NCBI RefSeq assembly: GCF_964213995.1
Contig: NC_135806.1
Location: forward strand, 66,588,001 to 66,652,000
Origin: Mustelus asterias
Taxonomy: Eukaryota
Direction of reading: 5' to 3'
DNA length: 64,000 nt
Of the stretch, positions 1 to 64,000 are shown piece after piece; positions within the stretch are counted from its first letter, which is position 1; every line of letters starts with the position of its first letter. Under the pieces are notes generated by a model. That model was not told the origin of the DNA and searched no databases. It was given only the letters and a program-made list of their open reading frames with translations. The position numbers and the translations under genes were made by a program.

Positions 1-264
1 TTCCCAGCTTGGGCACTGTCTGTGTGGAGTTTGCACATTCTCCCCATGTCTGCGTGGGTTTCCTCCGGAGGCTCCAGTTTCCTCCCACAGTTCAAAGATG
101 TGCAGGTTAGGTGGATTGGCCATGTTAAAATGCCCCTTAGTATCAGGGATACTAGTAGGGTAAATGCATAGGGTTATGGGGATAGGGCCTGGGTGGGATT
201 GTTGTCGGTGCAGGCTCGATAGGCTGAATGGCCTCCTTCTGCACTGCAGGGATTCTATGATTCT
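1..264 (+). mobile_element. HE1-like V-SINE, 5' end outside the window, CR1-type tail
   Basis: V-domain core TGTGTGGAGTTTGCACATTCTCCCCATGTCTGCGTGGGTTTCCTCC; tail GGCTGAATGGCCTCCTTCTGCACTGCAGGGATTCTATGATTCT resembles CR1 3' ends; many similar copies in the window. Confidence 0.85.
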
Positions 265-423
265 CTTACATGACAAAACAGATGATGGCACAAGGCAAAT
301 GGAGATGGTAATGGGACAAATAAAGAAACAAAAGATGGCGCTAGAGAGAAAGGTCAGTGGAGAAAATAGAATCATCACAAACAACTGCTGCCTGAAAACA
401 AAACAAGTGACGGGGGAGGGGGT

Positions 424-780
424 TATGGTCTGAAATTGTTGATCTCACTTTTGAGTGCAGAAGCCTGTAAAGAGCTGAGTCAAAATGAGGTGTTGATCCT
501 CAAGCTCATAGAAACAGTGTGGGAGGTTGAGGAGAGAGAGGTCAGAGCAGGAGAGGAATTGATTAAAAGGAAAAGCAACCGAAAGCTCGGCATCACATTC
601 ACAGATAGAATAGAGGTGTTCCATAAAGCTCCATCTTTGTCTGGTCTCCCCAGTGCAGAAGAGACTGTGTTGTGAGCAGTATATTAAATTGAAAGAAGCA
701 CAAGTAAATCACTGTTTCACTGGGAGGAGTGTCTTGGGGCTTTGGACAGTGACAAGGGAGGAGGTTAAAGAGTAGTTGTT
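424..780 (-). mobile_element. Decayed Penelope-like element (family 2), GIY-YIG endonuclease C-terminal remnant
   Basis: Minus strand gives frame-broken GET...EDQHLI...NNFRP* motifs, like the end of a PLE ORF (YIGET...EEQHLIF...NNFR). Confidence 0.6.
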
Positions 781-789
781 ATATTTCCT

Positions 790-1098
790 AAAGTTAAAGT
801 AAAAGTTTATTTAATAGTCACAAGTAGGCTTACGCTGCGATGAAGGTTCTGTGAAAATCCCCTGGTCGCCACACTCCGGCTCCTGTTCGGGTCACACTGA
901 GGGAGAATTTAGCACGGCCAATTCACCTAACCTGCACATCTTTGGACTGTGGGAGGAAACCGGAGCACCCAGAGGAAACCCACGCAGACACAGGGAGAAT
1001 GTGCAAACTCCACACAGACAGTGATCTAAGGCGGGAATCGAACTTGTGCCCCTGGCGCTGTGAGGCAGCAGTGTTAACCACTGTGCCACCATGCCGCC
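790..1098 (-). mobile_element. V-SINE with alternative (non-CR1) 3' tail
   Basis: tRNA-like head (GGCGGCATGGTGGCACAGTGGTTAAC...GTTCGATTCC on minus), V core, tail ...GTAAGCCTACTTGTGACTATTAAATAAACTTT. Confidence 0.85.
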
Positions 1099-1493
1099 TC
1101 TGTGTTTACATGTGAAGGTGCTGTGTGTAGGAGGGGACATATTGGGGATGCCCATCCTTGAAGGGTTCTATTCCATTCCCCTAGTTTTTGTTCATAGTTC
1201 ACACAGTTGCCATTCTCTGCCTGGTGTCTTGTGAGTGAAACTTCAGAAAATATAAGAGCTGAAACATTATGATTGTAGAAATAACTTAACCATCATAAAA
1301 CCTAACAGCATTTCTAGTTACAAAAGTACATACTCTGGTGCCTGCCTTAATTCTGCCATTGTGTTCATGGGCTAGGGCCACGGTGATGATTGAATAGCTG
1401 GAAGTGTATTTGTGTGTGTAATTTACCTGACAATGAGAAATAATCCGACTGCTTTTAGATTGGGACCAGGACCTCAGAAGATCACTGGCCTAT

Positions 1494-2272
1494 ATAGAGT
1501 TAGAGGGTTTTACAGCACAGAAAGAGGCCCTTTGGCCCATTGTGTCTGCATCAGCCATGAAACACCAATCTATTCCATTCGCATTTTCCAGCATTTGGGC
1601 CATAGTCTTGTATGCTATGGTGTTTCAAGAGCTAATGTAAATGCGTCTTAAATGTTGTGAGGGCCCCGCCTCTACCATCTTTTCAGGTAATGAGTTCCAG
1701 ATTCCCACCACCCTCTGGGTGAAAACAATTTTCCTCAAATCCCATCTAAATCTCCTGCTCCTTACCTTAAATCCCTCTCAGAAGTCCCTCCTCAGCCTTC
1801 TCTGCTCCAAGGAAAACAACTCCAGCCTCTCTTATTAGCTGAAACGCTCCAGCCCAGAAAGGTGAATCTCCTCTGCAGCCTTTCCAGTGTAATCACATCC
1901 ATCCTGTAGTATGGTGATCAGAGCTGCACACAGTTCTCTAGCTGTGGTCTAACGAGTGTTTTATACAACTTCATCATAATATCCCTGCTCTTATATTGTG
2001 TGATGTGGATGATGCTGGTGTTGGACTGGGTTAAACACAGTAAGAAGTCTCACAACACCAGGTTAAAGTCCAGTGGTTGGACTTTAACCTGGTGTTGTGA
2101 GACTTATATTGTGTGCCTTGGCTAATAAAGGTAAATAATCCGTATGCCTTCTTAACTACCTTATCCACCTGTCCTGTTGCCTTCAGGGGTCTTTGGACAT
2201 ACACCCCAAGGTCTCTCTGATCCTCTGTACTTCCGAGCATCATACTGTTCATTGTGTATTCCCTTGCCTTGT
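1494..2272 (-). mobile_element. Decayed 5'-truncated CR1 LINE 3' part
   Basis: Minus ORF 2031-2300 reads QRDLGVYVQRPLKATGQVDKVVKKAYGL, matching the CR1 ORF2 C-terminus at 15074-15934; CR1 3' hairpin near 1520-1545. Confidence 0.85.
2002..2105 (-). mobile_element. Miniature fold-back Penelope-like insertion (family 1)
   Basis: Family tail GATGTGGA...GTTGGACTGGG; perfect 28-bp inverted arms 2045-2072 and 2078-2105; duplicated target CTTATATTGTGTG at 1990-2002 and 2103-2115. Confidence 0.8.
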
Positions 2273-2822
2273 TAGAATCTATAAAACTGAAGGAGTCCAA
2301 TAGGCTGTTGATGGTGCTTTTGTCCAGCAGGCTCTTCTAATTGTGATTCCATTTCTTATCCCTTTTCTTATCAACTTTTACAGGAACTTAACCAACCCCT
2401 TGATGTTACAATCTCTTCTTGATGGCTTAAACCGACTTGTCACTTTGTCAGTCTTTTTCTAAGCTCTTCCTGTACATGCTAAGACTTGTCTTATGAGCTC
2501 AAGTCCATCCAAATACTCTATATTAACCTTCCCTGCAACAACATTGCCGCTCATTTGGTTTAGGTAAGATGTAGGAATGTGACTCTAGAATTTCAGTTCT
2601 CTTCCATGGCCAGAGAGGTTGAGTATAGAATTATAGAATTCCTACAGTGCAGAAGGAGCCATTTGGCCCATTGAGCTTGTATCTTACCCAGTCCTATCCC
2701 CATAACCCCACGTATTTACTCGGCTAATCCCCCTAACCTCCACACCTCGGGATGTTGAGGGGCAATTTAGCATGGCCAATTCATCTAATCAGCACATCCT
2801 TGGACTGTGGGAGGAAACCCAT

Positions 2823-2986
2823 GATGTGGAGATGCTGGCGTTGGACTGGGGTAAACACAGTAAGAGTTTTAACAACACCAGGTTAAAGTCCAACAGATCT
2901 GACGAAGGAGCAGCACTCTGAAAGCTAATGGCATTTGCTACCAAATAAACCTGTTGGACTTTAACCTGGTGTTGTTAAAACTCTTA
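2823..2986 (-). mobile_element. Fold-back Penelope-like insertion (family 1) with hammerhead core
   Basis: Tail plus perfect 36-bp inverted arms 2861-2896 and 2951-2986; TSD GGAGGAAACCCA at 2810-2821 and 2988-2999. Confidence 0.85.
2897..2931 (+). ncRNA. Minimal hammerhead ribozyme motif, stem II mutated
   Basis: AT-CTGACGA-AGGAGCAGCACTCT-GAAA-GCTA-ATGG contains the CUGANGA and GAAA core boxes. Confidence 0.55.
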
Positions 2987-3108
2987 TGGAGGAAACCCAC
3001 GCAGAGACGGCGAGAACGTGTAATCTCCATACAGTAACCCAAGGCCAGACTCAAACCCGGGTCCCTGGTGCTGTGAGGCAGCAGTGCTAACAATTGTGTC
3101 ACCGTGGA

Positions 3109-3322
3109 TGGAGTCTGCATGTTCCCCCTGTGTCTGCATGGGTTTCCTTTGGGTGCTCCGGTTTCCTCCCACAGTCCAAAGATGCGCAGATTAGGTGAAT
3201 TGGCAATGCTAAATTGCCCCCTAGTGTACCCAAAAAGGGGTTGGAGTGTGGCAACTAGGGAATTTTCACAGTAACTTCATTGCAGTGTTAATGTAAGCCT
3301 ACTTATGACACTAATAAATAAG
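3109..3322 (+). mobile_element. 5'-truncated V-SINE with alternative tail
   Basis: V core then CAGTAACTTCATTGCAGTGTTAATGTAAGCCTACTTATGACACTAATAAATAA. Confidence 0.8.
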
Positions 3323-5204
3323 TTCTTGATTTGCAAGAGCATAAATTTCATTATTTAAAAATTATACTTTTATTTAAAAGCCCTAATTTTCTGCAGAAAG
3401 ACAAATTGGGTAATGAGCAAATGCAGCATTCCTTGAAATTTGTGAGTTTGTGAGGCTAAAGGCAGAGCAACGCAAATTATTTGCAACTTATGGTGACTTG
3501 CAATTTGTGGGATATTTACATTGCTGCACAATTTACATGTTAACGACAGCAAGTGACATTCAATATACAATTACTTTGGCAGCAAAATCTAGACCCTTGA
3601 GTTTCATGTTTTCACTTTCGCAACAATACTTTCTAGTTTGTCAACCAAAGAGATTCTAGAAAGAAAGGACCGTTCAAGTTTATGCCCTTGATAAAACAAT
3701 GCGTACCTGGAAGATAAGTAATAGAATTGACAACAAATTACTATTCCCATGAGTTATTGTAGTCAATTAATGGGCTGAGAAAATACAGCTGCATTTATGA
3801 TATTAGAAGCAGATGGTGGGAGGGACAACATGACAAGAATTGATGCATTCATTGAACTACTTGTGTTTTCTCTGTCCTGTTTAATAGCTTGTCGGTAGAA
3901 ATCTCTGAAAAATGAAAACAAAGTGGTCAAATGCTGTATACATAGAAATAATTTAGTTTTAATGTATATATTAAAAAGTGCAGCAATGAGAAATTTAGGC
4001 AATTCATGTGCCTCCAGTGAGGTGCAGTAATATAGGAACAGGAGTAAACCATTCAGCTGTTTGTTCAATTAGGTCATGGCTAATATGTGCCTCAACTCCA
4101 TTTTATCTGCTTTTGCTCCATAACCTTTGGATGTCCTTATCTACCAAAAGTCAGCAGTTTTCAGGCTGAATGTTTCAACTAATTCACATGAGGAAGTCCG
4201 TGCCATTAGAATCTCCATACCCCTTTCCTGATTTCATTCCTAAATTGTCTCGCACTGCACTAATTTTCCACCAGGGGAAATGGTTTCCACTGGATGGAAT
4301 TTTATTTTCTCTCGCGGGATACGTTTTGTGGTGGTGGCAATTTAGTAAGTGAGAAGGTCGCGGGTGGGGACCTTGCCGTCTTCCCACCTCCAATCCAATT
4401 TAGTCTGTAGCAGGAAATTCCATGGGCAGGTGGCTGGCCCTGCCACCAATTGAAGCCCTTAACTGGTATTAATGTCCATTTAAGAGCCTCAAGCTGCTGC
4501 TGCTACTGCTGGGCTACACCATTTTTAACAGCCTTGCATGATGGCTAGGTTAATGATATCTGGAGAAGCCATTCTTGTATCTATGCCACAGCCAATATTA
4601 TTTGGCTAATTATGGCATATTCAATTCCTTCTTGAATTTACCGTGGTTGCTGTTGTGCAACGGGTGATGTTTTAATAGCCAGGATACCACTGTGTCAGTT
4701 TAATATGGAATTGTCTATTTCATTCTCATACACTGAATACTCCAAAATTCAAATGTTTCCTCCATAATTTCTCAAAACAGAAATGAAGACTTGTACAATT
4801 TTCTACACAGCTAATTTCTGTAGTGTATTAAACTTTTACTTTTTGTATGCTTGAACTATTTATGACTTGTCAACATTATAATAATATATATATAATAAAA
4901 CGGATTCCTATGTTACACTTGCAGCAGGAATTTATTTGTACTCATTTGCATGTAGGATCAGGCACAAAATGAATATGTCAAGTTTATCTGAAATTATTTG
5001 AATTGAGCTTGTATTGAGTAAAAGAAGGATACAATTCTGCTGAAAGCAGTTCCAAAATATTCTGCACACTAATTTGTTAGTTACATAATCATAGTTCATA
5101 TCATTCCTTAAACTCCTTTCTGTCTCAATCATGAATAATATTTGATAATGGAACAACTACTAGCGTTTGCCACTATTTTTGGACAAATGGCATAACAACT
5201 TCAA

Positions 5205-5544
5205 GATGTGGAGATGCCGGCGTTGGACTGGGGTAAACACAGTAAGAAGTCTCACAACACCAGGTTAAAGTCCAACAGGTTTATTTGGTAGCAAAAGCCA
5301 GTAGCTTTCACAGCGCTGCTCCTTCGTCAGGTAAGTGGGAGTTCTGTTCACAAATAGGGCATATAAAGACACAAACTCAATTTACAAAATAATGGTTGGA
5401 ATGCGAAATTGAGTTTGTGTCTTTATATGCCCTGTTTGTGAACAGAACTCCCATTGATGAAGGAGCAGCGCTCCGAAAGCTACTGGCTTTTGCTACCAAA
5501 TAAACCTGTTGGACTTTAACCTGGTGTTGTGAGACTTCTTACTG
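5205..5544 (-). mobile_element. Fold-back Penelope-like insertion (family 1), ~140-bp inverted pLTR arms
   Basis: Tail 5205-5239; arms ~5240-5383 and 5406-5544; TSD TAACAACTTCAAGA at 5193-5206 and 5545-5558; hammerhead core in each arm. Confidence 0.9.
5451..5486 (+). ncRNA. Hammerhead ribozyme-like motif in the inverted pLTR arm
   Basis: TGATGA-AGGAGC-AGC-GCTCC-GAAA-GCTA with perfect stem II (GGAGC/GCTCC); a small deletion removes the first core C. The opposite arm (5298-5338, minus) keeps CTGACGA. Confidence 0.55.
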
Positions 5545-5934
5545 TAACAACTTCAAGACAGGGCAGATGTATGATTAAACATGGAGTTTGAAGAGTTGTT
5601 GGTGGAGAAGTGTTGCTCAACCATTTAACTTTGTAAAAATAGCATCTTGCTACTTGGAACGCCATTCAAATGCATTGATCATTCATCAAAGTAATCTTGC
5701 CAAAGAAGGTCATGTCATTACAATTTTATAAGACAACCTCTCTGGCATTTTTACTTAACAGGTATGGAGTTTCATTCCTTCAAGTTGGAGATTTAAATAA
5801 GAGTTATTTTTTAACTTTATTTTGTGTCTTCTCCACTCTTTTAATCCAACCTTTATTTACCTCTTTATTTCTTTCTTTATTTGGTTTGACATTGAATTCA
5901 CCGTTCTAACTTGCATATCCTTCTCTTTCTTTGC

Positions 5935-6756
5935 ACAGGGGTGCCCTGGTGTCAATGACTATCCCCGCATAAAGGGCATCACCTGTACCAAATGACATTA
6001 ACAATTCTTCAAGCTGGTACAAGAGACACACAGGCTGGAATCTTATCCTGAAGGCTGAATTCCTGCTGCCAGGTCAAAATCAGGATGTGACCATGCTTAG
6101 GCCAGCAATGGAACCCACTGAGACTCAGTCAATTAGGTGGCTGCCACCGGGGCTGCTGTTACAATTAAGGAGGGGCTGTGGGCCTAATCGAGGGTTGACA
6201 TCTCGGCAGCCTCAACAGCACCACTGCTGGTGGCTGCTATTGCTGGGTAGCCCCTGCAAGGAGAAGGCACCTCTGGGGAGATGATAGCCAAGTGGTATTA
6301 TTGCTAGACTATTAATCCAGAAACTCAGCTAATGTTCTGGGGACCCAGGTTCGAATCCCACCATGGCAGATGGTGGAATTTGAATTCAGTAAAAAAAAAT
6401 CTGGAATTAAGAACCTACTGACGACCACGAAACCATTCTTGATTGTTGGAAAAACCCACCTGGTTCACTAATGTCGTTTAGGGGAGGGAATCTGCCGTCC
6501 TTACCTGGTCTGGCCTACATATGACTCTAGAGCCACAGCAATGTGGTTGACTCTCAACTGCCCTCGGGAAACTAGGGATGGGCAATAAATGCTGGCCAGC
6601 CAGTGACACTCATGTCCCATGTGTGAATAAAAAAAACCTGAGGTACCATCGAAAAGAGGTAGTTGCGACCAGGCCATGTTGATTGAGATGGGGGGTCATT
6701 TGGTACAGGTGATGCCCTTTATGCGGGGATAGTCATTGACACCAGGGCACCCCTGT
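5935..6756. repeat. Perfect 62-bp inverted duplication (5935-5996 and 6695-6756)
   Basis: ACAGGGGTGCCCTGG...GTACCAAATGAC is the exact reverse complement of 6695-6756. Confidence 0.9.
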
Positions 6757-6886
6757 ATGGACCATGGCATGCCAATAAAGATCACCCCCCCACCCCTGAC
6801 CCTGACACAAACAAGAAGTGGCTTTAAATGGCCACTTGTGGCTGAATTGGGCTCCTGCATGTGACATTTCTGCTAAAATTCCAACC
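6033..6886. mobile_element. Old Harbinger-type MITE containing a SINE
   Basis: Imperfect TIRs GGCTGGAATCTTA / TAAAATTCCAACC; GC-rich interior like other MITEs here. Confidence 0.55.
6283..6636 (+). mobile_element. tRNA-derived SINE with L2-type tail
   Basis: A box TAGCCAAGTGG, B box GGTTCGAATCCC, tail GGATGGGCAATAAATGCTGGCCAGCCAGTGACACTCATGTCCCATG...AATAAAAAAAA; paralogue at 59618-59993. Confidence 0.8.
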
Positions 6887-7150
6887 ACTAACAAAATGGC
6901 ATATCAGTAGAAAATCATTGGGCAAGCCTCAACACCTTCCTGTTGTGTTATCTCTTTGAGAGAAAATGTTAAATAGTAACTAATCAGGATCTAAACCATG
7001 TGACCAACATACATTGTTCAGAGGATTTAAACACATTCAATGACTGAGCTCCCACAGCCCTGTGGGATAGATAATTCCACATAGTCACAACCCGTTGAGT
7101 AAAAAGAATTCTCCTCCTCTCCGTCCTAAGTGGCTTTCTCCATCTTACCT

Positions 7151-7500
7151 GCACGATGGTTAGCAGTGCTGCCTCACAGCTCCAGATTCCCGGGTTCAAT
7201 TCCAGCCTTGGTGACTGTCTGTGTGCGGAGTTTGCACATTCTTCCGGTGTCTGGGTGGGTTTCCTCTGGGTGCTCTGATTTCTTCCCACAGTCCACCGAT
7301 GTGCAGGTTAGGTGGATTGGCCATGCTAAATTTCCCCAAAGTGATCCAAGATGTGTAGGTTAGATGGGATTAGCCATGGTAAATGCATGGGATTACAGGG
7401 ATAGGGTGGGGAAGAGGGCTTAGGTAAAATATTCTGTCAGAGAGTCAGTGCAGACTTGATGGGCCGAATGGCCTCTTCTGCACTGTAAGAATTCTATGAT
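7151..7500 (+). mobile_element. HE1-like V-SINE inserted in CR1
   Basis: tRNA head GGTTCAATTCC, V core, tail GGGCCGAATGGCCTCTTCTGCACTGTAAGAATTCTATGAT. Confidence 0.85.
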
Positions 7501-8145
7501 CCAAGTATTATGTAGATTTCATTGAGATGAGCTTTCATTCTTTGAAACTCAAGAGAATACAGGCCCAGTTTCCCCAATCTCTCTTCATAGGACCATCCTG
7601 CCATCCCAGTAACATGTCTGGTCAACCTTCATTGTAATCTCTCCATGGCAATAATATTCTTCCAAAGGTAAGGGGACTGAGACAACACACAGCACTCCGG
7701 GTGTGAATTGAAGAAAGATTTCATAACCTCTGTACTCAAAGCCTCTTGAAATAAAGGCTAACATTCCATTAGCCTTCCTAATTACTTGCTGCACCTGCAT
7801 GTTAGCTTTCAGGGACTTATTGATGAGGACACCCATGTCCCTTTGTACATCAGCACATTCCAATCCCTTACCATTTAAGAAGTACCCTGCATACCTGTTC
7901 CTCCTACCAAAGTAGATAACCTCACATTTTTCCACATTATATTTCATCTCCATGTTCTTAGTCACTCACTAAGTCTGCTCAAATCCTCTTGAAACTGCTT
8001 TACATCTTCCTCACAACACATTTCCACCTAGATTTGTATCAACCATGAACTTGTAAAGAGGGAATTTGGTCCCCACATCCAAATCATTGATAAATGTTGT
8101 GAATAGCTGGGGGCCAAATACTGACCCTTGTGGTACTCTACTAAT

Positions 8146-8227
8146 GTAAGAGTTTTAACTACACCAGGTTAAAGTCCAACAGGTTTATTTGGTAGCAAAT
8201 GCCATTAGCTTTCGGAGGGCTGCTCCT
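8146..8227 (-). mobile_element. Tail-less PLE family-1 pLTR fragment
   Basis: GTAAGAGTTTTAACTACACCAGGTTAAAGTCCAACAGG...; TSD CTACTAAT at 8138-8145 and 8226-8233. Confidence 0.8.
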
Positions 8228-8814
8228 ACTAATCACAATCTGCCGATGCAAGAATGGCCCATTTATTTCTACTTTGTTTTTTGCCTGTTAGCCAATCCTT
8301 GGTCAATGCCAATAAATTGCCTCTTATCCTAAATGCTTTACTTTTGCTAACCATCCTCCTGTGGGGGATTTTGTCAAAAGCCTTCGGAAAATCCAAAGAT
8401 GCTATATCCAATAACTCCTCTTTATTAATTCTGTTGGTAACTTCCTCAACAAAGTCCACCAAGTTCATCAAACATGATTTTGCCTTCATAGATCCACGAT
8501 GACTATCTCCAATCAGATCGTTATTATCCAAGTGTCCATTTATCACATTCTTCAGAATAGAACCTGTGTTTATTCTACCTGTCTGGTGTGAGATTGGTAA
8601 ATTTATATTAAGCAAACATCGAAATATCAACATGGTGGGTGGCAGCAGTTCCTCTTAACAAAAGCTGAAGATTCCGAGGAAAGGCCCCTGACAAGGATTT
8701 GTGCCATACGTAAGCTGTATCTGCATTGAAGGGAGGAAGAAACAGGCAATGTTTCATGAGCAGTGAGTTCCTGATTTGTGGGGTAGTCAGATTGGTGGTG
8801 AATTAGAGTCTGAC

Positions 8815-9790
8815 GGGGCGATTTTACCATTGCGTTGCGCCCGTTTTTGGGCGTGACGCGGTGGAAAAGCCGAGTGTAAAGCGCTTAGCGCGATTGGCGC
8901 CGGTTTTCACGACCGGTGCCATTTCATGAGCGCTGGATTTCTGCTGTGATCAGCCTTTCACCGGGTGAGAGGCAGGTTAATGTATTTAAATTTATTCTAA
9001 TATTGTTTTACATCTGCTTGACAAGCCCAGCGCTCAATTGTCCAGGCCCACCCCCCTTTATGACCTCGGCGGGAAAGGTTTGCACTGGCGAGGAATAGAC
9101 TTGCTCCCCATGAGTGGAGAGCAGTCGACTTGGCCTCACCGGTGGAACTGGATGCCATTGAGGCCCCCCGGGAGGCCAAGGACAAGGGGGGTTGTCCCTT
9201 GGGCAGTGCCACCCTGGCACCTGGGCAACGCCCACTAGGCAGTGGGGATGGGGGCTAATGTGGAGGGGGACCTAATGGGGGGAGGAGGCCTCTATAGGGA
9301 TCGGTGGAGGGAGGGAGGTGGGGCCTGCTGCCACTCTGCAGAATTCGGTGAGGGGGCGGTGGGTGGAGGGAGGGAGAGGGGGCCCGCTGTGACTCTCCAG
9401 TGATTGCTGGGGGGGACGGGCGGTGCGTCTGCGATCGGTGTGGGGAAGGCAGAGGGTCCACGATTGGTGGAGGAGGGGGGTCTGCAATCAGACTGGGCGG
9501 TGGGGGGAGTCGGTGGGGACTATATTTCGGGTCGTGGGCCCCCACGATTGCAGGGGGGTGAGCATCTTTAGGCTGCCTGCACTAGCAGGGGCCTGACAGC
9601 TCTCTTTTCTGTCAGACCTCTGCTACTGTTAATGCGCATGTGCAGCTTTAGAGGCCTGCACATGTGCACTACCTGCCTCTGCAGGGTTTTGGGCATGTTA
9701 AGCCCCACCCACAGACTTCTGCAGTGAGCAACAGACTTGCTCAGAATTTTGCAGGTGGAGTGTGTATGGGGGGGTGGGGGGGGGGGGGGG

Positions 9791-9821
<31 letters not shown>

Positions 9822-9908
9822 CTGTGGTGCCTGAAAACACACCCAAAAGACGGATCTGAAACTCTCCCAGTTTCCAAGTCCACCCAGCACTTAGAATAAA
9901 ATCACCCC
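8815..9908. mobile_element. GC-rich Harbinger-type non-autonomous element (MITE)
   Basis: TIRs GGGGCGATTTTA / TAAAATCACCCC; CACTTAGA at 9888-9895; no coding capacity. Confidence 0.7.
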
Positions 9909-10531
9909 CATAGAGTTTTACAGCACAAAAAGAGGCCCATCAGCCCATCGTGTCTGCGCCGGCCATCAAGCACTTATCGATTCTAATCCCATAATTGGAC
10001 AGTGTATATTGAATCAGCCAGTCAATTTGGGTTGGATGGTTCAAGCTGGAGGGCCACTGTAATGTTCTTGGGTGGCATTCCCGCACAGAAATGGTATGAA
10101 ACAAAAAAAAATCATTCCAACTCCAGTCAGAAAAGGGAGAAGAAATTCTCTCCACAGAACAGAGAAGCTGCTAATCCCTGCACACTGACAGCATAAAAGA
10201 CAAGAAACATCAGGAAGATGATCACCAAATTGAATTGAAAGGCCACAGATATCCTGCCCGAATTTAGGTTTGTTCAGCCAAGGTTGGAGTTATGCTTCTT
10301 AGATTTCTCTGTTGCAGAACTAGATAAACAAGAGGTGGAAATAAAGGTAGCCGTTGGAAGTGAAAGGCTGCACAGAATCAATACTTTTGTGTGAGATGGA
10401 TCAGGAGGATCCTGTCAAGCTGTGGAACATGCTGGAGGATTAGCTTCACAGACTTTAAGCTGATAATTTACAGACCACAGCCACAAGAATCAATCGATTG
10501 GTTCATCAGCAGGTGTCATGACGAAGATAGA

Positions 10532-11555
10532 GGGGCGGGGGGGGGGGGGATTCTCCCATCCTGTTGCGCGAAGTTCTCGCGTGGCCAATTTGCGGGAATC
10601 GCGCATGCGTTCCCGCTCCGAAAGAGTCTCCCAGTCCTGGATTTCTAGCGGCGAAAGTTCCGTGCTGGAAATCAGTGGGGAGGCACCAAGACCATTTAAA
10701 TGGTCATTTTAATATAATTTAAATGTAATTAGAAGACCCGTTAGCATCACCCCCGCCCAGCTCGAGTGACTCCCCACTAATGGGGAACTAGTGGCCTGAA
10801 GTGGAGGGGGGGGCAATTGGGGCCCCCCCCCCAAAATGGTCAGGCAGCGGGAGGTGCCCCTGGGCATTGGCATCTTGGCAGTTCCAGCCTGGCCCCTGGC
10901 ACTGCCCAAGGGACAAAGTGCTAATGCTCAAGGGGCACCTTGGCACTGCCCATCAGGCAGTGGAAAGGGGGTGGAGCCTATGGGGGCAGGGCCTGATGGG
11001 GTGGGGGGTTCCTGCTGCCACTCTGCAGACGGGATTGGTGGGGGGAGGAGGGAAGCCAGTGAGTGAGGGGGAGGATGGGGGGGCATGTGGAGAGGGTACT
11101 GGGGGTGGGTGGTTCAGGACTGCGGGCTGGGGAATCGGGGAGGGGTGGTGGAGGAGGGTGCTGGAAATCAGGGTGGGCCGGAGGGGAGGGGGGGGAGTTC
11201 GGGGCTGGTGCAGGTATGGTTGGGGGGTCAGCAATCGGGCCATGGGGGGAGTGCGGAGGGCTGGCGATACGGGAATTGCGGGGCTGGCCAGCAATCGGGA
11301 ATATGGCAGCGTGGGGCCACTGCGCATGCGTCGATCTTGGCACTGACAAATCGGCGCATGCGCAGTGACCCACTCAGCGTTATTTTGCCAGCCTCCCAGG
11401 CAGGAATTGATTTTAATGATATACATGTTAGTGGCCTCTGCAGTGCACAGAGTGTGGGAGATTCTCCTCTGAACTCCCACTGAAATAACCAGTGCAAATT
11501 ACTCCAGTTTTCACGTCAATTTGACACTTAGAATTTTTTTGGGAGAATTCCAACC
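10532..11555. mobile_element. GC-rich Harbinger-type MITE inserted in Gypsy gag
   Basis: Ends GG...GGATTCTCCCA / TGGGAGAATTCCAACC; CACTTAGA at 11525-11532; interior similar to 8815-9908. Confidence 0.7.
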
Positions 11556-11979
11556 AAGAGTGTAATTTCTCAGAAGCTGAAATATCCGAACCAATAATGG
11601 GACTGGTTATAGCTTCAATGCCAACTGAAAAAAAAGAAAGGTCATGATTGTTCCACAGGAGCAGGCTGAGGGTAAGGGAGCTTGTGTGTGCACTAATTTA
11701 TTTAATTATTTTTTCAGTTAAATTAGTGAAAAAAATCGGAGGTTTTTTTCTAAACAGGAAATAGGCCCAGCAGCAGCCTGGGAAGGTTTTGGAGGGTTTA
11801 AAAGTATGCCACACCTTTGAGCGGGCAGCGTCGTTAGCGGGCAGTGGAGTGAGCAGGGGACAGAGTGAGAGCTAAAAGGGCTTTGGCTCACAGGGCTTCG
11901 GCGAAGGCGAGGAAGGTTGTTTGTTTGTTTTTCTTCGGTTACACCCCCTTTTTGTTTTATCCCCAAAACTAAAAAGGGC

Positions 11980-13008
11980 ATGGCTGGTATGAGTGGGAGG
12001 CCAGTATACTGCATTCGGTGTGGGATGTGGGAGTTCCTGGAGACAACTTGCCTCCCGGAAGTCCATATCTGTGCCAGATGTGTGGAACTGCATCTCCTGA
12101 AGGATCGTGTAAGGGAGCTGGAGCTGAGGCTCGATGAACTCAGTTTAGTTAGGGAAAATGAGAGAGTAATAGATAAAAGTTATAGTCAGGTAGTGACACC
12201 AGGGTCTCGGAAGGAAGACACGTGGGTCACAGTTAGGAGGGGTAATAGTCAGAAGGGTGATGTGCCAGAAAGTACCCCAGTGGCAGTCTCCCATAAAAGA
12301 AAGGAATGGGCAACAGATGGGAGAAGGGAAGGGAGTGAGCAGTCTGTGGAGGGATCCCCTGTGGTTGTCCCCCTCCAAAATAGGTATCTTGTTTTGGATT
12401 CTGTGGAGGGGGATGACCCTCCAGGAGTAAGCCACGAGGACCAGATCGCCTCCACGGAGACAGGCTCAGGGGTCCGGAAGGGAAAGAAGGGGTTTAGGAG
12501 AGCGATAGTTGTGGGGGACGCAATGGTTAGAGGCACGGACAGGCGCTTCTGTGGGACTGAACGAGAATCCAGGATGGTAGTCTGCCTCCCTGGTGCCGGG
12601 GTACTGGATGTCTCCGAGAGGGTAGGAAGCATATTTAAAAAGGAAGGTAGTCAAACGGATGTGATTGTACACATTGGGGGAAATGATGTAGGTAGGAAGA
12701 GCAGGGGGGTCATACGAGAGAAATTCAGGGAGTTGGGTGCTAGGCTAAAAAGTAAGACCTCCAGGGTAGCAATATCTGGACTGCTCCCGGTGCCTAGTGC
12801 AAGTGAGGCTCGGAACAGGGAGATTCTACAGTTGAACGCGTGGCTAAAGGACTGGTGCAAGAGGGAGGGTTTTAAATTCATAGATAACTGGGAAATCTTC
12901 AAGTCAGGATGGCAACTGTACAGAAAGGATGGGTTACACCTTAACTGGAAGGGAGCAAATATCCTGGCTGGGAGTTTTGCTAGAGTGTTTCGGCAGGATT
13001 TAAACTAG
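11980..13008 (+). CDS. CR1 ORF1 protein (zinc finger, leucine zipper, SGNH esterase-like domain)
   Basis: MAGMSGRPVYCIRCGMWE...HICARC zinc finger; LKDRVRELELRLDEL coiled coil; IVVGDAMVRG, HIGGND and DGLHLN esterase blocks; first ATG at 11980; no internal stop. Confidence 0.92.
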   Translation: MAGMSGRPVYCIRCGMWEFLETTCLPEVHICARCVELHLLKDRVRELELRLDELSLVRENERVIDKSYSQVVTPGSRKEDTWVTVRRGNSQKGDVPESTPVAVSHKRKEWATDGRREGSEQSVEGSPVVVPLQNRYLVLDSVEGDDPPGVSHEDQIASTETGSGVRKGKKGFRRAIVVGDAMVRGTDRRFCGTERESRMVVCLPGAGVLDVSERVGSIFKKEGSQTDVIVHIGGNDVGRKSRGVIREKFRELGARLKSKTSRVAISGLLPVPSASEARNREILQLNAWLKDWCKREGFKFIDNWEIFKSGWQLYRKDGLHLNWKGANILAGSFARVFRQDLN

Positions 13009-15934
13009 TGTGGCAGGGGGGTGGGGAACAAAACAGGAAGTCAGTAAATACTGAGGCTGGGGTCGAGCTGGGGGCCAGGGCAAGGCTAGCTAAGAAGAGG
13101 AGCACTCTGGAGGAGGAGGACCTGACTGGGCCTGGAGGTCTGGAGTGCATCTGCTTCAATGCGAGGAGTGTAACGGGTAAAACAGACGAACCTAGGGCCT
13201 TAATGCTTGTGCGGAATTTGGATGTGGTTGCGGTGACGGAAACTTGGTTAAAAGAAGGACAGGACTGGCAGCTGAATATTCCGGGGTATAAGTGTTTTAG
13301 GCGAGACAGAGGAGGGGCTAAAAAAGGTGGGGGAGTAGCGATATTAGTTAAGGAGCATATTACCGCGGTGCAGAGGGTAGACAACTTAGAGGGGTCATGT
13401 ACTGAGTCGCTGTGGGTGGAACTCAGAAACAGGAAGGGTGCAGTCACTATGCTGGGGGTGTACTACAGACCACCCAACAGCCCACGGGAAGTGGAGGAGA
13501 GGATATGTCAGGAGATTCTGGATAGGTGCAGAAAACATAGGGTTGTTGTAGTGGGGGACTTTAATTTCCCTGGCACAGACTGGAAAGCGCTGAGAGCTGG
13601 GGGACCGGACGGGGAGGAATTTGTAAAATGCGTACTGGAAGGTTCTTTGGAACAGTATGTAGATAGCCCGACTAGAGAGGGGGCTATACTGGACCTAGTT
13701 CTGGGAAATGAGCCCGGTCAGGTCGTCAAAGTTTTGGTAGGGGAACATGTGGCAAATATTGACCACAACTCTGTTAACTTTAGGATAGTAATGGACAAGG
13801 ATGAGTGCTGTCCTACGGGCAGGGTGCTAAATTGGGGGAAGGCTGACTATAGCCGGATTAGGCAGGAATTGGTGGATGTTGATTGGGAGAGGATGTTCGA
13901 GGGTAAGTCCGCGTCTGGCATGTGGGAGTCTTTTAAGGAACTATTGATAAGGCTGCAGGATAGGCATGTGCCTGTAAAAAGGAAAGATAGGAAAGGTAGG
14001 ATTCGAGAGCCGTGGATAACCAGGGAAATTGAGGATCTGATTAAAATGAAAAGGGAGGCGTACGTTAAGTCCAGGCAACTGAAAACAGATGGAGCTCTGG
14101 AGGAATACAGAGAGAGTAGGAAAGATCTCAAACGGGGAGTTAGAAGGGCAAAAAGAGGTCACGAGATGTTCTTGGCAGGCAGGATTAAGGAGAATCCTAA
14201 GGCATTCTATTCATACGTTAGGAACAAAAGAGTTGTCAGGGAGAAAATCGGACCTCTCAGGGACAAAGGAGGGGAATTATGCTTAGAACCCAAGGGAATA
14301 GGGGAGATCCTAAATGAATACTTTGCATCGGTATTCACGAAGGAGAGGGGCGTGTTAACCGGGAGTGTCTCGGAGGGAGGTGTTGACCCGTTAGAGAAAA
14401 TCTCCATTACGAGAGAGGAAGTGTTAGGTTTTTTAGGGAACATTAAAACTGACAAAGCCCCAGGGCCTGATGGCATCTATCCTCGACTGCTCAGGGAGAC
14501 GAGAGGTGAAATTGCTGGGCATCTGACGGAAATCTTTGTCGCTTCTTTGGACACGGGTGAGGTCCCTGAGGATTGGAGGATAGCGAATGTGGTCCCGTTG
14601 TTTAAGAAGGGTAGCAGGGATAACCCAGGAAATTATAGGCCGGTGAGCTTGACGTCCGTGGTAGGGAAGTTGTTGGAGAGGATTCTTAGAGACAGGATGT
14701 ATGTGCATTTAGAACGGAACAATCTCATTAGTGACAGACAGCATGGTTTTGTAAGAGGGAGGTCGTGCCTTACAAATTTGGTGGAGTTTTTTGAGGAAGT
14801 GACAAAAACGGTTGATGAAGGAAGGGCCGTGGATGTCGTCTATATGGATTTCAGTAAGGCATTTGACAAAGTCCCACATGGCAGGTTGGTTAAGAAGGTT
14901 AAGGCTCATGGGATACAAGGAGAAGTGGCTAGATGGGTGGAGAACTGGCTTGGCCATAGGAGACAGAGGGTAGCGGTCGAAGGGTCTTTTTCCGGCTGGA
15001 GGTCTGTGACCAGTGGTGTTCCGCAGGGCTCTGTACTAGGACCTCTGCTATTTGTGATATATATATAAATGATTTGGAAGAAGGTGTAACTGGTGTAATC
15101 AGCAAGTTTGCGGATGACACGAAGATGGCTGGAATTGCAGATAGCGAAGAGCATTGTCGGGCAATACAGCAGGATATAGATAGGCTGGAAAATTGGGCGG
15201 AGAGGTGGCAGATGGAATTTAATCCGGATAAATGCGAAGTGATGCATTTTGGGAGAAATAATGTAGGGAGGAGTTATACAATAAATGGCAGAGTCATCAG
15301 GAGTATAGAAACACAGAGGGACCTAGGTGTGCAAGTCCACAAATCCTTGAAGGTGGCAACACAGGTGGAGAAGGTGGTGAAGAAGGCATATGGTATGCTT
15401 GCCTTTATAGGACGGGGTATAGAGTATAAAAGCTGGAGTCTGATGATGCAGCTGTATAGAACGCTGGTTAGGCCACATTTGGAGTACTGCGTCCAGTTCT
15501 GGTCGCCGCACTACCAGAAGGACGTGGAGGCATTGGAGAGAGTGCAGAGAAGGTTTACCAGGATGTTGCCTGGTATGGAGGGTCTTAGCTATGAGGAGAG
15601 ATTGGGTAGACTGGGGTTGTTCTCCTTGGAAAGACGGAGAATGAGGGGAGATCTAATAGAGGTATACAAGATTATGAAGGGTATAGATAGGGTGAACAGT
15701 GGGAAGCTTTTTCCCAGGTTGGAGGTGACGATCACGAGGGGTCACGGGCTCAAGCTGAGAGGGGCGAAGTATAACTCAGACATCAGAGGGACGTTTTTTA
15801 CACAGAGGGTGGTGGGGGCCTGGAATGCGCTGCCAAGTAGGGTGGTGGAGGCAGGCACGCTGACATCGTTTAAGACTTACCTGGATAGTCACATGAGCAG
15901 CCTGGGAATGGAGGGATACAAACGATTGGTCTAG
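13008..15934 (+). pseudogene. CR1 ORF2 (APE endonuclease and reverse transcriptase) with a single +2 frameshift at ~15057-15067
   Basis: APE motifs FNARS, VTETW, GVYYRPP, GDFN; RT motifs NYRPVSLTS, QHGF, DFSKAFD, GVPQGSVLGP, KFADD. ORFs 13008-15068 and 15074-15934 join if one AT unit is removed. Confidence 0.93.
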
Positions 15935-17754
15935 TTGGACCAAGGAGCGGCACAGGCTTGGAGGGCCGAAGGGCCTGTTTCCTGTGCTGTACTGTTCTTT
16001 GTTCTTTGTTCTTTGATAGTGATACACTGCTAAAAGACGACAGAAATATGAAGCCACTGTACCTGGACAACAATATCTACACGCATTAGATCCAACTAAC
16101 AGCACTGGTGCAGTAGCCCGGAAGCAGAAGGCAAAGAAGCCATGTGGGAAGTGTGGTCTGCTGCATCTACCATAAAGCTGTGCTGCATTCCAAGATCTTT
16201 GTAAGTTATGTGGTGTAAAAGGACATTGATCTCACCTGTGCACGAAATCTCATTCCAGATGTGACCAGAGGTAAGATACAACCAGACAAAGAGGTATGGT
16301 GCAGCATACTGGCAGCAACAACAGGATATACACCAGAGACACACATAAGCACAAGCATTTATGAGGTTAGCAGCAAAACAGACCACGGTGAAGATGTAGA
16401 GTGGAACGATCTTCAACTAGAAAACCAACAGGCTGTATATGTGACAGAACTTGAGAGTGAAGTCAAACAATTAGAAACTTTTCTTACTATCAACATCATA
16501 TGCCAAAGAAAAGTGGCAAACACGTGCTCACAGCCAAAGTTGACACAGGAGCGAGTGAGAATATCTTTTCAGTCAGAATACTGAATGGTATGTATCTGGA
16601 TAGTTAGAAGCCAATGATACAACCTACAACAGACAGACGCACTGTGTACAATGGGTCACCCATTCATTGTATAAGGACATTGACACTGAAATGCAGCTAT
16701 GGCAAGTCTGCGTGAAAACCACAAGAATTCTACCGGGTGGATATGAGCAGACCAGCTGTAGCAGGGTTACTGGCATGAATGGAAATCAATAATATGGCCA
16801 TGCACAACATCACCATGATACTAATCACAACAGAAGAAGCCAAGAATAATTACATGGAGTCATTCAATGATCAGCAACAGATGTACCCAGACAGATTCAA
16901 CACCATAGGGAACTGCAGAGGTGATGATGTACTACACCTCAGAGAAGACGCATTTCCATTGATTGATCCTCTTAGTGCTGTGTGCACATGCAGCAGAAGC
17001 TGAAGATTGAGTTGGATGACATGGAGCATAACAGCATTATCCTTCATGTTGCTCAGCACACCAATCGGTGCAGTTCCATCACATATGTGCTGAAAAAAGA
17101 TGTCATGTTCCAGGTGTACTTGGCCCAAAATGTATAAATCTTGCTCTAAAGAGATGCCCACACAAGGTTCCAACATCAGAGGAATTGCATCCCAATTCAC
17201 ATGAGGAAGGTTTTTTTTCCAAGTTGGATGCCAGACACTGATATTGATTAGTTAACTTGGCAGAGGGATCTCAAGAAATCACTACTTTCAGAACACCATT
17301 CAGGAGATACTGTTTCCAGAGATTACCCTTTGGTTTATCCATCAGTTAGGATCTGTTCTAGCAGTATAATGACAAAACCAAAAAAGGGCATGACCAAAAT
17401 CTACACTCACTGATGGCAGCAATTTGTTGTGAAGGATTCATCTTCAATGCAAGAAATGGCAGGTGAATGTGGATCAGATTAACCTCTTCGGTACAATATA
17501 CTCAAGTTCTAATCCATCCTGACTCAGGCAAACTCAAAATGTATGAGGCATGCCTACTCCCCAGAACAAAGAGGACTTGCAGAGATGCCTCCAATATTTC
17601 AACTTCTTAGCACCAAACTTTCCCAACTTTGCTAATAGAGTATCATTACTTGGAAAATCCTTTCTTAATAGGTTTCTCTATATGTATGGCAGGAGGGCCA
17701 TCAACACATGTTTCAGTTGCTTAAACAGGCATAGTCCGAAGAAACATTTATTCT

Positions 17755-17815
17755 AAAGTTTATTTATTAGTCACAAGTAAGGCTTACATTAACACTGCAA
17801 TGAAGTTACTATGAG
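17755..17815 (-). mobile_element. Isolated 3' tail of the alternative-tail SINE or its partner LINE
   Basis: AAAGTTTATTTATTAGTCACAAGTAAGGCTTACATTAACACTGCAATGAAGTTACT matches the tails at ~3265-3322 and 61428-61500. Confidence 0.75.
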
Positions 17816-18629
17816 ACAATCGTAGAGGTCGAAGCATCTGAAAAAGGGTTAGGAATGTGCATTATGCAAGATGGCAAACCAATTGCATTTGGTTCCAAAG
17901 GTCTACTACGAGCACAATCCAATTATTCAAATGCAAAGTCTGAGACACTTGTTCTAGTTTTTGTATCACAAGGTTCTTGTTTGGTAAATGATTCATTGTG
18001 GAAACTGACTACAAACCATTGGAAATTATTTAGCACCAGCCACTGATGTGAGCCATCCAGACTACAACGACCCCTGATAAAATCATAAAACTTCAGAGTC
18101 CTGGTAGCTAAATTGTCATGCACAGAGCAGAAACAAAAACTGGATGTCTCTCTTGCCAAACAAGTAGACAACGTAGACACCAGCCATGATGTACGTAGTG
18201 TTGACGTGATCAATTTTGACCAACACAAGTACAACCCACTTCAGGAGGAAATAGCAAATAATCCACAAGTGAAGGCATTAAGGCGAGTCATTGTGGAAGA
18301 ATGGTCTGATGTGATACAAGAGCCAGACACCCTTGGATGTTTTTGCCGTACAAGAGATGAATTTCAAGGAGTGTAATTTTCATGGGTAAACAAGTGCTTT
18401 TATCTGATGCTTTCTGCCAGGACATATTATTGTAGCTATACCAGGGACAATTGGACATTGAGTGAACAAGGCACTTGGCAAGGTGTACTGCACATTGCTC
18501 AGTGATCAACAACAATATCAAGAAAACAGTGAAGGTGTGCAAAGCATGCCAGAGGCACCAGTTACATCAACACAAAGAACATTTACATCTTGGTGAAATT
18601 CCATTGTACCCTTGGTCTAAAATCGTGAA

Positions 18630-18751
18630 AGACATGGACTCCAGCAGTTTAAGAAGGTGGCTCACCATCACCTTTTCAAGGACAATTAGAGATGGCCAAT
18701 AAATGCTGGCCCAGCCAGTGATGTCCATATTTTATGAACTAATAAAAAAAA
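18630..18751 (+). mobile_element. L2 LINE 3' terminal fragment
   Basis: AAGAAGGTGGCTCACCATCACCTTTTCAAGGACAATTAGAGATGGCCAATAAATGCTGGC...AATAAAAAAA. Confidence 0.7.
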
Positions 18752-19139
18752 GATTTATTCACTATCCAAGCAATAACTTTCTCCTAGACACTGGCTACAT
18801 TTCTAAGATTCTGATCACAGACAACTGAAGGATGCCTCAAGTATATCTGTGCAGACACAATGGGGGAGGATTTTCTGCTCCTGTTTTCAGGCAGTGGTGG
18901 CAGGGGTGGAGAATCCTGTGAAAGCTTCAAAACAATTTTTATGCCAGTGGGATTTCCCTGATCAATTGTCTTCATGGGCCGCAAATAACGTACCAAGAAT
19001 CCTGACTTTAAAAGTTGGGATCCTTATTTGCATACATTTAATTATATTTATCAGGCCTTTACTTGTGATAGTCCCCCCACATTAAGTTGTCCATTCACAT
19101 CGGGGCACCCTTTGTAAAGCTACGTTGCTGGTGGGGCGG

Positions 19140-20240
19140 ACTCAATCAGATTTTCTCAAAAGATCTCTTGCTGTGCTTCCTTTCAGAACTGTGCATTATC
19201 TCATTGATGTAGTGGCTCAATGATGACAGCTAAGTTAGATAGGAACTTCCTATTTGGTTTAGCATATCCTCTGGAGCTCAATTGTGTTCTGAGGAACTAG
19301 AAACTCCTTGATTGCTCTTGTCTTCTGTCAGTTAACTCTGACATCGGATGCATCCACCATATGCCCAAAGTCAGCTGTGGGAGTGTAAGTCCTGCTTCCT
19401 GTAGATGTTATAACACAGCTCACATTCTAATGTCATGTTTTGTCTGAGTGGATCCATCAATCAGACGCCATCCATGTGACATATGAGTCCATCCAATCCT
19501 CCTGGTATACTTGACATTGTCCTCTGGAAGATTTCGGGTGCTCATGTGATGCTGAAAGCTCATCTGTTGAAATAAAATCTCTCAAAAGTATAATGAAGGC
19601 GTCAGCAACTTAAATTCTTCATCAAGGGGTAGTTGCCAAAAAACACTACTTGCATCTTCCTTTGCAAAGTTAGAACTCTTTCCCAATTTTGTGAAGCTCT
19701 CATCCATAGAGGACATAGGTTGAACTTTGAACATAGGTTCAACTGTTCGGTTTGGATGGGTAAAATCCACACAAATTCTGATAGATCCATTGGGCTTTGA
19801 CATTGAGGCTATCCCTGGGCACCAGTTTGTTGGTTCTGTCACAGGTGACATTAGCCCTTGCTTCAACACCAAGTCACTTTCCTTCTTTATCTTTTGGCAA
19901 GAGTGAATGAGGAGGTTTTCCGAGTATAAAAGGGACACTGGCATTGTTTTAGATGTAGAATGATATTGTATGCTGTTTTCAGCTTTCCTAATCCTGTGAA
20001 CAGCTGTAAAAATTCAGCTCTGAAGTTTTTAGGCTGATCTCCTCAGCTTTCCAGTTCCTGTGTCTATGAATCAGATGTAAGTCAGGACAACCTTTCCTGC
20101 TTAAGAGTGAACAATCCTGGTTCAGGGTCACATATCAGGCTTCAGTGATTTCAAAATGTTGCATTCAGTTATCCTATAACCTTGTGTCCTATGTAGTTTT
20201 TGTATGATGGCGGAAGGGAGCTTTTCTCCATCTATGGTTC
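19140..20240 (-). mobile_element. Second decayed Gypsy pol (RT) fragment
   Basis: ORF 19582-19944: PVTEPTNWC...KPNGSIRICVDFT...FAKEDASSVFWQLPLDEE. Confidence 0.85.
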
Positions 20241-20295
20241 AACGTCAGAAAGAACCAAAACTGCTGCACTTTTGTTTAACTTAGTGTGTCTTAAC

Positions 20296-20600
20296 CATAG
20301 AATCTCTACAGTACAGAAGGAGACCATTTGGCCCATCGAGTCTGCACTGACCACAATCCCACCCCAGGCCCTATCCCCATAACCCCATGCATTTACCCTA
20401 GCTAGTCCCCCTGACACTAAGGGGCAATTTAGCATGGCCAATCCACCTAACCCGTACATCTCTGGACTGTGGGAGGAAACCCATGCAGACACTGTGAGAA
20501 TGTGCAAACTCCACACAGACAGTGACCCAAGCCAGGAATTGAACCCAGGTCCCTGGTGCTATGAGGTAGCAGTGCTAACCACTGTGCCACCGTGTTGCCC
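20296..20600 (-). mobile_element. HE1-like V-SINE
   Basis: Head, V core and CR1-type tail on the minus strand. Confidence 0.85.
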
Positions 20601-21134
20601 ACGGTGAGAGATGATCAAGGATTCCATCCAGCCATTGAGGGAACTTGAATCAAGAGTAAATATGTATTTTAAGAAAACCTCTCAGGTAGAGATATATAGA
20701 AATCCACAAAGATAAAACTATCATATTAGCTTACCTTTGAACTAGAATTTTTGTTTATATTCTTTAAGGGGAAAAGTTAATCAAGTGCCAGAAACCAGTA
20801 CAAAGTGAATGGTTTGCCTGGATATGAATCCCTAGATGTCATCCTGATGTGTGTAGAGAATTGGGTCTCGGACATCACCTATATAAAACTGGTGACCTGC
20901 GAATGTCAACTGGATATTTTGTTGGAGCTCATTGTTGGAGCCTGGAAATTTTGGCTGTTCCGACATGGAGCCAGACTTCAGATACATCTCAGTGGATGGC
21001 AGTGGGAAGTGAATGGGGGAAAGGACAGCCTGGGTTGGCAGCAGTCAAGAGTATTGCTGGGGATTTCTCCTCCCAGCTCCACATCTGCGTATCCTTTTCC
21101 CAGCGGTGTCCAGCAGTCCTTTAAGGATCAGGGT

Positions 21135-21265
21135 GATCAACAAGGGAGTCACGGGTTATGGGGTGCAGACGGCAAAGATCTGATCAGTTGTGATCTTATG
21201 AAATGGCGGAGCGGGCTCAAGGGCCAAATGGCCTCCTCATTCTCCTAATTCTTGTGTTATGTGTT
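21135..21265 (+). mobile_element. Short CR1 3' end
   Basis: GGCTCAAGGGCCAAATGGCCTCCTCATTCTCCTAATTCTTGTGTTATGTGTT terminal motif. Confidence 0.6.
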
Positions 21266-23664
21266 ATTTACATTGATGAGGACAAGAATAAGCTTGGTTG
21301 TGATGACCTTTTGAGTCAAAAAGCTCATTGGCACCTGCTGAAGAATGTTGACTGGTACAAAGTGTGAAAGAGAAGCCAGCTCTTTTGAAATTCTACCGAG
21401 CTTTCAGGAGAGGAGGAAAGAAAAACAGTTTTTTTTTAAAATCAGAAGGAACAAAAATATAATGATTTCTGGAATGCTGATGATTAGGGCAGTGATTTAT
21501 GACTGCTGAATAACTTAAATTACATTTCAATTATATTGGATTCAGGGACTTTTACTGGTGTTTTGAGAATTGCATTCTGCAATTACTTGTGGCATTGAAA
21601 ATTGGTGCCTTTGTTGGTATCAGAAGGTGAACTAGTTTGGAGGAACTGAGCCACATAGTCTGATGGAGATAAATTAACAGTTGCAGAGATTCAGTCAGTA
21701 ACCGTAAAATGCTTTGACAATTCTGTCATTTTAACTATGTTTTGCAATATATGACCTGAAAAATGCTTCCTGAATGGAATTATTCTGATTTTAGTGATGA
21801 AAGACCTCTTTATCTGAAGGACACGTGAAAAAATAGTATTCAACGCTGTAGCAAAATTCTGTGGTTACAACAGGAAACCTATTATTAATAAGTTCGGTAG
21901 CGACAAGCTGCAAAACATGAAATGAACATTTTTCTGAGTAAGTTAAGCTTCTCCGATTTCCAGTATTTGCACTTTTTGTTCTTTTTTATGTCACATCGTT
22001 TCATACCGTTGAAAATCTACCCATGTGCTCTGTATTTTGAGTTAATAGCCAGTGATATTATTGATCCTGAGTCTCTTTGTTGTCAACATCAGTGTTCACT
22101 TGAGTTACTGGCATCCAAAGCTGGTTTGTAGGCAGAGGTAGATGCAGTAATCTGATTGGTGCTCACTGATTCCTATCTTCTAATTCCTTGATTCAAGACT
22201 TTAAATTATTTTTTGTTAGAAGGAATCATCAGCCGGGTACAGTATGGTGGTATCTGATATGTCGGTGATGTTGGCAGCCTAGACTTTTCTCTTCAAAGTG
22301 TAGGCAAAAACACTAAAAATAAATCCTGTCTCGCTCTCACCCCTTCCCCAACTAAGTATGGTGGAGTTTTGAGTTGATGTTCCAATGTGAATTTGATGTC
22401 TTTCCCAGGGAACATACCATGTCTGAAAAGTCCCCAACCAAGCAGTGATATTCCTTCATTAATCTGCACTGTACACATGGGTTCTGGCTGAAGCACACAT
22501 TGCACATTTTAGGGGAACATCTGCTGAGGCACCAATTCATTCCCCATATGTTCTGTAATGCTTTTTTCAATGGAATCATTAGAAAAGAGGAAGCATTTTT
22601 CCCAGGCTGTGCTAGCTGGGCATTTGAGGAAGATGCAGTTGGGGGAGTGAGGATGTTCGTATAAAGAATGCTACACTGATATTTACAGTACGTGAAACAG
22701 GATTGCAGGGAACTTTGAAACAACTACAGGAGGCGTCAGGATATTTAAAGACTTGAGTGCTGTGAGGTGATTTCTTTGTCCTTTCATCAAATCAAAATGA
22801 TCTTCTGTCATCCACTCCCACTGAAGAAAATTAGACATACTGGCCCATCTGTTTCACTCTGATGTAGCCCTAATGAGGCATGGAAACAAATTTATCATAT
22901 GTGGTGAATCGGATTCTCAGATGTTTTAATCAAGCGCGAAGGTTGTTTTGAGCAGGGTTAATGCTTTTAACAGATTGAACTGTACAGAAGGCGAAATTAA
23001 ATCAACAGTGCATCAATCTAATAATGTACGGTGCATTGTTCATTAATGGCATGCGGAACATGCCGAGATGCCCATGTGGTGAGGGCACAGCGACTGATGT
23101 GGTGTGACTGGCGTGGCAGAGCAAAGCTGAAGTGATGGAATGATGGTCAAGGTTGAGAGGAGGCAGCTATGAATCATCTGGAAATGCATTCTTGTTCACT
23201 GAGCATGCAGTAAACAATCACTTACAATCATCTGAATGTCACATGGCAGACTGAGAAATGTTTGTGCTTTTCTATGGCCTTCTACATGTGTGAATGTGTA
23301 AATATGACATTTCTGTGAAGTTAATTTGCTTTTTTATTACAGTTTGCGAAGGGGCATATCTTTCTTGAGAGAAGGGTTCCAGTTCATTAAATGAGTTTTA
23401 AGATTGGATTTAAAAAAAAACTTGAATCATTTGCCAAATGAGAGAATTTGTGCTGCTAGCACATCTCTATTATTGACAAATAATGCCAGCTTGTGTGGGC
23501 AGAAACACAGTATTGTGCTGGCCAGAATACTTTGCAGATGCACTTATGGGAAATATGAAAATGTAAGAAACAGGAATAGGCATTCAGATCTGTTCCTTCA
23601 TTCAGCTGGATCAATTTGATCTGTATCCCAAATCCATTTACCCACTTTGTTCAGCATTAACTGA

Positions 23665-24015
23665 CGGCACGGTAGCACAGTAGTTAGCACTGCTGCTTCA
23701 CTGCTCCAGGGACCGGGGTTCGATTCCCGGCTTGGGTCACTGTCTGTGTGGAGTTTGCACATTCTCCCCGTGTCTGCGTGGGTTTCCTCCGGATGCTCCG
23801 GTTTCCTCCCACAGTCCAAAGATGTGCGGGTTAGGTTGATTGGCCATGCTAAAAACAAATTGCCCTTAGTGTCCTGAGATGCGTAGGTTAGAGGGATTAG
23901 TGGGTAAATATGTAGGGATATGGGAGTAGGGCCTGGGTGGGATTGTGGTCGGTGCAGACTCAATGGGCCGAATGGCCTCTTTCTGTACTGTAGGGTTTCT
24001 ATGATTCTATGTTTC
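23665..24015 (+). mobile_element. Young full-length HE1-like V-SINE
   Basis: A and B boxes (GGTAGCACAGTAG, GGTTCGATTCCC), V core, tail TTCTATGATTCTATGTTTC; TSD TAACTGA at 23658-23664 and 24016-24022. Confidence 0.9.
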
Positions 24016-24054
24016 TAACTGATATGGAACCCAAATTACATCAATCTCAGATTA

Positions 24055-24273
24055 AAGCAGAAAATGCTGGATAAATTCAGCAGGTCTGGCAGCATCTATG
24101 GAGAGAAACATAGTAAATGTTTTGAGTCCATTGAGCATTTTCCAGAACTATGGTCAATGCACTCGATGTTTACTGTGTTTTTCTCTCTTCATAGATGCTG
24201 CCAGACCTGCTGAGTTTGTGCAGCATTTTCTGTTTTCATTTCAAATTTCTAGTATGCACAGTATTTTGCTTCT
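24055..24273 (+). mobile_element. Fold-back pLTR pair of PLE family 2 (older)
   Basis: CAGAAAATGCTG...CAGCAGGTCTGGCAGCATCTATG is inverted relative to CATAGATGCTGCCAGACCTGCTGAG...CAGCATTTTCTG; only the right arm has the extra tail. Confidence 0.65.
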
Positions 24274-24307
24274 GTACATCAATCTGTTGTGGAATGTTCC
24301 ATTGATT

Positions 24308-24623
24308 GGTACAGTGGTTAGCACTGCTGCCTCACAGCACCAGCAACCTGGGTTGTATTTCCGGCTCTTGGGTCATTGTGCGGAGTCTGTACGTTCTCCC
24401 CGTGTCTGCGTGGGTTTCCTCCGGGTGCTCCGGTTTCCTCCCACAGTCCAAAAGATGTGCTAGTTAGGTGCATTGGCCGTGCTAAATTCTCCCTCAGTGT
24501 ACTCGAACAGACACCAGAGTGTGGTGACTAGGGGATTTTCATGGTAACTTCATTGTAATGTTAATAGAAGACTACTTGTGACTACTGAACTTTAAACTTT
24601 AAAAGAAATAAACTTTAAACTTT
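24308..24623 (+). mobile_element. V-SINE with alternative tail
   Basis: Head, V core, tail ending in (AACTTTA)n repeats. Confidence 0.8.
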
Positions 24624-24624
24624 T

Positions 24625-26790
24625 GATCCAAGCCTCAACAAAGTTGAGGGTGTGAGTCCCAGATTTCCCTTTGTGTGACGGAATGCATCCTAAACTCACT
24701 CTGAACACCACGCTCTAATTTTAGGTTTATGTTCTCTCTATTCCACATTATAAATTTTCCTGACTCTGCCTGTAATGGACCTACATTTGCCTTCACCAAA
24801 CAATGCCTTTTTAACATCCATATGGAAACTTTTACAGTCTGTTTTTATGTTTTTTTGTTAGTTTGTATTTCTTTTTTATTTTCCCTTTATCAGTTTTTTG
24901 GTCGTCTTTTGCTGCACTCCAAAACCCTCCTTATCCTCAGATTTACAACAATTTCTAGTGATTTTATAGGCTTTTTCTATCAATTTAATACAATCTTTAA
25001 CTTCTTTTGTTAGCCATGGTTGACTGACTTTTCTTTTTGGGTTTTTGTGCCTTGAAGGAATGTACAGTTGCTGTAATCTATGTAATTTAAAGATAATCCA
25101 TTTGCCTATGTATCATCATATCTTTTCATTAAATGTGAGGTGATTCATTTTGGTAGGACAAATTTAAATGTGGATTACAGGGTCAAAGGTAGGGTTCTGA
25201 AGACTGTGGAGGAACAGAGAGATCTTGGGGTCCATATCCACAGATCTCTAAAGGTTGCCAGTCAAGTGGATAGAGCTGTGAAGAAGGCCTATAGTGTGTT
25301 AGCTTTTATTAACAGGGGGTTGGAGTTTAAGAGCCGTGGGGTTATGCTGCAACTGTACAGGACCTTGGTGAGACCACATTTGGAATATTGTGTGCAGTTC
25401 TGGTCACCTCACTATAAGAAGGATGTGGAAGCGCTGGAAAGAGTGCAGAGGAGATTTACCAGGATGCTGCCTGGTTTGGAGGGTAGGTCATATGAGGAAA
25501 GGTTGAGGGAGCTAGGGCTGTTCTCTCTGGAGCGGAGGAGGCTGAGGGGAGACTTAATAGAGGTGTATAAAATGATGAAGGGGATAGATAGAGTGAACGT
25601 TCAAAGACTATTTCCTCGGGTGGATGGAGCTATTACAAGGGGGCATAACTATAGGGTTCGTGGTGGGAGATACAGGACGGATATCAGAGGTAGGTTCTTT
25701 ACGCAGAGAGTGGTTGGGGTGTGGAATGGACTGCCTGCAGTGATAGTGGAGTCAGACACTTTAGAAACATTTAAGCGGTTATTGGATAGGCACATGGAGC
25801 ACACCAGGATGATAGGGAGTGGGATAGCTTGATCTTGGTTTCAGATAAAGCTCGGCACAACATCGTGGGCCGAAGGGCCTGTTCTGTGCTGTACTGTTCT
25901 ATGTTCTATGTCTATTTATTTTCTAAATCTACCTCAGCCAATTTGCCCCTCGTGCCGTCATCACTTATTTCATTCAAATTTCACACCCTGGCTTCAAATT
26001 GAATTACCTCACTTTCAAACATAATGTAAAATTCTATCATGGTCACTTATCCCTAAATATTGTTTTACAACTACATTATTAATTAGCTCTTTTCCATTAC
26101 ATAATACTTGATCTAAAATAACCTGTTCTCTAGTCAGTTCCTCAACACTTTGTTCTAGAAAATCATTCCTAACACATAGGACTCATTTAGTTTACCTAGT
26201 TCGAATGCAGGTTGATATTGCCTATGCTACATGCTTCTCTAATCTCCTGATTAGTACCATGCCCCACACTACCACTACTGTTTGGTGGCATATACGCAAC
26301 TTCTATCGATGTTTGCTGCCCTTTGCTGTTTCTTAGCTCCACCCAAACAGATTCCACATTGTGTTTTTCCGATCTGAGCTCCTTCCTTACTAATGTACTG
26401 ATCCTATCCTTTTTTACCCCTGCAAGACCACCTCCTTTTCCTCTTTGATGGTCCTTCATAAGTGTTGAATATCCTTGAATATTCAGTTCCTAGTCTTGGT
26501 CACCCTGCAGCCACCTTTCTATAAGGGCAATTAATTCATACCAATTTATTGCTAATTGTGCTTTTAAATCATCTACCTTGTTGTGAATGCTGTGAGCATT
26601 CGGGTAGATTGCCCTTTAACTTAATCTTTTTGACATTATTCTGCATTCTAAGCCTACCTGGTGCTTGCCTTTGTTTTGCCTGCCATCTAATTTCACTTGC
26701 CACTTTTTGTATTTCTTTATAATTTGTGATACTCCCTTAGGTTCCTATCTCCCCGGCAGCACTAGCAAATCTCCCTGCGAGGGTATCAGT
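24625..26790 (-). mobile_element. Old decayed CR1 ORF2 (endonuclease and linker region)
   Basis: ORF 26196-26459 KGGGLA...ESVWVELRNSKG...YMPPNS; ORF 24635-24817 KANVGPLQAESGKFIM. Confidence 0.8.
25131..25910 (+). mobile_element. Young 5'-truncated CR1 with an uninterrupted ORF2 C-terminus, inserted in older CR1
   Basis: Open 230-aa frame 25140-25832 (HFGRTN...RPHLEYCVQFWSP...FFTQRVV), 3' hairpin and (GTTCTAT)n tail. Confidence 0.93.
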
Positions 26791-27684
26791 CCCTCACATT
26801 TCTTGAATTCCATTTGCTACATTTCGGCTCATCTGACCAGTCCATTGATATCTCACCACAGTCTACAGCTTTTTTCCTCACTATCACTCTTGACAAAATT
26901 CTTACCTTTATGAGATGTGCGGGAATAAGTTTTCAAAATTTCCTTCCTGGAGGAAGTAACTTGTATTGGATTACAGTTTCATAGGTGATCTCCAGTTCTA
27001 TATCTGTAGGGCTATACAATGAGTGGCAGCAAGCTCTTTGACTCCAGGGACATGTCATAACGAGCACAGTCCTGTTGTAAATCAACATTGACATAAGTTC
27101 ACATACTCACATAGTTGCCAGCCAGAATTATTAGACAGTGAACAGGAGCAAGAGCTATCACATTTTTTTTTTCTCTTTGTGTCTAGCTGTGACCCTTAGG
27201 CCAAATGGAAAATCACTATTCCCATCTCACCTAAGGTTAAGCTAACCTATATATAACTGATTAAACATCATTAAAAAAAGTTAAAGCATCAATGTTAATG
27301 TTCAAACATCAGGCTAACAGACAAAGGAATGACAATCTGGATTTAACTGCATTAATTAGTGCCTATAATGTGGTAACATGGTAGCTATATCACTCTACCT
27401 TAGCAATATTACAATGGCCATTGTCCTCCTGAACCTTCATCAAAATATGCTTATCCTCAAGAACTTGATCTTCTCACCATCTGATGTTGACATCATTTCA
27501 CAACTTTGTTCATTTTTAGGAGCTCAGAATGAGGGAACTGTTATTTCCCCTCTCTCAAGCAATCTAAAGGCTATTAAAGCAAAAATTGGCTATCATCTAA
27601 TCCAGGATTGCCCAATGTGTGGCCTGAAGCCTCTATGAAGGCCCTGGAGCCAGTTTTCAAATGCTAGTCAAATATGTAAGTTTG

Positions 27685-27795
27685 AATAAAAGCAAAATGC
27701 CATGGATGCTGAAATTTGAAACAATAGAAAATGTTAATAAATCTCAGCAGGTCTGACAGCATCTGTGAAGAGAGAATAGAACCAATGTTTCAAGT
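27685..27795 (-). mobile_element. PLE family-2 pLTR fragment
   Basis: AAAGCAAAATGC...TCTCAGCAGGTCTGACAGCATCTGTGAAGAGAGAA, homologous to 24055-24273 and 53606-53741. Confidence 0.6.
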
Positions 27796-28475
27796 TGTTA
27801 GAGGTAAGCTTGAATACAAGAAGCTGCTCCTCCCTCACATGCCACTTCTTTCCCATGTTCACTGCTGCAAGGCTCACTAGTTCTCACTTTCCAGCTACTC
27901 ATACTTTGCTCCCTCGAGAAACCAGATGAAGATTTAAGAGTTTATATCGACCTTTATTCAAGCTATAGCAGGGAAGTCTGCCTCCACAAGGTGACATACA
28001 GATTGCTTGAGCGATATATTGCAACATTAATTATATCTTTGGCTATCTTACAAGTAATTTGCATATACCAATCACAAGTACACATTTGTTCTGAAGTCAT
28101 TGAGATGCAATTACAATCAGTTGTTCTAATTACTTCATTTATGTCAGGTGAGTATAGTTAACAAGTTACAACCTTTAAACGCTTGCCTCATTATATTCAA
28201 TTGCTAATGAAACACACCTACCTGGCGACACCATCCAAACATCCACACCTGCATTCTTTGGCTGTTATGACGATTCGCCTTGTGGTTATCAAAATTCCCA
28301 TCCTCTTCCTTGTTCACCTTATTTGTTCAGCCCATCTGTAACTGTGGGAACTTCACAGCAGCTTCCCAAGGGAACTCCGCTGTATTCAATTCACTGCATG
28401 CAATGATTTTAATCCCTTCAGTTAGGATTTGTTGTTCCACCTTATGCTCTCCCTTACTCTTTCCTCTGTCCTACA
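27796..28475 (-). mobile_element. Probable solo LTR
   Basis: TGTTAG...CCTACA ends; imperfect 5-bp TSD CAAGT/CAAAT; AATAAA on minus near 27955; interrupts a PLE pLTR. Confidence 0.5.
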
Positions 28476-28589
28476 CAAATGATCCTTGGTTATTATCCAC
28501 CACCCCCCGCGTCCCCCGTCCCAGTGTATCTTCATACCCACAGTTTTTCCCCCTTTGGGGAATGGTGGGGGAAGAATTCCCAAGCTGAT

Positions 28590-28699
28590 TATCAGTCCGT
28601 TGAACTGTGTTACGATTGCTCCTTCTGTGGCCAACAAGTCCTGCCATTGGGCTTGGACCCGGAGCTCAGAGGTAGGGGCACTACCACTGTGCCACAAGA
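28590..28699 (-). mobile_element. Decayed tRNA-derived SINE head
   Basis: Minus strand TGTGGCACAGTGGTAGTGCCCCTACCTCTGAG...GGGTCCAAGCCC with A- and B-box-like motifs. Confidence 0.55.
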
Positions 28700-29937
28700 T
28701 CTTTGGTCTCAGTCAAGAACAAATTCAAGGTGATTATGCCAGTTAAAGCAATGCTTTTGGTAGCAAGTCCGTGAGGTGTCTGTAATACAAGTTAAGATAG
28801 AAGAGTCAAACATTAATTAAATTCAATCCTTCCAAAGCCAAGATTTGTGATAATTATAGGCACTAGTTAACAGTTATTGAAATTCCTCCTAATGATTACT
28901 ACATTTCTGAACTTTACATGACTGAGAATTTCTTTTTAATATATCCACACCCTAGTGTGAGCATAATACTATTTATTTATCTTTTATTGAGAGATTCATT
29001 TCTTATATAGTTCTGTGCAGCACACAAACTTTCCAATGCAATAAATCTTGCTTTAAAAAATTGTTGGCAAGTTTCCTTCCGAGCACTCTGAGACAAGGTT
29101 TGCAAAAGTGTGCGAAGGGTAAGCTTTTCCTTCAATAATACTGTCTGAGTCAACTTACTGAATTGTTGCAGGGCAAGTGGGTGTGTGAAATGGTTTTCAT
29201 TTGGCAGATTTATTATCTCGAAGGAGTTTGCTCTGATAGCATGAACTTTACATTGTCAGTCGCAGGATTGTTTGCACTGGGTGGTTTGTGTTGCTTTCTA
29301 TTGTCGAATTAAGCAGGTTCCTGCTACCAGTTTGAGCCACTTCTCTGATGCTCTGTTACATATAGACAGACATCTCAGAAATGAAATAATTTCCTCCAAA
29401 AAGTGACCAGAAGAGAAATATAACATGAATAATCAGTACCATTTTATATATTGGATTGGGATCATCAGATATTATTACGGGCAAATCACATTTAGAGGAT
29501 ATTCTGTTACGTTGGAGGTCAGAAATATGTAAACAAATTCTTGGATAACATCATAGAAATGATTATAAAGAGTTGCAAACCAGCTGGATTTTTCTGTCCT
29601 GACCAACCTGTATTTGGTGGGCTTTGAAAATGGCTGGCGGTAACTGATTTTGGGATACCTGCTCTCATACCTGTTTTGAATGGCGCAGGCTAAGGGTAAG
29701 CTTAAGGGTAAAGTTATGATTCCATACACAGCTGTCCTGATGCTGTCAGCTCCTCTGTGGAAGTGAGTGTTTCAGATCCAATTTTCATATTAGAACCCTG
29801 TAATTGTAAAGGCGTTGGGCTGGATGTTGAAGGTGACATGGTTCACACCAGCTCTGGTGTTGTAACTATGGGGAAATCCAAGGTTTGGAGTTGGGAATCT
29901 TTTGACGGCTAAGTTCAAAAGACGTTGTCAAGTTCAT

Positions 29938-30680
29938 GGGTGGAATTTAATACCCCTGCTCCTCAGCGGCAAATTTGAGATGGTGGGGGAGGAAACCGTA
30001 TGATCAGGCAGTTGGGTGCAGGTTGGAGACCCTGCCGCCTTCCTCTGATTAAGTCCAGGGTGGGAAGACTTGTGCCTGGCCTTACCTTCTCTGAGGCAGT
30101 TTGAGGTCTCTAAGTGGCCACATAAGAGCCTAATCCCACCACTGCTGGTATTCTGCCAGTGGTGGGAAGGGGACTCACCATTTGGAGAGTCCACCCAACT
30201 AACTCTGGGTTTGCCTGCACTCTTCAAGGGGAGGTCTTTCATTTACAGGCACTCGAGAGACCCAGCATTGGAAAGAGGGGGACCTGCAGGAAGCCACCTC
30301 CCCTGCCCTTTCTGTCAACCCCACCATCCCCTCCCACTGGCCTGTGTCTCCTCCCTGGGAACCCCACATCGTCTCTCTTAACTGTCCTTGGATGTTCAAT
30401 TGCCAATCCTCTGGCTAGGCTCTATGCAATACCTGCACAGGCCAGTGCTCCCAGAGGTGCTGCTCCAAGCCTCTGATTGGCTGGCAGCTCTTGGGAATGG
30501 GATTTCTGCCCTACTGGGCTGATGCTTTCTTAAGGCAGAAGGAAGGATTTCCAGCCATTGCATTTACAGGAAATATAAGCCTTGAAACACATGGGATTTC
30601 TTTAGTTTCTTGGCCCAGGGAAAAAATGTGGACCTAGGCCTTGAGCTCTACCACCATGTCACTGCCACTAAATTCCACCC
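29938..30680. mobile_element. Harbinger-type MITE
   Basis: Perfect TIRs GGGTGGAATTTA / TAAATTCCACCC. Confidence 0.65.
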
Positions 30681-31069
30681 ATGTCATAATAAAATGCTGT
30701 ATGATAAGCTACATATGTTTTTAATATAGTGATTGATGACGTGACTTGTTCTTAAAAGGTAACTCACCATTAAGTTGACTAACATTGTGAAAATAGATTT
30801 TTTTTCAAATGCATTGGAGTATGTTATCCACTGGATAAGGTGATATTCAGCATTGAGCAATTTGGAAATTTAGAGTTGACTTTGGTCAATGCTTTAATTT
30901 TTTCATTTCAGCTCAGCCATTTGTATCACGACTTCAAAGCTTGACCAGATGGCTGAACTCTTTGAATTACTTCAAAGGGTTTAATGTATTGAACTCTAGA
31001 GGTTTTATTGGCACAGATATGCAATGGAATCTCATTACGAATGCTTGGCTGAGCTCAAAACCCACTACT

Positions 31070-31195
31070 GGGCTGAATTTTCTGGCCCTACTGTGGCAGG
31101 CTCCCCTGCTGCACATGTGGTGAGCCATTCAAACATCCATTGGCTTCAGTGGGACCAGAGGAGCTGCCAGCAGGTGGGGCTAGAAAATTCTGGCC
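31070..31195. mobile_element. Short palindromic MITE
   Basis: TIRs GGGCTGAATTTTCTGGCCCTAC / GTGGGGCTAGAAAATTCTGGCC. Confidence 0.6.
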
Positions 31196-32904
31196 ATAAA
31201 TTCAATTCGACAGGAGTTGCTTATACAGTTGTCATTGTCTTGGGTATTTTGATGGCTTTATGATATCTTAATAGGATAAAGAGCTTTTGAAGTGGAGTTT
31301 GAACGACTGTTTGGTTTTCACGGTAGTTTTACCAGGTTTAAATAGGCCTATGGGTTTTGTTAAGTACATTTTGTGTATTTTGACAGTTTTATGAACATCC
31401 CAAAGATTTTCCAATGTTGGTATATCCCTTGTGAGTTCTGTACATTGTGGATACAGGGTGATTGGGTATGGAGAGGTTTTGGGGGTGGATATGGAGTGGA
31501 TATGAAGGGGGTGAAAAGTACGAGGGGTGGGGTGCGGCAGTATTAGGGGGACTCACGCTCACCCACCGAACTGGGCCAATATCCCAGTGAACAGAGGCAA
31601 GCCTTTTAACCTGCCCAGCTTGACATCTGCCCATCTCCATTTTCACTTCACTCCTGCTTCTGAAGGTACTGGCCCCAACTGCAGCCTGCCCCTGCCACCC
31701 TATCATGAAGATAGCATGGGCAGGCTCTGCCAGGCAGGAGGTGGTTTCACAACATTAGGTAACGGCCTGACTCCCCATTCTTGCTGCTAAGATGAAAATC
31801 CTCCCACCTCTGGTTTTGTAATGATCTTATGCTTGCCAAATTCAGAAGAAAATCACAAAGCTAAGTGTGAAGGAGGACAGTCATCGGTTTGATTCTTGAA
31901 TAGTTTCAGGATTTTAGTCTTTATAGCTCGACTGAAAATCCTTCCCAACCATTTACTGTGACCTGACAGATAGCAGTCCAGTTAGATTAACCAGTTTGGA
32001 CATTTGCTTTGCTGTTGACTTAGAAAATGAAATATCTTATCAAATTGTTCCATATCATAAAACAATGAAGTAAGTGGTGGGAGAGAGCTTACTTTAAAAA
32101 TAAGATTCTTGAGAGCAGGTTTGAATATTGCAATTTAGTGCAGAAAGCTTAGTTCTGGTTGAACAAAAATGTGATTTCCGACATCATTTCATTTCACCTC
32201 AGTTATTTCTCACAGCTCCCAGTGAGGGTGTTATCCCTGTGCAGGTATCTAGTTATTGGTGAGGGGACGAACAGCCCATTTGTAGTTTAAATGAGATTTA
32301 AAGGCAAGTGAGATGCAACCCCCTTACACGTAAGCAGCTGCTTAACTTTTAAACACTGCCGTGATTTTCAAAAGATGTTTTAATCCACTGGTAGTTTTGT
32401 CAATACTGAACGGAAGGAAAAAGACATGCCAGACAAAAATGAAATGAAAGGAAAGCTTAACGTTGGACCTCCTGTTCCGTAGCTGGGAAAGTGGACGCTG
32501 CAATGCATCATGCCAAAAGAGGTGGCATAAAATCTTCCACCCAGTTATTTACTCCCCCTATCAAAAGTTGCTTTTGAAAGAGAAGAAAAAGATTTCAGAA
32601 AACAGCTAATGGCACTTGTTGTCTATCATTTTAAATGACTTTTACTTTCAATGCTACATTTGGCAATTCTGACCATCTATTTTACATGGACAAATCTTTG
32701 AACATCACAGCTAATGGTGCGTTGTGTTGACATTTGAATTATGTACCATGACCCCAATAACCTATTTCAGTGAAGAAAGAGCCCATTAATTTTTGCTGGA
32801 TCCTTCCTCTGTCTGACATTCACCGGAATGGAAACGTGACGTGTAATATCGATGATGTTGCATGGAATTTACAACATAGAGAAAGGCCATCAAACCCATC
32901 TGGT

Positions 32905-33925
32905 GAAATTTTGGTCGTTATATTTATAAATGACTTAAATGAAGGATTGGAAGGCTTTGTATCTAAGTTTGTGGAGAACACTAAGCAAGATGCACAGTAA
33001 CCAATGTGGATGGGAGCAGAAAGTTGAGAAGGGACATTGATAGGTGAGGTGAATGGGCAAAACAGTGGCAAATGAAGTTCAATGTGGAAAAATGGCAGTT
33101 CATCTACTTTGGATCTTTTTTCAAAATGGCAGGAAACTAGGAACTGTGGATGAGCAGAGAGATTTAAGAGTGCAAGTACAGAAATCACTAAAAACAAGTG
33201 TTTAGGTACAAGTCAATAAAAAGGCTAATGGAGTGTTAGCTGGAATGCGAAGGGGTAGATATTTATGTTCCAGCTATACAGAGCTCTGGTTAGGAGTCAT
33301 TTAGAGAACTGAGTTCTATTCTGGGCACTGCATCCAAAGAAACATATATTGGCCTTGCTTGGAGTGCAGATATACCAGAATGACAAAGGAATTAAAAGGT
33401 TTTAATTATGAGGGCAGTTTGCATAGACCAAGCTTCTATAACTTTGTGTGTAGGAGATTAAGGCATAACCCAATAATGGAAGATAATTTAAATAGTTGAT
33501 AAGGTAGTGTTATATATTTAAGTGGTTGCATGATTGCTTTAAGAGTTGGTCATATGATTTGATGGTGATGTCATTGGGAGGGCTTCACAGGCTCCTGTTT
33601 AGTTTCATTTTCTACTTTGTACAGGCAACAGCCCCTATAATAAACTGTTATTGCTATTTTAAATCTATGTGTGCAAACCTTGCCTGAAATTCTCCCGTCT
33701 TGCCGCTGAGGGTATCGTAGTGGGCGAGACAGAAAATGCGGCAGACCATTCAAAGATCCATTGAGTTTGGGTGGGAAATTTTGGTCTTGGGACACGCCTC
33801 GCTGGAGAATCCCACCCCATATCTTTTTCTTTTTGTTTAAAACCCATACCCCATAACACAGTTAGGAAATTGCAGGTAGATAGAGAGAAACTACTCTCTC
33901 TGGTTAGGGAGTCAAGAATGGCATA
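32905..33925 (+). mobile_element. Heavily decayed CR1 RT C-terminal fragment with nested insertions
   Basis: IFINDLNEGLEGFVSKFVENTK in ORF 32770-33000, followed by recognisable CR1 3' sequence. Confidence 0.7.
33508..33858 (+). mobile_element. Probable short solo LTR containing a MITE (33683-33817)
   Basis: TGTTAT...ATAACA inverted termini, TTTAAGAG TATA-like box, AATAAA at ~33639; no clean TSD. Confidence 0.45.
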
Positions 33926-34925
33926 AGAAATAGGTGCTAAAGTCTTCCATTGGCCCATTGAGCCTGATCCACCGTTCAATAATATCGTGATCTGACTGGG
34001 GTCTTAACTCCACTTTCCTGCCTGGCTCCCCTAACCCTTGAATATCTTGTCTATTTTAACTCATCTTGCAATATATTCAATAAATGAGCTTCCACTGCTC
34101 TCTGTGGAAGAGAATCCCAAACATTTAATCACCCGCTGAGGGAAGGAATTCCTCCTTATTTCCGTCTTATTTGGGGGATCTCTTATTTTCAAACCGATGT
34201 TCTAAATTCCTTCACAACGGGAAACACCGGCTCAGCAGCTAAATTGTCGGGCGCCCTCAGAATCTTGTATGTTTCAATAAGATCATCCCTCATTCTTCTA
34301 AACTCCAATAAGTATCGGCCAAATCTACTCAACCTTTCCCCATAAGACAACCCTTTAGTTCCAGGAGTCAGTCTTGTGAATCGTCTCTTAACTACTTCCA
34401 ATGCAAGTATATCCTTCATTAAGTAAGGAGACCAAAATTGTACATGGTATTCTGGGTGTGGTCTCACTAATACCTTGCACAATTGTAGTCAGACTTCCCT
34501 ACTTTTATACTCCAACCCGCTTGCATAAAGGGTGACATTCTGTTTGTCTTATTAATTACTTGTTGCACTTGCATGTTGACTTTTTGTGATTCATGTCCAA
34601 GAACACCCTGTCAAAGTGGTTAACCTCACATTCTCCCACATTGTGCTCCCTCCTTCATTTTTTTCCTGCTCATTTAACCCATTTACATCCCTTTGCAGAC
34701 ACGTTGGGCGGGAGTTTTCGGCCATTCCCGCTGGTGGGATTGTCTGGTCCTGCCGATGATGAGCTCCTGCTGTGTGTTCTCTGGTGGCAGAAGGTGCAAA
34801 CAAAGGGAAACCTGGATGACAGCGGTGGGACTGGGAGATCCCGCTGCTGGCCAATGGCGGGCCACCTGTGCTGCGGCAAAACACGCTGCATGGGGGCGAG
34901 ACTGGGGGGAGGGAGTCCTACCTGT
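33925..34925 (-). mobile_element. Decayed CR1 3' part with a MITE at ~34706-34922
   Basis: ORF 34189-34482 LVRPHPEYHVQFWSPY...RRMRDDLIETYKIL. Confidence 0.8.
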
Positions 34926-35642
34926 TGTATCCTCCTCATAACCCATCTTCTCATCATCAGAAAACTAGCATTAGGCCATTCAAGGATAATGTCAGAAAAC
35001 ACTTCTTCCCACCTGAGGTTGTGAAAAGCCAAAGCCCCCTCCCCAATAAAACTGAGGCTAGGTCAGATGTAAATTTTAAAACTAAGTTGGATATATTTTT
35101 GTTAAGCAATGGTATTAAGGATTACAGAATCAACATGGGTAGGTGGAGTTAATGTACAGATGAGCCATGACCTAATTTAAAAGGCTTGAGGTGGTGCATT
35201 GCCTTTATTCCTATTTATGTTTTAGAAATCTCCAGCCAGCTCACCCAAAATCCAGACTAATCCATAACTGGATGTGGATCCTGTGATAAGCAACTGAGCA
35301 ATTTAGGCCAAAGTTATGAAAAGATGTAAAATTGTATTAAAAACAAGATTTGCCAGGGATTTATTTGCATAATTATACACATTTGCTTTCCCTGTAGACT
35401 ATATATATTTTAATCAAAAGAAAATCCGGTTTTCTTACCATCTTAATTTCTTCTCGAGGGCAATGGATGTTGCCCACATCCCAAGAGCAAATTAAAAATG
35501 CGGCAAAAGTATCTTCTGTAAGTTTGTTGCTTTTTCTTTAAGGAAAAATAAAATCAACTCATTGTTATCTTCACCCTAATCACAGATTCCAAATGTTTTT
35601 TTAAATTTAAACTCTCTTCCACTTCCATGGTGTTCGGTGTCA

Positions 35643-35878
35643 GTGGGGCTCAGTTGGCTTAGGTGGCCGAAGAGTGGTGAGGAATGAAACCAACAGTGTG
35701 GGTTCAATACCTGTTATGGCTGAAGTAGTTCATGGAGGTCCTGCCTCCATATCTTGTCCCATGCTTGATGTAGACTGGTGCTCTTCAAGCCATATAATCA
35801 CTTGTGTGTCTCTCTCTTTCTCTAAAGGGGATAGATGCCTTTGGTCCTCCGTCCACTATGGCTAATTACCTTACCTAT
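35643..35878 (+). mobile_element. Decayed tRNA-derived SINE of another family
   Basis: GGGGCTCAGTTGG A-box-like and GGGTTCAATACC B-box-like motifs; (TTACC)n tail. Confidence 0.45.
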
Positions 35879-36335
35879 ATTGCAATTTACCTCATCCTTT
35901 GTTTGTTGAAGTTTTTGGTTCTGAAATTCACTTGTGGTCCCCTTGTTCAATTGGATATATTCGAAATTTGAAAGAAAGTAGTGATCTGTTAATTCCAATC
36001 CTGAAGTGAGGGACACGTGAATGAATTGTGTTCAGCCAGGTGATGAAATCTGAAAATATTTTATGGCTAATTGAGTTACTTATCCAGGCATGATGAGTCA
36101 AAAAATGAAATCTATGACTATGACTATGTTTTTTAAATTAAGTGCTGTATAATCTGAGATATGTTGAAAGTGTTTTTCTTTATATATATTTTTTCCACCT
36201 CCTTTTCGGGTTGCAGAGGATGCTTAAAATTATTTTGACTTGTTAGATTTATTTCTGAAAATTATTCTAGAAGGAAAAGAATATTAAAATTTGGGAAATG
36301 ATTGGTATTGGCCAGGAACTGGCCTTATATACCTG

Positions 36336-36897
36336 GTAAGAGTTTTAACAACACCAGGTTAAAGTCCAACAGGTTTATTTGGTAGCAAATACCATTCGCT
36401 TTCGGAGCGCTGCTCCTTCGTCAGATGGAGTGGAAATGTGCTCTCAAACAGGGCACAGAGACACAAAAATCAAGTTACAGAATACTGATTAGAATGCGAA
36501 TCCCTACAGCCAGCCAGATCTTAAAGATACAGACAATGTGGATGGAGGGAGCATTAAACACAGGTTAAAGACATGTGTATTGTCTCCAGACAGGACAGCC
36601 TGCAAGTCCAGGAGGCAAACTGTGGGGGTTACTGATAATGTGACATAAATCCAATATCCCGGTTGAGGCCGTCCTCATGTGTGTGGAACTTGGCTATCAG
36701 TTTCTGCTCAGCGACTCTGCACTGTCGTGTGTCGTGAAGGCCGCCTTGGAGAATGCTTACCTGAAGATCAGAGGCTGAATGCCTGTGACTGCTGAAGTGC
36801 TCCCCCACAGGAAGAGAACAGTCTTGCCTGGTGATTGTCAAGCGGTGTTCATTCATCCGTTGTCGTAGCGTCTGCATGGTCTCCCCAATGTACCATG
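36336..36897 (-). mobile_element. 5'-truncated Penelope-like element (family 1) with GIY-YIG C-terminal coding remnant and pLTR
   Basis: ORF 36629-36919: WYIGETMQTLRQRMNEHR...PVGEHFS...AEQKLIAKFHTHEDGLNRD; 3' region matches the short insertions at 2823 and 8146. Confidence 0.9.
36392..36428 (-). ncRNA. Minimal type-I hammerhead ribozyme motif
   Basis: Minus strand CCAT-CTGACGA-AGGAGC-AGC-GCTCC-GAAA-GCGA-ATGG: stem I CCAU/AUGG, stem II GGAGC/GCUCC; sister copies have GCTA at the cleavage triplet. Confidence 0.65.
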
Positions 36898-39394
36898 GTA
36901 CAATGTGGCCCACAGTCACGCACTCTGCGTGTGGTCCACACTCTGCAAAAAAAAAATGAAAATAGCACCTATGGTCTGATGTCTTTCAAAACATCTTCAA
37001 AAGGAATCTAAATATGTAGTTTTCTTGCAAAACTGTTGCCAGGTAGTGTTTGGGGCCTTACAGTATTTCTGTTTCACTGAATTTGATGTACTTTGAAAGT
37101 AGAATTGGAATATAGATACTGATTATCGATGCTAAAAGTTATTCCTTCAAATTGCCATTAGAGGGCAATGTTGCCTAACTTGTGAATGGTCACAAATACT
37201 GCTGTATTAAAGTATAATGAACGAACTTTCTGAAGGTCTCCAGTATGTAGGTTAACACCAGATCTTTTGCTATGAATAGAGTATTTGTTAATGGTATTGT
37301 AAGTATGGAATTGGAATCTAGGGGCTGACTTTGTTATGATTGGTAAAAGGACCGGGGCTCCTGATAATTACCCACTCTCACTCCGATGGGTGACCAGTAC
37401 AGTGTTGGGAAATGACAGAGACCTGGTTGTGCGACCCCCTAACAAGACGGAGATTGTCAAGGGTGCACAGCACCAGGGGTTTAAATTCCCTTCACCAGGA
37501 GGTCTCACTCCACATCTCAATCTGATGCGTCTGCGGAGGCCAGGAACATTGGCAGAAAAGGGACCATATTGCAAAAACCAAATCTGGATTGAATCCCTCT
37601 GATAAAGACCATCCTGAGCTGACCCCTCTCCAAGGCAGGGGTTCCTAATTGAATGTGACGGGCAGATGGCAAGGCACCCAATTAGCTGAACCATGCCTCC
37701 TCACTGATGGGTCGAAACCTGCCTGAGGAGCCATTTACCAGCTGAGTTGTTGGAAATTATATTCCAACATAGTTTTGTTTGGAAAGGTATTGGCCTCTAA
37801 TGTTTGAACTCTGGACTATCGTAACTAGGGGGTACCCCAAAGATGCATTCAGGAATGCCCCCTCCCTCCCCAACGACTGATCACCCAACCCCTCCAGGCC
37901 GACTGACACCCTGACTGACCTCGGGAGGCCTCAGGAATGCGCTGCACTAGACAGTTCTTACCCAGCCTGAATCGGAAGGTCAGGTGAGGAAGGAACAGCT
38001 GGAATTTAGGGTAAGAAACGAGGATTAGAGTGATAATCCAACTCTGATTGCCCTTCCACAGAACTTCAGCCCTATCAATTCCACTGTAAGAAGTCTCAGA
38101 CTTCATGGACTAATCTAGGTAAGTGTATGAGTGGAAGATAAGAAAATGGAGTTAAGGCCATGATCAGATTGGCCATGATCGTTTTGACTTGTGGAGCAGG
38201 CTGAAGGGGCCAAATGGCCCACTCCTGCTCTTAAACCTTGTTCTAATGGCATTGACAATTATAAAGCTGGCTGTACATGGTTACAGTTTCTCACCAGACA
38301 GTATGGTCTTGTGTACTAAATTTAATGGCTGATGGGTTTAAACCTGCCCAAGGAGCCATTTACCAGCATGGTAGCCCTGTCCACCAGCAGAAAAGCCGGT
38401 GGCAACAATTCCACAACCATTTCCGGAAGCCCTGATGGGATTAAATCCAAGTCAGTTAGTCTACTGCCTCCTATAAGAGTTCCTGAGCCTTTGGAGGTGA
38501 AGAGCCTGCCTCCACAAGCTACTAGCCAATCAGAGGGCCAACAAGTCTTCAGTCCCAGCAGTGCCCACTGCTGGAACCCCCGGGAGGCCCCAGACCTGAA
38601 ACTGCCAAAAAATATGAGAATACCACCTAAGGAGGAGTTGGACAGATTTTTAATTGGTAATGTTAAGTAGTGATGGGCCTAAAAGACACACCTGAATTTT
38701 TGGAACAGAAGGATTAGGGTTACAGAATCCGTGCTCCGATAATTTTGACGACATGGGAACATGCTCCCTGAACCTTCCCCTGCTCCATTTCTCATTACTC
38801 TCATAGCGATTGTATTCTCCAATCTGGTATAACAAATGTTTAATTTTATCATTCTGGAGCTGCCCCACTTGAGTTTCAAATCAATAGTTTGTGTGATCCT
38901 ACGATTAATGTCTTAACTCTGCATTAATGCATCATGACAAGTGAAAGGATCTTTTAACTCTAATACCAGAAATATAAAAGAATTGTACTGGCAAATAATA
39001 TATGCAGCAGTGTTACCTTTCAGTAACCACTTACTCAATGCGGCATTGTGACAGTACAAATCCTTTTCCTGTGAGCCACTTGGAAAAACCAGGCAACTGT
39101 AACGTGACAGTGAAGAAGGATCCAAAGGTAACAATTTTCCTAACCTTGTGGTACTGAAGACAAGGAGGCTGCCTGGTCCAATCCTTCAATTACAGTGAAA
39201 TAATGACAGCTGTGGATCACTAACCTTTCTGAGGGAGCACATTTAAAAAATGTTAACAATATTCTGCACTGCATGATCGTATGCAGTTTTCAAAGCGATT
39301 TGCAAGCTAATAAAGAGCTGGTGAACCTGTTCCCTACCTTGATGATTTTTTTTTCCCGTCTCTGTTTAATGCAGATAAATGGAAGCAGCTACAC

Positions 39395-40708
39395 GGGGCA
39401 GAATCTTATCCACTTTAAAAATAATTGCCAGTTGGGACCATTTCCTCCCCGTCACCTATTAAAATGGTGGTCAAGTTACTGAGGCTGAAGGCCAATCAGA
39501 TCTTTGGAAGGAAAGCAGCTTCATTTCAGTTGTGGGCACTGCCAGGACTCCTCCATCTTGTGACACCCTTTTAAGACCTTTCCATTTTTGATGAGAAACT
39601 ATGGGGATAGTTGCCAGGCCAGCACTACGGAGGTGAAACCACCCCCCTCCCCCCACAAACCCCCCCCACCCCCCCTCCTCCCACCACAGAATGGCCTGTA
39701 ACTGCAGTTGTGGCCCACTGATCCCTGCAGCTCTGAGAGGAGGTTAAGTACAGGAGGCCTCGCAGGTCTCCTGGCCAGCTGCTAGCAAGCTACCTCACGG
39801 CCCCTGCTGGACTCAGGCTACAGTGGCGGAGGTCCAGATATTTACACATTCAAATTGCCCTTTCTAACCTGGTTTGGCAGCACTCTGTGCAATTTCAAAG
39901 TGCTGGTGAGGGTTACGTGGCCAGCTGGGGCAGTACACCATGATTCTGAGATTGGGATGCCCTTTTTAAAGAGTGCTCCCATTTCAAAGTGCAGTTAAAG
40001 GCCACCCCCCCAACCCACCTGGATGTCAAGACCCCCGACAGACAAGGGTAACACCCCCAACCCTCGAACACAGAGGATCAACCATCCCCCACCACTCAAT
40101 GGTTGGGTCAACCCCCCTCCCTCCCACCACCCTGGACACCATACAGGCATCTTGGTGATCCGACCCCCACCCACAGCTTCACGGGTATCTGGTTTCCTCC
40201 CTCTCCGTGGTGTGTTCACTGCGGCAGGAGATGCTGCGCCACTCGCTGTTGGGGGGATCTTACGGTCCCGCTGTTGTGAATGAGATTTTCCATTGAATGC
40301 ACCCCTCACCAATGGGAAACCTGCAGGGTGGGTGCGCAATTGACGGGACCATAAGATCCCTCCGGCATGAACACTAGCAAGGTTTTGGCGAATGATCCCG
40401 AAAGCAACGGTGTTAAGCTGATGAATAATATTTAAATGCATTCAAATTCAGAAACATCAGATTCGCACTCTTTCTGGACATGAACCTGATCCATGTCACC
40501 AGTGGGGGGGAGGTGGTGGGGGGTGGAAGGGGGGTGGGGGGTGGGGGTGAGATCTCAAATGGAGATCTCGCCACCGCAAATCCCATCATGCCCATTATGG
40601 CCCTCCCGTGACAGAGTGGCCGTAACAGGATTTGCATCCGTGACGCCCTTTGTCCCTCACATCACTTAGCAGCCTGACTAAACATGATACCGACCTTCAA
40701 TTTCAGCC
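39395..40708. mobile_element. GC-rich Harbinger-type MITE cluster, nested and decayed
   Basis: Starts GGGGCAGAATCTTA, ends AATTTCAGCC; C/G homopolymer tracts and ATTTAAAT motif as in other MITEs; ~40190-40390 resembles 34706-34922. Confidence 0.45.
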
Positions 40709-43700
40709 TATAATGACATTTTGCTATAATATAAAGATAAGTAGTTGATTTTAAAATTCTGATGTAAATTATTTTTTAAAAATAGGTTATGAGTGAGCAT
40801 TTGAGTTCATGAAAATTTCTTGATTAAACTTGATTTAAAATATATTAATTTTCTGTTCCATTAAAAAAAAATCTTTAATCTTGATATTTAAACATGTAAC
40901 ATAATCATTTCACCACAATGTGGGCCAGACTTGCCAAATCAATATTTGTTCAACTGCGTTTTTTAAAACCCCAATTCTGTGTTTTCAAGTGGTGGAAATG
41001 GTGAACAAAAAAAAAAGTGAAAGGTAATCCTTCCTGCCTCAAGAGATGTAATTTAGAATTGATTTTTAAAAAATGTTTCCCCTGATTTCTGATACTCAAG
41101 TTTCTGTTCCCAGACCATTTATCACATTTACAGACTCTTTGGGAGCCATTATTTTCCTTTTTAACTTCATTCCTGCCAACGTTCGGTACATGTACCAAAT
41201 GTTAAGTTAAATATTTTATTGCAGATTTGCGTCCAATTGAATAATGAGAAATTGAACCAAAGAAATCTACTGAGCTTGAAGCATCCCTATCTCCCTCTCA
41301 CCAACGGTACAGGAGCGAGGGGATACTAAAAAAAGGTCATCAAAATCAAAGAGATGAGTATTTTTCATATGCTCCCTATTTTTGGTCTATTTGATGAAAT
41401 GTGTTGTTGCTTTAGTACTGTACATCCACTATAATTTTTATAGATATAGTAATGCTAAATGATTATGCAATTGTGATCAGTTCTTCAAGAATCCCTCTGT
41501 TACTAAGTGGCCATCATTTGTTTCCACTCAGCTGGCTCTGTCCCTCACATGCTGAACAATGGAATCTTCCTAAATAAATCTAGAATAGAGGAATATCATT
41601 TACTCAAATATAACAATCATCTTAGAAAATGTCTGTTGCATTATATAACTGATTATTGTCAATCTTTTGATCATCCATTTATCATTGGAAGAATTTACAA
41701 AACACATCAGATTACATTCTTAATTAGCAACTTGCATTATGTTCTCCCAGCAAGGGTCCTAATTGGTACATTGACTGTTGCATCATAATGACACCCTCAG
41801 GATAAAAAATAAATAACAGACATTTACTGTTCTTGTATTCAGCAGATTCCAACAGCAATTTTATTTTATTTCCTCCTATTTAAATAAAATTAAGCTTCAT
41901 GAAACAAATAATTAGTTTTTGTTGTCTACCCTATTGTGACAATTACAAACTAGCACAGTGTTTAGTATATTGAGTATCTGTTTGTTCTCAGGCTTGCTTA
42001 GTGAACAGTTAAACCCATTGTTAGATTTTATTTTCATTGGCTACGGTTGAATGATTCAGACAATCAGGTTGTACGGATTGTTTATGCTACGCTCCAGTAA
42101 CTGGAAAGCATTTATCCCTAGAATGGTATGACCTCCTGCTTCAATGATGATCTAACCCACATGCTTCAGTGAGTATAGACACAGATGAGAAATCACTCTG
42201 TCAGTTTTATTTTATATGAGTGTCTCTTTAAGAAAAATCAATCATGTTCAGTGGACCAGGAATGATACGGTGCCCTATAAAATCTTCCTGACTTTCGATT
42301 AAAAACAAAAGCAAAATAAGCCCTAACCGCAGAAATGTTCCTAAAAGTTATTTTGAGTTTATTTGCTGGTGCTGTATCACTGATATTTTATCCACCCTAT
42401 GAGATTAGCTGGTTGCTCAGGGCTAGCCACAATTTATCAGTCTTGTGTGTAATTGTGGCAACCAGGATAACTTATTTGTTACTGTTAGAAGTGGCTGGAA
42501 AATAATTCTAAGCAGCAAAAATCCAGTGTTTTGTTTAAAATACTAAATTACTTGTAACATGTTATCATTCTCATACAACAAGTTCACTTTGTTCCACTAT
42601 TTTGCAATTCATTTGGATAATTATTTTTTACTTTGTGGGCAGTAACAGCATGCTCCGTGACACAACTATTGCAGTTAATGGATGCTGAATATTGAATTCT
42701 GATAGGGATGGAACATGTTCCTTCCAATATTTCATTATATATCAATATATTGCAGACTGAGATCAAGTGAATTCAGAAGTGATTGAGATGACTAGAATGA
42801 TGTGGCTGGAAAGATTTCAGCAAATATTAATGGGTAGAAATGCCCTTCATGTGTTAATGTGTTTTAAATGCTGCTTATAGAGGTATGGATCGTTGGGTGA
42901 AGGCAATGCTTAAAGTATAATTAGAGTCAATTCCCATTTGCCACACTGAATTAAACACTGCTTTAGTGGACTGGTGCACAATAACTAAAACACAAATTAA
43001 GGCAATTATTGAGGGGGTGGACCAATCAGCAACTTTCTTGTATGTGTGCTGTAAATCACGGGTGAGTCAGCCTCGTGCTGCTTTCGGATTAATACTAAGT
43101 AATAAATCTGCTGTAGTTGTCGAAGTCACAGCAAAAACAGTATCTAAATACATTGTGACTTGGTCAACTACAGCAGCCATTCAATTCACTACAATGTAAC
43201 CCGAAAAAAAATTTAGGGTTTGAAAGCTGTAAATGAGTTTTTGTAACTGACTACAGTAATACCATATCAAAATAAATAAATATTGCAGCCATTCCATTCC
43301 AAAGTATGTCACCTTAACAAGCTACGGACATGGTTTCATGTGTCATTCAAGACTGCACCTCTGAGAATGGGCCATTGCCTCATTATGGCACTGTACTGTC
43401 AGTGTAAAATTCTGTTCCATCCTGGAGAGGGGCTTGAACAAACAACTTGCTGATTCAGAGATTAGCCTGCTCCCATTTAGTCAAGTTGGGATAGGAGCAA
43501 ATGTGAATGATTCCTGCAAGTGTTCTCCTGCAGAAGTTCACCTCCTGAAACATGTATGCATCTCCAGACAAATAATGTTTCCTTTATATCCTCCCCCCAC
43601 AACTTTGAGAAATGTCTTTAAAGTAATTTGTCAGAATTCCTCAAAAAATGACTGCTCACTAGTGAAATGTCGTTTACATGTTTGTCAGCAGGTATTGTCA

Positions 43701-43949
43701 TCTTATCTAGAATATGTTGAATTATGCATAAAAATACATCATTTGGAATAGATTTTAGAAGGAGGAATTGTGGCCTACACTAAAGTACACAAAATGCAAT
43801 GTGAATCATCTGATTTAATTCCTCTCCTAGCAGTGTTCCCTGAGCTTAAAGAGCACTTGAATTGTTTGGAATCTTTTAAATCTAACTAATGAATACTGGA
43901 ACATATGGAACCTAATAGGGCCATTCAGCCCCTCACTACCATTGGTATT

Positions 43950-45381
43950 TTATCAGCAGTGAGGGGTTCTCATGCCACAATGCAAGGCTGCCAAGCAAGA
44001 ACATTGATGGGGTTTATTGCAGGACTTCTCCACATCTATCCAGACATCTGAACCTAATTTTCAGAAGCCGAATTGCCTGTTTGGGGATCACCCTTGTGGA
44101 CAGTTGGCAGCGGTTGTAGGTTGTTTCTGCCTCGGTGCTGGGGTTCTGTGGTTTGTTTTTAGTGGATACCCACTGTCGCAGTGGAGAGTTAAGGCACCTG
44201 GGATTGTCTCAGGACATTCAGGTCATGGCAGCTTCTCGGGTAACTTTGTGCGTGGAGCCCCTTTAGTGTTGATCACAGATTATTGAACTTTCAGCAAGCG
44301 AAGCTTCATTCTGTTCACAAAGGCACCTGAATGCTCTGAGGGAGTCTTGGTGGCCTCATACATTTAAGTCAAAAAACCTCCTGGATCTGAAGGAATCCTC
44401 CATGGCCCTGAACGTGATTACCCTCTCCGTCTGATTGGTCCAATTGATGGAAAACCTGATGTATCACCTTGCCCTCTAATACATACACCTGTCACCTGCT
44501 CAATGCACTGACAGGCTGTTGACCAAGAGATCCCACAAATGATCCCTGGAACGAGCCTGAGGCAAAAATGTTACATGCTACCAGAGGCCCCATCTCACTG
44601 GTTTCAATTCCTCCTCTGCATTCTGCAGAGGTCCACTAACACCTTCCTGACAAACAGTGTTTGGGGACATTGATACCCCGATGTCTGCATGAAGCTAATC
44701 TTTGTCAGTAAATCCTTTCAATCTTTTGTGAACATTGGCCTGCCTTCTTGCCCCAATGCACCTGCCTATCCATGCCCCATGCTCTCACCTTTTAACAGGT
44801 GAGCTGAAGATGCTCCATGGAACCAGTGTAGCCAATGGATAGTCCACAAAGTATTACAATATCACTCCCAATCGGCTACTTCACAGTTCAATTGTTTGCC
44901 TGGGGAAAGGGGCCTGAGTGAGGGGTCTGAGGAAGGAGGGGGACTGAGTGGAGGGTCTTGGGGGAAAGGGGACTGAGTTGGAGGTTTGAAGGAGGAGTTG
45001 ACAGCGGGCTTGAATTGGGGTGGGAGTGGTCAGGTCCAGGCACCCTTATGCCTGCGTGATGTGGGTGGGGGTGTGTTACTCGTTATTTGTGAGTGGGGGC
45101 GGGGGCAGGAAATGCCCCTCTTTGGTGAAGAGTTAGTGGTGCTCCTCTGGTCAATGGGGGGGCCACCATTTCATTTCTTTGGAGGGGCAGGGGTGCCTAT
45201 CTCCATGCGCAGAGATCGGGGAGCCATTTAAAAATGACGTCCTGGCCTTGAAACAGCAGGGCTGGCCTGTGGGTTGCTCTTAACATCTTTCAGGTGGGTG
45301 AATCCCACCTGATAGGCGCTGCTAATGCCATCCAGAATGCCTCTCACGGACACTTAGACCCAAAACGGGAGAATTGGGTCC
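43950..45381 (-). mobile_element. Decayed PIF/Harbinger element with transposase pseudogene and one terminus
   Basis: Frame-broken minus-strand motifs FASGSFQG (~44540-44570), AFVNR (~44310), SCHDLNVLRQSQVP (~44200-44240), QAIRLLKIRFRCLDR (~44030-44080); terminus CACTTAGA...GGGAGAATTGGGTCC at 45351-45381. Confidence 0.75.
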
Positions 45382-45679
45382 TTTATCTGTCTCTGTACTG
45401 GAAGACACAAAGAACCTTTTGGATCTAGTGGGAAACCAGAAGTGGAATCTTATTACCTTTGAAGATTTTCTGAGATCGGGGCCAAAAGTGGGTCCTGGCC
45501 CTGTTGGGGATGCCTGGCCGCCTGTCTGTGTGATTTTATCAGAAATGACCAATTAAGAGCTGCTTCCAGCAGAACTGTCCAATTAAAGTGGCGGGCAGAA
45601 CAGGCGCCTCATTGGCCTACTGTAAGGGCCCATAATGCCAGTGGGCAGGAGGGTGCAAGGATGCCTCAAGATGGCAGTG

Positions 45680-46425
45680 AATGTGTGAAATTATTAAAAT
45701 GATTTGTGGCCATAGCTGCCAGGTCATCATTGTGGAGAGATACAATTGGGGATTTCAAAAGTGAATTGGATAAACACCTGAAGACAAAACAATTGCAGGA
45801 CTATAGGGAAAGGTGGGGGTGGAAATATGTTGCTGTTGCAGAGAGCTGGCATGGGTACAATGTACTGAATGACTTCCTTCAGTGCTTAACCACTCTATGA
45901 TTCCGTAGGGTTTTGGTGAAACCACATCTGAAGTACTTTGTATGGCTTTGGTCTCTACTTAAGATGGGACATGCTTGCTTGTGGAAGAAGTGTAACAAAG
46001 GTTCACTACATTGATTGGTGGGGCGGAAAATTGTTCTGTGAGGAGATTGAGTAGAAGGGGTCCATATTCTCTGGAGTTCAGAAGAGTGAGAAGTGATCTT
46101 ATTGAAACGAATATTTCTGAGAGGGTTTGATAGGGTAGATGTGGAGAGGCTGTTTTCCCTTGGCTAGAGAGACTAAAACCTCAGGATAAGGGAGCAGCCA
46201 TTTAGGATTGTGATGGAGAGAAATCTCTTCACTCAGAGAATTGTGAATCTTTGGAATTCTCTACAACAAAGGGTCATGAATGCTCAGTTGTTGAGTATCA
46301 GTAGACTTTTGGGTACAGAGGGAATTGAGGGATATAAGAATAGACCAGGAAAGTGAACTTGATGTTCAAATACAGCCACAATATTATTGAATGGCAGAGC
46401 TGTCCTGCTCCTATTCTTTATGTAT
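45680..46425 (+). mobile_element. Two adjacent decayed CR1 3' fragments
   Basis: DFKSELDKHLK (45706-45900); GAAGAGTGAGAAGTGATCTTATTGAAAC and TTCACTCAGAGAATTGTGAATCTTTGGAATTC CR1 signatures. Confidence 0.7.
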
Positions 46426-49400
46426 TGTATTTTTTACATTCATTTGTGATAGGCAGTAATTTATTAAACTGGAATGTACTGTTTCTGCTAAAGGTATGTG
46501 GTCAAGTTGCTCTGATGCTCAAAGATTGTCCTGTTTGTTGCACCGTGTTTGCTGATATGCAAATATACTTTCATCAAATTCTTTTTAAACGCTGTGTTAA
46601 CAGTGTGGCTGATGTGACTGTCTGCTGTTTTAGTCATTCCTTCTGTGAGTAGGAGTGATGAAGCACAGTGCACTAGATAGGGATAGTTTTAACTCCTGTT
46701 GGGTGTTTAATGGGCAGGTTTGGGCCAGCCACTCTCATTTTACTCCCTGCTCGATTTTACTGTCCACTGAATTCCATTCAGAGTAATATCGGGCAGCGTG
46801 TAACATGGGTATTGGACTTATTTCCTGCCTGACAGGTCAGGTTCAAATGATCCATATCATTTCTTTTTAAATGTTGAGTGATTCAGATTTCGCTAGTGGG
46901 CAGCCACAAAGATCACATGTTTTCAATCTGTTTTGCATGTGTAAAAACATTAATGTTGCATTTGAAAACTATACTTTACATTGCAGACCCACAAGTGTTA
47001 GGCTTACAGTTCCTCATGCCAGTTTTGAAGTGCAACTCACTGATCTGTCATTATTGCAAATCCCAATCTCACTTCGGGGGTTTAAAATTCACTCTGACGA
47101 GAGTGGAGCTGAGAACTGTCGTGTGAAAATCTCTGAGCTTCGCATGTGGGCTTGGGTTCAGATATTCTCCTTAATGGTTCTTAAAGGGTACCATATGAAA
47201 TTAGTTTTGGCAATCTCAGCTACCAGTGAGACTTGTCTACAGCATAAAACATCTGTTACAGTTTCACACTAAATTTAACAAGCAAGTACAAGGAAAGGAA
47301 GTGGCAAATGGGAGTCTCACAAGGGAAAGATATTTCTAAAGTGGAATTGAGGTAACACTGTCAGAATAAAGTATTGAAGTTGTGGACTGCTCCTGAACCA
47401 AGACTAAAATGGCGAGGCTGTATCAAGTCATGCGTCAGTTTTGGCAAGATGCAGGCAAAGGACCTTACTGATGTCACCTGCAAACTCCACCTCCAAAACT
47501 GGACTTTAATCTGCCTCCTGATTCTTTTGCTGATTGAAGCTGTTTTCTGTCCTGCCAGTTGGGGTTTGCTTAAATATATACTTCATATTTACTTTAGGAT
47601 TAACTTCTTCCAGTCAAAATTTTGGATGTTTCGGTGGTAAAAATTAAATAACCTTTAGTACATTTGTCCAACACTGAACTGACTTGTGCCATTATTAATC
47701 TATGAGTGTTTGATACAGTTGTTCTGTGTAAAGACTAGGGAAAATGTATTTTTTCTCAGTGTGTGCATATGTGCAAAGAAACTCAGGAATAGAACTTTAT
47801 TCACCTTTACTCTTGTCATACCCAGTCTAGGCATGTCTTATCATGAACTTTAAGTCAATACTTTTAAATATTGGACATAAACAAGTTGTTAAGATGGCTG
47901 CCGAATATCATGAGACGTTTGGCACTTGGACTACAGACAGTACAAAGTACCTGGCAATTACCTAATTAAATCTGGACATAAGTGAGGGTACCCTACAACC
48001 ATCCGTGGAAGTCACACATTTCATTGTTTAAAGATGCTTGCCTCCATGTCTAATATTGGACAAAAGTGAAGATTGAAAATTAATGGCCATTATCAACTTC
48101 CCACCATGTTGCAATGCCCATCCCATCGAAACGAGGCTGGATGGCCCTCAGAAGTTGAAACCCAGTAGTCATGTGATCAAAACTGGTTTATGAGACTGCA
48201 CTCTTATTAAATCATTGATTCCAGTCAAGAAACCTTAGACCTAGCACATGACAGACTGGAAAATGTAAAACAGAGGCAGAATTGACTGTAATCTATAAAA
48301 GTGCACTTTTGTATCCAATCTTTGCATCGCGTGTGTGCACATATGTGAGACCTAGTGTGTGGTGATGTGTTAATTTGGGGTAAGTGTGTGAGAATAAATA
48401 ATCCTCTTTATTTTAAAACTCACAAAAGCATGCTGCTGATTACTTAATTGGAACATACACTCCAAGGTAAGAAAAGATCCACCTTGTTTGATACAAAACA
48501 TACCAATTATGGACAATAAGAGCGCATACATTCTGTCCATGACACTCCATTTTGCCAAACTTAACTTTCTTGGTCACTTACATGCTGAGTCATTAGATTA
48601 TTTTATGAGGTTATTTTGTTTATTGTTTATTTATCATTGTATACTCATTTGGACTAAAATTTGCGCATTTTAATGTGTACTTATGAGTGAATGTTCTGTT
48701 TCAGATTGAGGTTCTTCTACAATCTGTGAAAAGATCTACATTACATATGGACAACATCAATCCTTCTGTTGCTTTTGTAAAATAGAAGTGCTGATCAGCA
48801 GTAGCAGCAATTAGTAAATGAAATAGAGATCTGATTTGAAGGGCCATAGAATGGCCTCTCCACTGATGCTACAGGAGAATTTCCAGTTCCTTCTGTTTTT
48901 GCTTCCAGGCGTCTATCCTCTGCAGTATTTTGTTGATGTCAGATTTGAAGTTATTTTAAGTTTTGTTTTCTATTCTTTTATATTGTGGATGCCACTTTAC
49001 TTTTCGCAATCAAACAGTTCAATGAATTAGAATTAACAAAAAAAATCTTTTAATTTCTGCCTCAAAATAGTTTAAAAGTTGAATGCTGATGCAATTGAAG
49101 GAAATGAATTAGAAAAGTTATTGAGCTTGACAGTGCCACTGAATTAACATATATCATTAAAATGACAATTATTAAAGCCCTGTGGGAGAATGATTGTGAG
49201 GCCTACGTTCTGAGTGGTAATTTTTAGAATGACTACTGTCATGTAAAAAATGGCAGTCCAGGCATGAAGATTCCCTTGAGCGATATTAATAGCAGTTTGC
49301 ATATTCTAATGTAGAGTGACAGTGATTAAATGCTTAGTGTGTGAACTGAAAATGCTGATTGAACCAGATATTGTGGATCAAATCCAATTAACTGAAGGCA

Positions 49401-49514
49401 CACAATACTTTTTCAAAATTATATATGCAACAGTGCTGTACGTCACACACAATCCAGACTTAATTTCTGTAGATAGTTTTGAGCTAACATGATGCAGCAT
49501 AACAAACCCACTTT

Positions 49515-50960
49515 TCTGTTTTTCTTTGGGATGTGGACATCACTGGCAAGGCCAGCATCTATTTCCAGTACCTATTTGCCCTTAAGACAGTGGTGATGAG
49601 GTGTCTTCCTGAATTGCTGCAGTCCATGTAGTGTTGCACGCCCAAAAGCGCTGTTAAGAAGGGAGTTTGACCCAGCGATAATGAAAGAATGGCAATGGTC
49701 AGGATGGTTTGGAATTTGGAGAAGGTTCTATTGCCATGATCCTGCTAGCCTTCTCCTTCTCTGTGATGGAGGTTGTTGAGATCTGCTTCCTAAAAAGGCC
49801 TGCTGAGTTATTACATTGCCCCTTGTAGATGGTCCTCAGTCCACTAGTGGTGGAGAGAGCGAATGTTTAAGGTGTTGAATGGGGTGCCAATCAACAGGCT
49901 GCTCTGTCCTGAATGGTGTTGGGGTTCCTGAATGTTGTTGGAGCTGCACTCACCCCCGCAAGAGGAAGGTGATTCCGTCAGAGACCTAATTTGTGTCTTT
50001 GGCTTTGGGGAATCAGGAGGTCAGCGATTCACAACAGAATTCCTAGCTTCTGACCTGCTCTTGCGGCCAAGGTATTTGTGGCTGGTCGGTTAAGTTTCTG
50101 GACAATGGTGATGCCTAGGATGTTGATAGTGGGGGATGTGATAATGGTAATACTATGGTATGTCAAGGGATGATGGTTCAACACTCTTTTTGGAGATGAC
50201 CATTGTCTAACATTTATGTGGCAAGAATGTCATTTGCCACGTATCATCCCAAATTCTTGCTGTATGGAGCACAGGTTGCTTCATTATCTGAGGAGTTGTA
50301 AATGAACATTGTAAAACCATCAGTGTGCATACCTACTGCTTATGATGGAGGAGAGATCATTGATGAAGCAGCTGAAGCTGGTTGGGGTCTAGGACATGAC
50401 CCTGAGGAACTCTTGCATCCATGTCTTAAGGCGGAGATGATTGGCATCCCACAGCTACAGCCATCTTCTTTTGTATTGGTTATAACGTCAACCCTAGGAG
50501 AGATATTGCCCTGATTCCCATTGATGTTAATTTTGTTGGGCTTCTTGATACCATACTTAGTCAAATGCCACCTTGATTTCCAAGCTTGCTGTGTTACAAC
50601 AGTGGCTACGCTTCATTGGCTGTGAAGTGCTATGGACTACTTAGTGGTTGTGAGAAGCATGATATAAATGCAACTCTTTTTGTTTGCTTTTTTTGAGGTC
50701 ACACCAGACACTCACCTCACCGCTTAAGTCTAGTTCTTTTGTCCATGTTTGCATCAAGGTTGTAATGTGCTCTGGAGCTAAGTGGTTTTGACAGAACCCA
50801 AACTTGGCATCTGCAAACCAATTATTTCTGAGTAAGTTGCTTGATAGCAGCATTGATGACTCCCTTCATCATTTTGCTGATGATTGAGAGTAATAGTTGG
50901 CTGCATTGGATTTGTCCTACCTTTTGTGAATAGGATTTAACTCGGCAAATTTCCCACATT
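49515..50960 (-). mobile_element. Decayed L2 LINE 3' half
   Basis: Reverse complement of the L2 tail GGGATGTGGACATCACTGGCAAGGCCAGCAT at ~49528; RT remnants DAKFGFCQNHLAPEHITTLMQTWTKELD and GCPRPQP/FIND region. Confidence 0.7.
50590..50685 (+). mobile_element. DeuSINE/SacSINE-like 3' end fragment
   Basis: TTACAACAGTGGCTAC...TTCATTGGCTGTGAAGTGCT...GATATAAATGCAACTCTTT resembles the AmnSINE/SacSINE 3' terminus as I recall it. Confidence 0.5.
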
Positions 50961-51584
50961 GTCATTGGTGAAGGCAGCAAGCACTCAGTGGACTGTTACA
51001 CCTGATGCTTCATGTCAATGACCGGTCTTTCCATGGATGTAAATATCATTGTTAGGTCTGCAACGTCATGGTACTCATATCTGAGACAGACTACTCCAAT
51101 CTCTCACTAAGCATGTGCAGTAAGTCACACATGCTTTGCTGCTGCCCCAGGACTGTCCTCTTCATCGATAACCAGGCAGGCAGAGATTTGAGCATTCTGC
51201 GCACTCCATCAGTGTCTTTGCATTCCTGTTCCTGTCTCCACCTCCTGCTCTTCATCAGTTCTGATGTGAAACACCATGTGACAGCCCAGCAAAATGTGTG
51301 TATTTGAGCTGGTGGGCAGTTTGCACGACAGATGCATCTCCGAGTGAGTGTCCTCCTTCTGCAGGATGGGGCTTTGAGAAATGAAACACATGAATTGGAA
51401 CTGTCAAGGTAAAAAGGTGATACGTCATTATTGTGCACATGATCATATTTCACTGGTTGCTGATGCCATGTCACTGTGAGTGAGTGCTGTTTGCCTTGTG
51501 GCTGTGTGATATTTAATTCTGTCACCAGAGTATTGGGAGGCCTCCAACTCTCCATCTTCAATGGGCAGGTATGCTGAGATTCAG

Positions 51585-52130
51585 CTTACCTTCAGTGTCT
51601 TCTCTATAACTGTCAGTATGGCGATGGTTAAGGGGGGAACCTCTTGTCCTCTGTCTTACTCTGTTCTCTTCTGCCAGGAGAGGGGGAAGAACTAACAAAT
51701 TAATGTAACAGAATGTGTTGAATGGATGGATGGATGGATGGATGGACAACGTTTTGTGGGAGATCACTGTAACATTCAGAGGTATGATATTCCATGAAGC
51801 AGGAGTTGAGTGTCAGTAGTCGACGAGAATGTGAGGAGGTGTCCAGACAGAGAAAAATGAGTGTACCTGCAAGGTAAGTTGGTATGAGCAGTGATGTGCA
51901 GGGGTAGGCTTGGGAAGGCAGAGTGAGGGTGTTTGAGGGAGGCACTCATAAGGATATACTTGAATATGTCATGTCCTCACCTTCCCTGACCCTGGGTTAA
52001 AAAATCTCTTCTGGCCCTGTATCCAGGAGCAGGGTGTCGCAATCATGCTGCTGACCTCTTGAGCAATTTCCAGCCACGCTTTGCTGTCCTCTTTGGCAGG
52101 CTTCTTCCTTTCCTTGGCAGGGAAAGAATC
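51585..52130 (-). pseudogene. Harbinger Myb/SANT-like DNA-binding protein remnant (copy A)
   Basis: Minus strand LFPAKERKKPAKEDSKAWLEIAQEVSS...SWIQGQKRF, then donor AAG/GTGAGG at ~51980; next exon-like piece ~51690-51585. Confidence 0.65.
51721..51746 (+). repeat. (GGAT)n microsatellite
   Basis: AATGGATGGATGGATGGATGGATGGA. Confidence 0.9.
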
Positions 52131-53605
52131 TTAGTTTTGCAAATGCTCATTAATATTATCAGTGATTGGTATAACCTTCTCTAAAAGCAATATCACTGGA
52201 TGAAAGCTGCATTCAAATAAAAATGTGTAGTTTCCTAGGTGGCAGAATTACCTGTGTGCTTCCAGCTTCATGGAGAATTGATCCATTATCTAATCGTACC
52301 TCAGAGCACTGTGCAATCCTGCTGTTACTGCATTTACTAGTTATCCAGGATTCCAAATCAAATGAAAATGCTGGAAACACTCACTAACTCAGGCACCATC
52401 TGTGGGGAGAATTAGTGATGGCAAGTTTTTAACAGTAGAAAACACATGGTTTTGAGTTTGTTCAAATCAGTAAAAATGTTAGCCAGTTCCAACAAGCTGA
52501 TGTCTGGGTCAATTCTGGTGTGTTTGGATGTGTGTAAAACTTCCTCTCGAGAGGCAAGTTCTTGCTGATGCTAGTTATAAGAACCACTTTTGATAAGATT
52601 TTGACCAGCATTTAAATTTCAAATCATAAGCATGATTTTGTCAGCTTCCTGAAATTCCCCACTGAAAGGAAGTGAGAAGATTGTATAGCATTTCCTGGGC
52701 TAATTAAAAGACCCAAGTAATTACTCTGTACTCAAAGTTTTTTTTTAACCTTCCCCTAAGAAAGGGTTTGTTATGGGTACATTATTTTGAAAGGCTAATT
52801 TGTGGATTTTGGAGGAATTGAGATTCACAGGTCAGGGGGGTAGTGTCACAGCTTAGATTGGACATCAGACGAGGAACGGGATCAATTGCATCAACAGCTG
52901 TGGTGAAACCCACTGGTGGTCACCAGGGAAGGGAACAGCAGCTGAGTGCTGTAAGTCAAAGATGCTCTGTCCACATAACACTGTACAGGGAAAGTCTAGG
53001 TTTCCTTCATTCTCAGATGAACTTTCAGGGGCAGAATTTGTCATTTCAGATGGTGGCAGACATCTGTAACATTGTAGAAGAATATCTGTTCTCTGATGGA
53101 CTTGACTAAGTGTTGCCCACATCTGCAACCGCAGCTCCCAGTCTCCTTTACCTTTGGATCCATCCAAGACACTACTGGAGACGTGTCCAGGAACTCCCAG
53201 CTGACTGCACATGGATGCCTAAGGCAGGTAACTGATAGCTTGTTTGTCAAGGCTGGCAATTATGTCAACTTTATCTGTGGTGGCATAAGTTGGGATGTAT
53301 GAGTGTTTGTGTTTGTGCCCCTGGCTAGTTCCCCATAGGTACAGGACATTATAAAATGCACACACATGGCAATCAGTGCTATCCAGGTTAACCAGCAGTA
53401 TTCATCAACCCACAAGGAATTCCATTCCGTCATTGTTCAGTTTGAGCATCATGCTAAGAAAAGGTTCCAGGAAGTATGTGCCAGATTCCTGGAGACCTCC
53501 CATAATAATTTCACTCTGTGACAGTTTGAGTTCCCTGACATCTTTGGACCTGCGAGCGGACCTAATTGGTAATGGCTAGCAGACAAAAGATTCCAAATTC
53601 AAACC

Positions 53606-53741
53606 TATATTAAAAAGAAGAAAATACTGTGAATGCTGGAAATCTGAAATAAAAACAAAATGCTGGAAAAAGTCAGCAGGTTTGGCAGCATCTGTGGAGA
53701 GAGAAACTGAGTTAATGTGAGTCCATATGACTCTTGTTCAG
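53606..53741 (-). mobile_element. PLE family-2 pLTR fragment with decayed hammerhead
   Basis: Minus strand CTGAACA-AGAGTC-ATATG-GACTC-...-TTAACTCAGTTTCTCTCTCCACAGATGCTGCC; GAGTC/GACTC stem II retained, GAAA lost. Confidence 0.6.
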
Positions 53742-53834
53742 TTTTTTCTTCTACCCCCTTCAAACCTGCCTGATTATACCCCTGAGGAAACCAACCAATG
53801 AAGAAGCTCAGTAGGATTCCAACAACATTCATAT

Positions 53835-54606
53835 TGTCAAGGTACCAGATCAGAAACCCCAAAACATGTTGGAAAGCCTGACGAGACCCCAACGGTTTTT
53901 CTATTTTGGCATTAGTGTGAGGATAAGGTGTTACACTCCAGGTGTGATTCTATTGATGCACTAGGAAGCTTTAATCAAAACAAACTTTATTTAACAATAT
54001 AGTTCAACAACAATGAAGTTTAACTTCTACCAATTAAAATACTTAAACATGTCACAATTCTTAGCTGCTAATCTATCTCTGTTAGTTCCAATTCAAGCAA
54101 TATTCCTCTTATAGACTTAAACTCCTCTTCAAAATCAGTTTGCGACACATAGGCTTGTGTGCTGGTACTTGGGCTACCGGTCCTTGAGCCTTCAGAACAC
54201 CTCTGGAGAGAGAGACAGAGAGAGAGAGACTATTTCTCCTTGGAAGTCCCAAACAGCAGCCTCCAGAGAGGGAGAGAGAGAAACACCTCTTGCTTCTTTC
54301 AGAGCCCAGCAGCAACTGTGTGCATTTCCCTGTAAGCCTAGCTTCTCCCCAATCAATCTGTCAATCAACCTAATCTAAACCCTACTCTGAAACCCAAGGG
54401 GGAAAAAAACAAATAAACAAAAATGCATTAACTCAGATTAAAACAAACACATCCCTCACTAAAATCAATCATAAATCTGCATTCTCAATATGTGAGCTAC
54501 CTGGTGCAGACAAGTCGGCACCATGTAAAACAGAGCTGAATTTTAAACATAACCCTCATGAGAAACATAATATGAATACATTTCTTGAAGGCACAGTATC
54601 ATCACA
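53835..54606 (-). mobile_element. Solo LTR (772 bp) inserted in the Harbinger transposase
   Basis: TGTCAA...ATCACA ends; imperfect 4-bp TSD ATAT/ATCT; AATAAA on minus at ~53986-53991; transposase motifs resume on both sides. Confidence 0.7.
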
Positions 54607-55207
54607 ATCTGACCACCAGATGTACCATTGAGCAAATGATCAGCCTGCTTAAGATGTGGACAGATCTGAAAGTGCCATTCAGTACTTCAATGTGTGCAGC
54701 CAGCCAGAATCTGAGAATAATTGTGGTTTTCTGCACACACTGTGTAGCAATGAGGAGCTACAGGAGGAACAAGCCATTGGGCACATTTGTGGATTATTCC
54801 AGTGAAGAGATAAAGGAAGAGGATAGTTCCCCCGATACAACACCAGCCACTTACTTACATTCCTGCCCAGGATGTTAGTGATTTCATTATAGCTGTAAGT
54901 TCAGTCAGCCACCATCACTAGACAACTACACACTCATCCGAACATAAGAATTGGGAGCAAGAATGGTCGCTCTGCACTCGAGCCTGCTCTGCCATTCCAT
55001 AAGATCATGGCTGATCTGATTGTAACCTCAATTCTGCATTTTCATCTTCCCTTGATAACCTTTCATCCCCTTGCTTATCAAGAATCTATCTAGCTCTATT
55101 TTTAAAATATTCAAAGCTTCCACTGCCTTTTGAGGAAGATATTTCCAAAGATTCACAACCCTCTGGAAAAATAATTCTCCTCATCTGTCTTAAATGGGTG
55201 ACACTTT

Positions 55208-56669
55208 GGGCCCGATTTTACCAAAATTTCGCGCCCGTTTTTGGGCGCGAAATCATGGTAAAGTTTGGCGTCAGGCCTAAAACGCGGTCCAGACCCAACC
55301 CAAGGCCAATTGCGCCTTTACCAACGGCCGATCTGGGCACTGATCCGGCGCGTGCCCATATCGGCCAGCGGGCCGATTTAAATGTATTTGCATGCATTTA
55401 AATCGGCATAATGAAGCCCACGCCCAACTTACCCAAGGATTCCCACTTTACGAGGCTCTGATCCGATTGGCGCCCACGCATTTACCGTGTTGCTGAATTC
55501 AAGTCTGATAGGGCTTCAACTCAGCAACTGAACCGCCGAATCGCCCCCGGCCACCCCGGTCCGCCCCCGTGAACCACCCCGGCAGCCCAACCCTCCCCCC
55601 CCCCCCCCAGATCGGACCACCCTGGGACGCAGGCCCCGCCAGCAGTGGCCCCCCCCCCCGCCCAGGGATCGGACCCCCCGGGCCCCCGACTTACCTTGAT
55701 CGCTGGTGTCCGTCGAAAGCATCTTGCGATCCTGCATCCTGGCCTTGCTCCGGGGGTCCTGATGGGTAGGATGACGTCTCTTCACTGGGTAGGGGGTGGG
55801 GGTGGTGCGGGGATAGGGGTGGATGTGACATCTCTTCCCTGAGGGGGGGGTGGGGGGGGGGGCTAGGGGGGGATGTGATGTCTCTTCCCTGAGGGGTGGG
55901 AGGGGGGGGATAGAAATCATAGAAACCCTACAATGCAGAAACAGGCCATTCGGCCCATCAAGTCTGCACCGACCACACTCCCACCCAGGCCCTACTCCTA
56001 TGTCCCTACATGTTTACCCGCTAATCCCTCTAACCTACGCATCTCAGGACACTAAGGGGCAATTTTAGCATGGACAATCAACCTAACCCACACATCTTTG
56101 GACTGTGGGAGGAAACCGGAGCACCCGGAGGAAACCCACGCAGACACGAGGAGAATGTGCAAACTCCACACAGACAGTGACCCAAGCCAGGAATCGAACC
56201 CAGGCCCCTGGAGCTGTGAAGCAGCAGTGCTAACCACTGTGCTACCGTGCCGCCCTGATGTCTCTTCCCTGAGGGGGGGAGGGGGGGAGGGGGGGGATGT
56301 GACGTCTCTGCCCCTGGGGGGGGGGGGGGGGCGGAGATGTCACATCCCCCCGCACAACCCCCCCCAGGGAAGAGACGTCACATCTCACCCCCCCTACCCC
56401 CACCCCCGCCCCCCCCACCAGGGAAAGTCAAAGGCAGCACAGACAGCAGTGCTGTCAGCTTTGACTTTCGCGCTCGGGCGCGCTGAGTGCTGTCGGCTTC
56501 GAACTGCGCATGCACAGTTCGGCGCTCCGAAAGATGCAAATGCGTTAGGCCCCGCCCGCTGGACCCGTGCCGAAAAAGGCGTATGGGAGCGCTGGAGTGT
56601 GTCTGCCGGGCGTGGGTCTGATTTACGACAGCATCCGGCACTTAGAGCCGATTTGGTAAAATCGGCCCC
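55208..56669. mobile_element. Young CpG-rich Harbinger-type MITE with 3-bp TSD
   Basis: 18-bp TIRs GGGCCCGATTTTACCAAA / TTTGGTAAAATCGGCCCC (1 mismatch); TSD TTT at 55205-55207 and 56670-56672; CACTTAGA at 56639-56646. Confidence 0.85.
55910..56255 (-). mobile_element. Young HE1-like V-SINE nested in the MITE
   Basis: Near-identical reverse complement of 23665-24015. Confidence 0.9.
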
Positions 56670-57669
56670 TTTATTTTAAAATAGTGACCCCTGTTTCAAG
56701 ATTTTCCCACAAGAGGAAATATCCATTCCACATCCACCCTGTCAAGTCCCCTCCGATCCTAAAGGGTCTTGATAGGGTGGATGTGGGGAGGACATTTCCT
56801 CTTGTGGGAGAATTAGAGGGAGATCCCACTTTCATGTTCCCTTTTGCTATCATCTCTCTCCTGGACCAGTCACATTTCATTCCTGTCAATCTGATAGACA
56901 GCAGTTTGGTGCAGATCAGTGAGGCTAAGTTATCTGGCATGCTACTTAAGATGCCAGAGTTATTAGGATCCAGTTTGTGCATGGTTGTGGTCAAGGCCTA
57001 TATTGACTTATTTGAAGACATGATTAGTGTTCCGTAGAGTCAGTTACTCTCTCCATGGGAGAAAACAGCCTTGCTTGCCCTGTGACATCAATTCATTCAT
57101 GCTTATGTTGGCCTCTGCCATATATTCTGCAATTTGGACAATGCACATGCAAGGCCTGATAGGAGTTTGCAGATTTTCTGCACCGCTTAATAATTTTCAC
57201 TGATGCCCACAGGGAGAACAATCAGTGTTCAGACAAATAGAATGGAAAGTGGCTGTAATCTCTGTCCCTGACATCACTCTCTAATTCTGCTGACTTGCGA
57301 ACTGTGAATCATCAAATGGAAACACAACTAACCGCCTGACTGGATCTGCCAAAGTGCGAGTATCTGTGCAGGTGCATGTTAATGATGAGTCCTGTAATAG
57401 TGCATCCTCAGAAAGAATCAGCTCCTCTGAGGATTCATTGTCAGATTGGTTCACTCACTGCTTCGATATGTGTGTCAGCCTTGGTGGAGGGAAATGGTAT
57501 GAATTGTGACTAATGGCAAGGTAAGAATGTTGCAATTTAGGATTATGAAAATATCATATTTCACTTGTTGCTGCAATCAAGGCAACATGACTGAGTGTTG
57601 TATGATATGTGGGGAACCGCTAGTTGATTCTGTCACCAGGTAGCTGGGTTGGCCAATCTCATTATATTT

Positions 57670-58265
57670 GATGGTGATCTCCAGCCCTATTCCTCTTCTG
57701 CAGTTCTCAATTGAGAAATCTGTTGGGGGCCAACTCTGGCTCTCTCCCATTCCTCAGTGCTTTATGCTCTCTTCTGTAACAGGGGAAATAGCAGATCCAT
57801 ATGTGACTGTAATGGTCTGCGTTCCCCTGAAACAAGCAGCACATTTGGCTAACAGGGAGGAGTGTCAAATTGCATAAGCATCAAGGTGAATGGCAGTGGT
57901 GGAGATGTGAGGATGTGCGTGGGAAGAGAATGATGGGTGCACTTGCTAGATTAGCGGCTTTGAAGAATGATGTGATGGAGTACACTCCACAAGGCAGAGG
58001 GAATAAAGTGAATGATGTGTGCCATTGGATATAGGTGAATCTGCTTACCTTTCTTGACCTGGTTTCTTCACCGAATCCAGGAGCATGGGAGGATGACCTT
58101 ACCAATGTCTTCCACAGCTACCTCCGGGTATGTTTTCTTCACTGCATCACCAGGCTTCTTCTTCACATTGCTGGAGAAGGGCACCTCTCTCCCACTCCTC
58201 ACAGCACACAGCAGTGCATCAAGCGATGTGCCATTAAAGCTTGGTACAGCCGTGACTGTCCTGAT
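57670..58265 (-). pseudogene. Harbinger Myb/SANT-like gene remnant (copy B), convergent with the transposase
   Basis: ORF 58068-58313 AVPSFNGTSLDALLCAVRSGREVPFS...KKTYPEVA...SWIR, donor AAG/GTAAGC at ~58045; next exon-like piece after TGTTACAG at ~57775. Confidence 0.65.
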
Positions 58266-59484
58266 CCTATCACAACCATTCTCCTTCAGTTTTTTAACAT
58301 CATCAAAATTCATCCTGGGATTGACACTTTAAATGTCACTGGTGCAATTGTCATGTTTGTCTGCACCACATATGCTGCCATCTATTCAATAACAAACCCG
58401 AAAGTATGATGGTAGTGAAGTGACTATGTTGAATTTGAACAAATTGAATTGGTGTGAAACTGAATGTTGTTGAATTTGCTTCTATTTTTGTGTTCATATT
58501 ACTAGTTTTCCTTTGACATCCTTATTTGTTACAGTAGGTAAATAATATGTACAATACAACTTATACACATTTGAGTAATTTTGTGAGACCCCTTTTCAGA
58601 TGGGAAATAGAGCAATGCAACAATAGATAAAATGATAGCGTGCAATTTACACTGACGTGCACTGCTTCACCCTGGGAGTGGAGCCATATAAAATTCAAAT
58701 GTGTGAATGCCCATCAAGGTGAAGCCAGGCCACCCAGCCTCAATAATGTAGTATTATCTGGGTGTATGGGCAATCTTAGTGTGTCTGTAAAGAGGAAACG
58801 TGAGGCCAATCAGCACAGTGACACCCAAATCTATTCGACAGTTTATCTTGACAGTGATTTGTTCTTACAATAGCATTTTTCTGCAGCTGTAACCTAATGT
58901 TACTCTGTACGGTAACTGAAACCATGCCCAGAAGGCTGCATCTTCTGTTCACATGTGTGATGCCTCAATGACAAGCGTGCACTTAAAGTTACCGAGGTAT
59001 GACTGAAGGTTCATTTGATATCCAGTAGTATCTAGCAGCACTGTGGAGGACTTGAGCCACAGCGTGAGTGCTGTTCCTCACCTCCTGTGTGAAGAAACAA
59101 CAACGCGTTTCATTAAAGCATTCTTATGTGAAACGTCCATTAGCATTATGAAGGTATTAATGGCATTGTGTTTGAAACTGCCAATGTGGAGTATGACAGG
59201 AACTGCAAGGTCTGGTGAGGACAGACGACAAGATAAGTAAATATTTGAATGGTTTTGTTTTCCTGCAGGTCGTCTGAGGAGCTAGATTTCAAACTAGGAA
59301 AACTAACACCTGGGAGGAGACCTTCAGATCAGCTCTTGGGATGAGCCATTTTAAAACTGAATTCAAGGCAGTGGGAAGATAGCCATGTGTCAGTTAAATG
59401 AGCAACCCTAGACTACCCATTCCAAAATATTAAATTATTTCTGTGCAAAATAATTAAAGGCAGGGAGAAAGATTTGCACATTTA

Positions 59485-59606
59485 GGCCCTGATTTTACCG
59501 GCACGGCCGCCCAAGGTAGGATCGCACCCAAGGCCAATGGGGAATGCCGTCCTGCGAGCTTCGACCGCCCCGATTTCAGGGTGGCTGTGCCAGTAAATTC
59601 AAGGCC
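59485..59606. mobile_element. 122-bp Harbinger/Tourist-type MITE with TTA TSD
   Basis: 24-bp imperfect TIRs GGCCCTGATTTTACCGGCACGGCC / GGCTGTGCCAGTAAATTCAAGGCC; TTA at 59482-59484 and 59607-59609. Confidence 0.85.
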
Positions 59607-59617
59607 TTAGTCTCTCA

Positions 59618-59993
59618 GGGGAGGCGGTGGCATCATGGTAATGTCACTGGACTAGAAATCCAGAGACTCAGGACAATGCTCTGGGGACCCGTGTTTGAAT
59701 CCTACCATAGCAGCTAGTGAAATTCGAATTCAATAAAAGTCTGGGATTAAAAGTAGAATGATGACCAGGAAACCATTGTCGATTGTCGTAAAAACCCATC
59801 TAGTTCACGAATGTCCTTTTTAGGGAAGGAAATCTGCCGTCCTTACCTGGTCTGGTCTACATGTGACTCCAGATCCACAGAAATGTGGTTGACTCTTAAA
59901 TGCCCTCAGGCCACTCAGTTGAAGGGCAGTTAGGGATGGCAATAAATGTCGGCCTAGCCAGCGATGTTCACCTCCCATGAATGGAATAAAAAG
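59618..59993 (+). mobile_element. tRNA-derived SINE with L2-type tail
   Basis: Paralogue of 6283-6636; head GGTGGCATCATGG...GTTTGAATCC, tail GGATGGCAATAAATGTCGGCCTAGCCAGCGATG...AATAAAAA. Confidence 0.8.
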
Positions 59994-60989
59994 AATGTCT
60001 CAAAACAATTAAATCAGTGCAACGTTCTTTAAAAATTTTAACTTCCACAGATTAAACCAAGGAAGATTTTTGTGTAATGATCAAATGAAATTTCCCTACT
60101 GGTTTCACAGTCTGAATTCTCTTTCTTTAAAATATCTGCCACAAATATCCTTAAAGGAGTGCTTAATGGATCTCAATAATTCAGAATATAATGAAACGTT
60201 CTGAATGAGAATAAGAATATGACATATTAGCTCAGATATTGCTGTTCCCCTTACACTACTGATTACTGATCTGCAATAGCAGCTGGCTACGCTGAAAATG
60301 TAGCACTTGCTTAGGACTGCTGCAAAGTTTCCACAGTAGAACATTGGGTTGCAGTCCCAATGCACACGGTTTGTATGACAGGGCAATCACCCTGGCATTG
60401 TGGGCACTTGAGACTGAAGCAACCCCATTGACGTGCTAACCTAGTCACTTATTTGACCTGTTCAACTCCTCAAATCGAGCAGCATTATTGGAAAGGCTGC
60501 AGTTTGAATGCTGGAGTGAATTTAAAAGTGAGTTAATTCAAATTTTTCCTGCCTTGGTTTTGGAATTTTGTGCACACTTGGAAGAGCATTCAGAGCACTG
60601 CCAACACTGGGGCTTAACAGAGGCAAACCACAAAGAGCAGGAGGGGGTTGTTTATGATGTTGGATCATTCACATGGCATACAGTCCAAGTTCCATCCGGC
60701 AGATATAGCGACCTGGTAATGGCAGTAGAAATGTAACTAAAGTTTAACAGACAGTACAGTGTAGTGTCATTTTCTTCAGAAAGAAACACTCGTGACATCT
60801 ATATGGTTTTATCAATACAATCAAGGTCAGGGTGGCCCTCATTTATCATGCATCAGCTCTTTCTAAACTAACTTCTGTGCTGGCAATTTTCAATCCATGT
60901 GCATGTCAAAGAGATTACTTTTAACTGATCAGCAACCTAAGAAGGCAACACATTTCTCGAGAGCTGCTGGCTTCTCCACAAGGTCATTT

Positions 60990-61175
60990 ACATAGGATTA
61001 CATGGGATATACATCATACAGACCATTTGGTCCAGTCAGTCCATGCTAGTGTTAATGCTCCACTTGAGCCTCCTCCCATTTTTTCTCTTTTAAACCTATC
61101 ATTGTAACCCTGATATTCCCTCCTCCCTCGTATGCTTGTCTCATCCCATTTAATGCATCCATATTATTCACTTCC
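60990..61175 (-). mobile_element. Decayed CR1 3' end
   Basis: ACATAGGATTACAT tail and GACCATTTGGTCC hairpin remnant. Confidence 0.5.
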
Positions 61176-61427
61176 AGCTTACTAAAGCCCCGTTAGCATT
61201 CAGACCCCTGTGCACAAATTCTGCCTCGTATGATCCAAAAAGGATTGAGGATATTGTATGCGAATTACAGAATGGAATCATATATTAAAAGCTTGTCTAT
61301 TCAGGGTTGCTTGTGCTGTCTTCAGTATGAGGACACCATCTGCATCAGCCTCATTTGAAAGAGTCTATCGTGGTCAGCCATAACTCAGGATATTAATGCA
61401 CCAATCATATTCAGAACAAAACACAGT

Positions 61428-61672
61428 TAAAGTTTAAAGTTTTTTAGTTTATTTATTAGTATCACAAGTAGGCTTACATTAACATTGCAATGAAGTTACT
61501 GTGAAAATCCCCTAGTCGCCACACTCTGGCGCCTGTTTGGGTACACTGAGGAAGAATTTAGTATGGCCAATGCACATAACCAGCATATCTTTTGGATTGT
61601 GGGAGGAAACAGGTGCAGACATGGGGAGAATGTGCAGACTCCGCACAGAACCTGGCTGACAGGCAGCAGTGC
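61428..61672 (-). mobile_element. V-SINE with alternative tail, internally deleted
   Basis: (TAAAGTT)n tail, CACAAGTAGGCTTACATTAACATTGCAATGAAGTTACTGTGAAAATCCCC, partial V core. Confidence 0.8.
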
Positions 61673-62006
61673 AAGGTTTTTTTTTGTCCAGCGCATCACC
61701 ATTTTAAAGTGCCAAGTGCAGCAGCAGTTAGGTTGACATAATTAACCTCTGCATCTGTGACAAAGCAAAAAACATTAGCTGGAGCCCACTTCTGGCTGTT
61801 ACCTTGTGAGCCCTGCTGGGAAGTCAATGTTGGTTGAGGAAAGGATGCTGACTATTGTGTTGACACCACCTAGCCTCACACACCTTTGGATGGAGTACTG
61901 AAAGATATCTAGTGGATGGAACAGAATATACAAACACTAATTAATACATTTAGGAGAAGAGGGAAACAAAGTGGGAAATAATTTTGTATTCAGGGATGGG
62001 ATAATT

Positions 62007-64000
62007 ACATAGAATATAAAAAATAGGTGCAGGAGTAGGCCATTCGGCCCATCGACCTGCACCACCATTCAATATGATCATTGTTGATCATGCACTTTCA
62101 GTATCCCACTCCTGCTTTCTCTCCATATCCCTTGATCCCTTTAGCCACAAGGGCCACGTCCAGCTCCCTCTTGAACATATCTAACGAACTGGCCCCAGCA
62201 GCTTTCTGTGGTAGAGAATTCCACAGGTTCACAACTCTGAGTGAAGAAGCTGTTCCTCATCTTCGTCCTGAATGGCTTACCCCTTATTCTTAGACTGTGA
62301 CCCCTAGTTCTGCATTTCCCCAACATCAGGAAAATTCTTCCCGCATCTAGCCTGTCCAGTCCCATCAGGATTTTATATGTTTCTATGAGATCCCTCACAT
62401 TCTTCTAAATTCCAGTAAATATAAACCCAGTCGATCCAATCTCTCTTCATATGTTAGTCCTGTCATTCCAGGGATCAGTTTAGTGAACATTCGCTGGACT
62501 CCCTCAATAAAAGAATGTCCTTCCTCAGACTAGGAGACCATAACTGCACACAATACTCAAGGTCTCACCAAAGCCCGGTATAACTGTAGCAAGCCATCCT
62601 CACTTCTATACTCAAATCCTTTTGCTATGAAGGCCAGCATACCACTAGCTTTCCTTACCGTCCGTTATACCTGGATGCCAACCTTTAGCGACTGTTCCAC
62701 CATGACACCCCAGGTCACGTTGCACTTCCCCTTTTCCTAAACTGCCACCATTCAGATAATAATCTTCCTTCCTGTTTTTGCCACCAAAGTGAATAACCTC
62801 ACATTTATGCACATTGTAATGTATTTACCCACTCAGTCAGATGTCCGAGTCACCCTGCAGCCCCTTAGCATTCTCCTCACAGCACACACTGCCATCCAGC
62901 TCACTGTCATCTGCAAATTTGGAGACATTAAATTCAATTCTTTCGTTCAAATCATTAATGCATACTGTGAATAGTATGCACTGAACCCTGCGATACCCCA
63001 CTAGTCACTACCTGCCACTCTGAAAAGGACCTGTTTATTCCCATTCTCTGCTTCCTGTCTGCCAACCAGTTCTCTATCCACATCAATACATTACCCCAAT
63101 ACCATGAGCTTTAATCTTGCTCACTAATCTCTTGTGTAGGTCGTTGTCAAAAGCCTTTTGAAAGTCCAGATACACAACATTCTCTGGTTCACCCTTGTCC
63201 ACTCTGCTGGTCACATCCTCAAAAAATTCCATGATTACCCTTTAGTGAATCCATGCTGACTTGGACTGATCCTGTCACTGCTTTCCAAATGCTCAGTTAT
63301 GACATCCTTAATAATTGACTCCAGCATTTTCCCTACCACTGATGTCACGCTAACAGGTCTATAATTCTCTGTTTCCTCTCCCTCCTTTTTTAAAAGATGT
63401 GGTTACATTAGCTACCCTCCAATACATTGGAACTCTTTCAGAGTCTATAGAATGCTGAAAAATAATCACCAATGCGTTCACAATTTCTAGGGTCACTTCC
63501 TTGAGTACTCTAGGATGTAGAACATCAGGCCCTGGAGACTTATTGGGTTTTAATCCCAGCAATTTCCCCAATATAATTTCCTGACTAATAAAGATTTCCT
63601 TCAGTTCCTCTTTCATGCTAGACCCTCTGTCCGCTAGTATTTCTGGAAGGTTATTCGTGTCCTCCGTAATGACGACAGATCCAAAGTATTTGTTCAGCTT
63701 GTCTGCCATCTCTTTGTTGCCCATTATGAATTCACCTGATTCTAACATTTAGGGACCTATATTTGTCTTCACCAGTCTTTTTATCTTCACATATCTATAG
63801 AAGCTTTTGCAGTCAGTTTTTACATTTTCTGCAAGCTTACTCTTGTATTCTATTTTGCCCTCCCGAATTGAACCCTTTGCCCACCTCTGCTGGATTTTAA
63901 ATTTCTCCCAGTCCTCGGGTTTGCTGCTTTTTTGGGCCAATTTATACACCTCCTCTTTGGCTTTAACGCTATCCCTGATTTCCCTTGTGAGCCATGATTG
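62007..64000 (-). mobile_element. Decayed CR1 LINE ORF2, running off the window end
   Basis: Minus ORFs 63359-63748 (LNKYFGSV...KSPGPDVLHPRVLKE...WRVANVT), 63749-63949 and 62141-62398; 3' tail ACATAGAATATAAAAAATAGG. Confidence 0.9.

Follow-up and report, generated by a model that had tools for sequence, protein, structure and literature searches.

We propose that the CR1 LINE in this stretch of Mustelus asterias DNA (the window, 64,000 nucleotides in full) probably makes an ORF1-ORF2 fusion by programmed -1 frameshifting, in the manner of gag-pol; judging from sequence, we put the probability of this reading at roughly 0.85. Since a conserved slippery heptamer stands at the end of ORF1 and ORF2 lies one base back, the copying enzyme is likely to be reached by slippage. 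The initial annotation had raised this idea, which is supported here: Two of the outcomes it had named as speaking against it, synonymous heptamer variants and a GTG start, were looked for and not seen.

CR1-group elements are the dominant retrotransposons of most vertebrate species, according to the available part of PMC13343379, and the literature that we found does not settle by what route CR1 ORF2 is made. Our literature search found no description of frameshifting in CR1, or of such a route to ORF2 in any LINE; the original chicken, turtle and esterase CR1 papers lay outside it, and an earlier remark is possible. In the portions available, PMC4255032 and PMC6609765 mention frameshifts only as mutations, and the main text of the 2026 survey (PMC13343379) contains none of the terms frameshift, slippery, readthrough, overlap or start codon. 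If our proposal is true, the endonuclease-reverse transcriptase would, in contrast to that of L1, be made already attached to the ORF1 protein and in a fixed proportion to it, and ORF2 start annotations would need correction. It would also offer a natural 30-base cassette, occurring about 16,000 times in the genome, for testing a stimulator that seemingly works without an RNA fold.

The CR1 element and its reading frames

The element occupies 11647..16015 on the plus strand and is a full-length, young copy: Other copies match it at 98-99%, with homology setting in at 11647 and ending at about 16010, and the best 40 of 1742 candidate junction copies have 99-100% identity. ORF1 (11980..13008, plus strand, 342 aa) has a Cys-rich N-terminus and an SGNH/GDSL esterase domain (PF13472, E 8.7e-12) and ends in ...QDLN*; a profile of its relatives matched the ORF1 protein of PDB 4c1b (E 1.1e-37). 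An open linker without AUG (13009..13139) leads in the -1 frame to the APE endonuclease domain at 13140..13775 (PF03372, PF14529), whose match to the L1 endonuclease 1vyb is weak (E 0.015), with the Glu of ETW falling on L1 residue 43. The reverse transcriptase and the C-terminal end of ORF2 (14610..15934) are split over two frames, with PF00078 in both pieces, since the ORF2 of this copy changes frame within an (AT)n run near 15057-15068. In another family, two copies have an uninterrupted stretch of 1006 codons that starts at the heptamer and takes in the RT motif. At its 3' end, the element carries a (TGTTCTT) x3.3 repeat (15993..16015) and no poly(A) tail; an end made of short tandem repeats is a CR1 trait. 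Its domains, its sequence motifs and the named proteins closest to it point to a canonical CR1 LINE.

The junction has the layout that the initial annotation described. ORF1 closes with GAT TTA AAC TAG, so that TTTAAAC (12999..13005, plus strand) reads as U_UUA_AAC, an X_XXY_YYZ heptamer in the ORF1 frame, directly before the TAG stop (13006..13008). The -1 frame reads TTT AAA CTA GTG TGG CAG, is open from 12984 to 15068 and encodes both the endonuclease and the RT. A TAG at 12981..12983, five codons 5' of the heptamer, closes this frame upstream and limits where ORF2 could be entered. The first in-frame ATG (13203, codon 68 counted from the heptamer) indeed lies after the Asn of the first endonuclease motif, CICFNARS (13158, codon 53).

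The heptamer and its codons

To locate junctions, we used an ORF1 profile that omitted the last 8 codons. Of 234 loci, 207 had the stop of ORF1 where it was expected and 27, with the stop elsewhere, were set aside; TTTAAAC was present in 197 of the 207, and 11 of the 27 still had TTTAAACTA nearby. In the set of 193 junctions the count was 186. We also compared 18 family representatives, hand-picked with an open -1 linker required, whose ORF1 proteins are 24-91% identical and four of which are bird-type; the heptamer is invariant in all 18, fish-type and bird-type alike. Because the families are related by ancestry, none of these counts are independent. In keeping with the heptamer, 79/112 further ORF1 relatives, many of them named bird, turtle or lizard proteins, end in LN. 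TTTAAAC alone is common in the window (12 on the plus strand, 11 on the minus strand). Across the genome, the heptamer followed by a stop, 7 nt and the G tract occurs 16,022 times, against 4 for a reversed-pattern control; this count and the fixed place before the ORF1 stop are what exceeds chance. A relaxed pattern allowing any Leu-Asn-stop codons gave 19,538 matches compared with the 16,022 exact ones, and TTAAAC was present in 97 of the first 100 relaxed matches listed.

Could the two proteins by themselves fix these bases without recoding, through the Leu-Asn end of ORF1 and the Phe-Lys-Leu and Gly-x-Gly of ORF2? The LN terminus does recur, in 73/128 ORF1 tails, and FKLxxxGxG is the sole conserved part of the linker. 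We nevertheless regard this explanation as barely credible. Among the 18 representatives, the residue is the same throughout at 15 columns of ORF1. Of these, the final Leu (TTA, 18/18) and Asn (AAC, 18/18) alone also keep a single codon, while the other 13 vary in codon; at the other conserved Leu columns, TTA fills 8 of 104 cells. The codon 5' of Leu-Asn encodes eight different residues, yet ends in T in 18/18. AAT in place of AAC would be silent in both frames, yet is absent from all 18 representatives, and synonymous variation of the heptamer, which we looked for across families, was not seen: The heptamer is conserved beyond amino-acid constraint, which the initial annotation had proposed to test. 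Moreover, ORF2 could contain Phe-Lys only if it were entered 5' of the stop, and in 141/193 junctions a stop shuts the -1 frame there within 5 codons; the alignment to the 4c1b esterase reaches only profile position 307 of 311. A protein-level test of the residue before LN was weak, as neighbouring positions were likewise poor in the residues tested.

Linker, start codons and G tract

The endonuclease lies in the -1 frame in 167/193 junctions and in another frame in 26, which we tentatively read as single-copy decay. Beyond the stop, the next 30 codons contain no further stop in 173 junctions in the -1 frame, against 38 in the 0 frame and 6 in the +1 frame. Among 19 representatives, the linker takes 14 different lengths, from 92 to 347 nt, with the -1 register kept in all. 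In two gene models from rays (P0014, P0005) and in three G000 copies (L146, L158, L180), ORF1 continues into ORF2 without a change of frame; we read these as single-copy changes or annotation and draw no support for fusion from them. Among 326 candidates, none was scored as a longer, fused protein, which is weak evidence.

An open -1 linker would equally be predicted by termination-reinitiation, in which ribosomes stop at the end of ORF1 and restart close by on ORF2, whether or not an AUG is there, and in which TTTAAAC-stop-G tract is the signal that keeps the ribosome in place. In the sections available, this is the mechanism described for both LINEs studied, L1 and SART1 (PMC5972666), and initiation of L1 ORF2 is termed AUG-independent (PMC5009743). 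The stop always adjoins the motif, as reinitiation would have it, and three bird-type representatives have an in-frame AUG just after the stop, 5 nt from the stop's start. These three are the only ones of 19 with an in-frame AUG within 30 nt of the stop; ten have an AUG in the linker, at scattered positions, and nine have none before the first endonuclease Asn. Overlapping stop-start codons are not conserved: The codon that spans the stop varies widely, and the GTG at 13008, which the initial annotation had named as an alternative ORF2 start, is present in 1/19. A GTG or AUG at the stop was thus rejected as the ORF2 entry. An upstream UGGGA is a feature of termination-reinitiation of the SART1/L1/calicivirus type; it occurs within 100 nt upstream in 8/19 representatives, at -96, -81, -55 or -37, and its place is not conserved. 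Reinitiation also gives no reason for conservation to cover precisely the seven bases of an in-register X_XXY_YYZ while the stop varies. We consider it unlikely.

The stop is TAG in 149 and TAA in 48 of the heptamer-bearing junctions, and in a family with TGA the heptamer is present in 6/6 copies. This variation bears on another explanation, that the conserved bases serve RNA processing or DNA signalling, as a splice acceptor (AACTAG), as a poly(A) hexamer with a G-rich element downstream, or as an internal start that yields a separate ORF2 message. TTTAAA is a weak poly(A) hexamer, and G tracts are common RNA processing elements, which fits this explanation. Yet AG is missing from the acceptor site in families that stop in TAA or TGA, the upstream pyrimidine tract is absent, processing signals do not require a codon register, and in 9/19 representatives a separate message would still run into the endonuclease without an AUG. 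This origin of the motif is therefore very improbable. Contigs from four runs, which are RNA only by guess, span the junction, and nothing was concluded from them; one low-depth contig, from a run likewise RNA only by guess, skips 13047-13245 with non-GT-AG ends.

The second conserved feature is the G tract (13016..13026, plus strand), with a G5-NN-G3 core, which is separated from the stop by a 7-base spacer (13009..13015) of fixed length and variable sequence. The G runs had been placed from 6 nt after the heptamer, and they are there in this copy (GG at 13012-13, G6 at 13016-21, G4 at 13023-26), whereas the conserved tract starts at 10 nt. G5-NN-GG is found in 149/193 junctions, and at the third codon positions of the tract, 17, 18 and 17 of the 18 representatives have G. 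Its Gly codons are GGG in 18/18 and 17/18, compared with 56/124 at other conserved Gly columns, a bias that further argues against protein constraint.

The initial annotation had noted that a stimulator would sit at the G runs; one of the classical, structured type is not supported, as no RNA structure was detected there and only the tract from 13016 is conserved. Local folding of the 60 and 100 nt downstream and the 60 nt upstream gave nothing above shuffles in the 18 representatives (z -1.9 to +1.6; pseudoknots not modelled directly), and a structure 5-9 nt downstream was found by none of the folding, long-range and pairing analyses. No long-range partner of the tract was consistent among 20 longer loci, and no cognate-specific pairing with it appeared across 219 ORF1 windows. 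Two specific candidates were rejected: a G-quadruplex, whose two-tier pattern is present in only 8/18 representatives, and the C-rich ORF1 sites at about -430 and -650, which pair with the tract of their own family no better than with those of other families. A conserved tract at 10 nt together with no RNA structure points away from a stem-loop or pseudoknot stimulator; stimulatory motifs of the trans-activated, protein-bound type sit about 11-14 nt downstream.

In the frameshifting that we propose, a minority of ribosomes would slip back 1 base on U_UUA_AAC, by tandem slippage of tRNA-Leu and tRNA-Asn, and extend the ORF1 protein into ORF2, giving a transframe product ...D-L-N-L-V-W-Q-G-G-G.... 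The majority would terminate, leaving the ORF1 protein in excess. The G tract, perhaps with the adjoining stop, may be the pause signal, and pausing would more likely depend on a bound protein or on the ribosome entry channel than on local folding of the RNA.

Distant relatives and known recoding systems

There are hints of different slippery heptamers in distant relatives, one clade of which may instead read through an in-frame UAG. At the protein level only, distant ORF1 proteins end in Q-G-N in 9/128 tails and in S-K-N in 2/128, ends that could be encoded as G_GGA_AAC and A_AAA_AAC. U_UUA_AAC, G_GGA_AAC and A_AAA_AAC are three of the four most shift-prone heptamers, according to the available part of PMC5009743. 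It is conceivable, at somewhat less than even odds, that esterase-type LINEs keep a gag-pol-like fusion and swap the device: U_UUA_AAC with a new type of unstructured G-tract stimulator in vertebrate CR1, G_GGA_AAC or A_AAA_AAC in distant relatives, and UAG readthrough in one clade, a split as in retroviruses. Viral contigs yielded neither relatives nor the motif, and plasmids yielded no relatives.

The following comparisons draw on those parts of the cited sources that were available. Like the element in the window, canonical vertebrate CR1 has an esterase ORF1, APE and RT in ORF2 and no poly(A) tail (PMC13343379). As in L1 and SART1, the CR1 RNA is bicistronic and ORF2 is reached after ORF1; in L1 the two ORFs are 63 nt apart and ORF2 has an AUG to itself, and in SART1 stop and start overlap as UAAUG (PMC5972666). 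Neither arrangement is conserved in CR1, for which a fusion rather than a free ORF2 protein is predicted. Another non-LTR element, Drosophila HeT-A, is said to require a frameshift for its gag (PMC5009743); unlike in our proposal, that shift is internal to gag, and a gag-pol-like fusion does not arise, because HeT-A lacks a reverse transcriptase gene. With coronavirus ORF1a/1b (IBV, U_UUA_AAC), CR1 shares the heptamer and the register, and with coronavirus and retroviral gag-pol a structural or packaging protein upstream of a -1-frame polymerase (PMC5009743). It differs from them in that no stem-loop or pseudoknot was detected at 5-9 nt, in that its stop adjoins the heptamer, and in being a non-LTR retrotransposon. 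In PRRSV, frameshifting is stimulated by nsp1beta/PCBP on CCCANCUCC, which lies 11 nt to the 3' side of its shift site (PMC5009743). PRRSV and CR1 are alike in having a short, unstructured motif rich in a single base, fixed at ~10 nt from the shift site; the candidate stimulator of CR1 is G-rich rather than C-rich and would direct -1 shifting only.

The CR1 copy and its ORF1/ORF2 junction

The window contains a full-length young LINE copy (11647-16015, + strand), whose limits come from a comparison of copies and which terminates, on its 3' side, in a tandem repeat with a 7-base unit. Domain searches identified an SGNH esterase domain in ORF1 (11980-13008, + strand), and an APE endonuclease and RT in the long frame following it. 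This corresponds to the canonical vertebrate CR1 layout as given in the main text of the 2026 CR1 survey (PMC13343379), an assignment made by layout. The closest named protein relatives are from rays and sharks.

The 3' end of ORF1 reads GAT TTA AAC TAG, so that, as the initial annotation had proposed, U_UUA_AAC (12999-13005) lies in the ORF1 register, with ORF2 in the -1 frame. A TAG five codons upstream of the heptamer closes the -1 frame, and the first AUG of this frame (13203) indeed lies past the first endonuclease motif, 15 codons beyond its Asn. L1 residue 43 aligns with a Glu located 27 residues downstream of this Asn, and by this spacing the Asn probably corresponds to Asn14 of the L1 active site. 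Since ORF2 shifts frame within an (AT)n run (15057-15068), this copy is unable as it stands to make a full-length RT.

Elsewhere in the window, the - strand carries diverged LINE ORF2 fragments at 8274-8558, 24954-26654 and 62979-64000, with 34-60% identity to this ORF2 and no ORF1 match. Several full-length copies (L004, L014, L028 and others) have their 5'-terminal 100-160 bases twice, a stretch matching window 11647-11805.

Conservation of the heptamer

We gathered 247 loci: own-genome copies, located using six ORF1 proteins and the window DNA as queries, 20 metagenome loci and 4 genome-collection loci. A profile of the ORF1 end, built without the last 8 codons, located this end in 234 of the 247, with the stop at the expected place in 207; TTTAAAC is present in 197 of these 207 junctions, and the other 10 carry a single-base change. 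The 27 loci with the stop elsewhere, truncated, outgroup and damaged copies among them, were set aside, and TTTAAACTA is still nearby in 11 of these. Because young near-identical copies are over-represented in the locus set, which includes some duplicates as well (218 distinct stretches), we also picked 18 family representatives, all with an open linker: 14 from the own genome and 4 from metagenomes, whose ORF1 relatives are bird proteins. Their ORF1 C-terminal parts share 24-91% identity.

Synonymous variation of the heptamer across families, which the initial annotation would have counted against frameshifting, was looked for in these 18 representatives and not seen: 15 columns hold an invariant residue, and of these just two, the terminal Leu and Asn, are written with a single codon each. 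TTA fills just 8 of 104 cells across six other Leu columns, and the codon preceding the final Leu encodes eight different residues, always with T as its last base. That protein constraint fixes the junction bases is a poor fit and hardly credible. Genome-wide, loosening the pattern to accept every Leu, Asn and stop codon ahead of the downstream G tract adds little, with 19,538 matches versus 16,022 for the exact one (controls, 437 and 4); among the first 100 matches listed, most of the extra ones belong to one TGA-stop CR1 family. This family (L290-L295, from G000:C1) has a ten-G run after the stop and a 104-nt linker in the -1 frame. All six copies fetched keep the heptamer. From the single-codon Leu and Asn, the small gain with the looser pattern and the TGA-stop family, the seven bases of the heptamer are fixed, and the stop codon is free to vary.

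ORF1 relatives and distant esterase LINEs

Of 192 proteins, 140 were kept, which gave 128 distinct ORF1 tails; these include 73 ending in LN, 10 in GN (9 after Gln), 2 in SKN and 37 not ending in Asn. LN is also the C-terminal end in 79 of 112 further ORF1 relatives, many of them named bird, turtle or lizard proteins; named examples of ORF1 relatives include snake, lizard, turtle, swallow and eel. At the protein level, Gln-Gly-Asn is writable as G_GGA_AAC and Ser-Lys-Asn as A_AAA_AAC; the 2016 frameshifting review names both, like U_UUA_AAC, as belonging to the most shift-prone heptamers (PMC5009743). As a lead, the unnamed relatives ending in GN (P0096, P0098, P0099, P0102, P0103, P0108, P0110, P0139, P0147, P0179) and SKN (P0122, P0184) could carry these alternatives. 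Two ray gene models (P0014, P0005) consist of a CR1 ORF1 continuing in frame through the linker into the endonuclease, and one carries the name hydroxyacid oxidase 2 isoform.

Distant esterase LINEs occur on contigs within the bacterial assemblies G001 and G002 that look like animal host DNA. Animal-type LINE ORF1 sequences in G001, G002 and G003 and proteins P0012 and P0293 (labels Pseudomonas or Klebsiella) are probably host contamination. In 9 of 22 distant loci (L249, L252, L254, L255, L259, L260, L261, L265 and L266; for example, L254:2250-2275), ORF1 is closed by TAG and has a long same-frame continuation, which contains the endonuclease domain in 8 of 8 tested; two have no AUG ahead of it. 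The motif GGC(A/G)-N4-TGCC, which is GGCA-N4-TGCC in most and lies six bases past the TAG, is common to all eight aligned loci (L249 left out), among which compensatory changes were sought and none found. The same-frame endonuclease ORF and the shared motif suggest candidate stop-codon readthrough. These loci may come from a single host, and the motif may reflect protein constraint.

Entry into ORF2 and the proposed mechanism

Of 193 junctions with an endonuclease match (198 minus 5 refetched duplicates), 167 have the endonuclease in the -1 frame. The first thirty codons past the stop are free of stops in the -1 frame in 173 junctions, in the 0 frame in 38 and in the +1 frame in 6, and the -1 frame is closed at most five codons upstream in 141. 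In 19 representatives (the 18 plus the TGA-stop family), linkers have 14 lengths (92-347 nt), every one in -1 register. Nine of the 19 lack an AUG before the endonuclease Asn, and just three loci, all bird-type, have one close to the stop; a conserved start codon at the junction was sought in these representatives, and none was found. A GTG overlapping the stop, raised initially as a possible ORF2 start, occurs in 1 of 19 and is not conserved. Because the linker is open in the -1 frame, closed upstream and often without an AUG, the sequences argue that entry into ORF2 must be at the junction.

After the ORF1 stop, seven variable bases are followed by G5-NN-G3 (13016-13026), which starts 10 nt downstream of the heptamer. 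In the 18 representatives, G occupies the third codon positions of this tract in 17, 18 and 17 cases, compared with 56 of 124 GGG across other conserved Gly columns. No local RNA fold near the junction stands out in the 18 representatives, no recurring partner for the tract was found in 20 longer loci and no covarying one in ORF1; 8 of the 18 match a quadruplex pattern. The review gives spacers of 5-9 nt to RNA structures and of 11-14 nt in protein-dependent arterivirus and cardiovirus cases (PMC5009743). The G tract might act as a stimulator by binding a protein or by acting directly on the ribosome at its entry channel; this is the weakest step of the scheme.

The best reading, to which we assign a probability of about 0.85, is programmed -1 frameshifting at the heptamer: a minority of ribosomes would undergo tandem -1 slippage and make an ORF1-linker-endonuclease-RT fusion, and the majority would end at the stop and yield the ORF1 protein. 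An RNA processing signal at the junction fits poorly and is very unlikely.

Our literature search found no report of -1 frameshifting for LINE ORF2, an earlier mention in the founding CR1 papers being possible; "CR1" is absent from the available part of the 2016 review (PMC5009743), and the main text of the 2026 survey (PMC13343379) yielded no LINE ORF2 frameshifting. The junction signal itself is real and conserved.

In viruses, -1 frameshifting on U_UUA_AAC is well known. Termination-reinitiation between ORF1 and ORF2, which we regard as unlikely here, also predicts the open linker but does not predict an in-register heptamer beside a free stop; it is how ORF2 expression has been described in L1 and SART1, whereas for the CR1 of the window we propose a -1 frameshift.
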